NCBI GenBank assembly: GCA_965112155.1
Contig: OZ218108.1
DNA length: 64,000 nt
Source: Podarcis liolepis
Taxonomy: Eukaryota
Reading direction: 5' to 3' (one strand)
Within the stretch, counting starts at the first letter, position 1. Every line of letters begins with the position of its first letter. Below, piece after piece: positions 1 through 64,000 of the stretch. A program made the translations under genes and the position numbers. The notes under the pieces were generated by a model. It had not been told where the DNA came from. It saw only the letters and a list, made by a program, of their open reading frames with translations, and did not search any database.

Positions 1-769
1 AGTTCCAATAAAATGTAGGATTACTGTAAGGACCAAACACCAAACACGTGATCTATGAATGTTTACTTGGAAGTAAGTCCCACTGATTTGAATGGGTTAT
101 TGCCAAGTAGGCAAATTTAGCATAAATCATCTTTGTAATTGTTTACTGTTGAGTATCTAGTCTGGCCATATTCTCTCTGAGAGGTGGGGGAAAAACACAC
201 ACAAGAGACCTCAGCATATTCATAGTATTAACACCATTTGTCATATATACCTTTCAAAAAATATATCATTTCGCACTATATTTGTGGGGTGATAACGGCT
301 AATAAAGAATCTAGTCTGTCAACCTAGACAATTAAGCTGATTTGAATTGCCATAATTTCATATAAATTTGCATAAAGCTTCTAAATACTGTATAATTCTT
401 AGGGTTTTTCTTTTTCTTTTTGCACAACTCTAGTCCTGTATTATTTGACAAACCCTTTACTGCTCAGCCCTGTGGATTTGTACAGCAAAAGGTATAAATA
501 ATAGATAGGTGGATTGATGATAATCATAAGTAAGGAAAAAACATTCTAAACCAAAAGCAAAATCTATTATGGAATTACTCTAATAGTCCTAGCACAAATA
601 TTGCTTTTATAGCTTCCAATGAAATATTCCCCTCTCCAAACACACAGAGGAGATATCTTACTGTAATCAGCATTCTTCAATACTACGACAGAAAAGCCAG
701 TATTTTGTTCACTCCACTAGCATTCACCAGCATAATTAAATCTGAAAACCACTTTTCCTGCAAGAACAG

Positions 770-945
770 GCTAATGGCCCATCTAGTCTAGCACCCTGTT
801 CTCTCAGTGGCCAGCAGATACCTGTGGGGAGCTTGCAAGCAGGACACGGGCACAACAGCACTCTGGCCAACTGCAGTTCCAAGCAACTGGTATTCAGAGG
901 CATACTGTCTCTGATAGTGGAAGTGGAACATACCCACTGTGGCTT
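770..945 (-). mobile_element. Old CR1-type 3' UTR fragment (related copy at about 6530-6725)
   Basis: CCATCTAGTCTAGCACCCTGTTCTC.CAGTGGCCA..CAGAT.CC..TGGGA motif shared by both copies. Confidence 0.55.
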
Positions 946-1411
946 AAATTATATTTATCAAGTATTTTGTTGGCTGCTTGTTGGTAGAACAGAGAAAACA
1001 GCCCATAGTAAATAAGAATTGTCTGCACAGTCCTATGCCTATTAACCCAGAGGTCAGCCCCACTGAATTCAATGGGACTTATTCTCAGATAAGCATGTAG
1101 AAATTTGCAGTCAAAAGCACTGCCCCTCTTTTCTCCTCTGTCAACAGCAGCAAAAACAGGCAAGCAATTTCACAGATACCTTATTAAACTTCCACAGTGT
1201 ACCAAAGGTTTGGTGGTCATTTAAAACAGCCTACATTAACACCAGGTTAACAGGAAGAATTCCACACTAAAGTTTCAAATAGAAAATCAGAACCAGGAAG
1301 ATTGTGAATCATTTAAAGCTGTAAGGAACAATACATTTGGCAAGTGTCACTGTCCTGTGCCATGAATCTTGGCTGGAATTCTCTCAAACTAAAAAAGACA
1401 ACACAGATATT

Positions 1412-1759
1412 GGCTCGACTCAAGACGTTATGCCAAACCATGGTTTAAAAAGCTTAAGCTATAGTTTGGCACAATGCATGAATTGGAAAACCATATTCTG
1501 ATTTTCTGGCTGAAAAACTAAGAAATCATGGTTTCATAATGGTTTGCAAGCTGTGTGCTTGGCATGGTGTCTGAATCGATAAATCACAATTACACCCACC
1601 TCTCTGTCTTCATAAGTTGTTACAACACAGAGTGAATGTGTTAAGATGAGCGGTATGAAAATGGCAGAGCTGGTGCAGACAAACAGTTCTGAACCATGGT
1701 TTGGGTTTTCAGCTATGGTTAGTACAAACTGTTATTAGGTATGATGTCTGAATTGAGCC
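1412..1759. mobile_element. Old PIF/Harbinger-like non-autonomous element
   Basis: Degenerate TIR GGCTC(G/A)A(C/T)TCA..GAC; 3-bp TSD ATT; internal AAACCATGGTTT palindromes. Confidence 0.55.
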
Positions 1760-2683
1760 ATTGCAATTGCCAAATAAATGCTCATAAGGGGGGTCTACTT
1801 ATACAAACAGCATATCCTTGGACAAAAGTATTTGCATGAATTGCGGCTCTTTGTCCCTTATTTGGGGGAAGGGAAAGAATCAGTACAAATCTTATTATTA
1901 GGAAAGAAGAGCTGCAATGTCATTAAATTCCTTCCACTGATGTTGCATGACTCATACAACTACCGCATGAGTAGTTATTTCCATGCCATCATTGCCTATC
2001 CCAGTTCTATGTTTCTAGAAAATTACTTAAGAAGTAACTATAATGTTTCATATTTAGAAAGAGAGAAACACAATGGAAAATATAATATAAATGCACATAA
2101 CATATTGTTACTAGTCAACAAGGCATTCAAGCTGAAAAATACAGAGGGCATAACTACCCTCACAGGAGAGTGTGTAATAAAGCCAGCTGCACAGTAAGAA
2201 AAACAAAGTCAAATAATTGAATTTACCATGTTCAAGTTGGATTACTCAGTTTAGAAAAATGTAACAAATAATTCCAGCTCAGGTTTTCTGTTTATATACC
2301 AAAAATAAAACTTCTGATGCTAAATTAGTCTTTTCTTTTAGAAATAAAGTATGAAATACAATAATGCATCAAATAAATCTGTCACATAATACATAGCACT
2401 AAACTGTACAGCAGACAACATACACATGAAACAAAACTTACTAAACCTTTGCCACAAATGGGAAGGATAATGTGAACATTGCTTCAGTGATTACTGACTC
2501 TTATGTTGAACAAAATGAATTTTTCATCGGAACATCTGATGTAAGAAAGGAACGTGATGTACAACTTCAATTTTATCTTTAAAAATCATTTGATGCTCTC
2601 TTCCAATTTTGCTAATGTACATAGTAGTTTATAGTATTGGACATGGTAACATTTTAAAATAAAAAGACACAACCCTAACCCAC

Positions 2684-3001
2684 CTCCTGTACGTTCTTTT
2701 TCCCAGTTCCCACTGCCAGGTTTAGGTGGCTGCAAAGCAAGGTGCCTGTTCTCTGGTGGCCTCAGGGTGGATTCTAATCTGTGGAATTTGTGGATTCTGT
2801 CTCTGACAAGAATGGCATTGGCCCTTTCATCTTTATTGGAAAACTCTCTGGCATCAGGCCAACCAAGATCCTTCTTCTGGACTACATTAGCAATCTCTGC
2901 TACAAGATCTGATTCTGCCTTTTCTGTAGGGTTATACTTGTGCACATGAACAACATCTTCCCTTTCTCCTAGCAGCTTGGAAATGAGTGAATAGAAATCA
3001 C
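2684..3001 (-). CDS. PAM: PAM 'exon A' (alternatively spliced PHM-PAL linker, phase 1-1, 106 codons) with Lys-Lys endoproteolytic site
   Basis: Long CT-rich tract then gtgcag|GT GAT TTC...GGA G|gtgggt, 318 nt; DFYSLISKLLGEREDVVHVHKYNPTEK...VQKKDLG...NAILVRDRIHKFHRLESTLRP. Confidence 0.96.
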
Positions 3002-6000
3002 CTGCACAGAGAAAAAGAGAGAGAAAGAGAAAAAAACAACAGGTAAGAGAAAGAGACAGAGGAGGCGGACAGACTGCAAGATTTTGTTGTGAGCTTGACA
3101 AAGAGAAGAAATAGGAAGTTATTCCTAAAAGCCAACTTGGTTCAAAACTTCTGGCTGCTCAGGAACTCTTGACATAAATCACAGGCTGTTGCAGTCCTTA
3201 AATTTACACAACAATGCCTTTTTTTGACAAGGCATTTCAGAACCCAGGCAAATGAGGCCCCTTGCCTCTGGAAGGCTGGCCATGGGGGGGAAAGCATAAC
3301 TTTAGGAAGGATTATTTTAGCATTATTTAGCATCGGAACACTGGTGTACTTACCTCCTCTGAAATTTGCTACTAATAGCCTTTACAGGAAGCAGAAATTC
3401 AGAAGTGAAACCAGTTTGAAAGGAAATATATTCAGTTTTTCACTAGATTCTACAGAATGTTAATACAATCTGGAAGTGAACCAGTTGCAATTGTGGTTGT
3501 GTGTTTTCCCCTACTGTATGCTTTTTGGAACTGCATTAGCCAGGAAATGGAGGAAAAATTACAGATTGGTAAATTCTCCCACAGAAATGTTTGATAGATT
3601 ATCAAACTGACATATCTTTTTTTATATCTTTAGTTATATCAGATGCCTAACATTCTGGTTTATACATTATCTGTGTTATTGAAAGTTCCATACCTAGCCA
3701 ATATGCTTCCCCCCCCCCCAACCAGTGTTGTTAGCTAGATTGTCTGTGCTAGAAAATTGCATCATGTTTATATGAAGACTGCCAGGAAGGATTCCTCCCC
3801 GCCCCCATTTCCCATGTTGCCTGGTTTCACTTGAGTCTGTTTCCTGTGTGTTGAATATGAATATTGTGGGGTTTTTTAAATAAAAAAGTCAGAAGAACGA
3901 CAACTTTGTTAATTCAACTATTTCAGAAATGATAAGCATATCAAACATATTCAGAATATGCATCCAGAATTAAGGAAAGAATAGCTAATATGCACCTACT
4001 GTGATGGAAGCACAAGGTTTGCTAGATCTAGGTCCTTTTATCCCATTTGAGTACAATCGGAACTAAAGAAGATACAGTAGAATACTTCACTTGAGCACTC
4101 CAGATGTGCACCACACACTCTTCCATTTGCAATCTGAAGATTACTGTTATCAAAGCAAGGCAGCTTACAACTGTTGAAGCACACTGGAGTATATGACATA
4201 TAAATAAAATAAGAAAGCAAGGTCTGGTAGAAGCCTGAAAGAAGAAAATTCAAAAGAAAGGAGGAAAGGGAGGTATTCATTCACTCATTACACATCACTT
4301 AAAACTAGCTGGGTCGATTTGAACGGGATCCAATTTGTTGCTGATGTAAACGCACTTGCTTACAAAGCAGCAGCAACAAGCTCTTCGCCGTCTGCAGGTT
4401 TTATGTGCGGCCAGCGTCAGCGCAAGCTATCAGGAACATATTGTTCTACTCAACAATTTTGTTAAGAGCCAGCAATTGTCGGCAGCTGGACATGGACATG
4501 TGTTCAGTTGTGCTACATCTTATTCTAATTTGCATCTTGCCACCAAGAGCCAAAACTGCAAGGCACATCTGCAGTGGCAGCCTGAGGGAGGGAGCCCTGC
4601 CCTACAAGGGGCTGGTAGCCATTTCCAGACCAGATAATTTCTTCTTATCGAGTCCCTGCAGAGCAGAGACTCAGAAGGCAAGTGGCAGCTTGAACACCTA
4701 AAGCAGGCTTCCTCAACCTCGGCCCTCCAGATGTTTTGAGACTACAATTCCCATCACCCCTGACCACTGGTCCTGCTAGCTAGGGATCATGGGAGTTATA
4801 GGCCAAAAACATCTGGAGGGCCGAGGTTGAGGAAGCCTGACCTAAAGCAACCTTCCTAATCTGGTGCCCTTCAGCTGTGTTGGACTACAACTTCCATCAT
4901 TCTTGACTACTGACTATGCTGGCTGGGGCTGATGGGAATTGTAGTCCAAAACCAACAGGAAGGCATCAAGTTGGGAAAGGCTGATCTAAGGACTAAGGGA
5001 GACTTGCATTTGCTTCCTCCAGTGCCTCTTGTGTCAGCAACCATGAGCCGGAAACAACAAGAGACATCAGAAGAAGCATCCTGGGTGAGGAAGCAATTGC
5101 TTCCTTGAAGATCTGCTGTGGCTCAGTGCTGCTGCAGCAGCTGGAATATCCAGTGTTGAGAAGGGGGACTTGTACACATCTGTGCCTGTTCCTAACAACT
5201 CTTCTCTGTTCTGTTGTATATTAAAGATAACCTAAATCACCTTGAGCTCTTCGGTTAGCAGGAGGAATATAAATACTTCAAATGATCTATTCAACCTCTG
5301 CACTGGAGGAAAGGGCTTAGTCATTTATCACTTTATGCTTCTTTCTTTCTGTTTTGGATTGGTGGCTGCAAACAGTCCGTAAATAAATATCCCCGCCTTG
5401 GTGACACAACCATTAACTTCCGCAAATATGCTGGCTCACAAGTATTTCCATTAGACTGAGAGGATAATGAATTAAAAGGTTAAGGATTTCAATTATTTAG
5501 ACTTCTTTTAAAAATACATTTATGGAACCATGTCATAAAATCTTCTTAAAAGTTTCACATTAAAGCAATAATAAACGTAAATGGTAAGCTAAGGCTTCAG
5601 GACTCTCACGGAAAATGCAATTTTAAGAACTCAGCAAGGGGGGAAATTAAGTCTTTTCAAAATGACCCTAAGAGAGTCTGTCATGTTTATAAACAGTCCT
5701 GGCTCAACGGTTCCAGCTAAATTTCCAATTTCAGCCTTTGGAAGGGGAATGTCCCCAGTGAAATCCCCTGTCAGAAAATAATTATCAGAGTTAATAGGGC
5801 CAATTTTGGTGAAATGAACAAAGCAAATTGGAGCTGAACATAATGTGTTAAGCCATCCCCACTAACACGCTTGATAAAACATCCTTAATGTTGCTTTCCT
5901 TCAACCACATACTACTGCATTTATGACCAATTCTTATCAGATGCTTTCTACTGTTACAAAAACCACAGCACAACCACCGTCGCCATCGTCCCAGCTGCAT

Positions 6001-6431
6001 TTTAAAATCAGTTATGACATATACCTTTCCTCATACAAGGGATTAATCCAATTCCTGTATGCCTAAACACCCTTTGTAGGTGATGTGTCTACATCTTCTA
6101 CTTGGGTACCCGACCAAACATCCATGAGGAATTGCCTCCCAAATAAACCCAAGTATGAAGGGTGTGGCATGGGGGGGGGGAGAGAGAAAATCAAACAGCT
6201 GTCGACATATCATGCTGTATGTATGCAAACTTCCCTTCTGGCATCATTATTGCAAAAGCCAGCAAAACGATAATCCACTTCACATTCCTGTTAATTCAAA
6301 GCTGTTTTGTGAAAGTGAGAGCCACGACTCTGAGATAAAGGGACTCTGGAGCTGCCCAGAGTGGCTGGGGAAACCCAGCCAGATAGGTGGGCTATAAATA
6401 AATAAATAAATAAATAAATTATTATTATTAC

Positions 6432-6466
<35 letters not shown>

Positions 6467-9400
6467 CTGTCTCCCAAAGAGCAATAATACCTAATGGCAC
6501 CATGTGTCTCAGTGGCAAAGAACAAGTTTAAGAACATAAGATGAGTCCTACTTGATTAGACCAAAGGACCATCACAGTGGCCAGACAGATGCCTTTGGGA
6601 AGCCCATGAACAGGATGTAAGTGCAATAACTCTGTGCCACTCCTGATTCGTAGCAACTAGTATGCACATGCATTCACATTACTAGCAGCCACGGATACCT
6701 TTATCCTTCACAAATCTGTCTAACCCCCGGTTCAAATACATCAAAATTTACTAATTTTAAATGGGCCCTATCCATCCCCAAACAGAGCCAGGTTTCCTAC
6801 TGTGAAGGCATATTGAGGGCTTACACTCATTTAGGGTATAAACCAAGTATGAGTGACTACTATCCCTATTGTACCTCTGCGGCTTCCACTGAAGAAGGCC
6901 AAGTCTGAAGACCAAATGGTGAAATGGGCAGCAGCAAAAGACAGGGTGTTTTGGTCAGGATGTTTCATCTCAGGAACTTCCATTACCTGAGGGATAACTC
7001 AGTCAGTAGAACATGAGTCATCGATTCGAGCCCCACTTTGGGCAAAAAAATCCTGCATTTCAGATTTTTAGGAAACAACGAAACATGCCTCTCCCAGCAC
7101 CCCCCCCAAACTTTTAATGGAATTTGATGTTGCTACTGAAGTGGGTTTGCCAACTGCTTTTATCTATAACTTTTCCACAGAGAGTTTTTTTAAAATGTTA
7201 TTATTTGCTGCCTAAAGAAGGCTTGTGACTGATAATAAATTTAAATGATTAATAATACCAAATGAGATGAATTAAACAACCCTCTCATTTATTTATATCC
7301 TTCAACACCTTTCTGATATTATTGCTATATTTTCTCAGTTCTGTCACTGAACTCGTCCAAATGGCAGAACAGAAATAGCTCAAGAGGAAAACATTTCGTT
7401 TGTTTAGATATCACACTGTTTTTTGTATGGGCACTTTAAAACAGCTGATTCTGCATTGCTTGAAGCCTTAGGCACTCTGGCGCTGTGGCAATCTCAACTT
7501 CTCATCGAGAACTACATATACAACCCACTCCTCCTACACTGAAAAGATAGAATATGAAGTCTCATCCAGGGATGATGAAGTAGATTCCTGGGTGATAAAA
7601 TAGCAGCTCAAAGGCTTGTACACTAAATGCAGACAACTTTACTTCAGTAATGCAAAAAACAGACCAAAGCTGTAGAGTGAGGAGAGGAAAATGGGGTGTT
7701 TAACATACAGTGGTACCTCAGGTTACATTCTGCTAACCCAGAAATAGTACCTCGGGTTAAGAACGCTGCTTCAGGATGAGAACAGAAAGCATGCTCCAAC
7801 AGCGCGGCAGCAGCGGGAGGCCCCATTAGCTAAAGTGGTCCTTCAGGTTAAGAACAGTTTCAGGTTAAGTACGAACCTCCAGAATGAATTAAGTACTTAA
7901 CCCGAGGTTACCACTGTACCAATAAGACAACCATTTCTTAAGTATTTCAGAATAAGTTGGTTACACAAGCTTTCAGAAACCCATAGCCCCCAAACTAATG
8001 CTACAATTCCACCTTAATCCAACTAAGTTCGGGTATGTTTTCTCAGTTTTCATAAAGAATAAAACTTCACATCACCATTGTGCCCAAGGCCATTTGTCTT
8101 CCAGAACCAGTGTTTCAGTTATATGTAAGTAGCTATATTGTTTAATACAAATACATTTTTCAAGCTCCACATGGCACAAAACAGTTTAGACCTCAATCCG
8201 ACTCCCAGGCTTAGTCACAACACTCCTTTTATGACTATAAACAAAGATTCATTTCAGTCCCCCATCATGGAGAAGAACAGCAATGACCTACCTCACACAA
8301 TTTTTGAAGGAGAATGAATACAAGAATGTAGCTCAACTGGACAATAAGGAGGAAGAAATAAAAGCTGGAAACTAAGGAGATTCATTGTCAATGCAAAATT
8401 TAAAAGCAATTCATTATCCAGCACTTCACTCATAATTTAGGAAAATGTATTGGTACACAGAGACATTAATAACTTTAAAAGGACACCTTAATGATTAACC
8501 ACCCAGAACCAGTGCTAGAATTGGTTTTAATTCTTTCAGCAATTAAAACTTGTATTAGCTGGAACTACCGCAATTAAAGTCAGCAAGAAAAAAATGGTGT
8601 ATGAGAATTTAAATGAACCTGTTAAAATTACAGAAACTCCCACTCATTCTTAAAGAGGTTTGATTTCTTTCTTGACCAACAAAAGCTAAAGAACCTGTTT
8701 CCATAGAAACATGTTAGAGATATATACACACACACGCTCACACATACACACCAAGTAGAGATTTGTTATTAAACAAAGCTGTACTGCAGCTTCTGTTTGG
8801 AGGATGTTTTTACAAGACAAGTTAAAATCGGCAAAGCAGAATAAGTGTTTCAGTGATTAAAAAATGCTTCCGAACCACCGTGTTAAATCATTACATATCT
8901 CACTAGTTAACCCAGAATGAGTACCATCCAGATTAATCAGGGATTGCTAAACTTGACAATTGTCATGCAAGATCCTCTTCAAATCCACAGAAGTCATTTC
9001 AGAGGAATAGGTGTGTAAAATTTAAATCAATCTTAAATATTTGAATTGCAAGATTAAACCTAGCAATTCTTCCACATATTTGGATATGTGGAAATGTTGT
9101 GATTCAAAATGCAGCTCAACCATGGAATCAGACATTCTCTCAGTCTTGATTCTCTATCTGCAAAAATTGGATGAAATAAATACACCCCGCTTAACAGCAA
9201 CGCTGATGAGACTACTAATTTAGATGCAAGGCTCTTTCAATTATTTAACTCCACTATTTGGCTTACAAAGTGGTGCATGTGCAAAGACAGTAAAACAGAA
9301 GGCTTGAAATTGCAGCTTTAGAATGAGTCCTTAATAATAATAATAATAATAATAATAAATTTTATTTATATCCCGCCCTCCCCAGCCGAAGCCGGGCTCA

Positions 9401-12400
9401 GGGCGGCTAACAACAATAAAACAGTATAAAACAGTATAACATAAACAACACTCTAAAATCATTCATTGTAAAATTAATTAATTCAGGCCACTGGCAACCA
9501 TTGGGCCAGAGCTCCGCGAAGATTGCCGAGGGAGGGAGTCAGGCTGTGCCCTGGCCAAAGGCCTGGCGGAACAACTCTGTCTTGCAGGCCCTGCGGAAAG
9601 ATGTCAAGTCCCGCAGGGCCCTGGTCTCTTGTGACAGAGTGTTCCACCAGATCGGAGCCACAGCCGAAAAAGCCCTGGCTCTAGTTGAGGCCAGCCTAAC
9701 TTCTCTGTGGCCTGGGACCTTCAAGATGTTTTTATTTGAAGACCGTAAGTTTCTCTGTGGGGCATACCAGGAGAGGCGGTCCCGTAGGTACGAGGGTCCT
9801 AGGCCGTATAGGGCTTTAAAGGTTAAAACCAGCACCTTAAATCTGATCCTGTACTCCACCGGGAGCCAGTGCAGCTGGTGTAGCACCGGATGAATGTGAT
9901 CTCGCAGCGAAGACCCCATAAGGAGTCTCGCCGCGGCATTCTGCACCCGCTGGAGTTTCTGGGTCAGTCTCAAGGGCAGCCCCACGTAGAGCGAGTTACA
10001 ATAATCCAATCTGGAGGTGACCGTCGCGTGGATCACAGTGGCCAGGTCAGGGCGAGAGAGGTAAGGGGCCAACTGCTTAGCTTGGCGGAGATGGAAAAAT
10101 GCCGCCTTTGTTATAGCTGCAATCTGCGCCTCCATGGAAAGGGAGGCGTCGAAGATTACACCCAAACTCTTAACAGACGGTGCTGGCACTAATTGCGCCC
10201 CCGCAAGAGATGGGAGTTGCCCCCCCAATCCCATATCGCCCCGCCCTAGCCACAGGACCTCTGTCTTCGAAGGATTTAGCTTCAACCGGCTCCCACGTAA
10301 CCATCCAGCCACAGCTTCCAAACATCTGGTCAGTGTGTCTGGGGCCGAGTCAGGATGGCCATCCATCAACAGATAGAGTTGGGTGTCATCGGCATACTGA
10401 TGGCAACCCAGCCCAAAACTCCGGACAAGCTGGGCGAGGGGGCGCATAAAGATGTTGAAAAGCATCGGGGAGAGTATCGCACCCTGAGGTACTCCACACA
10501 CCAAGGAGTGGCGCGATGACAATTCCCCCCCAAGCGCCACCCTCTGTCCCCGACCAGAGAGAAACGAGCGCAGCCATTGAAGGACTGTGCCCTGGATCCC
10601 CACGTCGGCAAGGCGGTGGTCCAGAAGTTCGTGATCGACCATGTCGAAAGCTGCTGATAGATCTAGAAGAATCAGCAGCCCCGACCCGCCTCGATCCAGC
10701 TGTCTACGAAGATCATCTGTTAGGGCGACCAGAGCCGTCTCGGTCCCATGACCAGTGCGGAAGCCGGACTGGAATGGATCCAAAGCCGATGTTTCATCCA
10801 GAAACCCACCAAGCTGTTCGGCAACCGCTCTCTCAATCACCTTACCCAGGAACGGAAGATTCGAAACCGGGCGGTAATTGGATAGATCTAAAGGATCTAA
10901 TGATGTTTTCTTTAAGAGCGGGCGCACCACTGCCTCCTTCAGTTCCCCTGGGAATGTCCCCGTGCCAAGGGACAAATTGATGATATCCCCCAGGAGGGCC
11001 CGCACCTCGTCTGGACACGCTCTAATCAGCCAAGACGGGCACGGGTCGAGAGGACAGGTGGTGGGCTTTCCAGCTCGGAGGAGTCTGTCCACATCGGCTG
11101 GGGATATCCGGTCGAAGTGGTCCAATACTGGACCCGAGGACAGTCGAGGGGCCTCCAGTTCCTTTATTGTATCCAAATTGGCAGGGAGGTCATGGCGGAG
11201 CGACAAGACCTTCTCCGCAAAAAAGCTCGCAAATGCCTCACAGCTAAGTGTCAAATTGTTATTTAAATTTGGCTGTCCCACAAGGGACGTTAAAGACCTG
11301 ATTATACTAAATCAGGTCAAACGGTCAAACAAAAATATTTGTGCTAACAGGATCACTTTGTTGGATACAACCTTTGGTAATGGTATCCTGAAAGGTTCAG
11401 CCATAACAACATTCCATTGGGCTTGTGAGACATAATAAAGTGTTTGTGTATGCATACAGTTACACACATTTTGTATATATACAGTATTAAAATGCAACAA
11501 AGAAGGACTAGTATCCATTCCACATCTCCTTACATGTTAATATTAAAGTACAGTGATAATTCTTTGCACATTAAGATGCTTCCTTCTGTACATGAGTGGT
11601 CAAACTGAAAATGGTCATTATGTTACAAAACTCCAACAAAATAAGTAATTAATATTTTTCATATATAATCAAGAATTAAAACTAAAAACCTCCCTTTTTT
11701 CTTCTTCCAGGAAGAACACTCTTTATTTATTGAAGACATTTATACACCATTTAATTAATCATCTGCATTTCTAAACCCTACTAACCAAATACAGCACACA
11801 AATAAATGACAATTGTATTAAGCAAATTTATCTGTGAACAAGAAAATCAAATGAGATTAAACTGTACTAATGAGTTTACCTGCAAGGTTAGGGACCAGTA
11901 ATTGACTATTTCCTCTTGAATGATTATGCAAGGAGCAGCAATGCAATAGTAGGGATGATTTAAATGCTAGTTGTTGAACAGCTACCACTATTTTGATAAA
12001 TCTCAATACAAAGAATGCAATTATCACTACTATTTGAAACATTTTTGAAATCTATTTTATGAAACCAGTATTATACGTACCCTGGTCTAAAACCTCCTCC
12101 TCATCTCTTTTTGGCTGTTGCATAACAGAAACTGTATCTCCACTTTTGGCTTCTGAAAAATAGAAAGGAGGAAATCTAATGATCTAAGAAAGAAATCGAA
12201 AAGCTAAAAGAGAAGTTAATAGAATTCAGATACCTGCACATATACATACTGGCTTTTGTAACTCAGATTAATTGCAAGGAGTCAGTACAATCCAACAATT
12301 TATTTTCTGATATAAATGCACAGCTTCATTTAACATAGTCTACTGCTCCAGCGGTTCCAAATTGAATAAAATATTGTGAGGGCCCAGGTAAGCCCTGCTC

Positions 12401-15400
12401 CACATAATCAATCACATGATGTGGTGCACAAACCATTTGCATGGCAGTTCCAATCAACTTTTGGAGCCCCCGGACCCCTCAAATAATTTATGGGTGGCTG
12501 AAGCCCCCATGGCCCCTAGACCGTGTTTGCTCCTATGTACTGTTCAGTCTACACATGCACATAGGCTGCTTGGTCATTTAGTCTTTTATGATTCACAGGG
12601 GGAAGTTTGTGAGCACAGAAGCCAACAGTAGTGAACTGAGGGAACTAATGTAAGGATTTTGCAGTAGCTTTTATCACCCAATTCTGGCCAAAGGAATGAA
12701 GTGCAAGGAGACCAGATTCACCAAGCAAAAATCTTCCTTTCAGCAATAGGCTAGAGCAGGATATTAGTTATTTTCTGATCCCTGGCCCTCTGACATGGCT
12801 GCAAGGAGGACACTGGAAGCATCCATTTCCTGGTTATGAACTGGGCCACCGTGTTTAGTTTAAATCATAGTTTATTGCAACAAGCCAAGCTCAAACTATG
12901 GTTTCTGATACTGGCCTGTTTCAATAGAACATAGTTTAGTGTTAAAGAATTAAGAGAAAGTTCCCCAGAAGGAGCATGGAAATTGCTTTGGTGGCATATG
13001 CCTCAAGAGACCATGTGTGGAATTTGATGTAATGCAAAGCAGGGCATGTGTGCAGGGATCAAGGTCCACCTATGCAACAGCCCCCTGGAGATTTTCCCAG
13101 GCCACACCCCTTAACTCATCCAGCTTCACACCTTGTTTGGATAGATAGAGAGGTGTGTGGATAGAAACTAGTCTATTATACAAAGGTAAAAATTGCATCT
13201 GTTGCTCCACCCACTCTGGCCTCAGGCTCCACCCACCTTGGAAAATTGCCTAGAAGGGGGGGGGGGTGACTCTCGGGCTGAACAAGATTCACCAATCCGG
13301 CTCTCAGGAATGCAATACTTAAATCTATGTCTATTTGTTTGGTCAGTTTCCATGCAACTACCCTTTCGTTCAACCATACCATTCTTTCTCCATTAATATT
13401 ATCAATTAATTTTAAAAAACTAAAAAAAACATACCTTCATGATGTCCATGGACCATGGTCATATCAGGCTTGACTGGAATGGGAATGTTTGCCTCCTGTG
13501 GTATGTTTTTGAACATCTCTGGGTCTATGTTCCTTGTACAAGTCTTGTATGAGACTGCATGTTTGGCTTCCATGTAATACATAATGTAGAAATTGCACAT
13601 TTCATCACTAGCTGTGCCCCTATAGCAAAATACAATGGAGAAAGACATACGAGTAGTTTCAGCCACAGGATGAAACACACTTGTAGAGGCTGGTATTAAA
13701 TCGCATGGGAGAGACCGAAAATTACCACCGCCACTGCCCAAATGATAAAAGGTTAGACCACAGTACACTTTAAACATTTCACATAAAAAATGCATTAAGA
13801 CCTCTGACATAAAGGCCATTATCTCCAGCCGATTGCTTAGCATTTATATACACCAGTCTGCATAGTTTTGATCAACCATGCTAGAAATTAAGAACAGTTA
13901 GAATTTTGAACCTGCAATGAGCTCCCTAGTTTACCTCCCAACTCCTCAGGTGTGAACACAGACCCCCAAGCCCCCCCCCCACTGCTGCAAAACCTCATCA
14001 ATTTCAATGGCTTTTTGGGTGGATGCATTTCACAAACTCCCTCAGTGCTTGGTGGACTGCATGCAAGAGGATCACTAACAGGGAACACAGCAGAATAAAC
14101 TATTTCTTTCCTTCCTGAAGATTCCGCAGACACACACACACACACACACACACACCCTCTGCCCAGATGATGTATTCCATTTACAAGTCATCAATAATTT
14201 AGAGTTTTAATTTAGGACTCTTCTATTTAATGTTCCTCATTGGCCCCCTCCTCCCTGCCTGCCAGGCCACAGAGTATACATCCAAGTTAAAAATTTAGCT
14301 TCATTATGTCATGGGACACTAAGTGCAGCATCTTCCATTTAGATTAAAAGATGCTGCAGACCCTAGAATACAAAACAAAAAGATACACACACACACATAC
14401 AAACTGACATACCAACAACTTAAATGCTGCTTTTCAGAAAAGCGTCAGGGCGGACTTACTTTAGGCAGAAACCTAACAAGTAAGAATTATCTATAGACTT
14501 GAAAGCGATAGTAGTAACCTATTTAAAATCTAGGTAATACAATAAAGTTCTCTAGCATTTGGTATGTCGATATGTTCTATTTTGAGAGACAATTGCAATA
14601 TCCTCCAGCAGTTCTTATCAATTCACTGGGCAGTGCCAGGCTCCTGACAGACAGACTCAAGAAACAGCAAGTGGCCTGCAATAAGGTGTCTCCCGCTCTT
14701 TTAATTAGCTTTCACCATCAAGCTGGTGTGGGGGTGGACTAGGTGGAAGCAGCAAAGACGTCAATGATGACTTTTCTTCGTGGCATCATGCAGCATTCAT
14801 TTATTCACCATGGCAACAATAACGGCATCAGTTTGTTGTCGGGGGGGGGGGGGAGGGAGGAGAAATGAAAGAGACCAGTCCTTCCCAAACGTGAATGGAT
14901 ATTTCAGCCTTTGAAAATGTGGAATCTCTTGCCCACCACAGAAAGCTGCTTGAAAAAAATTGTTTAAAGCTTCTTTTTCTTTTATTGAGTGTAACCCGTC
15001 AACATGTGATTTAGATACCCATCTCTTTAGTATATAAGCAAAGCACTCAAGTGCAATAGAGGAGTGATCTAACCCATTTACATATCTCAATAGTATCAAA
15101 ACACTGTCAAGGTTTTTGACATAGCACACCTCTGGAAGATTAATCTGTTTAGTTTGTTTTTGTGGTTAGTAAGATGACAGGAATTAGTGGAGCAACAAGT
15201 CTTTCCCCTGCCTCCGAGAAGCATTTAATTCCTTTCCTTTGGGTGAGAAAGGAATGGGTCACGATGGCTTGTTTAATTTAGCAGGGGTGGGGGACCTCAG
15301 GGCCATGAACTGGATGTGGCCCTCCACATCTCTCTATCTGGCCCTTATGACTCTCTCCAGGCCCTGCTCCATGACCTCTTTGAGTGATTTTGCACAGCTG

Positions 15401-18400
15401 GAATGTTTACTTCAACGAGATGTGCATATGCAGAAAGCTCCGGTTTTTACATATATGGAATGGAGATTATTGTATGAGATTGGAAGAGTCACATCGACTG
15501 CTCCACCCACTTTTTGCCTTGGCCCACAGAAGGATGACCCTGAGGAAAATACAGCCCCCCAGGCTGGGAGGGAGGGAAGGCTCCTCATTCTGGATCTACA
15601 GGAATACCCAGAAAATGAAGCAGACAATTTAGACATGAATAAGGCCATGGTGTTGATGACACCAAGGTTTGATTCCTGTATGGGAGAGATGCATATTCCT
15701 GCATTGTGGTCCCTTCCAACTCTATGATTCTTATGACAATAGTTTTACACTTTAGGAAGTAGTGTAACGCTTTTTCAGCATTTTGTAAGGGTGGGTGAAA
15801 ACGCCCCTGGATATCAAGTCAATCTTGAGGAGACATGAAACCATAAGGGAACATGAAATGTGGGGAAGGGGGAAATAATGTTTCCAAGGGGTTGGCTTTT
15901 AAATACAAGGTATGGCTGAGGGGTTTCTCTCTTTTTAAAAAAAATGGGGAATAACAAGCAGCAGCCTAGTTGCTTGCAGCAGTCTGGCTGTCTTTCTAAC
16001 AGAATGCTCTCCACCGTTTGCCAATTTGCTGCCGGGGTTAACACACAAAGCCTTACACGGCTTGGGTCCAAAGTACCTTAAAAAGCCATCTGCTCCACCT
16101 TGATCACTGAGATTCTCTCATGGGTCACTTCTGGTGGTTCCCGGCACCCCAATGTTTGGTTGCCCTTTACTAGAGACCAAGCCCTTGATGTGGCAGGCCC
16201 TGCCCTATGGAATTCCCTGACAGCAGAGGTTTGGCAGGAACAGTCTTTGCCTTCTTTCAGCTGTGTTCTGAAAACTATACTGTTTAGACATGACTTCACA
16301 ATACAGTTTTCTCTTTTTAACCAGCTACTATCTACTGATATTTTATTGATGCTTTAAATTATGCTTTATGGATATTTATGGACTTTTTATTATATTTGTA
16401 TGCTGTAAACCACCATGATATACTTTATGAAAAGTCCAGATTATAAATATTTAAATTTTAAGAATGTGGAGTTCATGATCCTCATGTCGGTCTAGGTAAC
16501 CACAGAAACAAGGCTCAAGTAATTGTACTTTAGATACAGGACTTTCATCAATACTGCTTGGAGAAATTTATTCTTGGTAAATGAATAACTTTATCATAAT
16601 CCCTAGCAGAACTGCCATTTAATGCTTAGGAAGTAGCCTTGCATCAGGGAAGACCATTGGTCCATCTTGCTCAGTATTTTCTACACTGACAGTCAGTAGG
16701 CTTCCATTGGATAACCAGGTCTTTGACTACATTAAGAGTGCTGAACTGAAAAGAGAAAGGGTTACATGCCATTTTCCTTAGAAATGGAAGAGAGCAACCT
16801 TCTCTTTCCAGTTTATAATAATAAGAACACACTAACACAATATATTCCGCAGGTCATTCTGGAGTGCCACTAAAAACACTGAGATCTTTAAAGTATAGAC
16901 ACACATACCCTATGAATGTTTTTGAAGACCTGCCTTCCCCAGTAAACAGGCATCTTGCTGCTAGAGTATCTCCGTACTTAATTTCAACAGGGTTTTCTAC
17001 AGGGTAGAATGCCTGAGAAAGAAAACAAAATAGGTCAAGCATTTCAGATTAGAAGTGTTTTTCCTCTCACTCATTTTTTGGGGGAATCATGGCTGCACTC
17101 CATGTGTGCTGTGAACTTGCTTACTTCAGGGGTGGCTAACCTCACGTTCCCAGCAGCCACAGCCAGTATTGTCAATGGTCAGGGATGAAGGGAGTTGTCA
17201 TTTGCATCATCATCATCAAACAACATCTGAAGGTCACAGTTTAACCACTCAGGCTTTACTCATTTAATTTTACTTACTTAAGTGTATCAAGAGATCTTTC
17301 AAGAGTTCCTGTGTACACACAATTATTTTTATTGATGTCCCTTTATAAATGCTTCATTAAGCAATGCTACTTTTCAAATATGGGTTCATTTGGAGGGTTC
17401 TGAGAGAACATATTCAAATAGGAGATTAAAAAATAATAGTAAAGTGCACCCCCTGAAAATATGCACACTCCATTGAAGACTGCAGCCATGAAATCAAGGT
17501 GGCTACATTAAGCATTCACAGTCAGGTAAAATATCCAGTGCTCTTTCCAGCAATGAGAGATGCCATTCTGTATTTTGAGCTTGCCTAGAGATGCACTCTC
17601 TATATTTCCACTGATTTTCATCTGATTCACTGATTTTCATTTGATGACAAGATGAATCATAGTGGTCATCTTGGTTGCCATGGAGTCTGCTGAACTTCAT
17701 AAGCCTGACTTACTGGCAAGATAAATAGCCACTGGTTATTGTTTTACAATGCAGGAGAGTTCTACAATGCCTAGCATGCAACACATTTAAAACACAAATC
17801 TTCCTTATGAGACACACAGCAGCTCAGAGAGGTGAGACTGCTCTTCTTTCAAGCAAGGGTGAAGCTCATGCAGACATCCAGGCATCTTGCAAGAGAAACC
17901 TAGATTAAGAAACCATCTCATCGCATCTGCATTTGATAACAATATGACAAACTATTCAAATTATGATAAACAGAAACACTGTAATGTTATTGTCAGTGCT
18001 GGATTCTGTGGCAACTGATTGAAGTTTCTCTGCCTTCAACAATGGGCTTTCATTTTAAGAATAATCTTGGGTCTCTCATCACATTCCTTTCTATATTGCA
18101 AAAGGAAAAGGGATACTGCCAGCATGAAAAATGGTCATGTCACGCTAATTTTAGTAGCTGATCTGACATACGTTTGCACCAAAACAATACAGCAAACCAT
18201 GATCTCATTCACTAGAGATGCATATGACTGATTGCAACAACTCGACCTACAAGCAACATAATACTGTATTAGAGGAATCTGATGACAAGTCTAATAATTA
18301 TAACCTCTACACCTTTTTTGGATAAAAATACTTTACTTGAACCCCTTGGATAGTTAATCTCATGGCTGTGGGCTCAAGCCCCATGTTGGGTGAAATATTT

Positions 18401-21400
18401 CTGAATTGCAGGGAGTTGGGTTAGCTGGATGACCTTCCAACTCTTCAATTCTATGACTTTCAATAGGTCACAAGTTTTATTTTACCGCAGAGTGTTTTGC
18501 AATGCTTAAGTTGTTGCAGTAAATCATAAGCATCTCTATTTTGTTGCTTTATTTTTATTCTGTTTTTACATAAACCACATTTTGGATTGTGATTATATTA
18601 AGCAGTCTAAAAATTATAAACAAAAAGCTATGTTCTGACTACTCAGTCCAGCTGCCAGACTCTGGCCAGTAACTAAATGGGCTACTGATTGCTGAAATGG
18701 CCCCATACAAGTAACACTTTTGTCCATTTAAAAAAATCTTAAAGCTTCCTAAACCCCAAGTAATTCATGTAACGTGTGAAATTTCAGTCTTTCCAAGCTT
18801 AAACTGCAAATTCAAGTGTCCATTTAAATTTCAAGAACCTAATATCAGAAACACAATGAAAGGGATTTAGACCTTCCAGCTTCTCCATATTAACCCTAGC
18901 CACCCAAACATCAGCCCAACATACCTGTGGCAACTGAGGACTCTGCCTGCCAATCAGCGTCCACTGACCATCTCTAACTCTATATCCACTTACTACTTTT
19001 CCTGAAATATAAAATTATAAGGGTATAAGTATCACATGTTTAGCAAGATAATTATTTTTTCCCCCAGATTGTTACAGTTATGCTACTTCCATTTCATCAA
19101 ATAAATTCAAAGATTGTATAAAAAGTTGGTTTGCTGGTTGTGTTTTTAAACAATTAAAAACTTTAAGATGCTTGAGTGCTTTATGTTATTTATCACCCAA
19201 ACATATGTCAGACATGGGCCACTCTACCAAGGGGTTTAGTTCGGCCTGCCAGACCATTTCCCCCCAAAGCACACCCAGCTTTCAAACTGCTGAAAGCATA
19301 GCTGACATCATGTGATGTGGTGCGACACACATTTATTCATAATGTGTGTTAACAATGCTCCTTCCTTTGGAAAAAATTGTTTTTGTCTATATATAAATGG
19401 ACATCATGAAGGGTGTGTGTGTGTGTGTGTGTGAATGACAAGGATTAAATTAAGGCATGAGCCTCACTTTATAACTGTTTTTAAGAAGGTGCTCAACAAC
19501 TGTCCAACTCAATTCTCTCAAAGAAGCACAAAATCTTGCAAAAAACAGTTGATACTATTCTTAATGGCTGGCTTTGAACTCACATTAGTTTCTTAAAATC
19601 TGCTTTGAGTGTGCTGTTTTCCTCTGCCCCAAATTCTCAGTTTATTCCCCCCCCCAAAAAAACCCCAATCACCTTTAAATCACATGCCTTTAGGCCAAGG
19701 ATGGGGATTTTACAACCTTTCAGTTTTTGTTGAACTACAGCTCTCATCATTCCGGACCACTGGGCATACAGACTGGATGCCAGTTGGAGAGCAACAACAC
19801 ATTTCATCAGCCACATTTCCCAACCTTGCCTTAGCCACTTTATGCGTTGTATAAGCTTGGAACTGGATGTATAAAACATGCTTATACAAGGCTTTTCTGT
19901 TGTTCTTCAGATTTAAATTGATTGACAAGTTTTGACACTATATAATTCAATTCAGACATTATGAGTTAATATGGATTACAGCAAAACCAGATTGAAAAGA
20001 CAATTCTCAATAAATGAAAAGGCTTACCTAAATGATGCGTGTGTACTCTGTAGGCAAACACGTGCATTGGGTACATTTTATAACTGCAAGCAATATCTGC
20101 ATTAACCGCTGTCATAAGAGATAAATAAGGAAATCAGGGGAAAGGCCATGTACATACTGAAGTTGAAGCAGCTAGTTGGAACTATTGTTGCAATTAAAAA
20201 CTCAAACCATCTAATTAGAAGTACATCAATGTGAAATGTAGTGTGCGAAATTACTGACTCTACTCATTCATCTAAAAATTAGTATGGGCATATAGTCTTT
20301 CACTGACACATTGCTCTTAAGAACTGTTCTACTGGGACCATGTTGTGTGTGCATCAATTCACATACATGGTACAGCTGTTTCCTTATATACGAAACATGT
20401 GGCAGAGTATACAGAGTGTACTGGAGTATACAGGGAAATCTGAGTGGGGCACAACAGATCATTTCAAACAAATATTATGTGGCAAACGCACATAAGAAAA
20501 CACCAAACAAGTGTTCCCCAACAATTTTATGAGAAAATTCTTAATTAGATAATGGTCTAACACTGGGATCACGAAAGACCACAATGGCTGCATTACATGG
20601 ATGAGCCTGAGGCTTGTGTTCACCTCTCTTCTCCTTAGGTGTGTCCATGATGAAATCAGAAGCTTTCACTTCTGGTTTTAGCTAACAGTAGAATTCAGAA
20701 AGGCGTACTCTTAAACTTATTTTATTACTTGGTTTATGAACCAGCTCATTTCCATAATAAAACACAGCGAACCCAAAGAGTTTTGGGTTCAGATATAACA
20801 TTGAACTGTGGTCCATTAAAAGAAGCAAAGCTTCCAACCTCCTACTCATACCCTACAAGGGTGTGGGGCAGGGGGAAGAGAGAGAATGCTACCCAAGGCC
20901 CATCCACATAAACAATAGAGCATAGTTTTCAAATTCCCAAGTGTAAGTGGAATTTGGATACTAATCTAAGAGTAGTTGGAAAAAAAGATGTTCCAAGCTG
21001 TTATTCATTTGCTATATTAAAATGATGATCATGTTTCAGTAATAATTAAAGATGCATGTTACGCCATCTTGGAACAGCTTTACCACATGCACAAACACAC
21101 ACATACAAAAAGTATTCAAGCAAAAACTTCTATCAGCAATATACATCCCAGGACACATTAAATTCAGAAACAAAAATAGAAATATATATTTATCTAAATA
21201 TTGAAACATGCAGTTCCTCTATATATACACACTTCATTTCAAACTTTGGAAAAAGTAGACTTACTACTACTGGTTTAAAAGGAGTTTGTGCTTAATAAAA
21301 ATCAAAAGAAATGCTTTCAAAATTTATTAGTCTAAAAGAAATGATATCTGTTTTCCTAAATTGTACTGCTGGTGTGTCTAATAATAAAATATGCTTATAA

Positions 21401-21734
21401 TTTGCTACATATTGAAATGGATATACAAGTTACATTACTACTTCCAGTATTAATCAAAGGTTTTATAACACATTTCCTATGAATTTCTATCCTACAGTGA
21501 AAGTGTTGCACATATTAGTGGGAGGAGGGAGTTGTTGTAATCACCTTTCTCCCCTGGTGGTATAACAGTATCCATGGACATCATAAGATACATGCCAGCA
21601 ATCATAGGCTGCCTTTAAAAAAGAAAGTGGGGTGGGAAGGAGAGAGAAATTCTAATCAAATACATTCAATCACTTATTATATGGCTCCTTCTAAAATAAA
21701 ATAGCTGAACTGAAACAGCACTTTTCAAATTCAA

Positions 21735-21772
<38 letters not shown>

Positions 21773-23271
21773 CATGCAGATTAGTAGGATGCTACATATT
21801 TATCCATTGTACGGAGACTTATACAGAGCTTTTCTTACAATCATGCATAATATAAATTTTGTTAAATAAAAAAAATGTTACACCGAGACAGTGGTTTTCA
21901 TACAGTGTGCCATGACATCTTGGGGTGCCTTGAATGATAGGGACGTTATGGGCAACACTGGCCTCTGTCCCTCTTTCCATTCTTCCCTCCTCTGATGCCT
22001 TCTCACATTTCTGGCCCCCAAAGGCTTCTGTGGCTGTTTGTTGCAGCAGCCCTGGCTACAAGCTCCCTAGGTGAATGGTCTCTCTGGGGCTGGCCAGCAG
22101 GTGCTGGTTGCCAGGAGCTGTGGTGGCCTTGGAGTAAGCAAGAAAGTAGGTGAGGGAGCCCAGCCAGTCCACCAGCCTGCTGGGAGTGGATGGACAAGTA
22201 GGAGTCCTGGAAGGTCGGGGCAGCGGCACAGAGACTAGGGGTGGCAGCGACTGCTGCCTGGAGGACTCCTAAGGGGAGGGATGAGGAAAGGAGGCTGAGG
22301 GAATGCTCCACAAGGGAGGGTGTTCAAAAAGGGGTGAGGGGCTGCCGGCTCTGCAGGCAAGGGGTGGCATAACTAGGCTTCTGACCCCACAGGGGAGCCA
22401 CAGAAAGAATGTAGTTGGTCAACAGAGCTGTAGACTCAAAAAGGTTGAAAACCTCTGCACTAAGAGATGTTGCACAGAAAAACAGACATAGTTACTCCTG
22501 TTTCTCCTTTAGTGTGCAAAGTGTGAATCTCCAAAACTTTGAAAGGGTTAAGATGCAACATTTCTGATGCTGATTGGGCACATCCCCAACAACTGAAAAG
22601 CTTATCTTTTAAAAAATATTTTAAATATGACCACACATTTATAATCTGTTTTAGCCCCAAGCCTCTTTCTCAGTACCTATCTATGTGGAGGGCTGCTTCA
22701 CGGATTTTTCTGGGGGGTGGAGAAAGAAATCTCAAAAAGGCACTAGTGAGAGGGCTCAGTGTATACCAGAGGGAAAGGTTTCAGCTGATTCTTCACCAAA
22801 GCTATTGCAGTTCCACCCTTGGTTGAATGCATGATTCAGGTCAGAGTGATCCTTTCAGTAGTTGAAGTAATCAGTTGGGCAAAGGAGATGTGATGAGCAC
22901 ATAAAAGGTTCATATGATGTGAAATTTAGTGGGGGGAAGGAAAGGGGAAGCAAGCTAACTTTCAACTTCAAAGAAATTGGGATCTGAGGAATGAAATAAA
23001 CAACACCAGTATGAAGTTGGGTTTGTCAAGGGAAAAACAGAGATGGAGAGATCCAAACTTTTAAAAATCAAATATGAAGAGGAAAAAAGGAGTGATATAC
23101 AAGACTTTCTGGAAATATTCTGGGCAGCTACACATTATATAAGAAACATTTGATTTACCAAGACATGAAAGTCAACTAGTTGTTTATCTCACTTAGTCCA
23201 ACTTGCCTTTTCTCAATTTTAAGAATCGAATATATTCTGAAGTAAATGTGAAGATGTTAATTAGTCTCTTT

Positions 23272-23307
<36 letters not shown>

Positions 23308-26300
23308 AAACCCTTAACAATATGCTTCAGCATACACCAGGGTCAACATAAGGTTTTGTTCTTCTCATAAATTTTCTGACAAAGTTCATATTGATCTCTT
23401 CAAAAGAAGATTTTAGGGGGGCGGGGAAATATACTTACTTTTGATTAGTCAGATGTAAAGTTACACCAGAACAGTCTTTGTGTTTATCTGCACAAAACAT
23501 ATAAATGGATGTTAAGTAGAAGCATTGGCATTTTTCCGGTTAATACATGAGTGTGATTATTAAATGCTTTCTGCATAACATTTTCTTATTAGATAAGCTA
23601 TACACATAACAAAGTCACTCTGCTGTGCCGGTGACACATTTGCATCAAATTCTCTTTCAGTGTTGAAATAAAATGAAGAATGCATGTTATATACTGTACT
23701 ACAGACGTTTGAAAGTTGGTCATTATATTTTGAAAACCAAATAGGATTATTATTTTTCGTGCTGAAAATCAAGTAATATATTTTAAGCAGGGAGGCAAAA
23801 CATTAGAAGACATATTTCTTCCTGGTGCAAAATATTTTTATTGCCACAAAGGCCTATATCCAATGCAGTGCTAAGCTAAAGTATATTTGTTCTGCTGGCA
23901 AAAATGTTTTGCATCAGCTGGAACACTGTTGCGCAAGAGAGCACTTAAGTTGGTTGCTGGTAACTTTGATCTGCTGAGCAAACAGGTTTCTGCTAGCACA
24001 ACAGTTGCAATGGATTCCTCTGCAACATTAAAACTCACCTGTCTGCTAGTGCAAAAGTCATTGCAACTGGCAGGCAAGAACACTGGATACAGCCCATAGT
24101 GTCTATGTTAGACATTCAAAGCATCCAACAACAAATGTTGAACATTTTTCTTTTGCATGCAAAACTTCTTGTTTTTGGATGTTTGGATGTATAACAGGTC
24201 AGTAGTTTTCTGCTAAACAAATAAATTATCTAGCCCAATGGTTCCAAGTTTGCTAAGTACTGTGGACCCCCTGTTTTTTTAATTTCCTTTCTCCTTTCAT
24301 ATTGAATGCTGAAAGATGTTTCACCCAACACTGAGAGAGTTGTGAGGTGAGTTGAGGGAAAGTACAGGGAAACAAATCAGGAGGGAAGATGAATCACTAA
24401 GGAGTTTCATTCACTAGAAATATGTGGAAAAGCAGTGCTCTTAAAAAAAAAAAAGTTGAGAACTTTTCAATCTCGTTATTCCTCAAATAATCTTGTGGAC
24501 TGCTTTCATTTTACACCCAGTCAGAGATGTCACACCAACGATTTGCAATCTGTGGAAGGTAACAAGTGATTGTTTCCCCGCTATTATTTTAGCTGTGTTT
24601 CTATTTTATTTTATTTGTAAGCAGCCTGGAGTCCCTGTCAAGGAAAAAGATGGGGCACAGTCATCATCAACAGCAGCAGAAACAACAACAACTTCCAATT
24701 CCAATCAACCATGGATGGTGGTCACCAGAAGCAGCAAACGTCACTAGTCAGAGAAGAAGCTTTAGACTGAAGAAGACTTGCATGGCACTTCCTCAGATTC
24801 AACATTTTTGAAACTCACTATTGTATATTTCAGGTATTTGTTTTTGATGTGTCCTTTAGGATATTAGGGCTTTTATGAAATCCACACCCAACCAAACAGG
24901 AGGATTTTTTCTAAAAACGGTTATACATGCAAAGGGAAAAAGAAAAAATCCTGAAGACGTGTTGCACATATTTTTATGTTAAATGAAATGCAAACTTGTG
25001 TTTATATACATAGCAGAATTACTGAGAACTAACAAATATGGCAAAGTTGAAGCTGAATGCAGAAAATATTTGCTTGAACAACTTCTGTTTCAACCCATTT
25101 GGGGCAGACTCATTTCGCTCAAAATAGGGTCAAACAGTTTCTACTTTATTCAAAGTCATTAGACTACTATGCTGTAGCACTCAGGGCAAGTCGGCTAGTA
25201 CGGCTGCCTTTATATCTGGAGTTACTAAAAAGCACTCTATGAATAAGCTAGACATCACAAGCAAAAACCCAAGGAAAATTGTGCTCTCTCTAAACTCACA
25301 CATCATTGTGAACTTCAGAAAATTTGCTTGCTGTGCTAAAGCAAAAGCAAAATCTGGGCTAGGCTTCAGCCTTGCATGTGAGATCAACTGCCATGTCTTT
25401 CATTTTTGCGAACACCACGGTTGTCCCTGTGTTAAATATTTATGATGTATCAACAAGAATTCCCTTTCACACTGGCAGAATCTCCCAACATAAGGGCCTA
25501 CTTTCCATCACTTTAGACACCCACTTCCCAAAATGGTCATGTCTAACGAGCTCTCTACTCAGCAGGTTTGATAAGCTGGAAGAAATGGGATCATAACATT
25601 TGCTTTTTTTGGCAAGTGCTGCATCAGCTAAGAAGATTGCGAAGACACAATGCAATCCTTACATCCCATCTTAAAAATCATCTTCCCTATTTGCCACTCA
25701 GCCTAGGATAATTCCTTTGATTTTGCATTTCAGCTAGAGAGCAAGTACACATTGCTCCAGGACAAATAAATTATTAGCTTCCATTTGCCCTGTGGCAATG
25801 AGAGGAAAATGCATTCATCCCACCTCAGAAGGAGGTTTCTTTCAAAGCTGATTTTCTATGCAGAGCTTCCAACAGAGATCAAACAAGAAGCTGTGCTTAC
25901 TAGTGTGGTTTAATAGCACTTCTGGATTGCAGAGTGTATATAGCAAAATCCACTGTGATATGCATATCAGCTTCTAATTCTTTGATCAGTGAGAAAAATA
26001 AATGGTAACTGCCACTCAGATGATACATTAAAAGGTTTATGAAGTCGAAATACCCTAAGATAAGGCTTATTGTTCCAGGAGTGTAGCTCAAAAATATGGA
26101 AGCATGAAACACAAAGTTTCCACTTTTGCCTAGTTTGTAAAATGGTACAAATGAAAATTACTATAAATTTGTCCAGTGTTAAGAAATATAATCAAATAAT
26201 TTTGAAACTAGGGAATATGATTGCTATGACTGAAATGCAGTGCAAGTACTTGCATAAATTCTCTTAAATATATTTTACAACTATGAAAATGAAAGCTGGC

Positions 26301-29300
26301 TAGATAAAAAATTAATCTTAAACTTTGCATTCCACTACATGAAATGCTATGCAAAAACCATGTGTAGATGAGCATCTTAACTTTTTTTGGAAAAAAGGAT
26401 GACTGTAAAGCCATGAATGAAACTGGAAAATAGAAACTACCAATTTAATATGGTCAAAAGATATCCTTATACAAAAGAACATATTCTTTTTTGGAGCTTA
26501 ATTTTTTTTAAGCATTGGAACCAATGTAAGTTATATTAAAAAGACCGATGAACACAAAATAATTTGTTATGCATCAGGAATTTAAATTTTGTCAGATTTC
26601 TAGAAAATAGTGTAATTGATGCTGGGTAGGGATATTGCTAAATAGAGCAATAAGGATAACTCCATGAAGACAGCTTGCTGAAATCACTTGCCAGGGGATA
26701 TTCCTTCCCCCCCTTAACTGTTTGTGCATTTGGGGCAGTTCAAGAATAAAGCAATATATATCCTCCAAACTGGAATTATTATGTTGATTATGGTGGAAGG
26801 AAGAAATCTTATGTACTGTAAATGGTATGTAATGCACAAGGTTCACAGACTTTGCAGCAAAGAATAATGGGCCAAGAAACAAAATGTTAAAAGATTATGC
26901 TGTAGCCATGCCAGTGCAAACTTGGCCTTTAGACAGAAGCTTGATGGGGAGAGGGAAATCTACCAAGCTCTATTACAGTGCAATTTAACTTCCTTTTGAT
27001 GGGGTCCTCCACTGGCCAGCAACAGGGCTTGGTAGGTTGCTGCCATTATCAGACAGGTGTTCCTAAACTGGAAACTATTTTTATTTGCTAAAAATTAAAA
27101 GGTCAGAACACAAGATAAATCGCTATTGAAATGAGTACAAATGGAATGATGTCACACCTATGAGTTTTACATTAACAAACTGCTGGGAATTATTTTTTTA
27201 ATGCACAATATATGCCAAATTCAAGAAACAGCTTCTACACACTCAAAGAGATGCTGCCATTGACCTACTGGGAACCATGCATACTACCTTACCTGGGCTG
27301 CCTCTCATGCATACTACCTTCAGAGAAGGAAGAGGTAGTGACAATGTTGTTTACACTATTTGAATTTCCTGATTACATAGTCAGTTTCAAATCAGACAAC
27401 CTCCAAATTATTTAAAATTATTTAGAACACACTTAAGCTGCCACTGTTATTGTAACTTGTCTCAATAACTAGCCATTTTCTCACTTTAGTTTTATTTTTT
27501 TTTACTGGGGGGGGGGTCAAGCTACTCAACAACCCCTTCCTGCCCCATTCTACCTGCTTAGACCTTCTGCTTTCCACCCCATGCAACTGTTGCAACCAAG
27601 CAGGATGACCCATCAGCCTGGGAGGAGTAAGGTGACCAGATCTGGCAACCGGCTTGGGGATCAATCCATTTCCTTACCAAGTCTGACTTCATCCTAATTG
27701 GCAGCAGCGGACAATCTCCAGGCAGTAGGTGCCTTCCTCCACTTCGTGCTAATACTGCTCCTGCAGTAAAAGCTGGCCTCACCTGGCCCAGCTTTTCATC
27801 TTAATTGGCAGGGCCAACAGCAAATTCCCATGCCAGCTGGTGGGGAGGGGACGTGGGGCAAGGGGTCCCAGGGCTGGTAGTCAGTGCAGCCAGTGGAGCA
27901 GGATGGCTGCTGCTGCAGTCTGTTCTGGCTGACCCTCTATAGCTTACCTGGGCTGCCTCTCATCATCCTATAGTTGGCAGTACCGTCTGCAGCCACCAGA
28001 ATATGGCAATGTTCAGTGCAAATATATAAATATACATAAGCCCGCAATTTACATTCATTTGACTTTTGCACAGTTTGCTTTACACGCTTAGCAAAAAATA
28101 AAATAAAAAGAGGGTGGAAGGGGCAGGCATCCAAGAAAAAATACTTTGGCAATCCCAATGCACCCAATGTGTTTGGACTATATATGATTTTGGCTTAAGG
28201 CGTGATCCCCGGAACACAGACATCACGTAAGTTGCAGACTTATTATAGTATAGCTATTACACATATCATCACATTAACATATCCAAAGACCATACATACC
28301 TTTGAATGCACTAACATCTCCATAATGCACTTGGAGTACAAAATATTTGCTGCCTTCTTCTCCTCCCACTTTGAATCCAACACCTTAACATGAAACAAAA
28401 AGCAACAAGTGGAAATTCCATAAATTGTATGCTTGTGTATTTTCGATAGTCGAGTAAAATAATAACAGTGGGTAATATTTAACTTAAATTGAAATCCCAC
28501 AATGTTCATATTAACAACTGAAGTTGACAAGTTATTATCCTTGATAACTTTAAAACAGAGAGAGCACAAGTAACGTTTTTCACATGTATTCTGCTAGGGG
28601 AATCATTCCTCAAGTACCCTTCAAGGGATATATAACACTGGAACTGAGAGTTATGCATTCATTCTGGCTATGAAAAGCTAGAAGAGCAAATAGAAGCAGA
28701 CAGACCAGATATCTCAAGTTTTATGTCTTTTCTTTTTCTTTTTCTTTTTTTACAACAGTGGCCTAGTTCACTGTTGGTGGGAATATGGAACACAGAACTT
28801 TACTTGGTGTAATACAAGATAAAAGAATCATCTTGACAGAATCCTGCTGCAAACCAAATAGATTTCACCAACAATCCATCATTCACAAACCATAAAAGTT
28901 TCCTCTGTAATAAGAAGGCAGCAGACAAGTTTGCTGTGGAATTACATTTGTTCAGTTCCATATTAAAAAGCTGGGGAAGCTACCAAAATACGCACAGCCT
29001 TTTGCAGTAGTTCACCCAGAGGAACAACACCATTCTTCCCAAGGAAAGTAATAATAACCATGAGTAGAGACATACAGAGCATTGCACTTACCGGTAAATC
29101 ACTACAAGTTAACACACAGACACACACACATTTACGCACACAAAGAGACACAAAGAAAACATTTTATGTCCATCCTTACTACCATATGCTCATTTGGAAT
29201 GTCATAGTGTGAAAGATCTCATACCTTTTGGTAGTCTTGTTGGTGGTGCATTTCTTGCCCAAGCATACAAAATATTAGATGTGTCCGTGCATGTTCCTCC

Positions 29301-32300
29301 ATCACAGTCCCTGAAACAAACACACAGCGGGAAGTTTTTTTATTTTGGCTTGAGCATCTCTCTCATTTTAGGAACATTAAGCAGTTAACATTATTCTCCA
29401 CCACAAACACTACATTCAGGCTGAGAATGCCCTTTGTAATCATGCTTCTCAATGTGTTTTTAACTCCTCTTCTAAAATTTACACTACCTTTTGAGCCTGC
29501 TCCCTCCAGCATTTTACCAGCACTCATCTCTTTGGCAGTCAATATTTTACTTATTGCATTTATATCCATAGTCCCATTTTATCTTCACAACCACTATCTA
29601 AGGTAGGTTAGCCTGAGAGATTGTATTCAGCCCAAGATTATCCAGGGAGCTTTATGGAATTGGAATCTAGATCTCCTTGGCCCTAGCAGGATATTCCAAC
29701 CACTATGCCATGCTAGCTTACAGGCAAGCACACAGAATCTTCACACATAGCTCTCTGTGTGTGTGCAACCTGCTGCTGTTTGATTAAGGGCTTAGGCAGC
29801 ACAGTCCAATACTGGTGTTAAAAATGGAATGTAACAGCACATATCAGATATCCCCCTAAACCAGCCACTATCCTGGCTCCTGCCCAACATGCACAGACAG
29901 AGGCTCATACTTGTACATAAAGAAAAGTTATTTATTCAGGGAACTAACAGTATAGGGTCAGCAGCAGACACAGCACTCAGAAGTCACAATTCAGATGTTC
30001 AAGCAATGAAGATGCACCAACAAGTTTCCCCGCACCTCCCACCAGCTTTTAAAGACAAGGCATGGAGTGCTCAATCACAATATTCCCTTGCCTTACAGGA
30101 ATACCAAGATTGCAAGCATGCACTCCATGAGTATGTGAGCTTCCACCTGTGAAGGTGGCATTTGATTCTAGGTGACAAGGCTACACTCTTCTGTTCAGTT
30201 GCTGCCGCCTCTGTTTCAGCCTCCTCCTCAGCTGATCAAAGCCCTTCCCAACCTGTATTGAGGCTCTCTGCTCTTCAGGAAGGTTGGAGGGGAGAGTTAG
30301 CAACCCTGATCCCCTTCTAAAGAGACTGAAGCTGGGGTGGAAAGGGGAGATCCCTCCTTCTCCAACTCAGGTTCCCACCATTCAGTCCCGTCCTCCTCCT
30401 GAGTCCTAGTCTGCCGCCCCATGTCGAATGACAACAATGCTGAGGGCTCATGGCAGCCAGTTAAGGAAGGTTGCTATGTTCAGAAGCTCCCATTCAAATG
30501 AGCATCTACTGTGGGTGGAATAGTTTCTCGGGCAGCTGAATGTTAAAATCTGCTGCAATCATGAAATTCCCTGGCTTAGAATTTTGTCATCCTGAAATTT
30601 TGTGTCCATCCACAGGGACTCAAGAACCATTAGAGTGGTTTTTGCACAGAAAATGGTCCTGAAAGCTTGTGTCTTAATTTAGATTGCAAAAGTCACCCAC
30701 AGAAGAAAAGAAACAAAGAAAAACCCTTAGAGACCCTGTATTTTGACTTGAAGACTATGCAAGATTTATTATAATATGATATATGTGTTACGATATAGAA
30801 GCAATGCAGCTGCAAACTGGCAGCTTGAAAACAAAACATGATGGGAATGTTGGGACTGTCCATGGGAAACAGTGGGACAGTCAGTTAACAGGGCAATGCA
30901 CCGGAATTTGCTCAGAGTGTAATTTGAGAATTTCCTCTTGTGTATGTACAGGAAGTACAGGAAGTCTTTGTCACTTGACTGCTGGAGTTTGAAGAGTACA
31001 GACATGTTTTCTGTAATGCTGCAAAGACAGAAATAAAGGCATGTAAATACATTTCTGTCTATCTCCTTTCCCTGCCAGGGGAGCAGGAGGGAGGGTGTGT
31101 GTTCTTCCCATGTTTGGGAAGAATCGCCTATCGAGACCTAGCCTGGATCTTGCTGGGGAATGCAGCCAGGGAGGTCAACAGGAGACCAAGCCGGGTGCCT
31201 GGGAGAGTTGCCAGTTTCTCCCGATAAAGGCTTGATTTCTGACAATATGTTCCTGTATTCAAGTATAATTCTTAATATTTAAACTAATCCCCACACTATG
31301 AAATATCTATCATTCCATGTGACATTTGCATCAGTTATTCTCTTCTTCATATATACCATGGCATGATGAGCGTGGTTGAAGATCTATTTTTGACACCACT
31401 AGAATTTAGCCCTTAGAATCACAAGGTTAATTAGACTGAACATTGCTTCTTCCCACTAGAAAAAGCTTGGCATTTCCCCTTGGGCTGACCATATAGAAGA
31501 TAACCTTGATTTTATCTCTTTTCAGAAAGTAATAAATACATTCTTAGTTAGTGGGGGAAAGAGAATTAACTTTTTCAGCTATGTCAGTAGCTGCTTCCAA
31601 TATATTTATAGTGAAGTTCTTTGGAAAGAAATTTCCAAAATGAGTTACAATGCTATGCCTCCAAATAATGAAAGTAATTAACTTCTGTTCCAGCAATTCA
31701 ATTTTTAAAATAAAAAACCTATCCACATGCAACATAGGAAGCGATTTTATAGCAAGTCAAATCATTGGTCTACCAGGTTTAGTATTATCTAAACCAGTTA
31801 ACCAACCAAACTGGATAATCCCCATAGGATAAACCATGTTGTCATCAAAAGTACTTTGAACCCTACATAATGCTGCCAGTCACAGTGGGCTCACTTATAC
31901 CATGCCCTGTCTGCCAAGAGAGAGATAATGGTAGGATTTTCCTTTAATGAGCTTTAGTGAAAAAGGCACTGTCGCAAGCTCAAATTGATCAGTTGGGGAG
32001 TGGGGAGGAGAAGAGAATTAGAACTACCTGTACAAAAAGCTTATAATAGAGTGTTGTGCAAAGTTTCTGGTGGAGAGGTAAATCAAGATAGACTACTGGA
32101 CTGACATGGGGCTGCCTTTGAAAATCATCCAGAAACTTCAATTAGTGGAAAAAGCAGCAGCAACAGTTTTAAACAGAGTGAGATTTTTGGGGGGAAGCAC
32201 ATCGCCCCGTTACTATTTCAGCTTCAATAGCTGCTGGTGCATTTCTGGTCCCAATCTGAATTCCATTGCAATTCCCAATCTGCAATTCCATTGCAACATA

Positions 32301-32704
32301 TATCACTCACCTTGGTTTTCATGTCAAAAGAAAGGAGTGATATAAAGGCAAGAAAATAAATAAATACTTCAAAGACATTGGAAGACCTATAAGCCTTAGG
32401 ACCGGTGTAAAAGGGCCATTTCCTCCCATAGGTCCTGCCCTGCTACTACTCCTCCCTCAGAAGTGGCTGAAATGCAGAAGTAGAATTTTCTTTGAGATAG
32501 GGTGTCTAATAGAAATCAATTCAACATTGACATTTGTATGCAATTTCCCCCATACACATTTTTACGCATCATTTTTCTTGTGTTTTTTACTAATAGATAT
32601 ATTATATGCATACTTTACATTAGTATATGCATTTTTGTAAACATTATATGGCTGGAGAACTGCATTGCAAAATTCACAGATCTGTTAATTTTGAAGAATG
32701 ACTA

Positions 32705-32756
<52 letters not shown>

Positions 32757-35700
32757 TTTGTGTGAATTAGGTAGAGTTGCATTTAAATGAGATTCAGTAA
32801 TCACAGTCATTCATCAAATGTGTTTTTATTTTTTCCACATAGGTAGAATGTCTAGGAGAACTACTATAGCAGCTTTTTCACACTTTTTCTTAGGAACATT
32901 CACAAAACACTAAAAAAGCAGCAGCACATTTTGGATCTCAATTTAACAGCAACAGACCTCCACAGATAAAATGGAAGGAGAAAACCTATCTGCGGTTTCA
33001 AGGAAATGTTGAAGATGCAACTTTCCTACTGTCGTTTACAATATGGAATGGAGTTATTCATTAATAAAATGCAGTTATTTCCTGGTCCCCACACTGCTCC
33101 AGTCATGTTTGGGTGAAGGAATCACATTAGATAAATAGATCAGCTGGAAAGCTCATCTCAGAGCTACTGTCCCATGGTACAGTAGACACGGACACAGTTA
33201 TGTTCACCATAAGTCTTTTATTCAAATGATTTTGGAAACTTTTGGGATCCAGCCACGTGGAAGAATCAACTTTGACACTTCAGTAGTGTATGAAACAGAC
33301 TTTAGTCTTCAAAATCAGAGAGATTAAAGCTGTAACCCTGATTCAATTTACCTGGGAGCAAGTCTCATTGATTTCAACAGGGCTTACTACTGAGTAGACA
33401 TGGCTAGGATTGTGCAAGTCTCTCCTTTCGTTTAGAGCAGATGCTTTCAAACTGTGAAGCAGACCAATCTTTGTATTCTGGGACTGAACAAAACGAATCT
33501 GGGTAATTTCATAGTAGTTTCCAGAGTGCTACCAGTAGTTGCTAGCATGGCTATAAATGTCTTGTGTCCACTGGGGCACAAGAGTACACTATGTGAGAAG
33601 GGAGAACTTGGTGTAGTAGAAAACACATGGAGTGTGAAGGCAAAAGATAGGGCAGGGAAAGAGGTGGGGTGACTGCAACTGGCAAAAACTAATAGTAATT
33701 GTGAAGCCCATGAATGTCACAGTTTTCTACTGTGAATTAACAATGCAGCCTGTTCACTCCTGCTTCACCTCCTCCTTTTCTGCAAGCAGGTAAAAAGAAA
33801 CCAGGATGTCTGAATTTAGCTTGGCTTCCCATGATGTGCAAACCTGGCATCCTGGTTTGTTGCTCCCAGCAAGCCAGGTTCATAAGCCAGGGTTAGAAGT
33901 TAGTTTGAGAGCACAAACCAGGATGCTAGGTTCATATGCCACCCTCCTAGATAAGTTGCTCACAGATGTGGGCTGTGCACACAAGGATTCTTCTTACAAT
34001 AAGCCAGGAATCCAAGCTTTCCATGATGTGCAAATCATACAACCTCTATGCTGCAAATAAACCTACATGGAGGAAATAAACCTGTGAAACGGACAAAGCA
34101 AAAATCAAGGCTATGCGTAAACTTACTGGTAAGCTGGTAAACTTACCTATCCAAGGTAAGATTACCAATTACAAAATAGTAGGATTGTGTAAGATTGTGT
34201 AAGAATATTTAAATGAGCAAATGGACTCCAGTATAAAATTCAATTAAACATGAACTATTTTTCAGTAATAGATGAACAGAACACCTTTCCGATTTCATAA
34301 CTCTTTGGGGCCAAGTTAGCATTTCTGGTTACTTGTTTTATAGACTGTCCTTTTCAAATATTAATGACCCAATCAAAATTTAAAAGGTATTTCAGAGCTG
34401 CTTCTGATTTATTAATAGAAACATCTTATTGATGAGTATGAAGACGTAGAAATTTGCAACTTGCTTCCCATTATGAAGCACTGAGGTTACAGTTTTTATT
34501 GGGGGCTACAACCTTTCATCAGTTTGAACAGTAAATCAATCAACTAAGTTTTAGTGAATGAATCCATAGGGGAAAGTTTAAAATGTGTGAGGACAAATCG
34601 CAATCAACATCAGCTTTACTATGGCTGTTTTTACTCTAGTGTACTACAGTAATATGCGTGGGGGTGGAAAGGAGGATCCAAATGGGCATCTCTCCTACCA
34701 AAGAGTGGTAGTTTTGCTTTTTTAATTATACATTTTCATGTTTCCTTCAATTTATCAGAGAAGTCACAGATCAACTAGGCCTGCTTTGATACATCTATTG
34801 ATTAAAATCTGCAACCCAAATGGCAGAAACGACAGAATGAACGTTTTTGAAAACACCATACCCACCATGCATTCATCAAGCCTTCTACACCCCCTCCCAA
34901 CCATACGTCATTCCCTTCTGACACAGGTAGCAAATGAAGCCAATGTCATGAAAACAACCCTGTGCTCCTTACCAGTAATCTTCATCTGAAGATGGATTGT
35001 TGCATCCAAAGAGCAGCATATGATGGACAGTGTCCATGCTAGCATGAGGTTTGAAGTCAACTGAAAGACAAGAGTGATACTTAAGTATGTCTTTTTCTCA
35101 GTACATTTTATGGTTCTATCTACATTAAGTTGCATGAGGACACTTATTTGCTCTCTTTCATTCACACAACAGCAAATGGAGATACACTGTGGGCTGCTGT
35201 GCTCATTATAACGACACAGCAGGAATAGAAATAAAAAAATCGCAGCAAGGATGAAGTGCTAATATCTCAAGTTGTGTTTCAGCTCTCTCAATTTTACTTC
35301 TAAAACAGGCAAATATGCCTTATTGGCCATGATACTTTAAAAAAAAATTGGTTTAAGTTTTTCTTATGCTTTTGTTACTGTCAGGGGTTCAGGAGCAGAG
35401 GCGAGGGCAAGGGAGGAAACAGAGAGCGAGGGGGAGGAGTCCGAAGAAAAGATGAGTGACGACGACGACCCGAGATCTCCGAGTCTGTCCAGTGAATCAG
35501 AAGATTCACAGAAAGGAGCGCCAGTGGCCAGAGCAAGGGGGGAGCTTAGGGGGACACCCCAGGAAGAAGGGTCCAGAGAGGGTTCAGAGGGCAGCAGTTG
35601 GAAATCGGGGCCAGCGTCACCAACAGAGCGCAGTGGGGAGGAAAGGCGCCAGGTATCGAGCTCTGGCAGCTCGCAGCAGGGGGGAGGGCATGAGTCAGGA

Positions 35701-38700
35701 GTGGCCACACCTCCATCGGAGAGCGAAGAAACGGTCAAGCGGAAAGTGGAAGGTTGGGCGCGCGCGCCAAGTTCAAATGCACAGGAAGGCGGCGCAGTAA
35801 GCAGCCCGGAAAGGGAGCCAGGTCCTAAAGCCCGACGCAAGGAGACAGGAGGGTCCGGGGGGTCAGCGTCAGAAGAGTCCAGGAAGGAAGAGACCACGGG
35901 GGGCAGAGGGACCCAGAGAAGAACGGTCAGGCGGAAAAGGTGGAGTAAGGCTAGGATATTAAGTTGGTGTACAAGGGGCGGAGACTCAGACGGAGCTTGA
36001 CCGGTCTAGCTTATAAGACGTAGAGCTGCACGCAGCAGCTTGGAAATGGAAACTGTAACTCAATAAAGACCTTTATAAAGTGAACGCTGGCTAGCGTGAT
36101 CCTCTGTGAGCTAGGATCTGGGAGCAGCTCTGACAGTTACACACTAATTAAGATGTACATTTTAAAGAAATCATTATTGTTTTTCATTGCGGGTAAAATA
36201 TACAACTATGATAACATACCAGAATACCCTACTCAAGTTCCTCCCCTCCAAACATTCACTGCTCCAAAGATGGCAGTACTCATGTGCAATTTTCATACAA
36301 AAGTAACTTTTCAGTAATGAGGCAAAAAGATCATTATATCAAAATAATATTTCAAAGGCATACTTCCAAATTCTAAATGGAAGTATATTGGGATTGAGGG
36401 GATTAACATCATTTTCTTTCTCTGTGTGTGTGTTTTATAAAAGCAAACAAAATTTTAATGAACTTATTGATTTTAGAAATACCATGTAAGGCTCTAAGTT
36501 TGTGTGCAAGCATTTCCTTATAGGCTATGTACCAAACATTTTGATAAGAAAAAGTAATTGAAATAACATGCATATCCTTCCATTGTTTGGGGATTGTGAA
36601 GTACGCCGCCATTAATAAATGTCCAATTAAGGCCTTTTTGGGGGACCTCCACTTACATCTTTATTCTGATATAAAAAGAAATTTAGGAGATAGAGTTGTG
36701 AGGTCCTGTCCAGGGACTCTTTAATAATTTTCTGGATCTTACTAAACAATGAAGTCCAAAAATGTAGATTAATATGTACATTTAACCAATAATTAAATAT
36801 AAAAGGGGAAGAAGAAATACACAAAGACATTTTAACAACTACTGTAAACAACATAACTCCAAGGAGTATGGTTTTTAGTTTCTACTGTAGATGAAACTCA
36901 AGTCTCACAGATGATCCTGCCACCAAAAAAAGAGAAGAAAGAAGAAGGGAGGAGTACATTTGAAGGTGGTAAACAAGAGTAGCTTTATCAATAGTTTTAC
37001 TCTTCAGTGACAGAGAGCATTTTAAGTTTCTTTAACTAGGAAGCAGCAGGGCAGATTCTTGAGGTGTATCATTTTAATTCTAATGGCACAGTAGGAGCAG
37101 GACCACAGGAGATCTGGTACTTTACAATTGCGCCCCCGGTTTTGCATTTTGAAGTTTAGCAGAACAAAGGAATATTCCAGGGGTGGGGGGAAGAAAAGAG
37201 ATGAATACATTAATAGGGTAGACTCAATTCTACAATGACAGCTGGAGTTTTACAATCCACTGAAGATGCTACAAAATCATTTTCCAATTGCTCTCACTAA
37301 CTGTGATGTTTACTGACAGCACTATAAGACCAAAAGACTTCAAAGGGTGGCAAAGAATGTTAAATATTAAAATGTATTTCATCCACAAGAGAAATTATAT
37401 ATTAGCATTATGTGCAAGGACAATGTTGAGCCACTCCTGTCATAAGCTCCCTCAACTTTAGATTAGTCCATTACAGGGGTACATTTGTATTCCCATTGCC
37501 TTTTAAAAGACCATCTTCCAGACAGTATAATTTGATGGACTATTTTAATGCAAGTCAGATTTTCGGGATGACTGGGGGGCTGCCAGTGGGGGTGGGGGGA
37601 TAGGCAAGGGAAGTCCCACAGTGCAAGTGAAACTCTCACACACCACTGGATATCACTCTATATGTATTTATTTATCAGTGTTCTACGTATCTCCCAATGT
37701 AGTGAAATATAATGTGACTAATTCAGGGTCCTCTGCTACAGTTTGTTTTTAAAAAACCCTCCCTTCATCCCACCCACCCCCCTTAAACTACAGCCAAACC
37801 TACTCACTATTCTAGAAACCACTATGCTGGTAAAATTTGTTGGAATTTCATATGCATTTTCTAGCTACTAGGAAAGGAAGCATTGTAAAATTGTGGAAGG
37901 GTGGGGTGGAGGAGCTGGAAATTTGGTTTCATATCTGTAAGGGTTCCAAGGGGTTGCTCGAGAATAAGCAGGTAAATACCCCCCTGCTCGGCTGTGAAGC
38001 CTTGCTTTTGATGCAAATAAACTTTATCTGTCCAGAGCGCCACTCTCCCGTGGCTGGCTCATTCACTGGCAGAATCTGTGAGTGGGCGGGGCTTAAACTT
38101 TCCCCAGCAAAGTAATTTCTTGACGCCCAGTCTGTCCTCCGAACCCTGCAGCTCCTCTCCACTGGAGGTGTGGTCACTCTCCCCCGCAGAGGAGGAGCTG
38201 CTTTCCACGAACTTTGGGGGCTCTCTGTAATCCATCCGGCTTTTCCTCTCTCCCTCCTGAACCGATGGCAGTTCCCTGACAATATCTTACAGAATAATTG
38301 AATTGTAGAGCTGTAGAGCTGGAAGGGATCCCAAGGGTCATCTAGTCCAACCCCCTGCAGTGCAGGACCCTCTACTAAAACATCCATGACAGATGGCCAT
38401 CCAACTCTGCTTAACAACTTCCAATGAAGGAGAGTCCACCACCTTCCGAGGGAGTCCATTCCACAAATGAACAGCTCTTACCATCAGAAAGTTCTTCCTG
38501 ATGTTTAGATGGAATCTCCTTTCTTGCAACTAAATGCTACAATGCTTTTTTGCTTTGCCATTAAGATTGGCAAATCTTAAGGCTCACAGTACATTAATAG
38601 TTTAGTTATTTGTACACAGGATAAAAATGGGACTCTCTCTCTCTCAGTGCAGTAGTAAAAAAGCTTGTATACTTCCATCGATAAGGCGAATTCTTTCCAA

Positions 38701-41700
38701 CTATTGTTCATTTATTTGAGTCCTATTTTTCTGCAAATCACACATTGCAGATCAGGCAACTTGAATCATTTTCACATGTTACAAAATTGACCATATATCA
38801 TTAGCCACCAAAGGCATAAATGTATAAACACTTACTAACTTAGATGGGTTTTCCTCGAAAGGTAGTATCACCAAGCAATAAAGATTTCTATTGTAACAAT
38901 CCTGCAGCTATGGAGTCAAGTAAAGCAATAAAAATGCAATATATCATCAAATTATTTCCATCCACTTTTCAGATTATAATAGGGCCTATCTTGTTTGTAT
39001 GAAACTGTTTGACAAATGGTGGCTTACCATCAGTCAGTAAGGGGGGGAAACCATATTTATTTACTGGTTGGCCATATGCGTGGAAAATAAGGGAAGGAGA
39101 ATGACAGATAAATTTCTTGGCTGAGTGGCTTGCTGTCAGACACAATTCTTCTAAGTGTCGGTAGTATACCCTTTAGCTATCAGCAGAGTTCAATAGTAAA
39201 GAGCAGATTGTATCAAACCCTGCACAATGCAGCAAATGCTTCTCTTGCTTTGCTATTTGCCCATATAATCAAACATTTAAAAGACTAGATGGGAAAATAT
39301 TAATTTTTCAGAAGCACAAAAGGGAGGGGAAAAACACTTATATCTCCCCGCTGCTCACCTCTATATATTTTACACATATTCAGTCTCATTGTGCAGCAGA
39401 AAAACTTTGAGGGGAAAGGTCAAATACTGTATTATGCTTTTTTAAAAAAATCCTACCAAGGAGCTTACTATTGCTAGTTAGATGTATGGCTATCTTCCAG
39501 GCTTGGAATGGACAGTGTTACACAGCTAATAAAATGGGCTCTAAGTGAAAGGCTGTACACTGGACAATCAGATGCTAGACATGTCTTATTATGACTAGCA
39601 ACTACATTTATTTCATCAGTAAGTATGTGAAGTTACAGCCTACCCGTAGCAACTAACAAAATGTATCTGGTTAGCAAAATGTACAGACAAAATCCAATGT
39701 TGTACAAGTAGGACTTCAGCTTGTGCAATGGGACTTCGTCAACCCTACACACTTCATAGGGCGAGCGAAGGAAAAGATAGAAAAGGAGAGCCATGTTGAA
39801 CCAGAGGTTCGTTCCAGTGGCAGGATGTGACTACTGGATGTTGCACACTGGATTCAAAACATGTTGGAGATATCCAATTTCAATGGCACATACTGACGTT
39901 CTGGTGCATCCTTTGTGTGCTTTTATTTCAGTTTTTGCTTTGCTGGGAAATCACCTTCTCTTTAGATAACTTTTCATGTCTATTTGTCAAGCTAATAAAG
40001 TAATACCTTCGGAGATTAACCAGAAAGTTTGATATCTTATACATCACTCAAAAGACTTCTGCATTCACATACTCAAAGCTTAATGCCTGCTTATGTGAGG
40101 AAAGTCTACTATATAACCACACTTTTATATATATGGAATGAAATAACTTTAGTCCAGCTCAGTTTACCTCTGAGGAGACATTTTTGGACAGAAGCAATCT
40201 ATACATTGTTTATGATTCAACAAGCATGAAAGCATTTAAAATAGTTTCTTCTGCAGTATTTTAAAATTATATTAATAAGCAACATACATATAACCTGATC
40301 ATAAATACATTCACTGAGAAATAAAACCCATTAATTTTAACAGGCTTACTTTTTACTAAGTGTGCGTGGGATTGTAAAACTAGTCATTGTTTTTTAAAAA
40401 ATGAATGCCTTAAAAAACACAGGGTTATTTGGAAGAGATTGTGCGCTGCAACACCGAAGGGCCTATTCTACTGTGACTTCTGGTTTGGACCAGGTGGCAT
40501 GAAAAATATAGAGAGTCCCACTATTGTACCACCTGAAATTTCTTACTGCCAGCATTCTCTATATATTTGCAAGTAACTATTTACTATGATATGAACATTT
40601 TGTATTTTCCTTTTCTCTCTAACTAAATTCTTCAGTAAATTTAATTTGTAATGTTCAGATAGTGCACTCCTTACAAAAGATGTTAAGAACAGTAGTTGTC
40701 CTCAAGGACCCATTTGCTTAGCCCTAACTAGATCTTAATAGGACTGTTTCCAGCCTATAAATAAGCCCAAAGAACAATACTGTACAATGTATTTCATGCC
40801 GATTTTGTCTTTATAAATAGCAGTTCACAGAACAGTAGACATATCATAAATTAAACACAGTATATACCCTAAAGAATAATTGCTGCAGTGTTTTAATTAA
40901 CAGAAACTCTAAACACACAATTGCTTAAATACTTGGATAGAATAAATTATCTTACAAGATCCAAGTAATAATAAAAAAATCAACAGGCGCAGAAGTCCCA
41001 AATTATGTGCTATGAGAGAACTGCTTCTGTGTCATGAAAATAATGATTAAAATCAGATCATTAAAGGCTCCCAGGGGCCCAAAGGCAGCCACCCACAGCT
41101 GCTACTCACTATATCTCTACATAAAGTACTACTCTGGAATTCCATCCTTCCAACTGGAAATAGAATTGCTAATTCTGCCCCATATCTGCATCAAGAATGA
41201 TTGGATAATATTAAATCATCCCTAATACAAGACACAGGAAAACTACCTATACTCACAAGAAACTGCCTAATAATATACCACCCTATACCCGGGGGGGGGG
41301 GGTCTGATGGGTTTACATGAGCCTTATCCAGGAAGGAAAGAAAAAGGAAGTAGTTTTGGGTACAAGTGTTATCCCAAAATCAATTCTGCAAAGGTGGTAG
41401 TCCTAGCAAAAACTACAGCTCCAAGGAACTGCTGGGATTTGCCATCCTGATGTGTTCAGCAGCACCTTGGACAAGGACAAGATGAAGAGGCAGATCTTTC
41501 TCCTCTTATTTCACAGACAATGCACTGCATGTTGGCCAATATAGCTGAGGCTTTTAAATAAAAAGGGGAAAGTTTGGGAAGGGGATCTGAGTGTTAGACA
41601 AGGGAAGGGCTGGAAATTCTTATGTCAAAGCCAGAAAATAATTTGGGACTTTTTATAGCCTGCCTATTCCTTGCAGTGAGCTTCATGAGCCTCAAAGGTA

Positions 41701-44700
41701 ATTTCTAGGCGCATGCCCACTACATTTTTCTGGCATCTCTTATTTTCTTTAATCCTTCAGTGCCTTACTATGGGAACTCAAACTGAACCTTTGATTTACA
41801 AAGCATAAATTCTAAAGGCTGCCTATGACCTAAATTATGCTCTTCAGAGCCCCCAAACCAGAACACAGTAATATAATTACTAAATATCACACCAAATAAA
41901 GATGTCCCCAAATCATGTCAGCTGAAAGTAGAGATGTCATGTCCTTTGAAAATTGCACTCTCCTTACCTTAACTCAGCCTTTTCCAACCTGGTGTCCTCC
42001 AGATGTTTTGGGACTACAAAGCCTATGATCTCTACCTAATGGCCATGCTGGCTGGGGCTCATGGGAGATGTAGTCCCCAAGTTCTAGGGGGCACCAGGGT
42101 GGGCAAGGCTGCCTTAAGCCAATGGCAATACGACAGTGATACAATGATAGTGGTTTCCTAATCGCATTTTCAACGCATATGGAAAAAGCCAAACCTTTAT
42201 CATTCATCAGCTACCTAATACACATACACACAGTTAAAATGTGTTAAGAGCTAACTAATCTCTTTGAAAACAAGTGACGATTTTCTAGGTTCTACCCTTT
42301 CATTGTAAATTTCCATTCTACTATTAACACTTACTAGTGAAGGTAACTGTTGGCAAGCAGAATGGAATAAAAAATGAACATTACGGAGTGAACACACTAA
42401 ACAGATGGTGCTTACTTCAGTGGCCTACTTACTTAAATTAAACATTGATATAGTGTTGTGGTAGGGCCTGTCATTTGCCTGTCATCTCATCCACGCCTCA
42501 ACATAAAGCAAGTATATTTTGCAAACAGGTAAGATCTTACTGTACCTAGCGCTTATTGTAAGTGCAAAGAGATTTACAGCCCGTACCAGCAGGTAAATAA
42601 ACAGCTTGTGCAATGGAGTGGAATTAAGTATCCAGCCACAGACAGAAAGCCAATACTTTACAAATGGGAGCGCTACAGCCCAGCTGCCAGAGGCATCTAC
42701 ATGAAGCTCCTTAAGTACTATTACTCACGAGTCTCTCCAGATACAGTTTGTTATCCCCACCTTAAGTGGTTCCCTCTAGTTTTGCTTCTGCATTAGACAT
42801 GATGAATGTATTACAGGAATTCTGATGGGGGGGGGAATTAAGCTACAGGGGAAGCAACACAAGCCTTTCACCAATTCTGTCCATGATTTTCCAACACTCA
42901 GGTGGTACTCACCTACGTAGGCTTCCTCCTCCACTGGTAAACGGACAGACATGCAAAGGTAGGTATCAGACTGGAATGACACAACAGGGGAAAATACATT
43001 AGGCATATTTCCCCCCAAAAAAGTCAAAATTTGCTAATTTCACAAACAGTTCACCTTCCATATATGTATACATTTCTTGCAACAGGTGACCTTGAAAACA
43101 GCTAAAATAACTTCTAGAGTAGAAGTATGCCTATATGATAAACTAATGATAAACTAGCTATAACATACTTTTTACTTCTATATTAGATCATATATTAGAT
43201 AATCAGTATTTCTAGAGGGCATGCATTTCTGGCTAGGATAAGAATTTACACAAAGCAAACCTACTATATTAATCAGAAAATGGCTAAAATAGGTAAGCTG
43301 GGTCCTCAATGCTCTTCTACATATAGTTCTTTGATGCCAGTAGCACATTGGTGAGTCAGCTACTGAGGAATTAATACACACACTCAACAACAGCTTCCAG
43401 GCTAAGAGACAAATGTACAGCCTGCAGTAGTCATTTTGTGCTATAGCTGTACTCTGGGGCTATTGCAATGGAACACAGGAACTGTATCCTCTAGTGGCAA
43501 GCAAATCAAGGATACTATACAGCACATTCTGATTTTATTGTGTGGGCTGCCGGGGACAGGGGGCAGGAGAGAAGTACATTAAAAGTGAGTAATTAACAAG
43601 GAAGTTCCTCGTGTAAGCATTTCCCTGGAAATGAAAGGGAGCAAGACAAAGCCATGCTGGATTTTGCCCCAAATGCACTTCTAAGCCCTTGCTAAATCTC
43701 TCTACAGATATGCACTTGGATAATACCAGGGGGCCGGGGGGAATAATCAAATCAATATTACTTCAAGGTAGAGGACATATTCCCAAGTCACAGATCCTCC
43801 CCATACCATACCCTTGTTCTCATACAATATTAAACATAATTAAGTAGTTCACTCTGGGTATAGAGAATACCAAGAATGGAAATCCATAACTGTGTCTGTA
43901 TGCTCCTCACTTCAATTAACATTAATGAAAGTTAATCAAGAGAATGTTTCCCTTAGAAGTAAGCAATGGAAAGTCGGCTGAGACACACATTTGTAATCGT
44001 CTTCAGCGCAAATTGGAACATGACAACCCTGTACAGACATCAGTTACTTCACAAGTCCCAGCAGTCGCACAATGCCGTGAAATGCAAGATGTGTAGGGCC
44101 AGCATGACCCACGTTTTACAAGTGCCTGTGCTAATTTCGTGGCTGCAAGTTGCTACTGTTTCAAAACCCAAAGCTTTTTAAGAGACAATGGAGCTGAAGT
44201 CCACAATTCAAATGCCTTTTTTTAAAGACACAAAATAATTGAATTCCAGCCATATGTATTTGCCCTTCCAAATTTTTGCAGAAATATTAAACATGAAGCA
44301 AGACAACTGTTTGTGCAGGTCATCCTATATACAATACAAGGCATTTGGAACTGAGGAACTATATATGTGAAAGAGAATAAATCAGAGAAAATTTTCCCTT
44401 AAACCTTTGGCCCTCCAGATGTTGCTAAACTATAACTCCCTTCATCTGTGCTTGCTAAGGCTGGTGGGAGTTGTAGCTCAGCAACATGTGGAGGGCCAAA
44501 GGATCTCAATGCCTCCCCAAAATGAAGTTCTTATTTGTTCTGCAGGTTCCAGTTCTATATTCTGGTACTGTATTACCACAGCAAGCTTATCTTCTACATA
44601 TGTTACAACTTTGCCTCTTTCCGTTGCACCATAATGTCAAGTCCCATTCAACTCCCCATGGACTGCAAGAATTAATAAAGTTTTGAACTGGAAAATGTGC

Positions 44701-44703
44701 AAG

Positions 44704-44737
<34 letters not shown>

Positions 44738-47700
44738 GCAGCAGCAGCAGCAGCAGAAAATACACTTGCCATTTTTTTCAAGAAATTTAACATATTAAAC
44801 AAGTTTCCTAAAATTTCTTTGCCACCAGTGACGGACAATCTGGATACAATGACAGATCATAGTTCATTGTCATGAGACCAATCACAGTGAGCTCAGGAAC
44901 CACAGCCCTCTCCCCCTCTAGTGAGAGTTTTGAACTCCTGAGGAAGAGTTTGGAAGCTTCTATTTCTGTTTTAAGCTAACCACAGTGAAATGTTATGTCT
45001 GAACCCAGACAGACAGTGATAAGTCTTGTGGCTGGTTGAAATAAGCAACTTTAAACCATAGTTTACAAAGTTCCCTTGTTTTCTCTATCTATATTTAAGA
45101 TTAATCACAGAGTAGGCAGGGATGGGATGTAACAATAGACAGTCATTAACTGGCAAGTTCCAATCTCTTCTTTGTGACTGCATTGGACGAGGCAAGAAGG
45201 AAAAACACACAAATCTTAGGCACATGCGTGTATCTATAACCCAATGTTTATCATTACATTCAAACTGGATCACTGATTAAACAAAAATACACTTATGGTG
45301 GACTTTGAGATTTGCTTAAATGACTAGCACTAAAACATATTATATATGCCCTCGAACACCTTGCTGGTCTCCACTGTGCCTCATTTCCAAAGGAAACACA
45401 AACCCTAAGTAAGAGCGAGGAAACCTGGAATCTCACACCGCTCAGAGATTGGGGCGGTGTGTAGCACTATTTCCCCCTCAAAAACAAGACATTTAATCAA
45501 AAGATTTTAAAATTTCCACTCTCTAGATCTGCAGAGGATTCTGAAGCAAGTTACAAATCCCCAAATAATGGGATAATTTCCTAATAATACAGGACACTCT
45601 AATTCTGCCGACTTCATCACTTCAAAGTAAATAATTCACACAAAGAAAGAACTTTAATGACTGTACAAGACCCATTGCTCTTTATCTTTCAAGCTGTCAG
45701 TGTTTGATAGTCATCTACACTAATGGCTATACTTCTATTAATAAACAAAAATAGACGAGCACTGAAAATGTCAATTGCTCTGCAATCTTCTGTCATTATT
45801 TCATATATTAGTCTGCAAGCAAACATATGCAAGCTCAGACATTAATGGCTTGGCAGCACTTGCAAACACACAAAGTGAACCACCTTATTCTTTAACACAC
45901 TTGCCTGATGAGTTCCTAAATACTTTCCAAACACTGAAAGAAAATAATGAACTACTTAAATTGCCTTTCTCCTACTTTCCTTCCCAAGCATTCAGTGTGA
46001 AAGTGTTGTTCATTCATTTTCCCCCAAACTAAATGCATTAAAACTAATAAAAAGATTAAACCTTTCCAAGTTCAAAGCTTCTAGTCTTATGGTTGCTTAT
46101 GCATGTGAAAGCTGATAAATTTGCAATAATATATATATATATATATTTAAAGGTCATAGTGGAGGCTTGGAGCTCTAGATTCAAACATGCCCATGCAAAA
46201 TATCATTACATTGATCTTTGGTCAATGAGAGGTTACAGGTTTGGGAACAAAGAGGATTAATTTGGGCATGATTTTGGTGACTTAGCAGAAGTAGGCAGCA
46301 TTTATCCTGTACTGATTTATCCTGTCACTTAGAGGCTGCAGCCAGTCGAGTCTGCTTTTTTTCATAAGTCCTGAATAGCAAGTCACGCTTATGAACAATT
46401 TAAATGACAGCAGCCATTTTCATGTACTGCCTCCATATAAATTAAATAGTTATGAAAGGATTCATTTTCCAGTGATGCATGTTCTTCTGTTATTCACCAT
46501 CCCATTTCCTTGATATCACTTTGAGTAGCTCTGTACAGAGGGTAAAAGATAGCCTCTGTATTATACATTTGAGCAAGATTCAAAATGTAAAATGCAAATG
46601 CCGAGCTTTGAACAGCAAAGATCTGAAGCACAATTAGCGATAGGAGGTTGATGCAAGAATATATTTTTTCCATTCTTACCAGTAAGCATTACTTAAGGCT
46701 GCCCTTGTTCTTTACGATATCACAGGCCTTTATGTAAAAAGCCCATTGTTCTAATTAGCCAACCCGGATGAAGAATTTTTCAAGGACTGATTTTTGCACA
46801 TATGCCATCTGTATTCATACTACAATGAACCCTGCCAACAGTGCTTAGAATTATTCCAGATGAATGCTACATTATTTCACGCTGTAGTGCAAGTATTTTT
46901 TTGCCCACACATAGAGAGCTCTGCTATTCTCAAACAATTTACGCAAGGTAGATTCCTGGAAGTCTTTTTTTAAATTCCTTTAGAATAATTAACCTAACAA
47001 ATGCCATCACCAAAGGCAGCCTGAACATGATAGCAGGTAGGGAAAAACCTCCACAACAGGATGCTGCTTCTTTTTATTAAAAAGGGGCGTGTAAACTATG
47101 ACAGTGGTGTGGTGCTGAGAATGCCTATATGCTACAAAGGTTTCCACGCACATTAATCCTAGCATGAAAGAAAGTGTTTACCATACCAAACTTTAGGACA
47201 TACATGTGTTAGGAATCAGGTTATACTGATCTGTGAACAAAAGAATAGGAGAGTCACTTAGAGCATCCTATGCACAGGTGAGAGGAAAGTGTTAAAACTA
47301 TTGCCTTCCCACAGATGCTTCTCAGCGGCTGTTTTTCTCCACTCCTACAATAAGAAAGTTGATGTGGGTTTTAATATGCTTTTAGTCTACTGCTATTTTA
47401 ACTTTTCAGAAGCTGCAGTACAAGTCACTGGCCCAGTTCAGATATCACATTCCAAAACATGGTCTGGAGGACTGAGCACAAGCTAAGGGTTTCCACATTC
47501 TCCTTTGTTTGCTGGCTTGATTTAGCAATAGTTTGTTCCTAAGGGCTGGTTTGGAGGGTCAGAAACATGACATTTGAACTGTGCTATTACAATCCACTCC
47601 AAGCATGTGAGCATGCTGCAAACTATTCAAGAATGAAAACACATTTATGAAAAAGCTCCCATTATTTTACTTCTCTTATTGTGCAAGATGATCACCATGA

Positions 47701-50700
47701 TGGGTGATATCACATGGAATTAATGGAAACTCATTGAAATGAGCTGCACATAAGCATAAGAGTCGTTGGAATTTATTCTAAGCCTCTGAGGCTGCCACTA
47801 TGCACACCCCAACAAATCAATGCCAGTAGAGCAGAACATACATCCGAACTAGAGCTAAATCACAGTCTTTCCAAGCTGCTGTTCCATGGTACAATACTTT
47901 TTGACTTTATAGCCTAGCGGCTAGGATCCCCACCTGCTATACCATAGATACTTTCAGTTGGACAGCACATGGATTTTTCTACACCTGCAGATTCCAAGTA
48001 TTTGTGTGGCTTAATTTCCAGAAAAGGTTTTTTACAGAATATTTTTACTTGACTCCTACTTGAAGTTTTCTTTCTCTACAGCCAAGAAACTGAAACAGAT
48101 GGTTCCAATCATAAGTTCCAGGAAATGCTTCCCAATAGCTAAATCACTTGTTTCAGCTTCTATTTGTGCAAGTGCCATCTGCAACATTGAGTCATCTCAT
48201 CGGCTGCAAAACATCCTATTCTTGTAATGCTTCTGAAGCTCTTAACGCTGCTACTAATTTCATGACTGGCAGTTCTATCTAAACATTATTTAATCACTTT
48301 TTAGCAGGGACTCTGAAATCCCGTAGAGCTTTTTGCCCATCTCCATGATGACTAGGAAAACATATGCAAAGTAAGAGAAATTATGTACCTGTAACTGCCA
48401 TTGTGTATACATAATTTAGCTTTTCTAAGTGTGTTTTTTTAAATCATCTTCACAGTGAATTTTCATAAAAGCACAAACTCTTATATAAGCCTTTCTGGGT
48501 CAGCAATTAAATGGTTATTAGGCTCCAAGACTGACTGCTGTATGTTTGCCAACATTGTAGAGGAGAGATTCAAGGATCTGGGGTAGAGCGCCTAATAAGT
48601 TTAGGGTAGAGAAGCACCTGAAACTGCATCACTGAAAGAAGAGAACTATTTAAACGGCCTGACCTGGTAAGCAAAAACACAGCCAAGTACCTTGTGGTAC
48701 CTTAAAGACCAACATATTTATTATGGCATGAGCTTTACCAAAGCCTATTTCACTAGATCCCTAAAATATTATCCTCAATTGCAGACTATATATGATCAGG
48801 TGTCATTAATCTAGGGTAAGGTATCAAGGTATTTCACTAATACACATGGCAATAGGGAAAGAACAAGGGATTACTTCTAAATCTTTTGTCTTAAAAAAGA
48901 AGAAAAAACTCTAGTTCCTTATTTAGCTTACAGGGGGCCAAATCTTTGTCCTCAGTAAAATCCTATTGTCATCTGTGTGCAATTTCCCCCAAAACTTTAA
49001 ATATATTGGAGAGTAATTTTATAAAATGGTTAATCAGAGGGATTCCCAGTTGTTTGTTTCTAATGTTACTAAGACATTCACCTGTAGACTTCTAAAGAAT
49101 CCTAAAGTGTTTTACCCACATAAATATTCTGGCATTTACACCAAATTGCATAAATCCCACAGACTGTTTTACAGGTGGAGAAATATTTCAGGACGTATCT
49201 TATAGGACGTATCTTATATGACCTTTAAAGCCCTAAATGGCTTTGGCCCTGTATATCTGAAGGAGGGTCTCCAACCACATCGTCCAGCCCAGACTCTTGA
49301 GATCTAACTCCGAGGGCCTTCTGGTGGTTTCCTCATTGCAAGAGATGAAGTTACAGAGAACCAGGCGGAGGGCCTTTTCGGCAGTAGCACCTGCCCTGTG
49401 GAATGCCCTCGCAACAGATGTCAAACAAATAAAAAGCTATGTGATTTTTAAAAGACACCTGAAGGCAGCCCTGTACAGGGACGTTTTAAGCACCAAAGGA
49501 GATACTGGCAAGTGCACAGACACCCATGGTAACTGGTTTAGCCACTCCAGCTTTAGACTGTTCTACAAAGAACAAAAGGAAAAATTCTGCACAACTAATT
49601 TAGTTTATGCAACTAAAATCGTTTCACATCTACCTTTAAAATATCAACTTATTTTAATCTGATTGCCTCTAGCTAGTTTAGGCCAGTTCCCTGACTAGAT
49701 TTCTAGAACATTCTTAGGTTGTTCTACACTTGTGTAAAACCTAAGGATAGGATACCACAAAAACAAATCTGCATGAAGTTGACATTGCTCCAATTCTAAC
49801 AAGTCTTCACCGGAGAATTCATATTAATATTCCCTCAAAACAGTCACTGGTTCTTTACAGATTCTGTTAGTGAGAATCACAGGAAAGCATTTATTCCACA
49901 GGGGCCTAGTATATGGTCATCTGAGAAGCCATTAAGCATTCTAAGCAACAGCGAGAACAAGCAGGACAATCCAGCTCTCCATGCACTCTTAACTCAGGGT
50001 CATTCTGAAGTCATCACAAGACAGATGTACCGATTGTAAATCTCCACCTGTTAATAAAGTGACATGACTACCTTTGTTCCTATTACTACAAGCAAAGCTA
50101 TAAGCTGATCTACATACGGACTTCTGTTCTCACCTGCTTAGGAGTTACCCCCGGCATGCGAATGTCCAATGCAAAATCTGATAAACTTAGAGGAACCAGC
50201 TGCCTGTTGCTGCCCAGGCATTCATTAGAATGTGACTTGGCAGAATCTTTATACCTAAAATTAAGAAGAAATATTAAATATGTACCTTTTATTTAAATGC
50301 ATTTCACAACTTGTATAACTCATACAGGTGCTCCAATAACTTTCGCTGCAGCTAGAATAATTTGAGAAATCCATGTGTGGATTACATAATACAGTTTGAA
50401 ATATTAAGAACTGGCAAAATATTAGCAATCATTTCATACACCAGGTCAAATGGTGGCTAACATGTCCCAAGTTTACCATGTACTGATAGGAAGGAAAGTT
50501 GTATTGATGAAACAAGTTCTTTGATATGTTTCAGCCAACTGAGCATCCAAACTACAGTGGTGGCCCGCAAGACGAATGCCTCGCAAGACGGAAAACCCGC
50601 TAGACGAACGGGTTTTCCGTTTTTGAGCTGCTTCGCAAGACGATTTTCCCTATGGGTTTGCTTTGCAAGACGAAAACGTCTTGCAAGTGTTCCGATTTTT

Positions 50701-51954
50701 TTTCGCTCCCCCCCCCTTTTTCTAAGCCGCTAATAGCCTTTTAGCCGCTAATCCGCTAATCCTTTAATAGCCACTAAGACTTTAATAGCCGCTAAACCGC
50801 TAATAGCACTAAGCCGCTAATAGGGTTGCTTCGCAAGACGAAAAAACCGCTAGACGAAGAGACTCGCGGAACGGATTAATTTCGTCTTGCGAGGCACCAC
50901 TGTAACATGCCAATTCACACATGCATCCAAGGAAGTCTGCAGGGCTGCCCCCAATTTACAACAAAAAAGCCCATGCAGATCTCTTTACAAGGAGACTACC
51001 AAGAAGTCACTTCATGGATAACACTTCATGATTGCTTCAGTTAGTTGTAACATGCAAACTATGGAATGAATTAATAGATGGGGAAATCCTCAATATGCAA
51101 ATATACAGCAGAACTCCCAATGCATAGCTGAATAAGCCTGGGGGAAGAACTTCCTGCATTTCTCTTCTTGAACTGTGATTGAAAACAATTGTCTAATCAC
51201 ATGTATTTGCATCTTTTGTATGGATACCAAAGAAGTCACGGAAAATTTTGTTCTCTATTATTTGTATAGGAAGAGAATCCATAAAAAACCTCCTATAAAA
51301 TATAGTGGGGGAACCCTAGACATGCCTCCTAGTTTCAGGACAGCTAGATATAAGCAGCCTTTGATGCAATGTGAATACTAAATATATCCATGGATAAATA
51401 TTTGATGTGGCAATTACGGGGACTATGCTGTACATACAACCATATTGTCTTGTGAGCAAATAAAGCAGACTTCCGCTTAAGAAGGTATCCATAAATGCAA
51501 GGAGACATCTTCCAGAAGGCTAGTCAAACAACTGATAAGTTACCTGATGCACTTTAAAAAGAGATTTCAAAGGACTAATGGGAAGGACATTGTATATAAA
51601 AAAGTTACTTACTTACTACAGAGCCTGTCAAGCTCACATTGAATTTAGATAAAAAAGTTATTGCAAAACAGTATAAGAATGATGATGCAACGCACTGAAT
51701 ATTAACCAAAACCAATTATAATCACATTTTTAAAAAATAAGCCAGTTATATTTTTAGAATGTTTTTGTTTAATTTGCTGGAAGCTTCACTTTTAAACCCA
51801 CAACACAAATCAAGGAAAAGCAGATGGCAACACTAAGCAGCGCACACTGATAAACAACCCACCTCTTAAAGACAGAAAGTGGGCTTCTGAAAGCCAAACA
51901 GCTGTTTTGAAAAATAAGGAACAATATTAGCAGGTTGTTAACGAGGCCAGCCAT
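2684..51954 (-). CDS. PAM: Peptidylglycine alpha-amidating monooxygenase, partial multi-exon CDS (signal/pro-peptide, PHM domain, linker, exon A); continues beyond the window's left edge
   Basis: 14 GT-AG exons (92,121,58,88,86,84,49,68,81,77,104,185,72,318 nt; total 1483) splice in frame to MAGLVNNLLILFLIFQNSCLAFRSPLSVFKRYKDS...VHHMLLFGC...QVHYGD...VHTHHLG...DEMCNFY...HGHHEE...EEEVLDQGDFYSLISK...; closely matches the vertebrate PAM sequence as I recall it. Confidence 0.98.
4704..4839. mobile_element. Young hAT-type MITE
   Basis: About 34-bp perfect TIR CAGGCTTCCTCAACCTCGGCCCTCCAGATGTTTT; perfect 8-bp TSD ACCTAAAG. Confidence 0.92.
4848..4983. mobile_element. Older hAT-type MITE of the same group
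   Basis: GGACTACAACTTCCATCA / TGATGGGAATTGTAGTCC palindromic core; degenerate TSD ACCTAAAG/ATCTAAGG. Confidence 0.8.
6340..6465 (+). repeat. L2-type 3' tail with (TAAA)n(TTA)n microsatellite
   Basis: GCTGCCCAGAGTGGCTGGG...CCCAGCC stem-loop followed by tandem TAAA and TTA. Confidence 0.75.
7708..7916. mobile_element. Tigger-like MITE
   Basis: TA|CAGTGGTACCTC...GAGGTTACCACTG|TA; same family as 55811-56009. Confidence 0.88.
9331..11312 (-). mobile_element. Young 5'-truncated L2-clade non-LTR retrotransposon (RT half of ORF2, 3' UTR stem-loop, (TTA)n tail)
   Basis: GC-rich block with uninterrupted RT frame; 3' end tgttagccgccctgagcccggcttcggctggggagggcgggatataaataaaa followed by (tta)n; no TSD, which is usual for the CR1/L2 group. 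Confidence 0.92.
9539..11281 (-). CDS. L2 LINE ORF2 fragment, reverse transcriptase domain (no endonuclease, no native start)
   Basis: Motifs NYRPVSNLPFLGK, QSGFR, LLDLSAAFD, GVPQGAILSP, YADD, LKLNPSKTE, SRLDYCNSL, LHWLP; frame is open upstream to about 11311 (FSIIRSLTSLV). Confidence 0.9.
   Translation of the reverse strand: MGQPNLNNNLTLSCEAFASFFAEKVLSLRHDLPANLDTIKELEAPRLSSGPVLDHFDRISPADVDRLLRAGKPTTCPLDPCPSWLIRACPDEVRALLGDIINLSLGTGTFPGELKEAVVRPLLKKTSLDPLDLSNYRPVSNLPFLGKVIERAVAEQLGGFLDETSALDPFQSGFRTGHGTETALVALTDDLRRQLDRGGSGLLILLDLSAAFDMVDHELLDHRLADVGIQGTVLQWLRSFLSGRGQRVALGGELSSRHSLVCGVPQGAILSPMLFNIFMRPLAQLVRSFGLGCHQYADDTQLYLLMDGHPDSAPDTLTRCLEAVAGWLRGSRLKLNPSKTEVLWLGRGDMGLGGQLPSLAGAQLVPAPSVKSLGVIFDASLSMEAQIAAITKAAFFHLRQAKQLAPYLSRPDLATVIHATVTSRLDYCNSLYVGLPLRLTQKLQRVQNAAARLLMGSSLRDHIHPVLHQLHWLPVEYRIRFKVLVLTFKALYGLGPSYLRDRLSWYAPQRNLRSSNKNILKVPGHREVRLASTRARAFSAVAPIWWNTLSQETRALRDLTSFRRACKTELFRQAFGQGTA
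12081..12152 (-). CDS. PAM: PAM coding exon 13 (linker): (E)AKSGDTVSVMQQPKRDEEEVLDQ(G)
   Basis: ttttcag|AA...CAG G|gtacgt, 72 nt, QQPKR-EEEVLDQ motif. Confidence 0.95.
13435..13619 (-). CDS. PAM: PAM coding exon 12: GTASDEMCNFYIMYYMEAKH...IPVKPDMTMVHGHHE; CuM Met ligand and His cluster
   Basis: ctatag|G...GAA G|gtatgt, 185 nt, DEMCN motif and HGHH. Confidence 0.97.
14130..14155. repeat. (CA)n microsatellite
   Basis: direct inspection. Confidence 0.95.
16060..16450 (+). mobile_element. Old L2 LINE 3' fragment
   Basis: TRDQALDVAGPALWNSL...FSCVLKTILF followed by a T-rich 3' UTR. Confidence 0.7.
16909..17012 (-). CDS. PAM: PAM coding exon 11: AFYPVENPVEIKYGDTLAARCLFTGEGRSSKTFI(G)
   Basis: tctcag|GCA...ATA GG|gtatgt, 104 nt. 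Confidence 0.97.
18925..19001 (-). CDS. PAM: PAM coding exon 10: KVVSGYRVRDGQWTLIGRQSPQLPQ
   Basis: tttcag|GA...CAG|gtatgt, 77 nt. Confidence 0.97.
20028..20108 (-). CDS. PAM: PAM coding exon 9: VNADIACSYKMYPMHVFAYRVHTHHL(G); two CuM His ligands
   Basis: tgacag|CG...TTA G|gtaagc, 81 nt, FAYRVHTHHLG motif. Confidence 0.97.
   Translation of the reverse strand, partial: RLMQILLAVIKCTQCTCLPTEYTRII
21545..21612 (-). CDS. PAM: PAM coding exon 8: QPMIAGMYLMMSMDTVIPPGEK(A)
   Basis: tttaaag|G CAG...AAA G|gtgatt, 68 nt. Confidence 0.96.
21737..21770. repeat. (CA)n microsatellite
   Basis: direct inspection. Confidence 0.95.
21889..22457. mobile_element. Non-autonomous hAT (Charlie-like) element, 569 bp
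   Basis: TIR CAGTGGTTTTCA / TGAAAACCTCTG; 8-bp TSD CACCGAGA/CACTAAGA. Confidence 0.75.
23274..23305. repeat. (CA)n microsatellite
   Basis: direct inspection. Confidence 0.95.
23439..23487 (-). CDS. PAM: PAM coding exon 7: KHKDCSGVTLHLTNQ(K)
   Basis: gtgcag|AT...CAA AA|gtaagt, 49 nt, KDCSGV motif. Confidence 0.96.
28300..28383 (-). CDS. PAM: PAM coding exon 6: VGFKVGGEEGSKYFVLQVHYGDVSAFK(D); third CuH His
   Basis: gttaag|GT...AAA G|gtatgt, 84 nt, LQVHYG motif. Confidence 0.97.
29225..29310 (-). CDS. PAM: PAM coding exon 5: DCDGGTCTDTSNILYAWARNAPPTRLPK(G)
   Basis: gtttcag|G...AAA G|gtatga, 86 nt, ILYAWARNAPP motif. Confidence 0.97.
29572..29715 (-). mobile_element. Degenerate MIR-like SINE
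   Basis: Similar to the 62035-62404 element (ATTTTATCTTCACAAC...GTAGGTTAG..TGAGAG...GCCCAAG). Confidence 0.6.
30786..31244 (+). mobile_element. Solo LTR (459 bp), different family
   Basis: TGTTA...TGACA termini; perfect 5-bp TSD ATATG (30781-85, 31245-49); AATAAA at 31032. Confidence 0.75.
32709..32756. repeat. Compound (CT)n(GT)n microsatellite
   Basis: direct inspection. Confidence 0.95.
34973..35060 (-). CDS. PAM: PAM coding exon 4: DFKPHASMDTVHHMLLFGCNNPSSDEDY(W); two CuH His ligands
   Basis: ctttcag|TT GAC...TAC TG|gtaagg, 88 nt, VHHM motif. Confidence 0.97.
35379..36135 (+). mobile_element. Solo LTR (757 bp, probably Gypsy-type) with a long internal ORF
   Basis: TGTCAG...CTGACA termini; perfect 5-bp TSD GTTAC (35374-78, 36136-40); TATA-like TTATAAGA at 36011; AATAAA at 36062; CpG-rich, so recent. 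Confidence 0.9.
35452..36000 (+). CDS. Hypothetical LTR (U3)-encoded acidic/Ser-rich protein with basic C-terminus, 182 aa from ATG; frame open from 35380
   Basis: No stop from LTR base 2 to TGA at 35998-36000; ends RRTVRRKRWSKARILSWCTRGGDSDGA. Confidence 0.4.
   Translation: MSDDDDPRSPSLSSESEDSQKGAPVARARGELRGTPQEEGSREGSEGSSWKSGPASPTERSGEERRQVSSSGSSQQGGGHESGVATPPSESEETVKRKVEGWARAPSSNAQEGGAVSSPEREPGPKARRKETGGSGGSASEESRKEETTGGRGTQRRTVRRKRWSKARILSWCTRGGDSDGA
37936..38281 (-). mobile_element. Solo LTR (346 bp), sense to PAM
   Basis: Minus strand TGTCAGGG...CCCTTACA; perfect 5-bp TSD ATATC (37931-35, 38282-86). Confidence 0.85.
38289..38530 (-). mobile_element. CR1 LINE 3' fragment
   Basis: Translates to RFHLNIRKNFLMVRAVHLWNGLPRKVVDSPSLE (CR1 ORF2 C-terminus), followed by a CR1-type 3' UTR GGACTAGATGACCCTTGGGATCCCTTCCAGCTCTAC. 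Confidence 0.9.
41975..42111. mobile_element. hAT-type MITE
   Basis: CAGCCTT...AAGGCTG termini; 8-bp TSD CCTTAACT/CCTTAAGC. Confidence 0.82.
42913..42970 (-). CDS. PAM: PAM coding exon 3: SDTYLCMSVRLPVEEEAYV(V)
   Basis: ttccag|TCT...GTA G|gtgagt, 58 nt. Confidence 0.97.
44400..44515. mobile_element. Degenerate hAT-type MITE
   Basis: CCTTTGGCCCTCCAGATGTTGCT...AGCAACATGTGGAGGGCCAAAGG inverted repeat. Confidence 0.7.
44706..44756. repeat. Compound (TTA)n(GCA)n microsatellite
   Basis: direct inspection. Confidence 0.95.
49215..49488 (+). mobile_element. L2 LINE ORF2 3' fragment
   Basis: TFKALNG.GP.YLK...TRRRAFSAVAPALWNAL...FKRHLKAAL, homologous to the C-terminus of the 9539-11281 ORF. Confidence 0.85.
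50134..50254 (-). CDS. PAM: PAM coding exon 2: (R)YKDSAKSHSNECLGSNRQLVPLSLSDFALDIRMPGVTPKQ
   Basis: ttttag|G...CAG|gtgaga, 121 nt, DFALDIRMPGVTPKQ motif. Confidence 0.97.
50555..50902. mobile_element. Tigger/pogo-like MITE with internal repeats
   Basis: TA|CAGTGGTGGCCCGCAAGACGAA...TTCGTCTTGCGAGGCACCACTG|TA; reiterated GC(A/T)AGACG motif and (AGCCGCTAAT)-like repeats. Confidence 0.88.
51863..51954 (-). CDS. PAM: PAM first coding exon: signal peptide and propeptide MAGLVNNLLILFLIFQNSCLA/FRSPLSVFK(R)
   Basis: ATG at 51954-51952 in strong Kozak context (AACATGG); conserved FRSPLSVFKR propeptide; donor AG|gtgggt, phase 2. Confidence 0.96.
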
Positions 51955-52383
51955 GTTCACCCCGCTGTTCCTGACCCGATTAAGGAAGCAGGGAAAGGGC
52001 AGTGTAGCTCTGTCGGCTGTGATCCTGACAATTAGGCAGCAGCACTGCTATCAGTTTGCTACTTCATTATGATGTTCTCCACAGGCATCCTACAGCTTTT
52101 GACAGACCATCTGTCCTGGACGGTGGTGTGCTCTAAATCAGTAAGGTGAGATGATACTGTGCTTTCTTCATTGGAAGCAAGGGGGGGTAGGAAAGGGAGG
52201 AGGGCAGGGGAGAGAGTCTTTCCTTTGCTATGTCCAGTGACAGAGCAGAAGCAGAATTCACAGCCGTGGTGCTTTATTCCAGCCTACTGTAAAATCTCCA
52301 TTTTGGAAAAAAATCAATCCATTCCACAGTGCAAGAGACTCCAAGTGGCACTGCAGAAACCCATGTCGCTCGTCATTCAGGAC
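51955..52383 (-). other. PAM: Probable 5' UTR part of the PAM first coding exon
   Basis: Strong acceptor tctgtttctatttttgcag|GTCC at 52384; mammalian PAM also has a long UTR segment in this exon; a closer acceptor near 52135-52160 cannot be excluded. Confidence 0.55.
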
Positions 52384-53256
52384 CTGCAAAAATAGAAACA
52401 GATAATGGGTGACTAACACATTACAGCATTAGTTCTCAGCAAATACTTGCTAAAGCTTTTTCGCACATTAGGAGTTTCACAAGCTCTAGCTCAACTCAGA
52501 AAAGGTATTGTAAACTTTGTTGACCCTCTCCCCTCCGCCGTCCTCACAACTCCATGCAACAATTCTCACAAGTATGGTATATATTCTTTGTAACATGAAC
52601 TGTGAATGCTAGAGGTGATGCTATCAAAAGTAGTTTATCAAACTCCCTAATGCCTTCAAGTGACAAACTTAGAAAGCTTAAGTGCATTTAGCCATTACCT
52701 AGCTTTTCTTCCTCTACTTCAGAGAAGGCAGTATTCAGTGCTGAGTATCATACACAATATTCTTTTACCAAGAATTAAGTAAAGTCCACTTTTTCCATAA
52801 AATTTAGAGCAAGTGCAAAGTTTGCTAGCAGAAAATTCAAATGTCTGTGTGTATATGAAACACAGTGTCTGACCTTCCAGCTATAGAACAAACGGCATAT
52901 AAATAAATGTGAATATTAAATAAATAATTAGTAGTTCAAATTTCAATGAACTAGAACAGTGTTCCTCAAACAGTATGCTAGGACCCACCAATGCACCATG
53001 GGACACTTTCAGGGGGCCTCAATACCACAGTCTGCCCAGGGTTTCCCACTTGCCAGTCCCATCCTCTAGCCATGTCATATAGCCTTTTGGTTGGACCACT
53101 GCCAGCACCAGCATGCTGGGATCTTACATGCTGAGAAGTCATGGCTAGGCGACAGAGATGTTCAGCAGGAGAAGGAAGGTCTCACGCCTCTGAGGTATAT
53201 TCTGCCTGAAGTGTGGTAGGCTATCGCAATGCCTCCAGAGCAAATATTAATATTTA

Positions 53257-54081
53257 CCGTATTTTCCATCCCAAAGGACGCTCCGCCCCATAGGACGCAC
53301 CTAGTTTTTTGGGGGGGAAATAAAGGAATTTCCCCCCTTTATTTCCCCCCCAAAACCAGGTCGGGGAAACCAAACCAGGTTGAGGAACAGCGGTATGGCG
53401 GCGCTGCGTCTCCTTGCTGTCCCCCGAGCTTGTGGAGCTGGCCAATGTCTGTCCGGCGGGCGGGGCACTCTGCTTCAGGGCGCCCCTCGCGCTGGGCGGC
53501 AGGCTGCTATCCGCAGCGTGGGGAGCCCTGCGGGGAACTCCCCAGGGCTCCAACACGCTGCGGGTGTCTGTCCAGCGGGCGGGGCGCTCTGCTTCAGGGC
53601 GCCCCTTGCACCGGGTGGCAAGCTGCTATCCGCAGCATGGGGAGCCCTGCGGGGAACTCCCGCAGGACTCCAACACGCTGCAGATGTCTGCCCGGCGCGA
53701 GGGGCGCTCTGCTTCAGGGCGCCCTTCGCGCTGGGCGGCAGGCTGCTATCCGCAGCGTGGGGAGCCCTGCGGGAACTCCCGCAGGGCTGCCTAGGCTGCG
53801 GGTGTATTCCTGAAGCGCCGGGCACTCTGCTTTCAGCGCGCCTGGCGCTCCAGGAAGCAGGCTGCTATCCGCAGCCTAGACAGCCCTGCAGGAACTCCCG
53901 CAGGGCTGCCTAGGCTGCGGGTGTGTTCCTGAAGCCTGGATAGCGAGAGGGGTCGGTGCGCACCGACCCCTCTCACTCTCCAAGCTTCAGCGAAATCCTG
54001 CATTCGCCCCATAGGACGCACCCAGATTTCCCCTTCATTTTTGGAGGGGGAAAAGTGCGTCCTATAGGGCGAAAAATACGG
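53257..54081. mobile_element. Non-autonomous Tc1/mariner-superfamily (pogo/Tc2-like) element carrying a GC-rich minisatellite
   Basis: TA|CCGTATTTT...AAAAATACGG|TA termini; repeated subterminal CCCCATAGGACGCAC motif. Confidence 0.85.
53446..53935. repeat. CpG-rich tandem repeat, 119-120 bp unit, about 4 copies
   Basis: Units start at 53446, 53565 and 53685, with a divergent copy at about 53803. Confidence 0.9.
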
Positions 54082-55810
54082 TAGCTTGAAGAAAGCTGAG
54101 CTATGAAACACCTTGCCCCAAGGAACATGCTGAGCCAATTAGATCTCAATAGAAAATGATGTCAGTAATTGCCAACGGGTTATGCCAAACTCTGCCTCTA
54201 CCTGCCACCATTTTGTGGTCCAAGAAATGTTCAACGTTTTTAAGACTGTGATGAGTAGCATCATAGTTTTACATTAAACATTTGATAATTATATGCCTGC
54301 TGATCAGAATCACAGCACTATTTGTCTTGTAAGCTAATACTGCGAATATGGAAAAGTGAACATGGAGAATGTGTGGCGATTAAGATGATATCCTAAATTT
54401 AAAAGTAACATATTGACAAAAATAAAATGCAGAAGTGTTAAAAAAACACACCCAGATCTCAGCAAGGTCAAGTTTCATCAAGAGATTTCTGTTTATTATT
54501 TATGAATTGCCTCAAGTATTTTGGGCACTATGCTGAACAACTAGGGGAAGCACTGTTTAGAGAGAGCTTTCAGTCTAGAAATGAAAACTGAGGAACAATA
54601 GAATAAAATGGGAACAAGTGAGGATAAAGGATACAACAACAAGATTACACGGTTCTTAGGTTCATTATGTGTGCATCGTGATACGGCAGCTTTGCTTTGG
54701 GTTAGAATAGATGCTCCACAGGAAGACAGCAAATAAGTAGGGGAGACAGAAAAAAAGGTCAAGTAGAAAGGCTGGGGAAATGTTTTGACCTATTGGAAGT
54801 CAACCTCACTTTTATAGCGGCTGCACATTTCCTTTCCATCATCAAAGTTTAGCTTGGACCAATTTGCAATTTATTCCTACTTTGCAGAATTGTGTTTTCC
54901 CACATCTTAAGCTGTTGGTTGATAGATTGATCAAAAAAACTAAACATTTGCTGCAGATGAGTGGAGGAGCAGGCGAGGTAAAACACTACGGATTTGACTG
55001 GATTGACTCAACAAGTGGCTTTAGATGTTTCTTCTATGGGAGATTTTTTTACATGTCATCCTCTTATTTCCTTAGATTCTAAACAATTGACAGGAAAGCA
55101 GCCTATGTGCCCAATAGAAAATTCACAAATACTTTTTAAATATTACATATACAGTGCACAAACAGATTGTATAGAACTCCTGTGTGCTTCCTATTCTACC
55201 TATTTAAACATTTGAAGCCCATCAATATTTTGTTGAACCTGGCATGGAGACAGCTTAAAACAGGAGGATGATGGGTTAGTGAAGCATGTATCCCCTGTGT
55301 CATGGGACAGAATTTGCTTAGGTAAGCTTCTAAAACCATATGTGACTCTTCTAGAGAAGGGGAATTTGTGTGACTGTCTTAATTGTAGGCAATAGGTGAA
55401 CTGCTTGGACTTTCGCTTGTTTGAAAAATACATACTTTGTCTTAAAGTGAGGGAATTGTCTTGTAGATTGTGTCAACATGCACACATACTGAAAATGAGA
55501 ATTTATTTGAGGATTAAGCACTCCAGCAACACCCAAAGGCATGTAGAACATTAAGACAATGGAATATGTGTGACACATCATGCTCAATTCCAATTATAAC
55601 AATAGTCCCAGCATTACAGGACATAAGTACAGTATCGGTTTACGACTACAGATTTCATTCTGTGTTTCTGGACCAAGTCAACAAATGATTTAACAAACAT
55701 CCAATGTCTCAATTTAAACTCCGTTCTTGGCACTTGAAACATGCCCAGAATCCAACACTGAATAGCTAAACCAGAAAGCCTTCATTTATTTACTGTGAAG
55801 AATTTCAGTA

Positions 55811-56009
55811 CAGTGGTACCTCAGGTTACAGACTCCGCTAACCCAGAAATAGTACCTTGAGCTAAGAACTTTACTTCAGGATGAGAACAGAAATCGTGTG
55901 GCGGCAGCGGAAGGCCCCATTAGCTAAAGTGGTACCTCAAGTTAAGAACAGTTTCAGGTTAAGAACGGATCTCTGGAACAAATTAAGTTCTTAACCCGAG
56001 GTACTACTA
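55811..56009. mobile_element. Tigger-like MITE
   Basis: TA|CAGTGGTACCTCAGGTTA...TAACCCGAGGTACTACTA|TA; colinear with 7708-7916. Confidence 0.88.
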
Positions 56010-57487
56010 TATAGACACATCCCCACCACTTACAAAAATTAAGTGACTTTTCCCAATTGATTACCTTGACAAAATATGGATATAGCCCATGAGAGGTTAA
56101 CATCAGAGTCTCATCTGTTTTTATTCTCTATTTTAGATTATTTCACTCCCCACCTGAAACTGGGACTTCCAGAAGTTAAGCAACTTCACACTTCAGAGGT
56201 AGCAATGGTGTGGACATAAAATGCTTAATTTTGACTAGTTTAGACCTATAATGTCTATACCATTACAATCCCGAAGCATGAAGTTAATTAACCTCCCAAA
56301 GAAATTAAACATCCCAGATGCCATCCACCTGCATTCTTTTTAACAAGTTGTATCAGCTCTTAACATTTTAACAGCTTTGCATATCCATGTAACAGGAATA
56401 CGACATTGCCCCTGAACAGTCTTTTAACCAGTCTTCTCATTTCTCACATACTGCTCTTTTCAGGACGACTACTGTACGTCTTTGTGTGTGCCGTAGTTTC
56501 CATCTCTACTTACCCATTTCAAAACATACATACTGAAATTCAATGCATGTTTCATTCATGGAGATGAAACAAACATTGCTTTTGAAAGCATGCCTCCCAC
56601 CTACTGGAACGCTGTAAATCTGTAGACTTCCTTCCTCCAGAGAATTCCAGAGTGCACAGAAAGCATTTAAATGGTTATGGATAATGTAGTAGACTGCTCA
56701 GCTAGTCAAAGTATCCTGCCATGTCTTATGCTAAAGCTACTCCATTTTCCCAGCAGGAAATATTCAGGAAATGCTCCATTTAACAAAGAGCACAATAATG
56801 ATTAACAAGGCAGCAAGATCCCCATGAGATATTACACCTCCAGATGTCCATAATAAAAAGAAAAAACCATCAATGAAATTACACAAATAGAGAATAATAA
56901 AGGGAAGCAAAAAAATAAATGGAAATGTACTTTTTCTACTGGCAAAGTGCTTCTAAAGGGTCACACACTTTTGCACAGAAAAAGAAATGCAGTCTAGATG
57001 TCTGCTATGCTTTATCTTTGCATATTTAAAGTTTTCTAAAATAGCACATCTACTATCAACATGGACAACCGCAAAGACTACTAGCATACTTACAAAACAC
57101 TAATCTTAGATTAATCATCTATTATTAGTATCAAACTACTTTCCTGTATTTTTTAAGCTTGTCTCATGGTTAACCTTCTGTTGATAGTAAATAAATATGT
57201 ATGTATACTTCTTTTATACAAGACTTACATTTGCATTACAAAAATGACCAAAAGAAGTCTTTTTTTGTGGTGGCCCCCAAGCTCTAAAATAGTTAGCCAG
57301 TATGATGCAACTGCCCAGAGACTGGCTCCTTCAAATAAATTGTTAAGGCCTTTCTCTTCAGACAAGCTTTTAATAATTCGGGTATTGTTTAAATGCTGAA
57401 TGCCAGTTTTTAATCTACAACTGCTGTTCCTGAAACTTTATTGCCATTTTATTTTTTCTTTAAATGCAACCCCCTTTTGGAGCAATT

Positions 57488-57547
57488 GTAGGCTATAAAT
57501 TAACCAAATAAATAAAAGTAGGCTATAAATTCACCAAATAAATAAAA
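57488..57547. repeat. 30-bp tandem duplication
   Basis: GTAGGCTATAAATT(A/C)ACCAAATAAATAAAA x2. Confidence 0.9.
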
Positions 57548-58422
57548 ATGCACTGCCAATGTGAACATTTATAATACAATGAAAGCACGGGCTACGAAAG
57601 ATTTTCACTAGAGTAAAAGTGGTTAAGAACAGAACAAACATTTTGTTAGAATCATTCCTGCCATGCTGAAATACATTCACAGCACCTGCTTGCAGAGGGC
57701 CAGTGGTTAAGTTGTATTCTTTGAATTCTCTATATAAAAATATGTGCCAGAAATTAGAATAAACCAGCCACAAGAAAGCAAACTGCAAAGCTAATGGGAA
57801 AGAAACCGCTGGTCTGACACAATGATCCCTGACTAAAATAAGGGGAAAGACAGAACATGAAGGCAGAACTATGAATGCTAATACCACATATACTTTCTCA
57901 CTACTAATCTGCAGTACTGTCAGATGCTACTATTGGAAACATTTCTTTAAACAGAAGCCAAAACAAATTTTCCGGCGTAGTCAAACTATCATTTTCCTTT
58001 TGTTTTTTATTAAGCTATGTTTTTATACAAAACTGCACTGTAATCCTTGGATGAAGGGTGGTATAATAAATAAAATAATAAGGCATGGAAAGAAGTGGTC
58101 AGACAAATGAGATAATAGCAGGTCTATGCATTTCCTTTAGAAGATTCATCTTTGAAGATGACCTTTGGAGACTGCTTGGAAACTTCAGCAGATGCATAAA
58201 GAAGCTTCCCAATTGCTTGGAGGGGTGTGTGTGCAAGAAATCAGAGTGTATAAACACTGGTTCTGTACCAGCTGCACTGACTGAAAGTGTGTTCCAAGGC
58301 CAGTTTAAAGTGCTCTCTATCTAAAACCCTAAATGGACCAAGCAGATTATTTGAAAAACAGCTCACACCTATAAGAGCCTGCTCAGGCTTTAAGACTGGC
58401 CATGGAGGTCCTAATCAGAGTA

Positions 58423-58671
58423 CAGTCGTACCTTGGATCCCAAATGCCTTGGTACCCAGACATTTTGGCTCCTGAATGCCACAAATCCAGAAGTGAGTGT
58501 TCTGGTTTGCAAATGTTCTTTGGAACCCGAACGTCCGACGGGCTTCAGCGGCTTCCGATTGGCTGCAGGAGCTTCCTGCAGCCAATGAGAAGCCACGCTT
58601 TGGTTTCCAAACATTTTGGAAGTCAAATTGACTTCCAGAACATATTCCATTCGGCTTCCAAGGTACGACTG
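58423..58671. mobile_element. Tigger-like MITE, different subfamily
   Basis: Perfect 15-bp TIR CAGTCGTACCTTGGA; TA TSD. Confidence 0.88.
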
Positions 58672-59549
58672 TACAGCACATCAGACTGACAGACATATAA
58701 GACGAACCACATGGCAGTGGTGAGCATGTGGAACTCCCTCCCGCGAGAAGTGTGTTTAAAACTGCCAGTGGGGGATGCAAACAGGTTGCTTAGAAGATTT
58801 AAAATACAACTTTCAGAAAATTGAAAATCAATGAAATAAAACCCAGGGAAGGCAGAGTAAGAGACATTCAGCAGCCAGAGCAATAATTCCATTATATATT
58901 ATGTTGCAACTGAGTTACATAATGTTTGATTTTTCAGAGCTTTTCAACTTATTTATTGAAGCCTGCACAAATATGTCATCTGCTTCACCTTACAGAACCA
59001 AGAGCTTGATTAATTACCTTCTCAAGCAACACTAGCTTTATACTACACAACTCATAAGGTACGCACCACAGTAACTTTTAACAGTAGTTTTTCTGAGGAG
59101 AGGAAGAGCTTTATTTTTACTTTTGTGTAAGTTTTGTATGAAAACATTTATAGTGTAACAAATTTATTTGATAAGCATCTCACACTTCCGTAAGATACAT
59201 TAACTCCCCATACTACTAAGACACAATGTGCAGAACTAAATCGGCAACAAGAGAAAAACAGCTTACTTTTAACAGGGCACCCTGGTTTCTATTCCTGAGA
59301 CACAGCCAGCTGTTTGCTTCTGAAAAGCTGATTACATGTTGCTTAAACTAAACTATGAAAGTGTCTGGAAAATAGGATTAACCAATTTAGCAGCGATCAA
59401 AACAAGAGGTTGAAAGAGGTGGTACGTAACCCAGACAGAAAGGGGAAAGCAGTCAGTCACTAGAGGGAATGAATGGGCATTGACAATGAGGCGGGAGGTC
59501 ACTTTCATATGCTAAGGTGAAGACACAGGATAATGCTTAGCATCCCTAT

Positions 59550-59912
59550 TTTCTGTTGCCACATAGTGTTCGTTCTGCACTTGTAAGGAATCAATCTTTT
59601 AGTGCAACAGCACCTATGCTCTGGAACTGCCCGCCCATTGACATTAGGCAGGCAACTTTGCTGCACCTACTAAGAATTTTTTGTGTTTACCCCGATATGC
59701 ATGGTTCGCATACATTTTATTTCCATTTTATTTCTTATTATGCATATCCTGAACTGCTGATTTTATTTATATTTTGTTTTTTTAAAAGTTAAAAGTCAGA
59801 GTTAAAAACAAGTTATTGATAATGTTGATAGACATTTTAGTTTTTAAACTGCTTAGTGATTGTTGTCCGCCGCCCTGCCCCCATAATGGAGTATACAAAT
59901 TCCATTAAATAA
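59550..59912 (+). mobile_element. Old L2 LINE 3' fragment
   Basis: NQSFSATAPMLWNCPPIDIRQA; 3' end TTGTCCGCCGCCCTG...AAATAAA. Confidence 0.6.
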
Positions 59913-62034
59913 AACATGTACCTCCACCCCAGCTGCCTTGGGGGGGGGGAGAGGATGCAACACTTGCCCTAGGCACTGGCAACCCACGCTACACCACTGA
60001 ATGGCAATACACAGGACCCAGCCTAGAAGAGAGCTTTCTCTCATTTTTCTAAGTATCAACTGACGATCTTCAGAAAAAGAGCTAGGTAGATATTTTCACA
60101 CACTGGACACCATAACAAAAGATACACCCTTTCCTGTATTCCCATCTATTTAAGAGGATAGCAAGACATCTGTGACCTCAGTGGACAGACAGGATTATTC
60201 AGAAGGAGAAAGTCCTCAAATGACCTGCTCTTAGCATAAGTTGCTGTTCTTGGCTTTTCCCCTTTCCATCCAGGAACCATGTCCAGAACTGCAACACAGT
60301 TCAGTTGCACCACAGGTGGGTTCCACTAACGAGACAAAATTGTTAACACGAAATGTTTGCCTTTTAAGAGCATTTTCCATTTAGAAAATGAGCATGCCTC
60401 TGCTATCAAAAGTCCGAGAAGCATACTCGCTGAAGAGCTGGCTGTAATAAGTCAGCGAACAGGATGCAACAAAGGAACAAAGGTCACAATGAATTACAGT
60501 ACCTGGAATGTAAGAGGTATAAATATACCACAATAGCTTAATGCGTGTATCTGGATAATGACATTTAAGTGGCACATGCCAACACTGCTGATATTTAACT
60601 CAAAAAAATTATGAAGGAAAACACAACCACAAAATTACAGCAGCATTCTCTAAGTGCATACGAACAACCACTTTACTGAAGTCTAATTTTCTCCAGGTTG
60701 AGCCTCAAAGGCTGAAAATCGTGCAACCTTTAGTACTTTAGTCTGGTAATCTTCCACAACAGGATTACCTAGTTTTATATTTATACAACTCAAGTCATCA
60801 TCTCTCAATGACTCACAATTCTCACAAATCCTGAATTTCACTTTATCCTTTGCCTAGACAGTGGGTACACAGGTTAAGAGCACTTGTCATGATTTTGATG
60901 TCTCAGTACAGAACTATTCTTCCGTCTAAAATCTAAAAAAATAGGCCTGCAAAGAGCAATGGATTCAATGGCTTAGATCCTAAGCTTCAATAACTTCTCA
61001 GGGTGGAAAGTTTCTCATTCAGTGGTGCCATCTGTACAGTACTTTGGAGAAGAATTCCAGGAGAATGAGCAGGAGGACATTACCTCATTGAGAAGTGCAC
61101 CTGTAGGGTAATTAAATCCAGTCAAAAATTACCTAACTGCACCACTGTTCCAATTCCCTCTTTCTCCCTCTCTACCCCATCCCAAAGTATTCAGAATGGT
61201 CCCTCACAATTCTGAGAGAGGTTTTAGTTTTTTTGCAGGGTGGTGGTGTAGAAGGTTGCAGGGGGAAATACGAGGATGGGAAACTTTTCTTCTGTGAATT
61301 TCCTTAAATAGAATTATTTAAGGATCCAAGTGATAATAGTTTTAGTGTTTAAATCCTCATGAATTTAATTTCTGACCTTGTGACCATGCACAGTTAATTA
61401 AAAAGCAAGTACATTTTAAAAATTGTGAATAACTAGCACAATCCCATAACAGAAATATTTAGTTGTGTCTACAGTTGCATTAGGCAATATTGCTAATAGG
61501 CATATAAAATTTTTATGCATCTAAAACTATTATATTCTTTTTTATTATAGGCATGCTGTTCATTGTCTATATTTAGGATCATCTTGTTTAATATTTGCAA
61601 TGTTTCACATAGTGTAGGCAAAGAATTCCAGCATGACAGCAATATTGAAATTATCCAAAAAGCTGTCAAAAGTCTGCACAAGCACTGCCAATCGGTAAAC
61701 AGTGATTACTCAAACCTGAAATCTCTTCCAAAAGCAACAAAAATAAACTTGTTAAGAAGACGTTACATTCCAAGGAAATTATCAAAGAAATTCCATTCAT
61801 CTCCTTCTTTCAATGCATTCTTTATACTGCTAATAATAAACCCTGATTAGGGTTTTTATTAATATATATATATCCATATAATCTTAAATTTATAATTCAT
61901 ATCCTCAAATGAAGCTATAAAAGTAGCATGGATACATTTTCAAATTGTCATATTTCCATAATATTTTTCCACGGTAAGTAATGAACAGCAAAGTTTCCCT
62001 ACTCCAACTGGTTCGCATTCTATAGAATACAGTT

Positions 62035-62404
62035 TATTTACTTATTTCTTACATCTCCATCCCACTTTTTTCTCCAAGGAGCTCAATGTGATGTACATGG
62101 TTCTTACCCTCCTCATTTAACCCCCACAACAACCCTATATGATAGGTTAGGATGAGAGGCAACAACCAGCCCAAGGTCACCCAGTGAGTTTCATGGTCCA
62201 GTGGGGATTTGAACCCTGGTCTCCCAGCTCCTAGTCCCACACTCTAAGCCAGCCTTTCTCAACCTTGTGTCCCTGAATTTTGTTGGACTACAACTCCCAT
62301 CATTCCAGCCACTGGCCCTGCCAGCTAGGAATGACGAGAGTTGTAGTCCAACAACATCTGGGGACCCAAGGCTGAGAAAGGCTGCTGTAACCACACTGGC
62401 TCTC
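62035..62404 (-). mobile_element. Older MIR/Squam3-like SINE interrupted by a MITE
   Basis: Minus strand GGGTTCAAATCCCC box B and TGGGTGACCTTGGGC core; sequence resumes after the MITE at 62385. Confidence 0.75.
62250..62384. mobile_element. hAT-type MITE nested in a SINE
   Basis: CAGCCTTTCTCA...TGAGAAAGGCTG; TSD CTCTAAGC/CTGTAACC. Confidence 0.85.
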
Positions 62405-62444
62405 TAGATTTTACAGAACATTATTCACACCACAGAAACGGGTT

Positions 62445-62633
62445 GCAGCTCAGGGGTAGACCATTTGTTTTGTATTCAGAAGGTCCCAGGTTTAATTTGC
62501 AGCATCTCCAGATAGAGCTAGAAAGACTCCTGTCTGAGACACTGGAGAGCTAGTCTGCCAGTCTGTGTTGACAGTATTGAACTAGATGTACCAATGACCT
62601 GATCACATTACAAGGAAATTTCCTATATTCCTA
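62445..62633 (+). mobile_element. tRNA-head SINE with CR1-like 3' tail
   Basis: GCAGCTCAGGGGTAGA box A, GGTCCCAGGTTTAAT box-B-like, ends ACTAGATG...TTCCTATATTCCTA. Confidence 0.65.
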
Positions 62634-62877
62634 AGGTATAAAACAGTTTAAAATTAAAACAGTTGGCTCTGTGCTGGACAGATATGATTAATGTGGTACT
62701 TTGCCTCATCAAAACATCTGTCTTCACTAGGGATCATATAGCAGATTTATATCGCTAGTCCTGTCTGTATGCATGGTTTCTGTTAAAGAATCCCTGCAAG
62801 AGGCAACAAGGGAGAGGACAAGGAAAGGCAAAACAAGAGGATGAGCTAGCAAGGCAAGAGCCAGGAAGAAGCACGGC

Positions 62878-63120
62878 TTTGGTTAAGAGCGGTAGTCTCG
62901 TAATCTGGTGAACCGGGTTCGCTTCCCCGCTCCTCCACCTGCAGCTGCTGGGTGACCTTGGGCCAGTCACACTTCTCTGAAGTCTCTCAGCCCCACTCAC
63001 CTCACAGAGTGTTTGTTGTGGGGGAGGAAGGGAAAGGAGAATGTTAGCCGCTTTGAGACTCCTGAAGGGGAGTGAAAGGCGGGATATCAAATCCAAACTC
63101 TTCTTCTTCTTCTTCTTCTT
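62878..63120 (+). mobile_element. Squam3-like (MIR/Ther1-related) tRNA SINE with (CTT)n tail
   Basis: Box-B-like GGTTCGCTTCC; core GGGTGACCTTGGGCCAGTCAC; L2-like 3' end TGTTAGCCGC...GGCGGGATAT; (CTT)n tail. Confidence 0.82.
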
Positions 63121-63155
63121 ATATTCTATTTCCAACAGTTTCTAACACTTTAAAG

Positions 63156-63291
63156 CAGGCATGGCCAAACTTGGCCCTCCAGCTGTTTTGGGACTACAAT
63201 TCTCATCATCCCTAGCTAACAGGACCAGAGGTCAGGGATGATGGGAACTGTAGTCGCAAAACAGCTGGAAGGCCAAGTTTGGCCATGCCTG
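63156..63291. mobile_element. hAT-type MITE
   Basis: TIR CAGGCATGGCCAAACTTGGCC; same palindromic core as the other copies. Confidence 0.87.
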
Positions 63292-64000
63292 CATAAAGTC
63301 TTAATGCCATATTTTACATTAGGGGCCTTTCTAATGTTTTCAGATGCATTGCACTTCCTAACCTTGAACATGAAAAGTGGCCTCTGTAGCTGCAATCCTA
63401 CACATACTTCCTTGAGGGTGAGAGGCCCCTTTGGGCCTTTACTCCTGGGTAGACATGAACAGGATTGCCAGAGATGACCTGCACTTTCCAAGTGTATTAC
63501 TCAGCAGTTTATACTCTTGTACATTTTTACTGTACAACTTGCCTTGCTCAGCATACCTAGCCCTTTGCATGGCTGTTTCATTCTGCATTTTAGGTTGCTG
63601 ATGACATTACTGTATTCTGCCCATGATTTCCTTTGCAGAAAGCAATCTTCTACCACCACCTAGCACTTATTACTCTCGTTTAAGGAATAATTTATTCTCT
63701 TACAGCTATTGCAATGCCTTAAGGTCATTGACTGCAAGCTTGGAACATATTGATGATCACTTCCATGCCATACAGAGATGTTATAGATACGTAATGGCAG
63801 GATTTTGATGGAATATTCCATAGTAAAAAGACATAACAAAATATAATCCTGAGAACTGTGACTTTTCAGCACCTTGATTAAATTAACTGCATAGTTTTAT
63901 TACACCACGGGGCCAGTACCTCTGCTCTTCCATAACATAAATCCGTGGATGCAATAAAGGGAGGCTTATTGAGATTACAAGGTGTCCTTGAAGATAATGC

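Follow-up and report, generated by a model that had tools for sequence, protein, structure and literature searches.

The window analyzed here, 64,000 nucleotides of Podarcis liolepis DNA, contains two solo LTRs. LTR-A (35379..36135, plus strand) is 757 bp long, has TG..CA ends and belongs to a young chromoviral Gypsy family. It is flanked by the 5-bp target-site duplication GTTAC (plus strand; left copy 35374..35378, right copy 36136..36140). LTR-B (37936..38281, minus strand) belongs to an older sister family and is flanked by the 5-bp duplication ATATC (38282..38286, plus strand, with the other copy at 37931..37935). Its length is 346 bp compared to 456 bp in the family. All 40 LTR-A copies scored were 99-100% identical, and a first look at the Podarcis genome gave 3269 and 1166 candidates for solo LTRs. 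Both LTRs in the window are likely leftovers of recombination. Among the blastn matches listed, LTR-A and LTR-B shared weak word matches of 8-13 bases alone, which agrees with the low nucleotide similarity described in an earlier note on this DNA. An exon of a host gene was also present in the window (2589-3158).

Both LTRs carry an open frame in U3 that starts at their second base. The LTR-A frame (35380..36000, plus strand) has 206 sense codons followed by TGA at 35998-36000, and the LTR-B frame (38059..38280, minus strand) has 73 sense codons followed by a TGA ending at 38059. Coordinates, frames and stops of both LTRs had been given correctly in the earlier note, and the LTR-B peptide and the motifs RWSKARILSW and RLGVKKLLCW quoted there were exact. 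Two likenesses that it drew between the products need correction. The shared V-R start is dictated by the TGTCAG end of the LTR, and the DS following the motif is found at W+6/7 in A compared to W+10/11 in B; since the RNA start sits at a constant distance from the W, the two DS pairs are not positionally homologous. Both window copies carry slight damage. The LTR-A stop is located three codons ahead of that in 28 of 29 other fetched copies, the remaining copy being frameshifted, while LTR-B lacks 108 in-frame bases (between 38135 and 38134, minus strand) of a family frame of 109 codons. Dinucleotide shuffling left the LTR-A frame fully open in 54 of 5000 cases and the LTR-B frame in 500 of 5000, so LTR-B alone is not significant. 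A Pfam search with both U3 peptides matched no family, and an Atlas search with the A-type peptide gave no usable match.

In full-length relatives Pol was found to consist of protease, RT, RNaseH, integrase, SH3, chromodomain and an acidic tail, and to run through the polypurine tract (PPT) and all of the 3' U3 before terminating just beyond the RNA start. The pol gene lies in the -1 frame over the word G GGA AAC. In 15 of 19 full-element stretches, an ORF of 836-1569 codons reached into the 3' LTR and terminated at the motif there, as expected from the earlier proposal that the C-terminus of the frame lies in the 3' LTR. Three of these ORFs contained PR, RT, RNaseH, integrase, SH3 and chromodomain in Pfam searches. 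The Podarcis muralis Pol models in UniRef, which are predicted proteins, already carry the tail. After the chromodomain it measures 235-430 residues, acidic then basic, with 97-221 codons inside U3.

The frame begins upstream of the PPT in families A and B and in a related family, C. At 30 A-type loci a chromodomain was found in 29 and was in the frame of U3 in 26; the reading was stop-free into U3 in 24 and to the motif in 22. For C-type junctions, 25 of 30 loci were without stops from the chromodomain to U3 (28 places, one being a solo LTR of another family). All five B junctions had the chromodomain and acidic tail in the register of U3, with decay stops present. In the A subfamily of the window just 3 of 9 PPT junctions were in frame, and 5 of the 6 broken ones belong to two tandem arrays that share a contig. 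The frame is thus an in-frame C-terminal extension of pol in most sampled A and C junctions, and pol is in the U3 register at every B junction, instead of the extra nef- or sag-like protein suggested before.

The two LTRs derive from two sister families of a self-priming chromoviral Gypsy element, probably of the Tf1/sushi type. The domain order PR-RT-RH-IN is that of Ty3/Gypsy chromoviruses, and a chromodomain is located at the integrase C-terminus (PF00385, E 1.5e-11 in C; 0.12 and 0.025 in A, weak and below the cut-off but alignable). An integrase tree united A, B/C and a more remote protein with LLCW at its end in one clade (100/99), and the lizard clade was monophyletic in this tree, which holds no named sushi reference and in which long branches meet. 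A Gag followed by a -1 pol with PR-RT-RH-IN-SH3-chromodomain is shared with the V-clade vertebrate chromoviruses such as sushi-ichi, and the LTR ends TGT(C/T)A...ACA resemble the Sushi motif as given in the excerpted text of PMC3601003. A PBS complementary to the 5' end of the element's own RNA is present, as reported for the Tf1/sushi group in the excerpts of PMC6317226 and PMC4600332. The long acidic-then-basic tail extending into U3 differs from this group. Other chromodomain matches had short basic tails with a median of 56 residues. A GG-x-V word in 27 of 85 short-tailed matches, the named ones from catfish and cyprinids, suggests, from protein sequence alone, a short read-through into the LTR in those elements.

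Within ~45 bases the element stacks its protein code, the TATA position, the start of the RNA and the self-primer. In LTR-A the codons of the terminal motif RWSKARILSW (35938..35967, plus strand) overlap a TATA-like word (35957..35963, plus strand) at -31 from the RNA start. The RNA 5' end, where R starts, and the 11-nt self-primer, the complement of the PBS after 5' LTRs, occupy 35988..35998 (plus strand), and an AATAAA at 36062..36067 (plus strand) is a putative poly(A) signal. In LTR-B the motif RLGVKKLLCW is located at 38104..38133 (minus strand) and, judging from C and B/C-intermediate elements, a putative RNA start and self-primer at 38073..38083 (minus strand). The L-[CS]-W motif occupies -32..-21 and in A and C ends 20 nt ahead of the predicted start of the RNA; the family B motif would by analogy lie at a like distance. 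The motif was considered to be merely a TATA box, and this was set aside in view of Leu codons that interchange among TTA, CTA, CTT and CTC and by family C, which has no TATA-like word at the motif, yet retains LLCW via synonymous swaps. L-[CS]-W was retained while the integrases diverged by ~0.9 substitutions per site. A profile comparison of the A and B/C motifs was weak (probability 29.6%, E 5.7e-4). The terminal motif may also resemble the eIF4E-binding pattern YxxxxL-phi.

The start site was read from the loose-end table of raw RNA runs of a related species with low internal depth, for family A only. Adapter-joined reads of an A relative ended at the first base of the self-primer (46 and 33 reads), and the table of read starts and ends listed no position at which many molecules started or stopped. 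Adapter-joined reads also ended at LTR base 27 (26 and 27 reads), but this second site is likely a strand-invasion artefact, since the LTR there resembles the end of the presumed adapter. The PBS complement, a 9-11-mer, co-varied with the RNA 5' end over at least eight sequence variants. Self-priming PBSs were seen in A, C and B/C intermediates; a 5' LTR-PBS of true family B was not among the sequences. The frame of a solo LTR lies upstream of its own RNA start, and solo copies therefore cannot express it from their own promoter.

The earlier suggestion that the frame is conserved at the protein level was supported by substitutions as well as indels. U3 dN/dS was well below 1 between A subfamilies (0.22-0.32, 10/10 pairs) and between C subfamilies (0.11-0.40, 10/10 pairs), and was 0.64 for the single B-B pair. 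Alignments based on DNA only showed an excess of third-position differences in 8/8 pairs (e.g., 19/12/34 and 3/2/16), and the U3 indels had frame-keeping lengths (3, 3, 3, 3 and 21, and net 75 and 81). Since dS in U3 is as high as in the core of RT and integrase, the constraint does not act at the DNA level. Under a transition-weighted site count, dN/dS of the 5' portion of U3 rose to 0.29-0.52 in A and 0.33-0.90 in C, and that of the A motif to 0.26-0.80. Part of the A motif conservation may be promoter-driven, as the motif overlaps the TATA position. Private mutations of the window's subfamily gave a dN/dS of 1.10; the same control gave low values for three further clusters (0.26, 0.08, and 0, with few events).

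Since pol is in frame through U3 and U3 is under purifying selection, we consider both LTR frames to be the 3' end of pol of a self-priming Tf1/sushi-type chromovirus, likely encoding a long disordered integrase tail (probability about 0.88). The full-length genomic RNA would be translated after a -1 frameshift between gag and pol, and Pol would continue from integrase and chromodomain via the PPT through all of U3. A separate accessory protein, translated from the PPT ATG of family A on a subgenomic or spliced RNA, or a tail released by the protease and acting alone, is improbable. Every A junction record with intact U3 frame carries an ATG in frame within the PPT (36/36) and family A has a Met inside U3, U3 is still open in some young A copies whose pol is out of frame, and the read depth of U3 is ~10x the internal depth. 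However, the ATG is a candidate in A only; B and C junctions lack it bar one record, with GTG as junction codon in 32 of 33 C and 5/5 B records, and 43 of 47 C U3 frames have no Met. Pol is continuous in most copies, the joints listed for the raw RNA reads (related species, low internal depth) included none between the leader and a U3 acceptor, and the U3 reads extend into mixed AT-rich flanks, as solo LTRs in host transcripts would. The PPT ATG as start of a separate ORF had rested on two frameshifted tandem-array copies and was rejected on pol continuity elsewhere.

It is less probable still that a T-poor U3 is open by chance and that the motif reflects conservation of a TATA/initiator. Family A U3 has 10% T and its antisense frame is open too, LTR-B was open in 10% of the shuffles, and the motif, at -32..-21, coincides in A with a TATA-like word. 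This explanation was largely refuted by the dN/dS of 0.1-0.4 with high dS, the third-position excess and the indel lengths, and neither the LLCW of TATA-less C nor the continuity with pol agrees with it. Alternatively, the translated tail could be passive read-through, with selection purging stops, frameshifts and drastic changes only, and without a binding role. This bears on function alone and fits the anatomy of a pol tail. The low complexity, the varying length, the omega of up to 0.5-0.9 toward the 5' side of U3 and the missing Pfam family would all be accounted for, but we find it unlikely, as the C motif is constrained like the chromodomain (0.00-0.18 vs 0.08-0.24) and L-[CS]-W persisted over the integrase divergence given above. 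We favor an integrase tail that may steer insertion, in which the basic motif ending in L-[CS]-W would by analogy likely serve nuclear import or chromatin tethering.

HIV nef and MMTV sag are separate ORFs with their own mRNAs. The lizard U3 resembles them in coding for protein and overlapping PPT and promoter, but its frame is the end of pol, which corrects the accessory-gene reading. Plant CRM group A, where the integrase ORF also enters the 3' LTR, comes closest as a precedent. There a CR motif (CHDCR) located in the 3' LTR takes the place of the chromodomain and priming is by tRNA-Met, whereas the lizard element keeps its chromodomain upstream of the PPT, primes itself and extends the frame to the RNA start. 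The likeness is one of arrangement and is likely convergent; the lizard element is a vertebrate counterpart. A literature search, which did not extend to Repbase entries, found no account of the lizard tail; such entries, or the study of Tf1/sushi elements in vertebrates by Butler et al. 2001, could already have described a pol that enters the LTR. Thousands of solo LTRs in the genome hold pre-formed, selected coding sequence of an integrase tail. Short integrase-tail motifs determine target choice in other retroelements, e.g., the Ty1 targeting domain, and the conserved tail motifs are therefore testable candidates for insertion-site choice of vertebrate chromoviruses.

LEDGF/HRP2 are host proteins, LEDGF being the factor used by lentiviral integrases. 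The tails of B and C contain, upstream of the PPT, a helix-like W-x3-F, a linker rich in D/E/S/T that measures 9 residues from F to FxGF, and an F-x-G-F that was invariant in 12/12 aligned copies; family A has a single FxGF in acidic context. As a sequence pattern, B/C fits the TND-interacting motif (TIM/IBM) as described in the excerpts of PMC9987994, i.e., a helix, an acidic linker of 8-16 residues and FxGF. Known TIMs are motifs of host proteins, whereas the lizard FxGF lies in neither the LTR nor the window. The resemblance to LEDGF-binding motifs is a lead only, and predicting the FxGF peptide in complex with the LEDGF domain of Podarcis gave a score of 0.26 against a mark of 0.34, which speaks neither for nor against it. 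It is a doubtful extension that the whole U3 belongs to a motif-studded integrase tail, with FxGF mimicking TIMs that would tether the integrase to LEDGF/HRP2 by way of a short motif, and L-[CS]-W coding doubly with the core promoter. Were it true, changes in the tail would explain differences in insertion between families, such as that of A at chromosome ends; family A was found enriched towards contig ends, as measured on one contig.

LTR-A (window 35379-36135, +) and LTR-B (window 38281-37936, -) are both solo LTRs, bounded by TG..CA termini and flanked by 5-bp target duplications. They belong to A and B, which together with C are sister families of one Tf1/sushi-type chromoviral Gypsy lineage. 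The frames reported for them in the earlier note were indeed open, for 206 codons from base 2 in LTR-A and for 73 codons in LTR-B. Dinucleotide shuffling left the A frame open in 54/5000 and the B frame in 500/5000 cases. The openness of one copy is therefore suggestive evidence in the case of A, but weak evidence in that of B. The LTR-A family (3269 candidates) is very young, with 99-100% identity in 40/40 scored copies; 28 of 29 other copies fetched carried a 209-codon frame and one was frameshifted. The LTR-B family (1166 candidates) is older, with an LTR of 456 bp and a frame of 109 codons, and the window copy has an in-frame 108-bp deletion relative to it.

The U3 frame is a real, selected coding frame, but it is the tail of Pol and not the LTR-encoded accessory gene proposed earlier; in most A and C loci sampled it is continuous with pol. 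The full A element is of Ty3/Gypsy type, with gag followed by pol in the -1 frame (PR-RT-RNaseH-integrase-SH3). Pfam confirmed the pol domains and a chromodomain, with a strong match in C but a weak one in A. In two A copies from tandem arrays of contig C20, the first to be read, pol was out of frame with U3; the separate U3 ORF hinted at by these was overturned by junctions between polypurine tract (PPT) and LTR sampled in genome order. The genome holds 1994 such A-type junctions. Of 30 sampled, 29 had a chromodomain, which shared the U3 frame in 26; from it the frame ran without stops into U3 in 24 and as far as the terminal basic motif (RWSKARILSW in LTR-A, RLGVKKLLCW in LTR-B) in 22. The pattern for the LTR-B start matched 898 places, those listed being mostly family C, where chromodomain, acidic tail, PPT and 100 U3 codons formed a single stop-free frame in 25/30 loci (stemming from 28 places). 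The frame thus begins upstream of the PPT in full elements, as had been envisaged. Chromodomain and tail were in the U3 register in 5/5 true-B junctions found, with decay stops present, and 20 more B/C-intermediate loci had the same anatomy, many with breaks. Of 19 stretches spanning a full element, 15 had an ORF (836-1569 codons) that terminated at the motif within the 3' LTR. Podarcis muralis models listed in UniRef as 'Gypsy retrotransposon integrase-like protein 1' carry the same tail (3 matches in one search, 9 in another). Just 3/9 junctions were in frame in the window's own A subfamily, five of the six broken ones coming from two tandem arrays. An in-frame ATG was present within the PPT in all 36 A junction records whose U3 frame is intact; B junctions and all but one of the C junctions had GTG instead, and the U3 frame lacked Met in 43/47 C.

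Using real copies only, U3 dN/dS between subfamilies was 0.22-0.32 in A and 0.11-0.40 in C (10 pairs each), and 0.12-0.53 for B-C (10 pairs), while the sole B-B pair gave 0.64. For the 32-codon motif region, C pairs gave 0.00-0.18 and A pairs 0.06-0.75. Private mutations gave 1.10 in the window's subfamily (21 non-synonymous, 6 synonymous) and low values, from few events, in three smaller clusters. DNA-only alignments, a test that cannot favour the frame, had a third-position excess in 8/8 pairs and U3 indels of 3, 3, 3, 3, and 21 bases as well as two net differences of 75 and 81 bases, all multiples of 3; the claim of conservation at the protein level was upheld. Along the whole of pol, dN/dS was 0.00-0.13 in RT, RNaseH, and integrase, 0.12-0.41 in the pre-LTR tail and 0.17-0.70 in the 5' part of U3. 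In its evolution U3 therefore resembles the disordered portion of that protein, and the C motif a folded domain. dS in U3 was not below that of the pol core. A transition-weighted count raised U3 dN/dS to 0.29-0.90.

The bases 3' of the 5' LTR complement a 9-11-mer inside the LTR, and the pair co-varies over at least eight variants. The same self-priming arrangement is described for the Tf1/sushi group in PMC6317226 and PMC4600332. The complementarity predicts the position of the RNA start. In raw reads of single-cell RNA from a related species (one sample, ~12% of two runs), what we take to be the template-switch adapter was joined at precisely this position in 46 and 33 reads; among these data, whose internal depth was low, no splice joint from the leader to U3 was listed. 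In A and C, 20 nt separate the end of the motif Trp codon from the predicted RNA start downstream; by analogy the same probably holds for B. Despite the weak similarity of the A and B/C motifs in a profile comparison (29.6%, E 5.7e-4), this constant distance argues that they are homologous. It also puts out of alignment the 'DS' words of LTR-A and LTR-B, which the earlier note had aligned. In A, a TATA-like word lies within the motif codons, at -31. C is without such a word there, yet keeps LLCW via synonymous swaps, and the constraint is therefore at least partly on the protein. Since the frame of a solo LTR lies upstream of the RNA start, it is not transcribed by that LTR's own promoter.

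The tail would be translated from genomic RNA by frameshifting between gag and pol; the resulting integrase would carry a disordered tail of 235-430 residues. Nuclear import or tethering to chromatin is its most likely role, an analogy drawn from plant CRM group A, in which the 3' LTR encodes the CR targeting motif (PMC3059260 and PMC3605345). The pre-PPT tail, outside the window, contains a W-x3-F stretch, then an acidic linker rich in S/T, followed by FxGF/LxGF words (one or two; e.g., genomic stretches L084:1556-1669 (-) and L081:1357-1470 (+)). F-x-G-F was invariant in 12/12 aligned B/C copies and occurred in A and in the ENA protein record P0014. This resembles the helix-linker-FxGF layout of LEDGF/HRP2-binding TND-interacting motifs, as presented in PMC9987994, and the pre-PPT FxGF is offered as a lead, a candidate LEDGF/HRP2-binding motif.

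The lizard Pol tail is a variant form of an already known arrangement; no description of it was found in the literature searched, a coverage outside which Repbase and Butler et al. (2001) lie. Among the best 150 of 1193 matches in the representative search, only the top-ranking ones were tail homologues, the named ones being from Podarcis, together with three Logan records and one ENA record. The ENA record, P0014, represents a distant member whose sequence terminates in LLCW, and A, B/C, and P0014 formed one clade in the integrase tree (100/99; long-branch warnings for outgroups). Other chromodomain matches have short, basic tails unlike that of the lizard. A GG-x-V word was found in 27/85 of them, often 7-20 residues before SPE[YF] and the protein end, the named carriers being catfish and cyprinids. 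In fish chromoviruses (P0039, P0059, P0032, P0076, and others), an AT-hook-like RGRP tail precedes GG-x-V, and the protein terminates with SPE[YF]. Those with GG-x-V probably have a short pol read-through into the LTR; the protein alone suggests an old origin of such read-through among vertebrate chromoviruses and a great lengthening of it in the lizard lineage. A solo LTR of another family (genomic stretch L071, from 1512 onward) has an 87-codon open frame with a WLCWG word.

A-type junctions were over-represented in the terminal 1 Mb at either end of contig C1 (21/89 vs. 1/42 for C-type; p 0.002), in a comparison where the C list omits non-PPT rows and tandem arrays inflate the A count; retention bias may be the source. 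Contig C20 (40 Mb) carries many full and older copies and might be the W chromosome. It has tandem LTR-internal-LTR arrays with a period of 5805 bp, e.g., at 8.90-8.91 and 9.04 Mb.

Elsewhere in the window, a LINE-like reverse-transcriptase frame of 590 codons was found at 9539-11311 (-) (PF00078, E 1e-36). An open frame at 2586-3158 (-) looks like a host exon and received no name from the Pfam or Atlas search. A GC-rich tandem repeat with a ~119-bp unit and internal inverted arms lies at 53421-53990, and short MITE-like elements with long terminal inverted repeats are located at 4704-4839, 44404-44502, 62250-62384, and 63150-63297.
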